In this document: positions 1-32,000 of the stretch, one piece after another
How positions within the stretch are numbered: the stretch's first letter is position 1
Layout: every line of letters begins with the position of its first letter
Origin: Geotalea uraniireducens Rf4
GTDB lineage: Bacteria > Desulfobacterota > Desulfuromonadia > Geobacterales > Geobacteraceae
Assembly: GCF_000016745.1 (NCBI RefSeq)
Contig: NC_009483.1
Coordinates: 4,710,001-4,742,000, forward strand
Length of the DNA stretch: 32,000 nucleotides
Reading direction: 5' to 3'
The notes under the pieces: generated by a model
What the model was told of the DNA's origin: nothing
What the model saw: the letters and a program-made list of their open reading frames with translations, nothing else
Database searches by the model: none
Position numbers and translations under genes: made by a program

Positions 1-469
1 CATCCCAACCGGAGATGATCTCTTTCCCTGAGTGGATGAAAGATTGGGCTGTCTTTGACTTCTGGAGATATCCCTTGATCTTTTCCGGAACCGGCTTTGT
101 CGTGCCGAAATACAATATCATGCAGAGGATAAAAGCCCCTTCCAGGAAGCCGAAGACAACGCCGCCAATGCGGTTTATCCCCCCAAGCAGCATGATCTTG
201 AAGATAGCGGTGAGCAGGTGTCCGAAAAAGTAGAAAAGCAGGCCGAGGATCAGGAAGATGAGGATAAACGACAGGACCAGCGCCACATGTTGAGGAAGGT
301 GAATAAAAGGCCTGATAGCCTCTGCTAGATACGAATAATACTTAAAGGCAGCCCAGCCGCCCGTAACAAGGCCGAGGAGAGAGCAAACCTCTCTCACCAA
401 ACCTTTCATGAAACCCTTTACCACAAAACCGAGCAGAAAGGCCCAGATAAGGATATCAAGAAGGATCAT
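1..469 (-). CDS. cvpA: CvpA family membrane protein (colicin V production protein-like); C-terminal end runs off the window
   Basis: My reverse-complement translation from the ATG at 467-469 gives MILLDILIWAFLLGFVVKGFMKGLVREVCSLLGLVTGGWAAFKYYSYLAEAIRPF... It stays open to position 1 (about 156 codons) and has a multi-TM hydrophobic pattern typical of CvpA. It is absent from the ORF track because there is no stop inside the window. Confidence 0.6.
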   Translation of the reverse strand, partial: MILLDILIWAFLLGFVVKGFMKGLVREVCSLLGLVTGGWAAFKYYSYLAEAIRPFIHLPQHVALVLSFILIFLILGLLFYFFGHLLTAIFKIMLLGGINRIGGVVFGFLEGAFILCMILYFGTTKPVPEKIKGYLQKSKTAQSFIHSGKEIISGWD

Positions 470-490
470 TCAAGCACCTGACATTAGCCA

Positions 491-527
491 TAAAGTAAAA
501 GTAGGGGCAATCACAAGAATCGCCCCC
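491..527 (-). terminator. Candidate intrinsic terminator after yqeY (REP-like hairpin plus U-rich tail)
   Basis: The minus-strand RNA reads GGGGCGAUUCUUGUGAUUGCCCC (8-bp stem including one G-U pair) followed by UACUUUUACUUU. It lies about 54 nt downstream of the yqeY stop. Confidence 0.4.
501..527 (+). repeat. GTAG-headed REP-like palindrome, copy a
   Basis: GTAGGGGCAATCACAAGAATCGCCCC. It shares the GTAGGGGC head and GCCCC foot with the copies at 6684, 6729 and 8076. Confidence 0.6.
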
Positions 528-580
528 ACCATTAAAAAGTCTGCTTATCCGGCCCAAGAAAATTGACCCGCGCCAAATTG

Positions 581-1024
581 CTAAGCGAGTTTCTCCTTGA
601 CCACTTCGCTGACCAGTTTGCCGTCTGCACGGCCGGCGACGCCGGGCTGCAGAGCTTTCATCACCCTGCCCATGTCCTTACTACCCTGTGCGCCACATTC
701 GGCAATAGTCTTCATAACAAGTTCTTCAAGTTCTTCGCGGGTCAGTTGCTGCGGTAAAAAATCGAGCAGCAGCGCCAACTCCTTCTCTTCCTTATCCACC
801 AGGTCTTGTCGACTTGCTTCCCTAAAGAGCCGGATGGATTCCCTGCGCTGCTTGCACAGGGTGCTGATAATCTCGATGATTTCCCGATCATCCAGCTCAT
901 GCTTCAGATCGATTTCCCGGTTCTTCATCGACGAGCGAATCATGCGGATTACGGAAAGTTTCAGTTCGTCCTTACTCTTCATGGACGACTTAAGCTCATC
1001 ATTCAGCCTTTCACGTAACGACAT
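581..1024 (-). CDS. yqeY: GatB/YqeY domain-containing protein
   Basis: 147-aa ORF. MSLRERLNDELKSSMKSKDELKLSVIRMIRSSMKNREIDL... and the C-terminal MGRVMKALQPGVAGRADGKLVSEVVKEKL are typical of the YqeY family. It lies directly downstream of rpsU, as in many bacteria. Confidence 0.85.
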   Translation of the reverse strand: MSLRERLNDELKSSMKSKDELKLSVIRMIRSSMKNREIDLKHELDDREIIEIISTLCKQRRESIRLFREASRQDLVDKEEKELALLLDFLPQQLTREELEELVMKTIAECGAQGSKDMGRVMKALQPGVAGRADGKLVSEVVKEKLA

Positions 1025-1034
1025 AAATCCTCTT

Positions 1035-1232
1035 TTAATCTACCATCTTACGCTGTTTTTTTAAGGCTCTCTTGCGAGCAGCAATGGCCTTTTTCTTCTT
1101 CTTGATACTCGGTTTTTCGTAGTGCTCTCTTTTGCGGACCTCAGAAAGAATCCCCGCTTTTTCGCACTGTTTCTTGAACTTTTTCAACGCAAGCTCAAAC
1201 GGCTCAGCTTCTTTTACCTTTACTCCCGGCAT
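1035..1232 (-). CDS. rpsU: 30S ribosomal protein S21
   Basis: 65-aa basic [51 protein letters not shown]..., a classic S21 sequence. Confidence 0.95.
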
Positions 1233-1314
1233 CCATATTCCCCTCCCTCCTGTATATAAATTTACTTATTTATAGATCAAGGTCAGGCCGGCAGACAATT
1301 TACAAGGAATAGGC

Positions 1315-1342
1315 ATAATAGCACCGACTAATATATTGTCAA
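1315..1342 (-). promoter_or_regulatory. Candidate sigma-70 promoter for rpsU-yqeY
   Basis: On the minus strand: TTGACA (1342-1337), a 16-nt spacer, then TATTAT (1320-1315), about 80 nt upstream of the rpsU ATG. Confidence 0.45.
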
Positions 1343-1368
1343 GAGAAATTTGTGTTTTTTCAACTATT

Positions 1369-1692
1369 TCACTTTTCCCGTGACTCTTTTTCAGCAATGC
1401 CGGAAATCCCGAAGCGACGACGCAGCTCAGCATAGACCTCGTCAGGAACGATATCGTAATAGCCAAGGAGAACCAGTGTATGAAAAAACAAATCAGCCGT
1501 CTCGTAGACAATCTCGTCCCGTGACCCGCCCTTGCCGGCAACCACCAATTCGGTCGCCTCCTCCCCGAGCTTCTTGAGGATCTTATCAATTCCCTTGGCC
1601 ATCAGGGAAGCGGTGTAAGACTGCTCCGACGGGTTGGCCTTCCGCTCCCGAATGACCTGATAAACGGCCTGAAGAATATCATCATTTTGCAT
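1369..1692 (-). CDS. hisE: Phosphoribosyl-ATP pyrophosphohydrolase (monofunctional HisE)
   Basis: MQNDDILQAVYQVIRERKANPSEQSYTASLMAKGIDKILKKLGEEATELVVAGKGG...ETADLFFHTLVLL is the MazG-like HisE signature. I chose the internal ATG at 1692 because the upstream part of the 121-aa ORF reads through a structured spacer. Confidence 0.85.
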   Translation of the reverse strand: MQNDDILQAVYQVIRERKANPSEQSYTASLMAKGIDKILKKLGEEATELVVAGKGGSRDEIVYETADLFFHTLVLLGYYDIVPDEVYAELRRRFGISGIAEKESREK

Positions 1693-1713
1693 AATCGCGT
1701 TCCTTTTTAAAAA

Positions 1714-1789
1714 GGCACGAGGATAAAGGTACAAGGTCCGAGGTTTTGAAATCCTCGTGCCCCTTTTTCCTCGTACCTCGTACCTCGAA
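1714..1789. repeat. Interleaved inverted repeats plus a (CCTCGTA)-type heptamer triplet in the hisF-hisE spacer
   Basis: Arm A GGCACGAGGAT (1714-1724) pairs with ATCCTCGTGCC (1751-1761). Arm B AGGTACAAGGTCCGAGG (1727-1743) pairs 15/17 with CCTCGTACCTCGTACCT (1769-1785). The order is A-B-A'-B'. CCTCGTA CCTCGTA CCTCGAA is a tandem heptamer. Confidence 0.6.
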
Positions 1790-1791
1790 CC

Positions 1792-2553
<762 letters not shown>

Positions 2554-2593
2554 AAAAACCTCTAGATAAGGTAGATTAGATAAACGACTTGCT

Positions 2594-3331
2594 TCAGCCC
2601 TGCCTGCATTTTTTTGTCAGCGCCACTGCCTCGGCCAGCTTGATGGCGCCGGTATATATGGCCTTGCCGGTTATCACACCAGTCACGCCGGCAGATTCCA
2701 CAGCCATGAGGTTCTCGATGTCTTTGAGCGAAGAGACCCCGCCTGAGGCGATGACCGGAATGCTGATCGCCTCGGCCAGCGCCCGGGTGGCATCGATATT
2801 CGGCCCCTGCATCATCCCGTCGCGGCTGATATCGGTATAGATGACCGCGGTTACGCCGTACCCCTCGAAAAGCCGTGCAAGATCCACAGCGTAGACGTCG
2901 GTCACCTCGGCCCACCCCTGTACCGCCACCAGCCCGTTTTTGGCGTCGATGCCGACCACGATCCGACCAGGAAAGAGCTTGCACGCCTCTTCCACGAGCT
3001 TCGGGTTGCGCTGCGCGGCCGTGCCGAGGATCACCCTGGAGAGGCCGAGGTCGAGATAAGCCTTGATGGTCTCGATATCGCGAATGCCGCCACCAAGCTG
3101 GGTTGGAATCCGCACTGCCTTGACGATCGCTTCGATGGCGCTTTTGTTCGCGGGCTTGCCGGCAAAGGCACCGTCCAGGTCGACGATATGGAGCAGCTCC
3201 CCCCCCTGCCTTTCCCATTCACGGGCCTGCTCGGCCGGGTTATCGCAGAAAACGGTGTCCTTGTCCATGAGCCCCTGCTCCAGGCGGACGCACTTTCCTT
3301 CTTTCAGGTCAATTGCCGGGATAACAATCAT
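2594..3331 (-). CDS. hisA: ProFAR isomerase HisA
   Basis: 245 aa. [20 protein letters not shown]...LHIVDLDGA...[11 protein letters not shown] is typical of HisA. Confidence 0.95.
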
Positions 3332-3352
3332 AACAATACCTTTTCAAACCTT

Positions 3353-3396
3353 CACCACAGAGACGTGCTTAAGCTGTTCTCCGTGTCTCCGTGGTG
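3353..3396 (-). other. Intercistronic 12-bp stem-loop between hisH and hisA
   Basis: The minus-strand RNA CACCACGGAGAC-(20 nt)-GUCUCUGUGGUG pairs perfectly if one G-U pair is allowed. On the + strand the same position would be an A-C mismatch, so the structure fits the transcribed strand. Confidence 0.5.
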
Positions 3397-3399
3397 GGT

Positions 3400-4029
3400 T
3401 TATGCCTTTAATTCCCCGAAATTCTTCAGGATCTTGAGCCCCTTTTCCTGGGATTTCTCCGGGTGGAACTGGGTGGCGACGATGTTGTCCTTCCAAATGG
3501 CGGCGCAGAACTCGATGCCGTAGCCGGTGGTGGCTGCCACGACCGATTCGTCGTCCGGCTTGACGTAGTAAGAATGGACAAAATAGACGTTGGTCCCGTC
3601 CTCGATCCCGGTGAACACCGGCGGCCGGCGGCGAATGGCGAGCTGGTTCCACCCCATGTGCGGCACCTTCAGCTCCTCGCCCCCCTCATTGAGCCCTTCA
3701 GGGAAACGAACCACCCGGCCGGGTATGATATCCAGCCCCTTGTGGATGCCGAATTCCTCACTCTCGGTGAAGAGCAGTTGCAGCCCGAGGCAGATGCCGA
3801 GAAACGGCCGCCCCTCCCGGATTACCTTGAGCAGCGGTTCCACGAACCCACCTTGTTCCAGGTTGCGCATGCAGTCAGGAAACGCCCCTACGCCGGGGAG
3901 CACGACCTTTTCCGCTTCCAGCACCACCGTGGGATCAGCGGTGACGACCGCGTCAAAACCGACCTTTTCGAAACCCTTCTGCACGGAGCGGAGGTTGCCC
4001 ATGCCGTAGTCAATAATAGCAATCATCAC
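3400..4029 (-). CDS. hisH: Imidazole glycerol phosphate synthase, glutamine amidotransferase subunit HisH
   Basis: 209 aa. MMIAIIDYGMGNLRSVQKGFEKVG...PFLGICLGLQLL (catalytic Cys)...ATQFHPEKS. Confidence 0.95.
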   Translation of the reverse strand: MMIAIIDYGMGNLRSVQKGFEKVGFDAVVTADPTVVLEAEKVVLPGVGAFPDCMRNLEQGGFVEPLLKVIREGRPFLGICLGLQLLFTESEEFGIHKGLDIIPGRVVRFPEGLNEGGEELKVPHMGWNQLAIRRRPPVFTGIEDGTNVYFVHSYYVKPDDESVVAATTGYGIEFCAAIWKDNIVATQFHPEKSQEKGLKILKNFGELKA

Positions 4030-4060
4030 TACACCTTTTTACCCTTTACTTTTCACGCTT

Positions 4061-4648
4061 TTACAGTTTGCCTTTGGTCGACATGACCCCGGCGATCCGT
4101 GGGTCCTGCTGGGTCGCCTGGTCGAGCGCCCGGGCCAGAGCCTTGAAGCACGCCTCCAGAATATGATGGACGTTGTCACCGTACATGACATTTATGTGGA
4201 GATTGGCCGCCAGGTTGTTGGTCAGGGCCTGAAAGAACTCACGGGCCAGTTCCACATCGAACTCGCCGATCTTCACCTTGGGCAACCGGACGTTGTAAAC
4301 CAGGTAGGGACGCCCCGACAGATCGACGGCCACGCTTGCCAGGGTCTCATCCATGGGGACGGTGGCCTGGCCGTAGCGGCGGATTCCCTGCTTGTCGCCT
4401 AGGGCCTGCTTCAGGGCCTCACCGAGGACGATGCCGATGTCCTCCACTGTGTGGTGGAAATCGATGTCGATGTCGCCCTTGGCCTCCACTTCCAGGTCAA
4501 ACAGGCCATGGCGGGCAAACAGGTTGAGCATGTGGTCGAGAAACGGCACAGAGGTGCAGACCCTCGCCTCCCCCGACCCGTCGATATTCAGGGAAAGCTT
4601 TATCTGGGTTTCCTTGGTGATGCGTTCGATGACGGCTTTTCTCGACAT
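4061..4648 (-). CDS. hisB: Imidazoleglycerol-phosphate dehydratase HisB
   Basis: 195 aa. [19 protein letters not shown]...[16 protein letters not shown]...[19 protein letters not shown]. Confidence 0.95.
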
Positions 4649-4663
4649 ATACGCCTCCTGAAA

Positions 4664-5953
4664 TTATTTCAATCGTATGCTGACCGACTTGCCGTGGGCT
4701 TCCAACCCTTCCAGTTCGGCGATCCGTACGATGTCTTTGCCCAGCCGATTGAGTCCACTTTCGCTGAAATAGACGATGGAGGATTTCTTGATGAAATCGT
4801 CCACCGACAAGGGAGAGAAGAATCGGGCGGTGCCGCCGGTCGGCAGGGTATGGTTGGGGCCGGCCAGGTAGTCTCCGGCCGCCTCGGGCGTGAAGTGGCC
4901 GAGAAAAATGGCGCCGGCATTGCGTATCTGCGGCAGAATGGCAAACGGGTCTGTCACCGCCAGCTCCAGATGCTCCGGGGCGATCCGGTTGGAAAATGCA
5001 ATAGCCTCGGCAATGCTGCCGGCAACGATGACCGCACCGTAAGTATCCCACGATTTGCGGGCGATGCTCTCGCGCTTGAGCTTCCCGAGCTGAAGTTCAA
5101 CTTCCGCGGCCACCCGTTCACCGAAGGAGCGGCTCGTGGTGATGAGGATGGACGAGGCAAGTTCGTCGTGCTCGGCCTGGGAAAGGAGATCGGCGGCGAT
5201 GTGCGCCGGATTGCCGCTGCCGTCGTTGATGACGAGTATCTCGGAAGGACCGGCGATCATGTCAATGCCAACCTGGCCGAACACCAGCTTCTTGGCTGTG
5301 GCCACATAGATATTGCCCGGGCCGGTGATCTTGTCCACCCTCGGCACCATCGCCGTACCGTAAGCCAGCGCCGCAACGGCTTGGGCTCCGCCGATGCGAA
5401 AAACCCGATCCACGCCGGAGAGTCGTGCAGCCACAAGCACGTGATGATTTATCTCTCCCCCCGGGGTCGGGGCAACCATGACCACCTCGCCTACACCAGC
5501 CACCTTGGCCGGCACCGCGTTCATGATGACGCTCGAAGGATAACTGGCCTTACCGCCCGGAACATAAATACCGACCCGTTCGAGCGGCGTCACCATCTGG
5601 CCGAGCAGGACATCGCTTTCGTCGGTGGAAAGCCAGGTTTCCTGCTTCTGCTTTTCGTGGAAGCGGGCCACCCGCTCCACCGCCAGCTTGAGTGCCGAAA
5701 TGTCGGCATCCGCCACCCGGACAAAGGCCTCGTTGAACTCCGCCTCGGTCACTTCCAAATCGGCAACGGTATCGGCCTCCAGCCGGTCGAAGCGCCGTGT
5801 GTAGTCGAGCAGCGCTGCATCACCCTCCTTGCGAACGGCAGCAATGATGTCGAGAACAACCTGCTCGACCTCCTTGCCGGTCTCCTCGCCCCGTGCCAGG
5901 ATGGCGGCAAAGTTCGCCTCAAAGTTATTGTCGTGGATGTCGAGAAATTGCAT
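4664..5953 (-). CDS. hisD: Histidinol dehydrogenase HisD
   Basis: 429 aa. GIYVPGGKASYPSSVIMN..., LLSQAEHD and APEHLEL motifs. It lies 15 nt upstream of hisB. Confidence 0.95.
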   Translation of the reverse strand: MQFLDIHDNNFEANFAAILARGEETGKEVEQVVLDIIAAVRKEGDAALLDYTRRFDRLEADTVADLEVTEAEFNEAFVRVADADISALKLAVERVARFHEKQKQETWLSTDESDVLLGQMVTPLERVGIYVPGGKASYPSSVIMNAVPAKVAGVGEVVMVAPTPGGEINHHVLVAARLSGVDRVFRIGGAQAVAALAYGTAMVPRVDKITGPGNIYVATAKKLVFGQVGIDMIAGPSEILVINDGSGNPAHIAADLLSQAEHDELASSILITTSRSFGERVAAEVELQLGKLKRESIARKSWDTYGAVIVAGSIAEAIAFSNRIAPEHLELAVTDPFAILPQIRNAGAIFLGHFTPEAAGDYLAGPNHTLPTGGTARFFSPLSVDDFIKKSSIVYFSESGLNRLGKDIVRIAELEGLEAHGKSVSIRLK

Positions 5954-6032
5954 TGATTAACCCTTTAGTAGCTTGGCTCAGAGGACGCCGAGTGAAAGCT
6001 GGAATACCAGCGAACTCTGTGGCAAAGGATTT

Positions 6033-6671
6033 TTAGACGTGCTTTTCCAGTCCTTCGATTATCTCGGTGATCCGCTGATGCTTGGTCTTCAGACTCGCCC
6101 GGTTGACGATGAGGCGCGTGGTGATTTCAGCGATGGTTTCAACCTCCACCAGGCCGTTCTGCTTCAAGGTCTCACCTGTGGAGACAAGGTCAACGATTCG
6201 CTCCGACAGCCCCACCAGGGGCGCCAGCTCGATTGAGCCGTAGAGCTTGATGATCTCCACCTGCACACCCTTGCTGGTGAAGTACTTTTCCGTAAAATTG
6301 GGGTACTTGGTAGCAATGCGGATGTTGGTCCAGCCGGCCGGGTCATCGTCGCGGGAGAGTTCGGCAGGTTCGGCCACCATCATGCGGCAATAGCCGAATT
6401 TGAGGTCGAGCGGTTCGTAGACGTCCTTCTCCTGCTCGAGAAGGGTGTCCTTGCCGACGATCCCCAGATCGGCGCAGCCGTACTCCACATAGGTGGGGAC
6501 GTCAGTAGCGCGGACAATCATGTAACGCATCCGCTGCACTGGGTTTTCGAAGATGAGCTTCCGGGTATCGGAGAGGAGTTCCTCGCAATCGATGCCGATC
6601 TTTTTGAAGAGGGCCACGGAATCCTGCAGGATGCGCCCCTTGGGAATGGCAATGGTGATGTAATCAGTCAT
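6033..6671 (-). CDS. hisG: ATP phosphoribosyltransferase, short form (HisG-S)
   Basis: MTDYITIAIPKGRILQDSVALFKKIGI... About 212 aa, with no C-terminal regulatory domain. The ATG at 6671 was chosen because the 22 extra codons of the track ORF read through REP hairpins. Confidence 0.9.
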   Translation of the reverse strand: MTDYITIAIPKGRILQDSVALFKKIGIDCEELLSDTRKLIFENPVQRMRYMIVRATDVPTYVEYGCADLGIVGKDTLLEQEKDVYEPLDLKFGYCRMMVAEPAELSRDDDPAGWTNIRIATKYPNFTEKYFTSKGVQVEIIKLYGSIELAPLVGLSERIVDLVSTGETLKQNGLVEVETIAEITTRLIVNRASLKTKHQRITEIIEGLEKHV

Positions 6672-6683
6672 TAACGCCTCTAT

Positions 6684-6706
6684 GTAGGGGCGAACGGCGT
6701 TCGCCC
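6684..6706 (+). repeat. GTAG-headed REP-like palindrome, copy b
   Basis: GTAGGGGCGAACGGCGTTCGCCC, with stem GGGCGAAC/GTTCGCCC. Confidence 0.6.
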
Positions 6707-6728
6707 GATAACGGTTGATCTGCCGGCA

Positions 6729-6752
6729 AGGGCGCATGCCATGCGCCCCTAC
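6729..6752 (-). repeat. GTAG-headed REP-like palindrome, copy c (inverted relative to copy b)
   Basis: The + strand reads AGGGCGCATGCCATGCGCCCCTAC. The reverse complement starts GTAGGGGCGCATGGCATGCGCCC. Confidence 0.6.
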
Positions 6753-6757
6753 AACTT

Positions 6758-8011
6758 TTATTCCTGCACCCTTACGATATCTGCTCCCAGCCCCGCCAGC
6801 TTCTTCTCGATTGACTCGTATCCGCGATCCAGATGATAGATACGAGATACTTCGGTGGTGTTGTCAGCCGCCAATCCTGCCAGAATGAGGCATGCGGAGG
6901 CGCGTAGATCGGTCGCCATGACCGGGGCGCCGGAAAGCTTCTTCACCCCTTTGACCGTGGCGGTGTTCCCCTCGGTGGTAATGTCGGCGCCGAAGCGCAT
7001 CAGTTCCGAAACGTGCATGAAACGGTTCTCGAAAATGTTTTCGCTGATGACGCTGGCGCTGTCTGCCAGGCACATAAGCGCCATGAACTGGGCCTGCATG
7101 TCGGTGGGAAAGCCGGGATAGGGACGGGTCTTGATGTTGACACCCTTGATTTTCCTCGGCCCCTTGACCCGCACCACGTTGTCCTTGTTGATAATTTCAA
7201 CGCCTGCATCCTGGAGTTTGAAGACCAGTGCGTCCAGATGCTCAAGCTGCATGTTGCGGACCTTGATGTCGCCGCCAGTGATTGCCGCCGCGATCATGAA
7301 GGTACCGGCCTCGATCCGGTCCGGCATCACCCGGTGACTGACCGGTCCCAGCTCTTTAACGCCGCTAATGCGGATGGTATCGGTCCCGGCACCGTCGATC
7401 CGTGCCCCCATCTTGGTGAGGACGTTGGCCAGGTCAACGATCTCCGGTTCACGGGCGGCATTTTCCAGGATGGTCTCCCCTTTGGCGGTGGCGGCCGCCA
7501 TCATAAGGTGCTCGGTGCCGCCGACCGTGGAAACGTCGAAATTGATCCGCGCACCCTTGAGCTGCTTCGCTTTGGCCTCAACGTAGCCATGGGTAAGGTT
7601 TATGTCCGCCCCCATGGCCGCCAATCCTTTGAGGTGAAGGTTTATAGGACGGGCGCCGATGGCACAACCGCCCGGAAGAGACACCCGCGCCTTGCCGAAC
7701 CTGGCGAGGAGCGGGCCCAGAACCAACACCGAAGCACGCATGGTCTTGACCAGCTCGTAGGTGGCCTCGAAATTATCGACTCCGGTCGTGTCTATCTTGA
7801 CGATGTTGCCGTTGCCGTCGACCTTCGCTCCCAGCTGTTCCAGCACCTTGATCGTGGTGTTGATGTCGCGCAGGAACGGGACGTTGCTGATCTCATGCTC
7901 GGCCGGGGCAAGGATGGTGGAGATGAAAATGGGGAGGGAGGCGTTCTTCGAACCGCTCACCGTCACTTCACCGGCAAGCTTCTTCCCCCCTTTGATTATC
8001 AATTTATCCAA
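6758..8011 (-). CDS. murA: UDP-N-acetylglucosamine 1-carboxyvinyltransferase MurA
   Basis: 417 aa. [28 protein letters not shown]..., [15 protein letters not shown] (active-site Cys) and HLDRGYE. Confidence 0.95.
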
Positions 8012-8075
8012 TGTAATACACCTCTTTTACAATTTCATGCAGACGGGATTACCCCGCCCCTGGTTTTCCCGCAAT

Positions 8076-8098
8076 GGGCGCGACGACCGCGCCCCTAC
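8076..8098 (-). repeat. GTAG-headed REP-like palindrome, copy d; overlaps the prmC stop codon
   Basis: The + strand reads GGGCGCGACGACCGCGCCCCTAC. The reverse complement starts GTAGGGGCGCGGTCGTCGCGCCC. The prmC TAG stop (8095-8097) is part of the GTAG head. Confidence 0.6.
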
Positions 8099-8949
8099 AA
8101 AAGTCGCCCACCGACCACCCGTTCAATCCCATTCGGATCTTTTGCCGTGAACAATTCGCCAAAGCCGGTCTTATCCAACAGCCCCAGCACCGCTTCAGCC
8201 TGCCCTACCCCGACCTCGAACAGGAGCCACCCCCCGGGATTAAGATAGTCAGACGCAGCCGGGACAATAAGGCGATAGAAATCAAGCCCGTCCGCCCCTC
8301 CATCCAGGGCCTGGATCGGCTCGTAGTCCCGTACCTCCGGTTGCAGCGTCTTCAGGTCATCGGTCGGAATATAGGGGGGATTGGAAACGATCAGATCGAA
8401 CCGCTGGTCCTGAAACGGCTCGAACAGCGATCCTTCGAACAGGCTGACCGTGACGCCCTGTTTATCGGCATTTTTCTGCGCCAGGACCAGCGCCTGCGGA
8501 GAACTGTCCACGCCGAGAATCGTCGCCGTGGGAAGTGCCTTGGCCAGGGCAACACTGACACAGCCGCTCCCCACTCCGATATCGAGGATTCTGCAATGCT
8601 CACCGCATCGCGCCGCTGCTTCCGCCACGAGCACTTCCGTGTCATGGCGGGGAATGAGGACGGCCGGCGACACCTCGAACTCCAGCCCCATGAATTCCTG
8701 GGAGCCAAGTATGTACTGGAGCGGCTCACGTTTGCTCCGGCGGGTCACCATGCCACGATAGCCGGACAGTTCAGCCTCTGTCAACGGTTTGTCGAAATTG
8801 ACATAGAGTCCCACACGGTCGAGACCGAGTACTGCGCAGAGCATCCATTCCGACTCCAGACGGGCGTTTTCCACCCCCTTCTGCGCCAGAAACTCCTTGG
8901 TCCAGGTAAGGACCTTGAGGACAGTCCATGTTTCCTGCTGATTTGCCAT
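8095..8949 (-). CDS. prmC: Peptide chain release factor N5-glutamine methyltransferase PrmC
   Basis: 284 aa. SAM motif ILDIGVGSGC and catalytic NPPY (VSNPPYIP). It lies immediately downstream of prfA. Confidence 0.9.
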   Translation of the reverse strand: MANQQETWTVLKVLTWTKEFLAQKGVENARLESEWMLCAVLGLDRVGLYVNFDKPLTEAELSGYRGMVTRRSKREPLQYILGSQEFMGLEFEVSPAVLIPRHDTEVLVAEAAARCGEHCRILDIGVGSGCVSVALAKALPTATILGVDSSPQALVLAQKNADKQGVTVSLFEGSLFEPFQDQRFDLIVSNPPYIPTDDLKTLQPEVRDYEPIQALDGGADGLDFYRLIVPAASDYLNPGGWLLFEVGVGQAEAVLGLLDKTGFGELFTAKDPNGIERVVGGRLL

Positions 8950-9004
8950 AATGTATCAATGTCGGCTGAAGGCTGGCGGCGAATGACAGACTCTTAGCTC
9001 ACTG

Positions 9005-10072
9005 CTAAGCCGCTTCGCTCTGCTGCTTGAGCGCCTCCATCTGGTAGTAAACCCGAAGGGAGTCGGTAATCTCGCCGATATCACCAGCCATGATGGCATC
9101 GAGCCGGTAAAGGGTGAGGCCGATGCGATGGTCGGTCATCCTTCCCTGCGGAAAGTTGTAGGTGCGAATCCGCTCGCTACGGTCCCCGCTTCCCACCTGC
9201 TGCTTGCGGTCGGCTGCCAGCCTGGCACTCTGCTCCTGCATGATGGTGTCAAGGATGCGGGTCTTGAGGACCTTCATCGCCTTGGCGCGGTTCTTGATCT
9301 GGCTCCGCTCCTCTTGGCAGGCAACCACTGTGCCGGTGGGAAGATGGGTTATGCGCACCGCAGAGTCGGTTGTGTTGACATGCTGGCCGCCGGCGCCGCT
9401 GGAACGGTAAACGTCGATCTTCAGATCGGCAGGATTTATGTCAATGTCCACGTCCTCGGCCTCAGGCATAATGGCGACTGTACAGGCACTGGTATGGATA
9501 CGCCCCTGGGCCTCGGTTTCCGGCACCCTCTGGACACGGTGGGTCCCTGATTCATATTTGAGCTTGGCAAAAACGCCATCGCCTTCAACGGAGGCGACGA
9601 TCTCTTTGAAGCCACCCTTCTCCGACTCGGAGGCAGAGATGACCTCCACCCGCCAACGGTTCGATTCTGCATAGCGGCCATACATGCGGAAAAGGTCGCC
9701 GGCAAAGAGGGCCGCCTCGTCGCCGCCGGTGCCGGCGCGAATCTCCAGGATAACACTCTTGTTGTCGTTGGGATCCTTGGGGAGCAGGAGCAGCTTGATC
9801 TCGGCTTCCAGGGCCGCCTGCTGTTCTTCCAGCGCCTCCAGCTCCGCCTCGGCCATTTCCTTCATTTCCGGATCGGCAAGCAATTCCCGGTTTCCCGTAA
9901 TCTCAACTAGAACCTTCTTGTAGTTGCGGTAAGACTCCACCAACGCGGACAAGTCGGAATGCTCCCGTGACAGCTTGCGGAATTCCGGCTGATTGCCGAG
10001 TACTGCCGGATCGGCCAGAAGCGCTTCCAGTTCCTGGTATCGCCGTTCCAGTTCTTCAATTTTTTCAAACAT
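9005..10072 (-). CDS. prfA: Peptide chain release factor 1
   Basis: 355 aa. GGQ motif ([20 protein letters not shown]) and an RF1-type recognition region ([17 protein letters not shown]). Confidence 0.95.
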
Positions 10073-10167
10073 CTATCAACCTCAGAAATATTGCTTAAGA
10101 CAAACGACTAATGGAAAGAACCGGTTTTCCTTCAGGCATTGGCCTACTGACGTTAGCTTACAGCTTC

Positions 10168-11082
10168 TTATACCACCAGGCGATCATCCTTGTAACCGGC
10201 ATTCACTTCCAGTGCTTCCGACATCGACCGTATCGCCACCTCCAGCTGACTGTCGTCAGGCTCACGGGTGGTGAGCCGCTGCAGAGCAAGCCCCGGCGAG
10301 ATGAGGAGTTTGACGAGCGGCAGCTGGTCGTGCTTGGCGCTCCATTTCAACAGTTCGTAGGAAACACCTGCAATAAGCGGCAGAAGGATCACCCGGGAGC
10401 CTGCCTTTAAGTAGAACGGCCAGAGCTTGGGAATCAGGGAAAAAATGACGATGCTCACCATCATCACGATGAGGAGAAAGCTGGTGCCGCAGCGGGGATG
10501 GAGACAACTGTACTTGCGCACATTCTCAACAGTGAGCTCTTCACCCGCCTCGAAAGCGAAAATAGACTTATGCTCCGCCCCGTGATACTGAAAGACCCGC
10601 TGAATGTCACCCATCCTGGATATGGAGAAGATGTAAATGAGGAATACCGCCATCCGGATCACCCCGTCCACCAGATTGAAGATTATGTTGGATTCACCGA
10701 TAACGGGGGTAAGGAGTTTGGTAAGGTAGAGGGGGAGAACGAAAAAAAGGAGGATGCCAAAGCCGAATGCCACCGCCATGGTGCCCGCCATGGCCCAGGA
10801 AGACAACTCTTGCTTCGCCTCTCCTTCCTTCTCTTCAGCCATCGCCTCATTGGCGGAGAAGTTGAGCGCCGTGATGCCGATGATCAGCGATGAAAAGAGC
10901 GCCACCGCCCCTCGGACAATGGGAAGCTTTACCAGAGGAAACCGCTCCGACAGGGGAACGACCTCTTCCTTCTTGATGACGATCTCACCGGATGGCCGCC
11001 GAACCGCAATAGCCATGGAGCGGGGCGCTCGCATCATGACCCCTTCGATTACCGCTTGTCCGCCGATATTGATCTTTGCCAT
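10168..11082 (-). CDS. DUF1385 domain-containing membrane protein (YqhQ-like)
   Basis: 304 aa. MAKINIGGQAVIEGVMMR..., YHGAEHK and CGTSF motifs that I associate with DUF1385. It has several TM segments and the conserved position next to prfA. Confidence 0.75.
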   Translation of the reverse strand: MAKINIGGQAVIEGVMMRAPRSMAIAVRRPSGEIVIKKEEVVPLSERFPLVKLPIVRGAVALFSSLIIGITALNFSANEAMAEEKEGEAKQELSSWAMAGTMAVAFGFGILLFFVLPLYLTKLLTPVIGESNIIFNLVDGVIRMAVFLIYIFSISRMGDIQRVFQYHGAEHKSIFAFEAGEELTVENVRKYSCLHPRCGTSFLLIVMMVSIVIFSLIPKLWPFYLKAGSRVILLPLIAGVSYELLKWSAKHDQLPLVKLLISPGLALQRLTTREPDDSQLEVAIRSMSEALEVNAGYKDDRLVV

Positions 11083-11127
11083 ATTTTCCTCGTGTTGACT
11101 GCGAACAGGTACAGACAGACGTGTTCC

Positions 11128-11823
11128 CTAAAAATTCCTGAAAAACTCCCGCACCGCCACAATCTTGCCGCAGGTCATGGTCCCTTCAGGGCAGGGGCCT
11201 GAGAGACATCCCGGCCCGGCATCCCTGAAAATAGTCGGAGCAATCCCTTTCACCAGCTTCAGCATCTCCAGTGACATCGCCCTGATCTCCCACTGGGCGC
11301 GCTCGCAGCAACGTACCGCAAAGAAATGAAGCAATTCGCGGGCGTTCATGGTCACCATGATTTTGGTCTCAGTGGCATTGGGCAGAATGTAGCGGGCATC
11401 CTCCGCCGGAATTCCTGCTTCGACCATCTCGGCATAGGCCTGATGCAAAGCCTGCAACTGGGCCTCAAAACGGGCCAGCACGTCAGGCCGTTCGCCAATG
11501 GTCGGAGGAATTACCGCGGCAAACCGTTCTTTGTGGGAAACGTAGCGCTGTGACTGCTGGGAGTAGGAGGCCACCCGGTGACGTACCAGCTGGTGGGAGG
11601 TTACCCGCGAAATACCTTCGATGCCGAAGGTAAAAGAGGCATGCTCCAGCACGGACTGGTGACCGAGCGACATGATCTTGTCGAGGAACGTCCGGATATC
11701 GGCGCCGGAAAGCCTCTGCTTAAGCTCGTCGATGGCAACCGGCGAATAGCAAAGCCTTGCAGCAAGGGCCACGGTCATTTCCGGGTCGGGGGTATGTTGA
11801 AGAAGCGCAACCTTCATTGACAT
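11128..11823 (-). CDS. thyX: FAD-dependent thymidylate synthase ThyX
   Basis: 231 aa. The ThyX signature RHRxxSxxxxSxR is present as RHRVASYSQQSQRY. Confidence 0.9.
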   Translation of the reverse strand: MSMKVALLQHTPDPEMTVALAARLCYSPVAIDELKQRLSGADIRTFLDKIMSLGHQSVLEHASFTFGIEGISRVTSHQLVRHRVASYSQQSQRYVSHKERFAAVIPPTIGERPDVLARFEAQLQALHQAYAEMVEAGIPAEDARYILPNATETKIMVTMNARELLHFFAVRCCERAQWEIRAMSLEMLKLVKGIAPTIFRDAGPGCLSGPCPEGTMTCGKIVAVREFFRNF

Positions 11824-11983
11824 CCTTATTCCAATTCCAAACCAATGCGCTATCTTCGTTGGCTCGTCTTCGGCTCCTCAACGTACCATCTGTACGCCTT
11901 CGTCGCCTCACTCCTCGCCGCCTTGATTTCATCCTTGATTTGAAATTGGAATTAACCACAAATTGGGCAAAAAATCCGGCTTG

Positions 11984-12023
11984 AAAAAACAGTTAAGGGG
12001 ATTTCGCCATGGACAAAATCCCC
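11984..12023 (-). terminator. Candidate intrinsic terminator after rpmE
   Basis: The minus-strand RNA reads GGGGAUUUUGUCCAUGGCGAAAUCCCC (8-bp stem) followed by UUAACUGUUUUUU, about 30 nt after the rpmE stop. Confidence 0.55.
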
Positions 12024-12052
12024 CCTAATAAATCCGCAAGGCAGGAGCCCTG

Positions 12053-12250
12053 TTACATGCCGTATCGCCTCTTGAATCTCTCAACACGCCCGGCAGTATC
12101 GATAAGCTTTTGCTTGCCGGTAAAGAACGGGTGACAGGCAGAGCAGATTTCCGTGGAAATCTCAGGCTTGGTGGAGCGTGTCTGGAACGTATTGCCGCAG
12201 AGACATTTCACGGTAACTTCCGTGTAATTGGGGTGAATTCCTTCTTTCAT
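12053..12250 (-). CDS. rpmE: 50S ribosomal protein L31
   Basis: [64 protein letters not shown]. The ATG at 12250 is preceded by GAGGAGGAAGAT (Shine-Dalgarno). The longer track ORF adds 17 non-conserved codons. Confidence 0.9.
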
Positions 12251-12350
12251 ATCTTCCTCCTCGCAGGGGTGCCCCCCTGATTTCTTATTTAATTTGTGCA
12301 TTCGAAAGTTTTTAAATTAGCACCATTGATCTAATTTTTCAACACCTTTT

Positions 12351-13598
12351 TCACTTACTCATGGAATCAAGGAACGCCTGGTTACCCTTGGTCCCCTCAA
12401 GCTTGGAGATGAGGAATTCCATACTGTCCACCACATTCATGGGATGGAGCACCTTGCGCAGAATCCAGATCCGGTTGAGGGCGCTTTTCTCGATGAGAAG
12501 TTCCTCCTTGCGGGTACCGGACTTGTTAATGTCGATAGCCGGGAAGGTACGCTTCTCGACCAGCTTGCGGTCGAGATGAAGTTCCATGTTGCCGGTCCCT
12601 TTGAACTCTTCGAAGATGACCTCATCCATCTTGCTGCCGGTATCGACCAGGGCAGTGGCGATGATCGTGAGCGAGCCGCCCTCTTCGATGTTGCGGGCTG
12701 CACCGAAGAAGCGCTTCGGTTTGTGCAGGGCATTGGAGTCGACGCCGCCGGAAAGGATTTTGCCGGAAGGGGGAATGACCGTATTGTAGGCACGGGCCAA
12801 ACGGGTAATGGAGTCAAGGAGGATCACCACATCCCGCTTGTGCTCGACAAGCCGTTTGGCCTTCTCGATTACCATCTCCGCCACCTGGATATGACGCGAG
12901 GCGGGCTCATCGAAGGTGGAGGAAATCACCTCTCCGTTGACCGAGCGCTGCATGTCGGTCACCTCTTCCGGACGTTCATCGATGAGAAGGACGATAAGGA
13001 ATACTTCGGGGTGGTTTTCGGCAATGGAGTTGGCGATATTCTGGATCAGCATGGTCTTGCCGGTGCGGGGCGGTGCGACGATCAGACCGCGCTGCCCCTT
13101 GCCGATGGGCGCTATCAGCTCCACCACCCGCATCGGCATATTGTCGGGCGTTGTCTCAAGCTTCAGCTTCTCTTCGGGATAAAGTGGCGTCAGGTTGTCG
13201 AAGAGGATCTTATCCCTCGCCACATCCGGCGATTCATGGTTGACAGATTCAACCTTGAGCAGGGCGAAATAACGCTCACCCTCCTTGGGAGGCCTGATCT
13301 GGCCGGAAACGGTATCGCCTGTGTGAAGGTTGAAACGGCGGATCTGGCTTGGGCTGACATAGATGTCGTCCGGCCCCGGCAGATAGTTGTAATCCGGCGC
13401 CCTCAAGAAACCAAATCCATCCGGCAGGGTTTCAAGCACACCCTCGCCAAAGATCATGCCGTTTTTCTCGGTCTGGGCATTGAGGATGGCAAAAATCAGG
13501 TCCTGCTTGCGCAGACTGGAAGCGCCCTCAATATTCAGACCCTTGGCAATAGCGGTCAGCTCATTGATTTTTTTACCCTTTAATTCTTGTAAGTTCAT
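12351..13598 (-). CDS. rho: Transcription termination factor Rho
   Basis: 415 aa. N-terminal [25 protein letters not shown], an RNA-binding domain, and Walker [13 protein letters not shown]. Confidence 0.95.
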
Positions 13599-13817
13599 CA
13601 GTTCTCCTGCAATGACGCAAATATACCTTTTATCGGCAAAGCCATGCTTTATTTTAAATTTTAAATTATTTCCAGTTGATTACACCTGGGGCTACCGGGG
13701 AAGTGCTTAAATGGTCTTATGTAATTATCTTTGAAGTTACGTTATTGAGGTGTCGGTTCTATCTCGGTATGAATGTAGAGGCAACTAAGCTGGGCCAAAT
13801 CGAGGAATGATATAGAT

Positions 13818-13846
13818 ATATAAACCGCAATTATCGCCTTTGTCAA
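13818..13846 (-). promoter_or_regulatory. Possible sigma-70 promoter for rho (long leader)
   Basis: On the minus strand: TTGACA (13846-13841), a 17-nt spacer, then TTATAT (13823-13818). This would give a leader of roughly 210 nt. The call is weak and based on the motif only. Confidence 0.3.
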
Positions 13847-13944
13847 TACAATTTATTACGCCGCTACCGCCTCCCCTGCAAAGTAAATCATCCCATATCA
13901 CGAAAAAATTTCAAGCCTTCAAGGCGCAGATTTCATAAGTTTTA

Positions 13945-13973
13945 TTGACGCATCACCATCGTCACCTTATAAT
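13945..13973 (+). promoter_or_regulatory. Near-consensus sigma-70 promoter for the HyfB/NuoL-like gene
   Basis: TTGACG (13945-13950), exactly 17 nt, then TATAAT (13968-13973). GGAGGAGG (13982-13989) and the ATG at 13992 follow. Confidence 0.55.
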
Positions 13974-13991
13974 TTACCACCGGAGGAGGGA

Positions 13992-16001
13992 ATGGCTATG
14001 GCGCTCGGAAACATGACGGATCCTGCAATGCTTGTGGCCATTGGCGCGACTCTCGCTGCGTTGTCCGGCGTGCCGGGGTTGTTCCTGAAAGACACACCGG
14101 ACACGGGGCAAAAACTGGCCACCGCCCTGGTCGCTCTCGCCGCCCTGGCAGGACTGAGCGGCGCATTTATCTTTTTCTTGCACGGAACGCCTGTCATTTA
14201 CACCATCTCCTGCAGCCTCCCGTTCGGCCCCTGCGAAATCGGCCTCGACCATCTTTCCGCAGTCTTTCTCCTCATCATTTTCCTTATCTCCATTTGTTGT
14301 AGCATCTACGCCACCGGTTATTGGCCGGCAGCAAGCAACCAGCGGACATCGCGCAAGCTGACATTTTTCTTCGGCCTTTTAACGGCTGCCCTGGTTTTGC
14401 TCGTCATAGCCCGGGACAGCATCCTCTTTCTCATGGCCTGGGAAGTCATGGCCCTCTCCGCATATTTCGTCCTGACCACCGAAGACCATAAACCCGAGGT
14501 GCGTGAGGCGGGCATCATCTACATGGTGGCCACCCATACAGGCACCTTGGCCCTGTTCGCCATGTTCAGCCTGCTCAAAGGTGCCGCTGCCTCCCACCAG
14601 TTTTCCGCCATGACGGCCATAAACCCTGCACCGCCACTGGCGGCCGCAATTTTCTGCACAGCGCTGTTCGGCTTCGGATTGAAAGCCGGGTTGATGCCTC
14701 TGCATATCTGGCTCCCGTCGGCCCATGCAACTGCGCCGAGCCACATCTCAGCGATTATGTCCGGCGTGATGATAAAGACCGGGATTTACGGCATCATCCG
14801 CGTCCTCTCATTTTTCCCTCAACCACCCATTTGGTGGGGAATAACACTCTTAGTAGCCGGTATAGTCTCCGCCGTACTCGGCGTGGCATTTGCCCTGGGC
14901 CAGCACGACCTCAAGCGTCTCCTCGCCTACCACAGCATTGAAAACATCGGCATCATTTTCATGGGAATCGGAGTTGCCGTCATCGGCCAAGCCACCGGCC
15001 AGCCGCTTCTGACCGTCCTGGGCATGGCAGGAGCGCTCCTGCACACATTGAATCATGCACTGTTCAAATCTCTTCTCTTCCTCGGCGCAGGAGCGGTCAT
15101 CCACGCCACCCATACCAGAGAAATAGACCGGATGGGAGGCCTGGCCAAGGCCATGCCCTGGACCGCCATCCTGTTCCTGCTGGGAGCCGTCGCCATCTGC
15201 GGACTGCCGCCGTTGAACGGCTTTGTCAGTGAATATCTCATCTATCTGGGATTTTTCGGCGGAGTGAACACCGTAAGCGGACCGGCTGTCCCGGCCATGG
15301 CGTTGGCCGCCCCATCCCTTGCGCTGGTCGGCGCACTGGCTGTCGCCTGCTTTGTCAAGGTTTTCGGCATCGTATTTCTTGGCGCCCGCCGCTCCCGGGA
15401 AATTGAACCCCTTCAGGATGCCGGTTGGCCAATGCGTGCGCCGATGATCCTGCTGGGTGCGCTTTGCGTTATTATCGGCTTATTTCCCCAGCTTGTCGCA
15501 AGACTCCTCCAGCCGACCATCTACAGTTGGGCGCCGACACTGGTCATCACCGGCCAGACCATCCCATCCGCTGCCCCCTTGGGATGGATAACCGTTTTAG
15601 GTTTAGCACTGCTGACACTGGGGGGACTGCTCGCCTTTGACTTCTACCGACGAATCAAACAAGAGACGGTCGGCACCTCTGGCACCTGGGGTTGCGGTTA
15701 CCTGAAACCATCCCCCCGCATGCAGTACAGCGCCTCATCATTTGCCGAGATGATCGTAAAGCTATTTGCCGGCGCACTTCGACCCCATGTTGAAAAACCG
15801 GATATTACGGGGCCTTTCCCCCAACGATCACGGTTTGCGAGCCATGTTCCCGAGGCTGTCCTGGAACTGGGCATCGTACCGTTTTTCAAGGCTGTCGATG
15901 AAAGGTTCGCCACCATCCGGCGACTGCAGCACGGGCAACTCCACCTCTACATCCTCTACGTCTTCATCACCTTATGCCTGCTATTGGTCTGGGCCATGTA
16001 A
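13992..16001 (+). CDS. Proton-conducting membrane transporter subunit, hydrogenase-4 subunit B / NuoL / MrpA-like (orphan)
   Basis: 669 aa and highly hydrophobic. Antiporter-like subunit motifs are present: MAWEVMALSAYFVL, LLAYHSIENIGIIFMGIG, LNHALFKSLLFLGAGAVIH. The C-terminal extension is HyfB-like. No other hydrogenase or complex I subunit gene is in the window. Confidence 0.75.
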   Translation: MAMALGNMTDPAMLVAIGATLAALSGVPGLFLKDTPDTGQKLATALVALAALAGLSGAFIFFLHGTPVIYTISCSLPFGPCEIGLDHLSAVFLLIIFLISICCSIYATGYWPAASNQRTSRKLTFFFGLLTAALVLLVIARDSILFLMAWEVMALSAYFVLTTEDHKPEVREAGIIYMVATHTGTLALFAMFSLLKGAAASHQFSAMTAINPAPPLAAAIFCTALFGFGLKAGLMPLHIWLPSAHATAPSHISAIMSGVMIKTGIYGIIRVLSFFPQPPIWWGITLLVAGIVSAVLGVAFALGQHDLKRLLAYHSIENIGIIFMGIGVAVIGQATGQPLLTVLGMAGALLHTLNHALFKSLLFLGAGAVIHATHTREIDRMGGLAKAMPWTAILFLLGAVAICGLPPLNGFVSEYLIYLGFFGGVNTVSGPAVPAMALAAPSLALVGALAVACFVKVFGIVFLGARRSREIEPLQDAGWPMRAPMILLGALCVIIGLFPQLVARLLQPTIYSWAPTLVITGQTIPSAAPLGWITVLGLALLTLGGLLAFDFYRRIKQETVGTSGTWGCGYLKPSPRMQYSASSFAEMIVKLFAGALRPHVEKPDITGPFPQRSRFASHVPEAVLELGIVPFFKAVDERFATIRRLQHGQLHLYILYVFITLCLLLVWAM

Positions 16002-16364
16002 CGGTTCTGCAGCCTGATATTTTTCTTTCGCCTTCTTTTTCCGTTTCGCCTTCTGTTTGCGTATCTTCTCCTGTTTCAGGTCACCGGCAGTGGCAATACC
16101 CGCCCGTGCCTCGATTTTCTCAAGCAATTCCCGCCGGGCGAGAAAGCGGTTGAGGGATTGGCTCCGCTCGCGCATGCACTTCACCTCGATCCCGGTCGGC
16201 TTGTGCTTCAGATAGACACAGGTTGAGGTCTTGTTCACATGCTGCCCCCCCTTTCCCGAGGAGCGGATGAACTGCTCATCGATATCTTCTTCCCGAACCC
16301 CGAGTGACTCCATCTTCTGCCTGAGCCACCTGTTCTTTTCTTCACTGACAGCGAATATCGACAT
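15981..16364 (-). CDS. arfB: RF-1 domain (GGQ) peptidyl-tRNA hydrolase, ArfB-like ribosome rescue factor
   Basis: 127 aa. SSGKGGQHVNKTSTCV is the GGQ motif, followed by a lysine-rich C-terminal tail (KQEKIRKQKAKRKKKAKEK) like ArfB/YaeJ. The 3' end overlaps the convergent HyfB-like gene by 21 nt. Confidence 0.7.
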   Translation of the reverse strand: MSIFAVSEEKNRWLRQKMESLGVREEDIDEQFIRSSGKGGQHVNKTSTCVYLKHKPTGIEVKCMRERSQSLNRFLARRELLEKIEARAGIATAGDLKQEKIRKQKAKRKKKAKEKYQAAEPLHGPDQ

Positions 16365-16384
16365 GTCTCGACCTTAGCACAAAA

Positions 16385-16615
16385 TTGGCTGGTTCGGAAG
16401 CAGGTGAAACGCGAATGCGGGTCAACTACGGGCTGAATAAGGTCCGTTTCCCGGCGCCGGTGATCGCCGGTTCGCGGATCAGGACCAGGAGCCTGCTGCA
16501 GAGCGCGGAAGGGGTGGGAAAGGCGGTGCAGGTTATCTGCCGCATCACCGTCGAGATAGCAGGCAATGACAAGCCCGCATGCAGCGCCGAATATATTGCA
16601 CGGGTCTATCCATAA
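16385..16615 (+). pseudogene. C-terminal remnant of a MaoC-like (R)-hydratase / hotdog-fold dehydratase
   Basis: The 76-aa ORF has a TTG start. RVNYGLNKVRFPAPVIAGSRIRTRSLLQSAEGVGKAVQVICRITVEIAGNDKPACSAEYIARVY resembles only the C-terminal half of MaoC dehydratases of about 150 aa. The N-terminal half is missing. Confidence 0.45.
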
Positions 16616-16629
16616 ACTTACCGCGTTAT

Positions 16630-16739
16630 CCTGGAATCTGATTAGCGCTGATCTTCCGCCAACAGCAATTTCTTGGAAAGTCCCCCTTTAAGAAAGGGGG
16701 GGATCTCTCAGCGGAAGATTGACGCTAATCAGGTCCTGG
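16630..16739. repeat. Nested imperfect inverted repeat (about 110 nt) with an inner 8-bp hairpin
   Basis: Outer arms CCTGGAATCTGATTAGCGCTGATCTTCCGC (16630-16659) and GCGGAAGATTGACGCTAATCAGGTCCTGG (16711-16739) contain perfect 9-, 6- and 3-bp blocks. The inner hairpin is CCCCCTTT-AAG-AAAGGGGG (16682-16700). Confidence 0.6.
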
Positions 16740-16988
16740 AATTACCAGAATATTCATCATGGAATGATGGTCTCCTTGACCACGAAACTTGCACTTTGTG
16801 GAAAATATGTTTTATTCAAGATGGGGATTTAGCTCTGCCTGACCGAGCAGACCGTGTGAAGGACAACGTGATGACCTGAGACTTTGTATATTTTCCCCGG
16901 ACGACTCAATAGTGCACTCCTGACAGAAAACTACTGCCATTCACAACAAGCGGATGATGTAGATCTAACATGGAAAGGAGAATTTCTT

Positions 16989-18401
16989 ATGAGTGGGAAA
17001 AAGCAGCGTTACATCAGGATCGCGTCGTTAGTAACAGCCGGTGCCGCATTGGCCACGGTAACCGCCACCCTGGCCGCATCTGACCGGCCGGTCGGCACAA
17101 CCAGCTATGCCCCCGTCGCCGACACCACACCCTTTGCCAGCGTCCGGCAAACCATGGAAAAAGCAAAGCCCGCAGTGATGCAGCGGCAGCTGGAGCTGCT
17201 CTCTGAACGGTACGACCTCGGCGACAAACCCCTCGCAGGGGTGAAGATGTCGCGCGGGAAGTCCGTGCAAGAAGGGGTCCGGGTCAAACTCCCCAAAGAG
17301 GTTAGCTGGCAGCAGCTCGCCGCCATGGGCTCGGAACAGATTCGCAACAAAGACCTGTTTCCCAAAGGGTTCATGCCGTTGCCCCACCCCAATCACCCTG
17401 AGGGGGGGATGCTCTTCCCCAAGTTTCACATCGACGAAATCAGGAAGCAGACCGGCCGCGACCTGACCCGCTTTGACCTGGACTTCGATCTGCCCAACCA
17501 CGTGCTGCCCGAATTCCCCCCCGCCATCTTCCTGACGACCCGCCCCGACCTGGGGGACGTTTCCCAGGGCAAGGTGGTGACCACCCAGAATTTCTTCGAG
17601 TTGTTCAACGGCATCCTCAACCCCAAGCAGCTCGAAGGTTTGCGGCTGCTGCTCACCCCCTTTCCCCAGCAGCAGTTCAATGCCACCAGCGACCGTCGTT
17701 CGGCCGAGCCGAGCCTGGGAGTGTCCTGTTTCGATTGTCACGTCAACGGCCACACCAATGGAGCCACCCACCTGGTGGGCGACATCCGGCCCCAGGAACT
17801 GCGCCACCGGCTTGACACACCGCCGCTGCGCGGGGTCAACATCCAGCGGCTGTTCGGCTCCCAGCGGGCACTGAAAAGCGTCGAAGACTTCACCGAGTTC
17901 GAACAGCGCGCCGCCTACTTCGACGGCGACCCGGTGATCGCCACCAAGAAAGGGGTCAACATACTCGAGCGGGGCAGCCAGGTCCACTTCATGGCCGAGT
18001 TCCAGGAACTGCTGGACTTCCCGCCGGCACCGAAACTCGACCTGTTCGGCAAGCTCGATCCCGCCAAGGCGAGCGAGAGTGAACTGCGCGGCCAGACGGT
18101 CTTTTTCGGCAAGGCCCGCTGTGCCGAGTGCCATCCCGCCCCCTACTACACCGACAACCTGATGCACAACCTGAAGGTGGAGCGCTTCTACAAACCCCAG
18201 CTGATCAACGGCCGGCTGGCGAGCGCTGATGGCCCGATCAAGACCTTCCCGCTACGGGGCATCAAGGAGTCCCCTCCCTACCTGCATGACGGACGCCTGC
18301 TGACCCTGGCCGACACCATCGAGTTTTTCAACCTGGTAACCGGCGTCAACCTCACCGAGGAGGAGAAAAAGGATCTGCTCGCCTTCATGCTCACCCTGTA
18401 G
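16989..18401 (+). CDS. Di-heme c-type cytochrome, cytochrome c peroxidase / MauG family, with N-terminal extension and signal peptide
   Basis: There are two CXXCH sites (CFDCH, CAECH). The C-terminal FPLRGIKESPPYLHDGRLLTLADTIEFF resembles the CCP/MauG motif. The ATG at 16989 follows AAGGAG and gives the signal-like sequence MSGKKQRYIRIASLVTAGAALATVTATLAA. Confidence 0.65.
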   Translation: MSGKKQRYIRIASLVTAGAALATVTATLAASDRPVGTTSYAPVADTTPFASVRQTMEKAKPAVMQRQLELLSERYDLGDKPLAGVKMSRGKSVQEGVRVKLPKEVSWQQLAAMGSEQIRNKDLFPKGFMPLPHPNHPEGGMLFPKFHIDEIRKQTGRDLTRFDLDFDLPNHVLPEFPPAIFLTTRPDLGDVSQGKVVTTQNFFELFNGILNPKQLEGLRLLLTPFPQQQFNATSDRRSAEPSLGVSCFDCHVNGHTNGATHLVGDIRPQELRHRLDTPPLRGVNIQRLFGSQRALKSVEDFTEFEQRAAYFDGDPVIATKKGVNILERGSQVHFMAEFQELLDFPPAPKLDLFGKLDPAKASESELRGQTVFFGKARCAECHPAPYYTDNLMHNLKVERFYKPQLINGRLASADGPIKTFPLRGIKESPPYLHDGRLLTLADTIEFFNLVTGVNLTEEEKKDLLAFMLTL

Positions 18402-18502
18402 CGGTCGGCCAGAGGGGGTCGGGAAACCATGCGGAGCGCGTCGACTCGTTGCACACTATGACCAGGTCTCTGGCGGGTAAGTAATGTTTTATCCGCCACA
18501 CC

Positions 18503-18940
18503 TCACCTGCGGAACACCAGCGACGCGCCGGCAATAAGCAACCCGACCCCCAGGGCGCGCTTCAGATCCAGCGGGATCTCGCGGAACCCGAAAAGACCGA
18601 AATGGTCGAGGAGCAGGCCGGTAACGAGCTGGGCTGTGATGGTCGCTACCAGGACCGCCGTAGTACCGATGCGAGGCACGGCGAGGATGGTCATGGTAAC
18701 GAAATATGCGCCGAGAAAGCCGCCGGTCAACTCCCACCAGGCAGCGTCGGCAATGCCCTTGAAGCTGCCGCGTCCGCTCGCAAGTACAACGAAAAACAGC
18801 GCCACGGTACCAACGGCAAACGAGATGCAGGAACTCTCGATAATGCCGACCTTCTGGGCAAGCCGGCCGTTGATGGAAGGCTGCAGAGCCACGGCAAAAC
18901 CGCCGCAGAACATGAGAAAAAACAGGGCCAGACTATTCAC
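18503..18940 (-). CDS. DMT-superfamily membrane protein, DUF606 / YdcZ-like
   Basis: 145 aa with about 5 TM segments. The N-terminus MNSLALFFLMFCGGFAVALQPSINGRLAQ is typical of DUF606. The GTG start is preceded by AAGGAG. Confidence 0.6.
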   Translation of the reverse strand: MNSLALFFLMFCGGFAVALQPSINGRLAQKVGIIESSCISFAVGTVALFFVVLASGRGSFKGIADAAWWELTGGFLGAYFVTMTILAVPRIGTTAVLVATITAQLVTGLLLDHFGLFGFREIPLDLKRALGVGLLIAGASLVFRR

Positions 18941-19053
18941 CTAAGACTCCTTTCCGTCAGCTCCCTCACCTTCGCCAATCACGGAGAAAGACACGCATCG
19001 AAGGAACAACGGCATCTTCTATAACAAAATCATATCGTTTTAGCCGGCAGATG

Positions 19054-19087
19054 AAAAAAAGCCACTCCCTCGGACCGAGGGAGCGGC
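19054..19087 (-). terminator. Intrinsic terminator after the 19124-19792 gene
   Basis: The minus-strand RNA reads GCCGCUCCCUCGGUCCGAGGGAGUGGC (a stem of about 12 bp) followed by UUUUUUU. Confidence 0.75.
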
Positions 19088-19123
19088 TTTTATCAATAAA
19101 AATACCTGCACCCCTAGACCCTA

Positions 19124-19792
19124 CTAGCCCTTCTTCCGCCGCATGGCCAGTAACACCACGAGCAGGACGATCAATACCCCTCCGCCAGCGGCCTGGAGCA
19201 TCAGGGAACTTGTGAACGAGAACGGGGGTTCCGCAGGAGGTTGAACCGGCTGAATGGCCGATTTAGGCACTGCTTTCGCCGGCGGGACAGGTTTCTTTGC
19301 CGCGGGTGCAGCACCCTGAACCGGTGGATTCACGGCCGGCTTGGCTTTTAAAGCGCCCGCAACAGGTTGCGGCGGCGCATGGGGAGCTGGGGCTGCTTTG
19401 ACTGCCTGTAGCGGTTTGACCGGCTTGGCAGGCTTCTGCACCGAGGAGACAACCCCCTGGATCGGCCTGGCAGACGGTTTTTGAGCGATGGCTTTCTGTG
19501 GCAGCGGGGGACGCCCGGCGCCGATTTTCTGCCGCTTGACACCTTTTTTCTTGGTCTTTGCAGGTTTTTTGCCGAAGGTCTTCTTCAGGTCCACCTCGTC
19601 CCGGGAGAAGTCAAGCAGCACGTCCCGGTTGACGAGGACCATGATATTGCCGTTTGTTTTCCAGACTTTTTGACACTCGATCACCCCGCCATCCTTAAGG
19701 TAAACCGACTTCAACGCCCCGGCGAATGCCATTGACCCAACCAAGAAGCTGAAACAGAGCACAGCAAGTAATACCGTCAGAATCCTTTTCAT
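19124..19792 (-). CDS. Hypothetical envelope protein: signal peptide, small N-terminal domain, Pro/Ala/Lys-rich linker, C-terminal TM anchor
   Basis: 222 aa. The N-terminal MKRILTVLLAVLCFSFLVGSMAFA is signal-like. A long low-complexity PAKP/PPQP region follows. The C-terminus is AAGGGVLIVLLVVLLAMRRKKG. Confidence 0.55.
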   Translation of the reverse strand: MKRILTVLLAVLCFSFLVGSMAFAGALKSVYLKDGGVIECQKVWKTNGNIMVLVNRDVLLDFSRDEVDLKKTFGKKPAKTKKKGVKRQKIGAGRPPLPQKAIAQKPSARPIQGVVSSVQKPAKPVKPLQAVKAAPAPHAPPQPVAGALKAKPAVNPPVQGAAPAAKKPVPPAKAVPKSAIQPVQPPAEPPFSFTSSLMLQAAGGGVLIVLLVVLLAMRRKKG

Positions 19793-19885
19793 TGCCCCCC
19801 CTCAATCGCAAATAAATGGAATTATGCTTCAAAATCCCTGTGAAGGCAACCATCCCAACGGCAGCATGCCGCATTACCTTGCACA

Positions 19886-20365
19886 TCAGGGCTCTGCTCC
19901 CGGCATGCATTCCGCCTCAGCCACCATGTCCAGCCGTGAGTCAGGAGTAATCTCTTCCCATTCGGTCTTGCCCGTCAAATTGAATTCGGCGATCCGGTTC
20001 CCCTTGCTGTCAAAGTGGATAATCTGCTGGAGCCGGCTCTGCCGGGTGGCGCAGTTCATGCCGTACTGATAGAGGGTATAAGCAAGGTCCTGATATGTCT
20101 TGACATTGGAAAGCCCCTCCAGCATATCCGCTTTCCCCGCCTTTCCGTAAACCACCTTTGTCCATACGGTAAAGGTATCTTCAGGAGATACGGAAAGCGC
20201 CGCCTTGTTATAGAAAAACTCGGAATGCTCCGGTTCCGAGTGGAGGAGCACCCAAGTTGCCTCTTCCTTCTTCGGCGCCTTATCATCTGCGATGGCGCCA
20301 CCTGTCGCCCAGAGCAAGACAAACACCCATATCAGCAATAAAGGCAGGTAAAATCTGGTCTTCAT
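19886..20365 (-). CDS. Hypothetical secreted protein, possibly surface-adhesin protein E-like fold
   Basis: 159 aa. Signal peptide MKTRFYLPLLLIWVFVLLWATGGAIA. The pattern W..., VWTKVVY, NCATRQSRLQQIIHFDSKGNRI, EWEEITPDS...AEC resembles the Adhesin_E-type family from memory only. Confidence 0.4.
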   Translation of the reverse strand: MKTRFYLPLLLIWVFVLLWATGGAIADDKAPKKEEATWVLLHSEPEHSEFFYNKAALSVSPEDTFTVWTKVVYGKAGKADMLEGLSNVKTYQDLAYTLYQYGMNCATRQSRLQQIIHFDSKGNRIAEFNLTGKTEWEEITPDSRLDMVAEAECMPGAEP

Positions 20366-20400
20366 GAAATCCTCCGGTAAATGATTTGATAATAAGCAGG

Positions 20401-20934
20401 TTATTCGGCCCGCTTGAATTTAAACGACGCAGAGTTCATACAGTAGCGCAAGCCGGTCGGCTTGGGGCCGTCGTCGAAGACATGACCGAGATGGGCGTCG
20501 CACCGGGCGCAGAGCACGTCGGTCCGGCGTGTGAAAAAGGAATTGTCCGCCTCGGTCCTGATGTTTTCCTTGGCGATGGGCTGCCAAAAGCTGGGCCAAC
20601 CGGTCCCCGACTCGTATTTTGCATCCGAGCTGAACAGGTCCAGGCCGCAGCAGACGCACTGGTAAATCCCTTTTTCATGATTGTTCCAGTATTCGTTGGC
20701 AAAGGGCTTCTCTGTCCCCTTTTTTCTGGTCACCCTGAACTGTTCTGCCGTCAAGAGTTTACGCCATTCTTCATCGGTTTTCACAACCTTTTGCGTCATG
20801 ATGAATCCTTTCCGCTCCGCCGAATAGACCTTAAGTTGCAACGGCTGCGCCGCAGAAGTAACAGATAGCCGCAGTGGGCCGCATATGGCCGTCAGCAGTA
20901 AAAGGAATGCCGGCATTGCATAACGGTATGTCAT
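20401..20934 (-). CDS. msrB: Peptide-methionine (R)-S-oxide reductase MsrB (start uncertain)
   Basis: Two CxxC zinc motifs (CVCC, CARC), GTGWPSF and the catalytic RYCMNS. Alternative starts are 20961 (track), 20934 (GAAGGG Shine-Dalgarno; gives the signal-like [29 protein letters not shown]) and 20799 (AAAGGA Shine-Dalgarno; gives a cytoplasmic-size enzyme of about 132 aa). Confidence 0.85.
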
Positions 20935-21111
20935 GGTCATGGCCCTTCTTAAGCCCAGCATTGAGACTACTTTGTACTAAGTATTTTACTCTGTAGTTCC
21001 TGTTTATCAACCCGAGCGGTTCACAACAAGTACACATCGCAATGATTGGCGAGACAATATCGACGGCAAGGAAGGAATCGGGAAAGATTTAATTAATGGT
21101 TGGATACAATT

Positions 21112-21145
21112 TAGTTTCCATCCGGAAACTCCGGATGAGAAACTA
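21112..21145. repeat. 15-bp-arm palindrome family, copy A
   Basis: TAGTTTCCATCCGG-AAACT-CCGGATGAGAAACTA. One arm lacks one T. Confidence 0.7.
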
Positions 21146-21291
21146 GTGTTTCCGTTTCGGAAAGTGGGGATTTTTTGTTCTGGCAAGGAAATCAAGGGAT
21201 TGCACGGAGGCGTACATCGGTACGCCGCACAAGCAAGCCCGCAGGTTGACACCGCCAGGGCGAAAAAGCACCCTTTCCGGACGGAAACAAT

Positions 21292-21816
21292 TTAAGGTTG
21301 GATCTCGATGGGGGTGCCGACTGGAACCATCTGCCAGATTTCATCCATCTGGGCGTTGGTGACGGCAATGCACCCCTTTGTCCAGTTGATGAGGGTGTGC
21401 AGCTCGCCCACCCTCTCCAGCCCTTTGGGCAGACCGTGGATCATGATATCACCACCGGGCGAGACGCCGTACTTTTGCGCATTTTCGAGGTCCGACCTGT
21501 TTGGGTAGGAGACATGGATGGAGCGGTAAAATTTGCTGTTGGAGTTCCGTCGGTCAAGGATGTAGGTCCCTTCCGGGGTTTTCTTATCCCCCTTCTGCGC
21601 TTTCGCTCCGACAGGCTCTTTACCAAGGGCAATTTCATAGGACTTTACGACTGTACCCTCTTTTAACAGCTTCATGACCCGTTCGCTTTTTATAACCACC
21701 ACCTTGTCAGCTCGGGTTATTGATGCCTGCACCTGTTCAGCCGGTTGAGAACCGACGAGAAATATGCCGACAATAAGCGAAAGCACTTTTTTTTGTCTTT
21801 TAACCACCGATGGCAT
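21292..21816 (-). CDS. L,D-transpeptidase (YkuD domain) family protein
   Basis: The YkuD catalytic region is IMIHGLP...NWTKGCIAVTNAQMDEIW (His and Cys). The ATG at 21816 gives the signal-like MPSVVKRQKKVLSLIVGIFLVGSQPAEQVQA. The upstream 60 codons of the track ORF look non-coding. Confidence 0.75.
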   Translation of the reverse strand: MPSVVKRQKKVLSLIVGIFLVGSQPAEQVQASITRADKVVVIKSERVMKLLKEGTVVKSYEIALGKEPVGAKAQKGDKKTPEGTYILDRRNSNSKFYRSIHVSYPNRSDLENAQKYGVSPGGDIMIHGLPKGLERVGELHTLINWTKGCIAVTNAQMDEIWQMVPVGTPIEIQP

Positions 21817-22038
21817 TCCTTTTCCGCAATGGAAATTGCAGCCGATACCGGCGCTAAGCGGAGTTGCACAATGAATGATGTTCATTCGATAATTCAATGG
21901 TTTAGAAGTGCATATTACATGCCTGCGCCATAATTTTCTACCCTTTTTATATAAATTCATTCGCGAGAATTGAATTTTATGAAGACAACAGTACACTTGT
22001 AATGATTAACAAACATCAATCTAACGGAGGTATCGGAA

Positions 22039-22410
22039 ATGCGAAAAGCTCGATTATGCGTAATAGGTCTGCTTCTTCTGTCCTCATTCGGCTGCGCCAC
22101 TGAAGAGTATGTGCGGCAGCAGGTAGATCCTCTGGCAGACAGGATAGGAAAGCTCGAGTCAAAGGTGACGGGTATTGAGTCAAGGCTGACTGCTCTTGAG
22201 CAAAAAGGGGCTACAGGCTCTGCTGAACTGGAAGCGGCAAAGAAAGAAACGGCCGAAGCTAAAAACCTCGCCGAACAAGCTGCGAAAACAGCTCAGAACG
22301 CTGCCGACAAAGCAAACGAAGCTGCAAACAAGGCTGAAGAAGCTGCCAATAAGGCGGAACAGGCCGCCCAGAAGGCTGTGAAAGCCTTTGAACTGGAGCA
22401 AAAGAAATAA
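22039..22410 (+). CDS. Lpp/OprI-like alanine-zipper outer-membrane lipoprotein ending in Lys-Lys
   Basis: 123 aa. Signal plus lipobox-like LLSSFGC. A coiled-coil region has 7-aa periodicity (AADKANE AANKAEE AANKAEQ AAQKAVK). The C-terminus is ...ELEQKK. GGAGG lies 8 nt upstream of the ATG. Confidence 0.6.
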   Translation: MRKARLCVIGLLLLSSFGCATEEYVRQQVDPLADRIGKLESKVTGIESRLTALEQKGATGSAELEAAKKETAEAKNLAEQAAKTAQNAADKANEAANKAEEAANKAEQAAQKAVKAFELEQKK

Positions 22411-22430
22411 CATCGGACGTTTCCATCAAA

Positions 22431-22467
22431 GGGGGCCGCCGGCATCTTGCCGCCGGCCCTTTTTTTA
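22431..22467 (+). terminator. Intrinsic terminator after the Lpp-like gene
   Basis: GGGGGCCGCCGGCATCTTGCCGCCGGCCC (GC-rich stem with one mismatch) followed by TTTTTTT. It overlaps the stop of the convergent ldt gene. Confidence 0.75.
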
Positions 22468-23343
22468 TCTGCTGATATCGACCGGAACCCCCTTTTTCTC
22501 CATAATCGCCCGCAGCAGTTTTTTTGTGCTGATCCGATCTTGAAGGATATTCTCATTCAACAGGGTGACGGCCGCCTCGATATTCTCTGCTGAGGAAGAG
22601 CGGTCGTCGTGCACCTCCGCAAACACCCTCCCATTTCGCTCCCCCACCTTCACCGGCTCCATCACTATGGTTACCGGTGTGCCCACAGCCACCAGCCGGT
22701 ATAGCCGCGGAATGTCCTCGGGATAAAGTCTTATGCAGCCGTGGCTGACGCGTCTCCCCACACCCCACGGCTTGTTGGTGCCGTGGATGAGGATCGTTCT
22801 TTCCGAAAGCCGCATGGCGTGGGTGCCAAGCGGGTTGTCCGGGCCCGGTGGAACCACGTCCGGCAGTTCGGGTTTCTCCATTTTTACCGACTGAGGCACA
22901 TACCAACTGGGATTTTCTATCTTCTGTATCACCCGGAATGTCCCGACCGGCGTATCCTTCCCTTCATCGCCTATGCCGATCGGGAAAGAGGCAATAAGCC
23001 GCGCCCCCTTGAAGCTGAAGGAATAATAAAGCCTCATTTCCGAAAGATTGATGACTATGCCGCCCCACTTCAGCGACGCCGGAACGATCCATTCCGTAGG
23101 GATAGTTACGGAAATGCCGGCGCCTGGTGCAAACGGATCAATGCCGGGATTTGCCGCGACCAGCTCCTGATAACCGAGGTCAAATCTCCTCGCAACCTCG
23201 ACAAGGGATTCGCCGGCCCTGGTTCTGTAGCTTTTCCTGATGCCGATTACCGTCGCATCGCCAGAGTAAACCTCAGCCAGGGCAGCGCATGATAAAATAA
23301 GCAGAAAGGCGGAAGCGGCCAAGTATTGCAAAGCGAATCGCAT
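22465..23343 (-). CDS. L,D-transpeptidase with N-terminal LysM domain (YkuD family)
   Basis: LysM-like YRTRAGESLVEVARRFDLGYQELVAANPG. YkuD catalytic region ILIHGTNKPWGVGRRVSHGCIRLYPEDI. The ATG at 23343 (MRFALQYLAASAFLLILSCAALA) is preferred over the TTG at 23364. Confidence 0.8.
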   Translation of the reverse strand: MRFALQYLAASAFLLILSCAALAEVYSGDATVIGIRKSYRTRAGESLVEVARRFDLGYQELVAANPGIDPFAPGAGISVTIPTEWIVPASLKWGGIVINLSEMRLYYSFSFKGARLIASFPIGIGDEGKDTPVGTFRVIQKIENPSWYVPQSVKMEKPELPDVVPPGPDNPLGTHAMRLSERTILIHGTNKPWGVGRRVSHGCIRLYPEDIPRLYRLVAVGTPVTIVMEPVKVGERNGRVFAEVHDDRSSSAENIEAAVTLLNENILQDRISTKKLLRAIMEKKGVPVDISR

Positions 23344-23418
23344 AAGCACCCCGATAAAACGCAAACACCGGCAGGCAAGATGGAGTTTTCCATTGCCCGG
23401 TTTCTCCCATCTGTGCCA

Positions 23419-23452
23419 TAGTTTCTCATCCGGGGGGGCCGGATGGAAACTA
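23419..23452. repeat. 15-bp-arm palindrome family, copy B (opposite orientation to copy A)
   Basis: TAGTTTCTCATCCGG-GGGGG-CCGGATGGAAACTA. It has the same one-base arm asymmetry as copy A, but mirrored. Confidence 0.7.
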
Positions 23453-23487
23453 TCAAGAAAAACTTAACAGAAAGAAGGAGCAGGTCA

Positions 23488-24114
23488 ATGATCCAAATTA
23501 CCGATCCCCGCATAGAAGGATACCTGATGAAGCTGCAGCCGGAGGATGACGCGCAGATACTCGCCATGGAGGAAAAGGCAAGAGAGATGAAGTTCCCGAT
23601 CATCGACCGGCTGGTGGGGAGGTTCCTCCATCTCCTGACCCGGCTGAAACAACCGAAGCTGGTGGTGGAACTCGGCTCCGGCTTCGGCTATTCGGCCTTG
23701 TGGTTTGCCCGCGCCCTTGGCGAGGGGGCAAAGGTAGTGCTGACCGAGTATGCGGAGAAAAACATCGCTTACGCCCGGCAAATGTTTGAAGAAGAAGGTC
23801 TGGCGGACAAGGCCGAGTTCCGGGTCGGCAATGCCCTGGAAATCGGTCAGGAATATGACAATATAGACATCCTCTTTATTGACATCGACAAATACCAGTA
23901 TCCGGCTGCACTTGAAGCCATGCTCCCCCGACTCGCCCAAAACGCCCTGGTGATTGCGGACAACACCCTCTGGTACGGCAGGGTGGTAGAAGAGAACAGC
24001 AACAAGGACAGCGAGGCGGTCAAACGCTTCAACGAGCTCATGTTCAGCCGCAGCGATTTCTTCACCACCATCGTGCCGTTACGGGACGGAGTGCTGCTCA
24101 GCTACAGGATATAG
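23488..24114 (+). CDS. Class I SAM-dependent O-methyltransferase (CCoAOMT / Methyltransf_3-like)
   Basis: SAM motif I VVELGSGFGYSALWFA and the acidic motif DILFIDIDK. The ATG at 23488 is preceded by AAGGAG (23475-23480). Confidence 0.75.
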   Translation: MIQITDPRIEGYLMKLQPEDDAQILAMEEKAREMKFPIIDRLVGRFLHLLTRLKQPKLVVELGSGFGYSALWFARALGEGAKVVLTEYAEKNIAYARQMFEEEGLADKAEFRVGNALEIGQEYDNIDILFIDIDKYQYPAALEAMLPRLAQNALVIADNTLWYGRVVEENSNKDSEAVKRFNELMFSRSDFFTTIVPLRDGVLLSYRI

Positions 24115-24242
24115 GAAAAGCAAATAACCGGCCACGCCCGTTCCTTTCACTTTCTTGGCATTGAAGTTCAAATAATTGACCCTTCCTACCACAGACACCG
24201 TATTTCCCCTGCAATTTAAAGAGGTTGCAAATTTCTACCACA

Positions 24243-24258
24243 TGGCACGGCAGTTGCT
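24243..24258 (+). promoter_or_regulatory. Sigma-54 (RpoN) -24/-12 promoter upstream of flbD-motA-motB
   Basis: TGGCAC-GGCAG-TTGCT is an exact match to TGGCAC-N5-TTGCW. 25 of 28 nt are identical to the promoter at 29042. Confidence 0.75.
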
Positions 24259-24278
24259 GTGTTGAGGTATTGAAATAG

Positions 24279-24313
24279 TAGTTTCTCATCCGGGGTTTCC
24301 GGATGAGAAACTA
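24279..24313 (+). repeat. 15-bp-arm palindrome family, copy C (perfect), in the predicted flbD leader
   Basis: TAGTTTCTCATCCGG-GGTTT-CCGGATGAGAAACTA followed by TTTTG. It begins about 10 nt downstream of the transcription start site predicted from the sigma-54 promoter. Confidence 0.7.
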
Positions 24314-24420
24314 TTTTGCGACGTGCGCTGCGGGCATGCCAATAAAATATTTCTGCTAAAGATTGCGTGCATGATGCCGAAAAATACTCTAGCTGTACAT
24401 TATGCGAAAAAGGGTGCGCT

Positions 24421-24678
24421 ATGATCAGATTAACCCGGCTCGACGGAAGTGAATTGTTCATTAATCCAGACCTCATAGAGACCATAGAAGAGACCCCTGA
24501 TACCCATATCGCTCTTCTTAACGGTAACCGCTACCTGGTTCTGGAACCGACCAGAATTATCATCGACAGGATCGTGGCCTTCAAGGCAAAAATCCAGCGT
24601 CGTTGCCTCTCCGGCATAGAGAAGAAGTATCTTCGCAAGCAGAGCGGAGATAATTACCGGCCGGTTTGCATACTCTGA
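24421..24678 (+). CDS. flbD: Flagellar protein FlbD
   Basis: MIRLTRLDGSELFINPDLIETIEETPDTHIALLNGNRYLVLEPTRIIIDRIVAFKAKI is a typical FlbD sequence. It lies directly upstream of motA. The internal ATG at 24421 was chosen. Confidence 0.8.
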   Translation: MIRLTRLDGSELFINPDLIETIEETPDTHIALLNGNRYLVLEPTRIIIDRIVAFKAKIQRRCLSGIEKKYLRKQSGDNYRPVCIL

Positions 24679-24712
24679 TAACCGCTACGTATCACCATGG
24701 GACTATGACAGT

Positions 24713-25483
24713 ATGGATATAGCAACAATAATCGGGTTGGTATTGGGTTTCGGCGCCGTTATCGGCGGCCAGGTACTTGAGGGTGGCCATGTAAGTGCCA
24801 TCTTGCAGCCGACTGCTGCTCTCATCGTACTTGGGGGGACATTCGGCGCAACATTTGTCAGCTTTCCACTGAAGAACATTCTCCAGGCGTTGAAGGATTC
24901 GAGAAAAGTCCTTTTCCCCCCGAAAGAGGACCCGGAAGGGGTCATCAAAAACATAATCAACTATGCGGCCAAGGCGCGGCGTAACGGTCTTATTTCATTG
25001 GAGCAGGAAGCCCAGACCGTTAAGGACTCTTTCACGAAAAAGGGGATATCGCTCGTTGTAGACGGTATAGATCCGCAAAAACTGCGTGAAACCATGGAAA
25101 TCGAGCTTGCTTCCTTTGAAGAGCATGCCAAGGCGAGCGCCGAAGTCTTCGAGGCCGCGGGCGGCTTTGCACCGACCATCGGCATCATCGGCGCGGTGCT
25201 CGGGCTGATCCACGTCATGAACAATTTGTCCGACTCGTCAAAACTGGGGGCGGGGATAGCAGTTGCCTTTGTTGCCACCATATACGGCCTGATGACCGCG
25301 AACATCATCTGCATTCCCATCAGCACCAAGCTGAAGCTGAGACTGAAAGAAGCGATATTGCAAAAAGAAATGGTCATTGAAGGATTGATAGCCATCCAGA
25401 ACGGAGAGAACCCCCACTTCATCGAGCAGAAACTCAGGGCGTATATGCCTGACGATGGTGAGGGCGCCAAAAAGGGCAAGTAG
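24713..25483 (+). CDS. motA: Flagellar stator protein MotA/PomA
   Basis: 256 aa with 4 TM segments. MDIATIIGLVLGFGAVIGGQVLEGG... and the C-terminal AFVATIYGLMTANIICIPI are typical of the MotA/TolQ/ExbB channel family. It is paired with motB. Confidence 0.9.
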   Translation: MDIATIIGLVLGFGAVIGGQVLEGGHVSAILQPTAALIVLGGTFGATFVSFPLKNILQALKDSRKVLFPPKEDPEGVIKNIINYAAKARRNGLISLEQEAQTVKDSFTKKGISLVVDGIDPQKLRETMEIELASFEEHAKASAEVFEAAGGFAPTIGIIGAVLGLIHVMNNLSDSSKLGAGIAVAFVATIYGLMTANIICIPISTKLKLRLKEAILQKEMVIEGLIAIQNGENPHFIEQKLRAYMPDDGEGAKKGK

Positions 25484-26260
25484 ATGGCAAGGAAAAAAAA
25501 AGCTGAAAAAGAACCGAACCTGGAACGCTGGCTGGTTTCTTATGCCGACTTCATAACCCTTTTGTTTGCCGTCTTTGTCACCCTTTATGCCATGTCGCAG
25601 ACCGACAAGAAAAAGGCGGAAGAGGTGGTAGAGTCCTTACGGGAATCATTCGGTTACAGCAAGTCTTCTCCGGTGACGAAACCGAAGATCATCGATTCGG
25701 GCAACATCAACATAATCCCGAACATGCGGCAACAGACGCTGCCGCCGAAACAGGCACAATACGGCAAAACAAGGAGCCACGCCGAGGAAAAGGATTTCAA
25801 GGCAATAAAGGCGGCCATTGAAGCGTATCTGTTGAAGAACGACGCGCAGAACAAGGTCAGTGTCGAGATAACCCGGCGGGGACTCGTGGTCAGTCTTAAG
25901 GAGGTGGGTTTTTTTGATTCCGGAAGCGCCACGGTGCAGCAGAATTCCTACGGACTCCTTGCGCACGTGGCAGAGTCTGTTTCCAATTATACAAATCCGA
26001 TCAGGGTTGAAGGACACACCGACAATGTCCCGATCAGCTCGCACACATTTCCTTCAAACTGGGAACTCTCCACGGCCAGGGCGACAAATCTCGTGCAGTA
26101 TCTGATAAGATATTATGAATTTCAGCCGGACAAGATTTCGGCAACCGGCTTTGGCGAGCATAGACCGATTGCGGACAACAGCACTGCGGAAGGTCGGGGT
26201 AAGAACCGACGGGTCGATATAGTTCTGTTGTCAACGGAGAGTGAGCGGGGAGAGCCTTAG
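25484..26260 (+). CDS. motB: Flagellar stator protein MotB (OmpA-like peptidoglycan-binding C-terminal domain)
   Basis: 258 aa. WLVSYADFITLLFAVFV carries the conserved channel Asp. The OmpA-like C-terminus is RVEGHTDNVPI...NWELSTARATNLV...NRRVDIV. The ATG abuts the motA stop. Confidence 0.9.
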   Translation: MARKKKAEKEPNLERWLVSYADFITLLFAVFVTLYAMSQTDKKKAEEVVESLRESFGYSKSSPVTKPKIIDSGNINIIPNMRQQTLPPKQAQYGKTRSHAEEKDFKAIKAAIEAYLLKNDAQNKVSVEITRRGLVVSLKEVGFFDSGSATVQQNSYGLLAHVAESVSNYTNPIRVEGHTDNVPISSHTFPSNWELSTARATNLVQYLIRYYEFQPDKISATGFGEHRPIADNSTAEGRGKNRRVDIVLLSTESERGEP

Positions 26261-26268
26261 AGGTTAGA

Positions 26269-26434
26269 GGCAGTCGGCAGTCGGCAGTCGGCAGTCGGCA
26301 GTCGGCAGTCGGCAGTCGGTGGTCGGTGGTCGGCAGTCGGTGGTCGGTGGTCGGTGGTCGGTGGTCGGTGGTCGGTGGTCGGTGGTCGGTGGTCGGTGGT
26401 CGGTGGTCGGTGGTCGGTGGTCGGTGGTCGGTGG
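26269..26434 (+). repeat. Heptanucleotide tandem array L: (CAGTCGG)7 (TGGTCGG)2 (CAGTCGG)1 (TGGTCGG)13
   Basis: I counted units by hand from the sequence and found 23 full 7-nt units plus a degenerate last unit. The array is G-rich on the + strand and starts about 10 nt after the motB stop. Confidence 0.95.
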
Positions 26435-26440
26435 TTAAAA
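26433..26440. repeat. IS256 target-site duplication, left copy (GGTTAAAA)
   Basis: An identical 8-mer lies at 27766-27773, immediately outside the other terminal inverted repeat. Confidence 0.8.
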
Positions 26441-27765
26441 GGGCCTGTCAATAGTTTTGTGTAAATGGTTTTGGTTCCCTGTTTTTAATAGCTTGGCATT
26501 CTGTCTTCAAAAAGAATGGAAAAGCGGTTCATGGCAGCTTTCCAGTCTCTGATCGGCAGGGTCCATTTCTTCGCGATGTTTCTCAGCGCCAGGTATAGTA
26601 ACTTGAACATTGCCTCATCATTGGGAAACGAGCCCCGGTTTTTGGTCACCTTTCTGAGTGACATATTCAGTGATTCAATGGCATTGGTTGTGTAAATAAC
26701 CTTTCGTATATCAGCTGGATAGGCAAAAAATGGTATAACTTGCGCCCAGTTCCGGCGCCAGGACTGGCTGATCGTCGGGTGTGTTTTGTCCCATTTTGCC
26801 TCAAATGCTGTCAGTTCCATTTCGGCCTGCTCAGCGGTCGCTGACTGGTAGATAACCTTCAAATCTGTCGCAACTTCTTTGCGTTGTTTCCACGAAACGA
26901 ACTTCAAGGAATTGCGTACCATATGGACGATGCAAAGTTGGACTTGAGTGTTGGGATAAACTATTTCTATGGCCTCAGGGAACCCCTTCAGGCCGTCAAC
27001 GCAGGCAATGAAGATGTCTTGGACACCACGGTTCTTAAGTTCGGTCACAACCTGCAACCAGAACTTGGCTCCTTCGTTTTCGGAGACCCACATTCCCAGA
27101 ACTTCCTTGGCACCGTCTATGTTGATGCCGATGGCCAGATAGACAGCCTTGTTCACAACATGGCCATTGCCTCTGGCTTTGACCCTGATGGCATCCATGT
27201 AAACGATGGGATAAAGCGCATCCAACGGGCGGTTCTGCCAAGCTTTGACCTCTTCAGCTACTGCTTCAGTCACTATTGAAATCAGAGCGGGGGATACTTC
27301 AACACCGTAGATTTCCTCCAAGTGTCCCTGGATCTCACGAGTGGTAAGCCCGCGGGAGTACAGGGAGATAATCTTATCATCGAACTCGGCGAACCGGGTT
27401 TGGCCTTTGGGAATGATGACTGGTTCAAAGCTGCTATCCCGGTCACGAGGGACCTCAATCGGCATGGTGCCAAAATCGCCTTTGATGGTCTTTGCCGACG
27501 AGCCATTGCGTGCATTGCCACCTTTGGCGGAAACGGAAGCATGCTTCTCGTGGCCGAGGTGCAGTGTCATTTCAGCCTGGAGCGCCCGCTGAAGAACAGC
27601 CTTGGTCAACTGCTTCAGCAGCCCGTTTTCCCCTAGAATCTCTTCGGGGGTCTTATAATGTTTGAGTAGATCGTCGATTACGTCGGTGTTAATAGTCATG
27701 TGATCTCCTTAGGGTAACTTGGTGTACCCCCTAATGACCATTTACACAAACCTTTTTACACCCTC
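26441..27765 (-). mobile_element. IS256-family insertion sequence (1325 bp) with terminal inverted repeats and an 8-bp target duplication
   Basis: IRL GGGCCTGTCAATAGTTTTGTGTAAATGG matches the reverse complement of the right end, GAGGGTGTAAAAAGGTTTGTGTAAATGG, at 22/28 positions. It is flanked by direct GGTTAAAA repeats and contains a single transposase ORF. Confidence 0.9.
26485..27699 (-). CDS. IS256 family transposase
   Basis: 404 aa. MTINTDVIDDLLKHYKTPEEILGENGLLKQLTKAVLQRALQAEMTLHLG... and the later DGLKGFPEAI and YTTNAIESLN motifs are typical of the Transposase_mut / IS256 family. Confidence 0.9.
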   Translation of the reverse strand: MTINTDVIDDLLKHYKTPEEILGENGLLKQLTKAVLQRALQAEMTLHLGHEKHASVSAKGGNARNGSSAKTIKGDFGTMPIEVPRDRDSSFEPVIIPKGQTRFAEFDDKIISLYSRGLTTREIQGHLEEIYGVEVSPALISIVTEAVAEEVKAWQNRPLDALYPIVYMDAIRVKARGNGHVVNKAVYLAIGINIDGAKEVLGMWVSENEGAKFWLQVVTELKNRGVQDIFIACVDGLKGFPEAIEIVYPNTQVQLCIVHMVRNSLKFVSWKQRKEVATDLKVIYQSATAEQAEMELTAFEAKWDKTHPTISQSWRRNWAQVIPFFAYPADIRKVIYTTNAIESLNMSLRKVTKNRGSFPNDEAMFKLLYLALRNIAKKWTLPIRDWKAAMNRFSILFEDRMPSY

Positions 27766-27773
27766 GGTTAAAA
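27766..27773. repeat. IS256 target-site duplication, right copy (GGTTAAAA)
   Basis: It is a direct repeat of 26433-26440. Confidence 0.8.
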
Positions 27774-27774
27774 T

Positions 27775-27935
27775 CTTTTTCCTTTTTCCTTTTTCCTTTT
27801 TCCTTTTTCCTTTTTCCTTTCTCCTTTCTCCTTTCTCCTTTCTCCTTTCTCCTTTCTCCTTTCTCCTTTCTCCTTTCTCCTTTCTCCTTTCTCCTTTCTC
27901 CTTTCTCCTTTCTCCTTTCTCCTTTCTCCTTTCAC
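27775..27935 (+). repeat. Heptanucleotide tandem array R: (CTTTTTC)6 (CTTTCTC)16 plus one degenerate unit; a pure pyrimidine tract of about 160 nt
   Basis: I counted units by hand. On the minus strand it reads GTGAAAG(GAGAAAG)16(GAAAAAG)6 and begins 5 nt after the PilZ gene stop codon. Confidence 0.95.
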
Positions 27936-27939
27936 GGTT

Positions 27940-28734
27940 TCAAATGATTCTTTCCTGGCTTAGCTGCAAAAGCCGTCGTTGCTCGCTGAAAATATAGGAT
28001 ATGATGGTTTCCCGCTCCTTCTCGTTGATACGATGGAACCGCATGGCCGCCATGTACTGGGTCCCCTTTTCCCACCGCAGCTTGATCTCATTGCAACGCA
28101 GAACCTCTGCAACCACACGGATGACCCGCGATGGATCGAGAGGTAGAAAAAGATCGATATTCAGCAGAGTCCCCGCCTCCAGCAATTCCGACACCTTGAA
28201 ACGGATGCCGCCGCCGCTCAGATTTATCTGCATCGGCAGTAGCTCCTCTTTGCCATCCCAGTTGACCACTTTAAATCCATCGCCGCTCGGCTCCATCTGT
28301 GGAGTGGGAAGAAACATGAGCCTCTCCCTGGCAGCTGCCCATTGCGCCTCGACAGCGGGAAGGTGTTGATCCGAGGGGATCTCGTATGCAACCGGCACAA
28401 AGAGATCGAGCCGGAAATAATCTCTCCGTTGCTCTTCTACTATTTCGCCAAAAAGTCTCGTGCAAAGGTGCTTGCTATCCCCTGTGATTTCCAGCGTGCC
28501 GCCGCAGCGATAATGAGCCCAGCCGGTCCAAAACGTGATATTCACCTCGACTCCGGCTTCCATTTCCGTATCCGCCGGTACTCCTGTGCCGATAAGTTCC
28601 ATCGAAAGAAGGTTGTTCTCTATTGCGGTTACAACAGCATTGCTTTCGAGAAATTTTTTATTTTTCAGACGGAGAATAACATTGACCTGTTGGTCCGGGG
28701 AAAACTGATTCGAGTATAGTGGGTTCTCAGCCAT
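27940..28734 (-). CDS. PilZ domain protein, YcgR-like (putative c-di-GMP-binding flagellar brake)
   Basis: 264 aa. The PilZ motifs are RRxxxR (QRRDYFR, residues 102-108) and (D/N)xSxxG (NLSGGG, residues 171-176). An N-terminal beta-rich domain occupies the position of the YcgR PilZN domain. The gene lies next to motAB. Confidence 0.7.
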   Translation of the reverse strand: MAENPLYSNQFSPDQQVNVILRLKNKKFLESNAVVTAIENNLLSMELIGTGVPADTEMEAGVEVNITFWTGWAHYRCGGTLEITGDSKHLCTRLFGEIVEEQRRDYFRLDLFVPVAYEIPSDQHLPAVEAQWAAARERLMFLPTPQMEPSGDGFKVVNWDGKEELLPMQINLSGGGIRFKVSELLEAGTLLNIDLFLPLDPSRVIRVVAEVLRCNEIKLRWEKGTQYMAAMRFHRINEKERETIISYIFSEQRRLLQLSQERII

Positions 28735-28831
28735 GTCCTAACACCCTCAATAAATTGATATAGCGCACTATTTCCAAAGGCGCCATCGATTGAAACGGAA
28801 TAGAAATTCCAGCACAACCTAAGTAAACGTA

Positions 28832-28847
28832 TGCAATATATTTGCCA
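28832..28847 (-). promoter_or_regulatory. Sigma-54 -24/-12 promoter for the PilZ gene
   Basis: The minus strand reads TGGCAA-ATATA-TTGCA, with correct GG-N10-GC spacing, about 100 nt upstream of the ATG at 28734. Confidence 0.6.
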
Positions 28848-29041
28848 CAACTTGATCTGCGCCAAATCAATGCCTCACGATGAAGGAACCGCCGCGTTTA
28901 CGTTCAGCATTACACGATAAATTTGAACATGGAACGTTATAACCCTTCACAAATAACTTCCTCTTGACTTGCCTTGTTCAATATTTTGACCCATCTTTAT
29001 TCAGCATCGGATTTATCCCGTCATTACAGCAAGTTACAACT

Positions 29042-29057
29042 TGGCACAGCAGTTGCT
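29042..29057 (+). promoter_or_regulatory. Sigma-54 -24/-12 promoter for legB-legC-neuC
   Basis: TGGCAC-AGCAG-TTGCT is an exact consensus match, about 100 nt upstream of the ATG at 29157. Confidence 0.75.
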
Positions 29058-29156
29058 GTCTTGGGTATATGCCGGATTCCAGCCAACGATTTTCACATGT
29101 TACGGCGGATACAGACCGGCAGATGAGACAGCACTTACACCAAGGATGACAGCGCC

Positions 29157-30167
29157 ATGAACCTATCCAACAAAAAGATCCTGATCACCGGCGCCGACGG
29201 ATTCATAGGCTCCCACCTCACCGAGGAACTGGTCCGGCGCGACTGCGCGGTCCGCCCCTTCGTATTGTATAACTCGTTCAACTCCTGGGGGTGGCTCGAC
29301 CACATGGAGCCAGAAATCCTCAAATCACTCGACATCTTTTCCGGCGACATCCGAGACCCCCATGGCGTCCGCCAGGCGATGAAAGGGTGCGATGTGGTGC
29401 TTCACCTTGCCGCACTCATTGCCATCCCTTACTCGTATCATTCTCCCGACACTTACGTGGACACCAATGTCAAGGGGACTCTCAACATCGTCCAGGCCGC
29501 ACGGGAGTTGGAGGTGGAGAAGGTAGTCCATACCTCCACCAGCGAGGTCTACGGGACTGCCCGATTCGTTCCCATCACGGAAGAGCACCCCCTTCAGGGG
29601 CAGTCCCCCTATTCGGCCAGCAAAATCGGAGCGGACCAAATAGCCATGTCCTTCCACACCTCCTTCGACACACCGGTGGCCGTCATCCGCCCCTTCAACA
29701 CCTACGGGCCGAGGCAGTCGGCGCGGGCGGTCATCCCCACCATCATCACCCAACTGGCCAACGGCTGCCGCACCCTCAAGCTCGGCGCGCTGCATCCGAC
29801 GAGGGACTTCAATTACGTGGCCGACACGGTGCGCGGCTTCATCGCTGCGGCGGAGGGGGATCGGGCCGTGGGGGAAGTGATCAACATCGGCAGCAATTAC
29901 GAGATATCCATCGGCGAAACCGCCCGCATGATCGCGGAGATCATGGGGATGGAGCTGGAGACCGAGACCGACCGGGTACGGCTTCGCCCGGACAAGAGCG
30001 AGGTGGAGCGCCTCTGGGCCGACAACGCCAAGGCGAAAGAGCTCCTTGGATGGGAACCGCTTTACGCAGGGAAGGAGGGGTTGCGGCGGGGGCTCGAAGA
30101 AACCATGAGGTGGTTCAAAAACCCGGAAAACCTGAAAGCCTACAAGGCGGGGATATACAATATATGA
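29157..30167 (+). CDS. legB: NAD-dependent sugar-nucleotide 4,6-dehydratase, LegB-like (SDR family)
   Basis: 336 aa. Rossmann motif ILITGADGFIGSHL, YNSFNSWGWLD (as I recall it in LegB-type enzymes) and the catalytic YSASK. A DegT aminotransferase and a hydrolysing 2-epimerase follow. Confidence 0.65.
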   Translation: MNLSNKKILITGADGFIGSHLTEELVRRDCAVRPFVLYNSFNSWGWLDHMEPEILKSLDIFSGDIRDPHGVRQAMKGCDVVLHLAALIAIPYSYHSPDTYVDTNVKGTLNIVQAARELEVEKVVHTSTSEVYGTARFVPITEEHPLQGQSPYSASKIGADQIAMSFHTSFDTPVAVIRPFNTYGPRQSARAVIPTIITQLANGCRTLKLGALHPTRDFNYVADTVRGFIAAAEGDRAVGEVINIGSNYEISIGETARMIAEIMGMELETETDRVRLRPDKSEVERLWADNAKAKELLGWEPLYAGKEGLRRGLEETMRWFKNPENLKAYKAGIYNI

Positions 30168-31342
30168 CCGGCTTCGACGCAGAAGCGATACTCCGGGCGC
30201 TTAGAAGCGCTCTCCCCGCAGATAAAGGGCGCATAGGCCTCCATGAGCCATGCTTCGCCGGAAACGAGTGGACCTATGTCAAGGATTGCCTCGACACCGG
30301 ATGGGTATCATCGGTAGGGAGCTACGTCGATCGTTTCGAACGGGAGCTCGCCGAATTCACGGGGGCAAAGCGTGCGGTCGCCGTGGTCAACGGCACCGCG
30401 GCCCTCCATGTCTCTCTGCTCCTTGCCGGCGTACGACCCGGCGACGAGGTGATCATCCCCTCCCTCACCTTCGTGGCAACCGCCAATGCCGTCGCATACT
30501 GCGGTGCCGTCCCCCACTTCGCCGACAGCGATGAGGCAACCCTCGGCCTCGATCCGGATAAACTTGCCGAACATCTGTCGGCAATCGCCGAGATCAGGGG
30601 GGGCGACTGCGTCAACCGGCGCACCGGCCGTCCCATCCGGGCGGTCGTCCCCATGCACACCTTCGGCCACCCCGTCGATCTGGACCCACTCGTGGAGCTC
30701 TGCAACCGCTGGAACCTTGTCCTCGTCGAGGACGCTGCCGAGTCGCTCGGCTCCCTCTACAAAGGCCGCCACACTGGAACGTTCAGCCGGCTGGCTGCCT
30801 TGAGCTTCAACGGCAACAAGGTGTTGACCACCGGCGGCGGCGGCGCCATCCTCACCAATGACGACGGGCTGGGGAAAATGGCCAAACATCTGACCACCAC
30901 CGCGAAGGTCCCCCACCGCTGGGAATTTTTCCACGACGCAACCGGCTACAACTACCGCCTCCCGAACATCAACGCCGCTCTCGGCTGCGCCCAGCTGGAG
31001 CAGCTCCCCCGTTTCCTGAAACAAAAAAGGGACCTTGCCGCCCGCTACCGGGAAGCCTTCCGGGAAGTACAGGGGGTACGTTTCATTTGCGAGCCGTCTT
31101 TTGCCGCCAGTAACTACTGGCTCAACGCGCTCCTCCTTGACCCTCCCTTTGTGAGCGCGCGCGACGACATCCTGGAAATGACCGACAAAAACGGCATCAT
31201 GACCCGCCCCGCATGGACCCCCATGCACCGCCTCCCCATGTACCGCAACTGTCCCCACATGGATCTCTCCGGCGCGGAAGACCTCGGGCTGCGTCTGATC
31301 AACATCCCGAGCAGCGCGGCTCTTGGGGGTGGCCATGACTAG
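30164..31342 (+). CDS. legC: DegT/DnrJ/EryC1 family PLP-dependent aminotransferase, LegC-like
   Basis: The real start is the ATG at 30164, overlapping the legB stop as ATGA. MTGFDAEAILRALRSALP...HEPCFAGNEW..., with the PLP-lysine region SFNGNKVLTTGGGG. The 683-aa track ORF is an in-frame artefact that runs through legB out of its frame. Confidence 0.7.
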   Translation: MTGFDAEAILRALRSALPADKGRIGLHEPCFAGNEWTYVKDCLDTGWVSSVGSYVDRFERELAEFTGAKRAVAVVNGTAALHVSLLLAGVRPGDEVIIPSLTFVATANAVAYCGAVPHFADSDEATLGLDPDKLAEHLSAIAEIRGGDCVNRRTGRPIRAVVPMHTFGHPVDLDPLVELCNRWNLVLVEDAAESLGSLYKGRHTGTFSRLAALSFNGNKVLTTGGGGAILTNDDGLGKMAKHLTTTAKVPHRWEFFHDATGYNYRLPNINAALGCAQLEQLPRFLKQKRDLAARYREAFREVQGVRFICEPSFAASNYWLNALLLDPPFVSARDDILEMTDKNGIMTRPAWTPMHRLPMYRNCPHMDLSGAEDLGLRLINIPSSAALGGGHD

Positions 31343-32000
31343 ACGGCGCATCTGCGTGGTCACCGGCACCAGGGCGGATTACGGTCTTCTTTACCGGCTC
31401 ATGAAGGAGATCGAGGGCGACCCCGATCTGCAGTTACAGGTCGTTGCGACGGGGATGCACCTTTCCCCGGAGTTCGGCCTCACGTACCGGGACATCGAAA
31501 CGGACGGCTTCACCATCCATGAACGGGTAGAGATGCTCCTCTCCAGCGACACCCCGGTCGGTATTGCAAAATCCATCGGTCTTGGGGTCATCGGCTTTGC
31601 AGACGCCTTCGAGCGGCTCAGACCGGAGATCATCGTGCTGCTCGGCGATCGTTTCGAGATGCTGGCCGCGGCCCAGGCAGCGCTCGTGGGCCGCATTCCG
31701 GTCGCCCACATCGCGGGCGGCGACACCACCGAAGGGGCCTTCGACGAGGCGATCCGCCACAGCATCACGAAGATGTCCCATTGCCATTTCGTCACAAACG
31801 AAGCGGCACTGCACCGTGTCCGTCAGCTGGGGGAAAACCCCGATGCCGTTCACCTGGTGGGGAGCCCCGGCATCGATCAGATCAGGCGTCTTACGCTTCT
31901 GTCCCGCCATGAGCTGGAGCGCGACCTCGGCCTCGCCTTCAGGAAAAGGAACCTCCTGGTGACGTTCCATCCGGCAACCCTTGACGAGGTCTCTGCTTCA
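31335..32000 (+). CDS. neuC: UDP-N-acetylglucosamine 2-epimerase (hydrolysing), NeuC/LegG-like; 3' end beyond the window
   Basis: My translation gives MTRRRICVVTGTRADYGLLYRLMKEIEGDPDLQLQVVATGMHLSPEFGLTYRDIE...LLGDRFEMLAAA...HIAGGDTTEG. The frame is open to the window end. The ATG overlaps the legC stop by 8 nt. Confidence 0.7.
   Translation, partial: MTRRRICVVTGTRADYGLLYRLMKEIEGDPDLQLQVVATGMHLSPEFGLTYRDIETDGFTIHERVEMLLSSDTPVGIAKSIGLGVIGFADAFERLRPEIIVLLGDRFEMLAAAQAALVGRIPVAHIAGGDTTEGAFDEAIRHSITKMSHCHFVTNEAALHRVRQLGENPDAVHLVGSPGIDQIRRLTLLSRHELERDLGLAFRKRNLLVTFHPATLDEVSAS

Follow-up and report, generated by a model that had tools for sequence, protein, structure and literature searches.

Bacterial intergenic regions show an over-representation of heptameric SSRs, which vary in length between close relatives and for which no function is known (PMC4692102; PMC4679880). 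The published arrays are found on the sense strand, no more than 50 bp past the stop codon, and comprise up to 26 units (PMC4692102). Long SSRs with units of 5-11 nt were described in prokaryotic genomes by Mrazek et al. 2007, as far as that work is rendered in PMC4679880 and PMC4692102. Heptamer repeats of Xanthomonas are transcribed and of unknown function (PMC4692102), and TAACTGA direct repeats reach up to 43 copies in Beggiatoaceae, Cyanobacteria and Bacteroidetes (PMC4679880). In PMC2670836, cyanobacterial STRRs appear as 7-bp tandem intergenic units of unknown function, for which a role in transcript stability has been proposed. The promoters of hmw1A and hmw2A in Haemophilus influenzae carry the heptamer (TGAAAGA)13-38 (PMC2651432), while the multicopy elements of Geobacter metallireducens comprise four GGACCGG units at 49 sites as well as five units of MTYCTGA (PMC2700814). 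Whether heptanucleotide arrays had already been catalogued in the Geobacteraceae, was a question raised by the original prediction: such repeats are listed in one Geobacter genome paper (PMC2700814) and are treated in general terms in PMC4692102 and PMC4679880.

The junction of motB and a PilZ domain gene in Geotalea uraniireducens Rf4 is a striking but ordinary case of this already known class of bacterial microsatellite. It comprises two heptanucleotide arrays, which are located between the stop codons of both genes and are separated by an insertion sequence (Table 1; positions are those of the window, i.e. the whole 32-kb stretch of DNA that was analysed). The best NCBIfam matches of motB are MotD/MotB models, the scores of which remain under their cutoffs, and the gene is preceded by flbD and motA, i.e. 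it resides in a flagellar context. Direct reading, Tandem Repeats Finder and unit parsing agree on the unit order of the original prediction, which proved exact, and delimit 23 perfect units on the left (26271-26431, then the partial TGGT) and 22 on the right (27775-27928, then the degenerate CTTTCAC at 27929-27935), copy numbers that are those of the source assembly alone, with short-read contigs of the same strain breaking after ~4 units. Tandem Repeats Finder returned 93-99% matches and 0% indels for both arrays. The left array sets in 10 nt past the motB stop codon and features 52% G and 19% C on the motB sense strand. The right array is separated by 4 nt from the PilZ stop codon (27940-27942) and reads GTGAAAG(GAGAAAG)16(GAAAAAG)6 on the PilZ sense strand, which is 100% purine (61% A, 39% G). 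Both arrays far exceed chance expectation: two-unit patterns yielded 17 (left) and 22 (right) matches as opposed to 0.36 and 0.22 expected, and the observed counts were reached in 0 of 100 shuffles in either case. A search with the same two-unit patterns found no further copies of either array's units in the 32-kb window.

Table 1. Features of the convergent motB / PilZ junction, with coordinates in the window.
Feature	Coordinates	Strand	Details
motB (flagellar stator protein)	25484..26260	+	Pfam MotB_plug + OmpA; stop TAG 26258-26260
Left heptanucleotide array	26271..26435	+	(CAGTCGG)7(TGGTCGG)2(CAGTCGG)1(TGGTCGG)13 + partial TGGT
Target-site duplication, copy 1	26433..26440	.	GGTTAAAA; overlapping the final, partial unit of the left array
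IS256-family insertion sequence	26441..27765	-	transposase ORF 26485-27699 (-); imperfect terminal inverted repeats
Target-site duplication, copy 2	27766..27773	.	GGTTAAAA
Right heptanucleotide array	27775..27935	-	plus strand (CTTTTTC)6(CTTTCTC)16 CTTTCAC
PilZN1-PilZ domain gene (c-di-GMP receptor type)	27940..28734	-	Pfam PilZN1 E = 2.5e-37, PilZ E = 6.6e-12; convergent with motB

The insertion of an IS256 element with an 8-bp duplication, as read by the original prediction, was borne out by Pfam (Transposase_mut, E = 1.8e-127), by NCBIfam (NF033543, IS256 family, 426 bits versus a cutoff of 150) and by the presence of GGTTAAAA on both flanks. In rebuilding the uninterrupted junction, the prediction had placed the arrays and the duplication correctly but had missed an extra T at 27774 between the duplication and the right array. 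The element is absent from three relatives of the window (L001, L003 and L129), whose spacer is uninterrupted and has the PilZ-strand sequence ATTTTAACC.

Contigs from other samples attest that the two arrays exist and are highly polymorphic. In assemblies of the same strain, the flanks of which are 100% identical, independent contigs end inside both arrays. L129 and L130 (95% nucleotide identity to the window, as measured for L129, and 99% identity of the PilZ protein) carry ~2 units on the PilZ side and ~3-4 on the motB side, their whole motB-PilZ spacer amounting to 61 nt without an insertion sequence. L001, L003 and L005 (95.5-96.4% nucleotide identity) likewise feature ~2 units beside PilZ, together with at least 15 units beside motB, in which the variants follow another order; a different unit order or number on the motB side was found in L008 as well. 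On the PilZ side, at least 4 units are present in L002, and at least 4 GAGAAAG units in L132 (92% nucleotide identity), whose contig ends before the motB side. L131 (84% nucleotide identity) retains a degenerate (AAAGGAT)3 on the PilZ side and ~3 CCGACC-like units on the motB side. Hence, with flanks that are 92-100% identical, ~2, at least 4 and 22 units are found beside PilZ, and ~3-4, at least 15 and 23 beside motB. The comparison of unit copy number between strains that had been proposed as a check for slippage polymorphism thus revealed differences at the very same junction (L129, L001/L003/L005 and L132). Moreover, direct reading of L129 revealed CGGTCGG units. CAGTCGG and TGGTCGG are single-transition products of the CpG in CGGTCGG, which explains the apparent double substitution between them. 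The series extends from seeds of 2-4 units to more than 20 units within ~5% divergence and shows how both unit variants originated by CpG transition; it constitutes an unusually clean natural record of the birth and growth of a heptamer array. The locus also offers a VNTR that can readily serve as a highly polymorphic marker of strains in a groundwater or sediment Geobacteraceae species, and it is the reason why short-read assemblies of this species always break between motB and the PilZ gene.

The assignment of the arrays to other classes of elements was examined as well. The original prediction had held them to be non-coding since a period of 7 excludes coding. The conclusion was confirmed, but the argument is too strong, because three units make up 21 nt, and frames without a stop run through both arrays (ORFs 26257-26451 (-) and 27719-27997 (+)). 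The arrays are non-coding because the length differences between the alleles of different strains correspond to unit numbers that are not multiples of three. A CRISPR array, which requires repeats of ~25-40 nt with unique spacers, was rejected for units of 7 nt without spacers, in line with the earlier judgement. Likewise, the statement that the arrays are not complementary to each other was upheld: the reconstructed spacer folds less strongly than shuffled sequence on both strands (z = +3.4), and pairing between the two arrays was discarded. No Rfam family matched anywhere in the window, the terminator scan found no intrinsic terminator in the motB-PilZ spacer but sites inside the insertion sequence only, and no promoter-like sites were found in the spacer. 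A contingency locus for phase variation, in which the SSR would sit in a reading frame or in promoter or 5'-UTR elements and unit changes would switch expression, was dismissed too, as the arrays lie downstream of convergent stop codons in a spacer devoid of promoter-like sites.

What remains are head-to-tail units without spacers, of a length beyond that given by composition, polymorphic in copy number and non-coding, i.e. the attributes of heptameric SSRs and VNTRs. The arrays belong to the class of long SSRs with units of 5-11 nt, similar to cyanobacterial STRRs. The resemblance to that class extends to spacerless head-to-tail heptamers in the intergenic regions of a free-living non-pathogen, a length far beyond chance, variation of that length between relatives and a proposed origin by slippage, whereas the abutment of two different long arrays that fill an entire convergent spacer sets the present locus apart. 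STRRs differ from the motB / PilZ arrays in that they occur in another phylum as dispersed multi-copy families, some of which form hairpins. The STRR units of Mazel et al. 1990 are reportedly CCCCAGT, TTGGTCA and CAACAGT, and we take them to share CAGT/GGTC cores with CAGTCGG and TGGTCGG.

The repeats GGGAATC and GGGGA(C/T)T of Xanthomonas and Nostoc are heptamers as well, the G-rich strand of which is the sense strand within 50 bp past a stop codon, and at a given intergenic site their length and sequence also vary extensively among close relatives (PMC4692102). In contrast to these repeats, the units described here contain GG only and never GGG, GAGAAAG does not follow the logic of G-tracts, and there is no preference for four units. 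With respect to the definition of Rehm et al. 2015, a G-rich sense strand within ~50 bp past the stop is found at both genes (10 nt for motB, 4 nt for PilZ), and neither array contains four or more consecutive G-tracts of at least three G, the right one having isolated G or GG within a run of purines. The hmw1A/hmw2A heptamer resembles the present units in its purine-rich composition, its tens of units and a copy number that varies between strains by slippage, but it resides upstream, in the promoter or 5' region, where it tunes expression (PMC2651432), whereas the arrays of the window lie between two stop codons without a promoter. The elements of G. metallireducens stem from the same family and are tandem heptamers that constitute a genome feature; nevertheless, they are short, dispersed, fixed at 4-5 units and proposed to be regulatory sites (PMC2700814), while the arrays of the window are long, variable in length and were encountered at essentially one locus. 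TAACTGA repeats share the mixture of heptamers within an intergenic region, contigs that often end inside the repeats and indels in steps of 7 nt between strains; they differ in their unit, in their mostly 2-6 copies and in their location just upstream of start codons (PMC4679880).

The arrays are probably two non-coding, hypermutable heptanucleotide SSRs that expanded by slippage as 3' tails of their genes and are neutral or nearly so. From the comparison of alleles we infer slippage as the mechanism, and the allelic series from seeds to more than 20 units supports the suggestion made at the outset that a few substitution variants expanded locally by slippage. The ancestral convergent spacer would have held a seed of ~2 units beside PilZ and one of ~3-4 units beside motB, each array would have grown from its own seed via replication slippage or unequal recombination, and single-transition variants of the units may have arisen and subsequently been amplified in blocks. 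The IS256 element would later have inserted into the short AT-rich spacer between the arrays. Transcripts of either gene probably carry the adjoining array as their 3' tail. The long form is probably dispensable for gene function, which suggests that the expansion is neutral or nearly so.

Three properties had been regarded as hard to explain by random microsatellites, namely equal size, opposite composition and pairing. Equal size is limited to one strain, as L129 carries ~2 and ~3-4 units and L001, L003 and L005 carry ~2 and at least 15; the unequal unit numbers of the relatives render equal size and pairing accidental. Furthermore, point-variant blocks and neighbouring arrays of at least two different heptamers are common in many phyla among the matches listed. 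The opposite composition at a convergent junction follows from the orientation of the arrays, each being G- or purine-rich when read on the sense strand of the gene upstream of it; this orientation is the commoner one and has been published for other heptameric repeats (PMC4692102). A survey with crude gene calls gave, among the matches listed, 64 arrays that were G-rich and 36 that were C-rich on the sense strand within 60 nt of a gene 3' end (p = 0.007), as opposed to 11 and 41, respectively, near gene 5' ends. A replication-strand bias was rejected for this locus: the two skews on one DNA strand are opposite within 350 bp, yet either array agrees with the sense strand of its gene. The genome scan for three YRGTCGG units was too permissive (at least 120 matches in unrelated phyla), and its loci were reused as background survey; the metagenome scan for exact (TGGTCGG)4, likewise with at least 120 matches, yielded one further locus with the same unit among the matches listed, (CCACCGA)5(CCGCCGA)2 on a Geobacteraceae contig of the same metagenome (L148) that is probably conspecific. 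Scans of viral contigs returned a few long arrays of window-type units, in unrelated high-GC elements, and are uninformative for the motB / PilZ locus. Both the locus and the bias in orientation across phyla contribute data on a possible role of gene-end heptameric repeats.

Beyond the species, the convergent arrangement of motB and PilZ is kept by Geotalea orthologues. In Geotalea toluenoxydans (TGAGGAG)7, and in Geotalea sp. SG265 ~4 units of (TGAAGAG), directly follow the motB stop, in both cases succeeded by a hairpin and a U-tract. These heptamers are unrelated to the units of the window and are located upstream of an intrinsic terminator. A more distant relative (L137; PilZ protein 53% identical) features a 22-nt spacer and no repeat; hence, arrays come and go. 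The recurrence of unrelated heptamers at one junction, in lineages of 74-84% nucleotide identity, could reflect local selection rather than neutral drift. Within 21-kb Geotalea loci, arrays occurred in 2 intergenic regions, all of the flagellar cluster, and in none of two housekeeping loci, numbers too few to test enrichment.

A use of the sequence is conceivable in the form of a two-way Rho-dependent terminator or insulator, in which each transcript passes its own array and Rho loads on the opposing C-rich array, thereby blocking antisense read-through. Here, the own G- or purine-rich array would be a poor Rho substrate and the C-rich, G-poor and unstructured array of the neighbour would act as loading site. 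The motB transcript meets (CUUUUUC)6(CUUUCUC)16 (39% C, 0% G) and the PilZ transcript (CCGACCA)n (52% C, 19% G), so that the distal arrays on the transcribed strands present the unstructured, C-rich and G-poor stretch of ~60-80 nt or more that defines rut sites, although these criteria are loose and satisfied by many C-rich sequences. As noted above, both RNAs fold more weakly than shuffled sequence; the short allele of 61 nt, too, lacks structure on the PilZ strand and is C-rich there (-2.2 kcal/mol, z = +2.3). The spacer of the window lineage lacks an intrinsic terminator, whereas Geotalea orthologues possess a clear hairpin and U-tract after motB, and a rho gene with Rho_N, Rho_RNA_bind and ATPase domains is encoded in the window itself (12351-13598 (-)). 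On the contrary, relatives of the same species manage with ~2 CTTTCTC units, which argues that motB does not require a long C-rich tract, and since the insertion of IS256 1.3 kb precede the pyrimidine array on the motB transcript. Termination of this kind is unlikely, and a device built wholly of simple repeats, be it from the paired arrays or from the short seeds that the lineage conserves, is rated more sceptically still. The idea is compatible with an origin by slippage, as it claims a use of the sequence or at least of the seeds. If it held, slippage could tune read-through and antisense interference between a flagellar stator operon and the gene of a c-di-GMP receptor; if it held more broadly, the cross-phylum orientation (G-rich after stops, C-rich before starts) would point to a role or an origin of heptamers that is coupled to transcription.

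Structure of the nucleic acid itself offers another explanation, according to which two-tetrad G-quadruplexes in the left array and triplexes or R-loops in the right one would cause RNA polymerase to pause or would protect the 3' ends of mRNAs. With G-quadruplexes allowed, ViennaRNA predicts a shift of the plus-strand RNA from -67.7 to -115 kcal/mol via tandem two-layer quadruplexes in (UGGUCGG)n, one strand of the right array consists of purines to 100%, and G-rich heptamers of Xanthomonas and Nostoc, also placed after stop codons, form G4 in vitro (PMC4692102). However, a regulatory role could not be demonstrated even for the Xanthomonas repeats (PMC4692102), runs of GG only would give weak two-tetrad quadruplexes, and the CAGTCGG half is devoid of closely spaced GG runs. 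The GAGAAAG unit, as read directly, lacks mirror symmetry also when taken cyclically; perfect H-DNA is thus impossible and was dropped as a candidate, a perfect triplex not being expected from such a sequence. The short alleles of close relatives speak against a structural need, too, and this explanation is highly improbable. An even slighter chance is given to the PilZ 3' tail as sponge or decoy for CsrA or ribosomes, which would modulate flagellar gene expression by titration through 22 AGGA/AGGAG motifs. The sense strand (GAGAAAG)16(GAAAAAG)6 reads ...AAAGGAGAAAGGAG..., with one GGA per 7 nt and 22 in total, the motifs resemble CsrA-binding sites and Shine-Dalgarno sequences in the context of flagellar genes, and purine heptamers with GGA recur in G. 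toluenoxydans (UGAGGAG)7 and in L131 (AAAGGAU)3. Yet the SG265 unit (UGAAGAG) contains no GGA, relatives of the same species carry just 1-2 motifs, and the motifs are not displayed in hairpin loops, the region being unstructured. In addition, the spacer yielded neither a promoter nor a terminator of its own nor a CsrB/RsmZ-type match to Rfam, and neither the window nor the examined flagellar loci showed a csrA gene. An assembly artefact or a wrong copy number in the source assembly is scarcely credible at all: the contigs of the same strain all stop within ~4 units and the end of the L005 contig decays into poly-G noise, but at least 8 independent contigs from at least 5 samples run from unique flanks into these arrays, the contigs of L001 and L003 span the spacer from array to array, and variant blocks next to a clean IS256 duplication are unlike collapse or expansion by an assembler. 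Slippage-expanded microsatellites remain the preferred explanation for both arrays.

A third array of period 7 in the window, located at 1769-1792, had been likened to those at the motB / PilZ junction. It proved to be a different object: the mini-array directly follows the hisF stop and provides the 5' arm of a hairpin that resembles a terminator and is succeeded by a U-tract (z = -4.3), on which grounds it was rejected as an instance of the same phenomenon.

Two tandem heptamer arrays in non-coding position occupy the convergent motB/PilZ spacer, and their sequence and order as well as the IS256-family insertion with its target duplication were confirmed as the original prediction had described them. 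The left array begins 10 nt after the motB stop codon, one extra T separates the second duplication copy from the right array, and the degenerate CTTTCAC terminating the latter lies 4 nt from the PilZN1-PilZ stop codon. Two-unit patterns matched 17 times (left) and 22 times (right) against 0.36 and 0.22 expected, and no shuffle came near these values. Elsewhere in the window, the left-array unit has one chance-level match with two mismatches (8104-8117), and a window search for the right-array unit returned zero matches beyond the arrays. Moreover, a window scan matched no Rfam family, no hairpin terminator was found in the spacer, and folding revealed no canonical secondary structure in the arrays.

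Positions of the arrays, their flanking features and other features of the window
Feature	Position	Strand	Description
96-nt structure after hisF	1700-1795	minus	5' arm: (GTTCGAG)(GTACGAG)2
rho	12351-13598	minus	complete; Rho_N, Rho_RNA_bind and ATPase domains
ORF with 21-nt repeats	22039-22410		match to Alanine_zipper outer-membrane lipoprotein family
21-nt-period tandem repeats	22156-22378		2.4 and 4 copies, 73-75% matches
motB	25484-26260	plus	MotB_plug and OmpA domains; stop TAG
Left array	starts 26271		23 perfect heptamers, (CAGTCGG)7(TGGTCGG)2(CAGTCGG)1(TGGTCGG)13, and partial TGGT
Target duplication GGTTAAAA	26433-26440 and 27766-27773		one copy on each side of the IS256-family element
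IS256-family element	26441-27765		1325 bp; transposase NCBIfam NF033543, 426 bits (cutoff 150)
Right array	27775-27928		22 perfect heptamers, (CTTTTTC)6(CTTTCTC)16, then degenerate CTTTCAC
PilZN1-PilZ gene	27940-28734	minus	convergent with motB

All tested defining features of prokaryotic long heptameric SSR/VNTR were found at the locus, which belongs to this known class and is not a new system; as predicted, it is not a CRISPR. Heptamers are described as the most abundant longer SSR class in bacteria, with polymerase slippage as a possible cause (Mrazek 2007, cited in PMC4679880 and PMC4692102). The GGGAATC-type heptamers of Xanthomonas and Nostoc follow stop codons at no more than 50 bp on the sense strand, seldom occur between divergent genes, comprise up to 26 units, vary among close relatives, and are transcribed without known function (PMC4692102). 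The stop-proximal, G-rich-on-sense placement is common to the window locus, which nevertheless falls outside their GGG-tract definition. The heptanucleotide repeats catalogued in G. metallireducens, a member of the same family, are short, fixed and dispersed elements (PMC2700814), whereas the window arrays are long and variable in length. A classical contingency locus was rejected because neither a reading frame nor a promoter is affected.

Alleles were compared among contigs encoding MotB and PilZ proteins exactly as in the window and with related genomes. All eight contigs shown of the first group end within or just beyond the arrays, as is expected of short-read assemblies when a tandem repeat exceeds the k-mer in length. 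The flanks of two sets (L002, L006) match the window at 100% identity; these are independent runs of the same strain. Three contigs with flanks of 95.5-96.4% identity (L001, L003, L005) lack the IS and carry about two GAGAAAG units followed by the intact spacer ATTTTAACC on the PilZ side, and on the motB side at least 10-15 interleaved CAGTCGG/TGGTCGG units whose order differs from that of the window. At the end of L005 (6890-6955), clean heptamers decay into G-rich noise (GGGGGTGGGGGGCGGGG...), which should not be taken as sequence because it most likely arose in sequencing or assembly where the repeat broke the contig. The entire spacer of a 372-kb groundwater contig (L129/L130; flank identity 95.3% for L129) measures just 61 nt, with GAAAGGAGAAAG and then ATTTTAACC on the PilZ side and ACCGACC GCCGACC GCCGACT GCC... 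on the motB side. At 92% flank identity, L132 has at least 4 GAGAAAG units right after the PilZ stop, and its motB side is cut by the contig end; at 84%, L131 combines (AAAGGAT)3 on the PilZ side with about three CCGACC-like units on the motB side, 82 nt in total. The arrays are real and constitute alleles of one very variable locus, with extreme length polymorphism and seeds of 2-4 units in relatives. The visually striking locus is useful as a strain marker and provides a clean natural record of how arrays are born and lengthen.

Since relatives carry different array states at the same junction, both arrays expanded from 2-4-unit seeds within about 5% divergence, independently of each other, so that the special paired organisation proposed for them found no support. 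That they are nearly equal in size (23 and 22 units) is fortuitous in this one strain, the arrays of relatives being unequal. The suggested slippage, on the other hand, is supported by the allelic series, the seeds and the blocks of variants. Two variants in blocks are indeed present, but the supposed double substitution amounts to two single changes, since the two transitions at the CpG of CGGTCGG, a unit included in the short allele (L129), give CAGTCGG and TGGTCGG. An ancestral CGGTCGG-type unit would thus have yielded two single-change variants, each amplified in blocks afterwards. The arrays would grow via replication slippage or unequal exchange and be transcribed as 3' tails of the neighbouring genes, the long state probably being near-neutral.

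Among named relatives, Geotalea species come closest (PilZ protein 57-61% identical, flanks 74-77%), and motB/PilZ convergence is conserved in them. Immediately 3' of the motB stop, G. toluenoxydans carries (TGATTGG)2(TGAGGAG)7 on the motB sense strand and Geotalea sp. SG265 about four TGAAGAG units, both followed by a strong hairpin and U-tract, which would place the array within the motB 3' UTR, ahead of an intrinsic terminator. A more distant locus (L137, PilZ protein 53% identical) has a repeat-free 22-nt spacer. Genera do not share related units, so the junction has acquired arrays repeatedly instead of passing on one conserved element. A second heptamer-array locus of the flagellar cluster is the flgF-flgG spacer of G. 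toluenoxydans (L133, 19976-20088) and SG265 (L136, 19948-20069), where 9-10 units of TGTTCTA/TGTTCTG precede about four of the near reverse complement TAGAACC, in unequal copy number between the two; on the sense strand they form a long predicted hairpin that immediately precedes the ribosome-binding site of flgG (-31 kcal/mol, z = -5.3; and -30 kcal/mol, z = -3.5). Two 21-kb housekeeping loci of Geotalea contained no heptamer arrays.

A survey of at least 240 loci from genome and metagenome scans (L009-L128 and L139-L258, among the matches listed) covered many phyla and the same or similar units (e.g. GGTGGTC, CAGTCGG, CCACTGA, CGACTGC) in up to 38 copies. Blocks of variants recur, several loci hold different arrays side by side, and 49 of 120 metagenome loci, among the matches listed, have at least two different arrays. 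Based on crude ORF-based gene calls and among the matches listed, strand-skewed arrays at most 60 nt from a gene 3' end are G-rich on the sense strand in 64 cases and C-rich in 36 (p = 0.007), those at most 60 nt from a 5' end in 11 and 41 (p = 4e-5), and arrays are about twice as common in convergent as in divergent spacers (28:16 against 76:88, p = 0.06). This pattern agrees with the Xanthomonas/Nostoc heptamers (PMC4692102). At the window locus, the left array is likewise G-rich and the right array purine-rich on the sense strand of its own gene; hence their opposite composition, previously regarded as special, is inevitable at a convergent junction. Replication-strand bias was excluded as a cause, since the two arrays are oppositely skewed on one DNA strand.

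Among the matches listed, scan loci also include units with ACTG or ACCA cores (CCACTGA, CGACTGC, CCGACCA, AGTCGGC) in Chloroflexota, Planctomycetota, Acidobacteriota, Bacteroidota, Verrucomicrobiota and Actinomycetota, although these shared cores may simply reflect the search pattern. One intergenic region often holds several heptamers, some pairs being inverted (e.g. L171, L229). The one further locus with the left-array unit among the matches listed lies on a 222-kb Geobacteraceae contig (L148, 6598-6677; JGI 3300027566) of the metagenome that also contains L001. Here about 3-4 units of a decamer (CCCCACCTGA) pass directly into (CCACCGA)5(CCGCCGA)2; a DoxX-like gene lies on one side, and on the other a promoter-like TTGCAC-17-TATGAT precedes plsY. 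Two high-GC 'viral' contigs of about 150 kb, IMGVR_UViG_638276033_000001 (L263/L270) and IMGVR_UViG_2595698803_000001 (L268/L272), each carry two (GGTGGTC) arrays, at least 15 and 16-19 units long, on opposite strands, the L263 count representing five pattern matches where the period-7 parser listed no array.

Rho termination, G-quadruplex formation and a CsrA or ribosome decoy were examined as possible uses of the arrays, none of which is established. It is rather improbable that the repeats build a two-way Rho terminator or insulator, in which each transcript leaves its own G-/purine-rich array and then meets an unstructured, C-rich and G-poor one (39% C / 0% G for the motB transcript, 52% C / 19% G for the PilZ transcript; folding z = +3.4). 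Consistent with such a role, the short allele is also C-rich and unstructured on the PilZ strand, the intrinsic terminator of G. toluenoxydans and SG265 is missing from the window lineage, and the rho gene is complete; located about 13 kb from the arrays, it is relevant only as showing that the organism has Rho. A G-quadruplex role of the left array is unlikely: for (UGGUCGG)n, two-layer quadruplexes in tandem are predicted by ViennaRNA (-115 vs -68 kcal/mol), but the units contain only GG runs. It is likewise unlikely that the 22 GGA/AGGAG motifs of the PilZ strand act as a CsrA or ribosome decoy; they lie outside hairpin loops, number just 1-2 in close relatives, and are missing from the SG265 unit.

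Two other repeats of the window differ in kind. Those immediately after the hisF stop, ahead of a hisE-like (PRA-PH) gene, form the 5' arm of a predicted 96-nt structure ending in a GC-rich stem and UUUUU (-36.8 kcal/mol, z = -4.3), which resembles a terminator or attenuator within an operon, not a microsatellite. The 21-nt repeats, inside their ORF, encode heptads of 7 amino acids and have no relation to the non-coding arrays.
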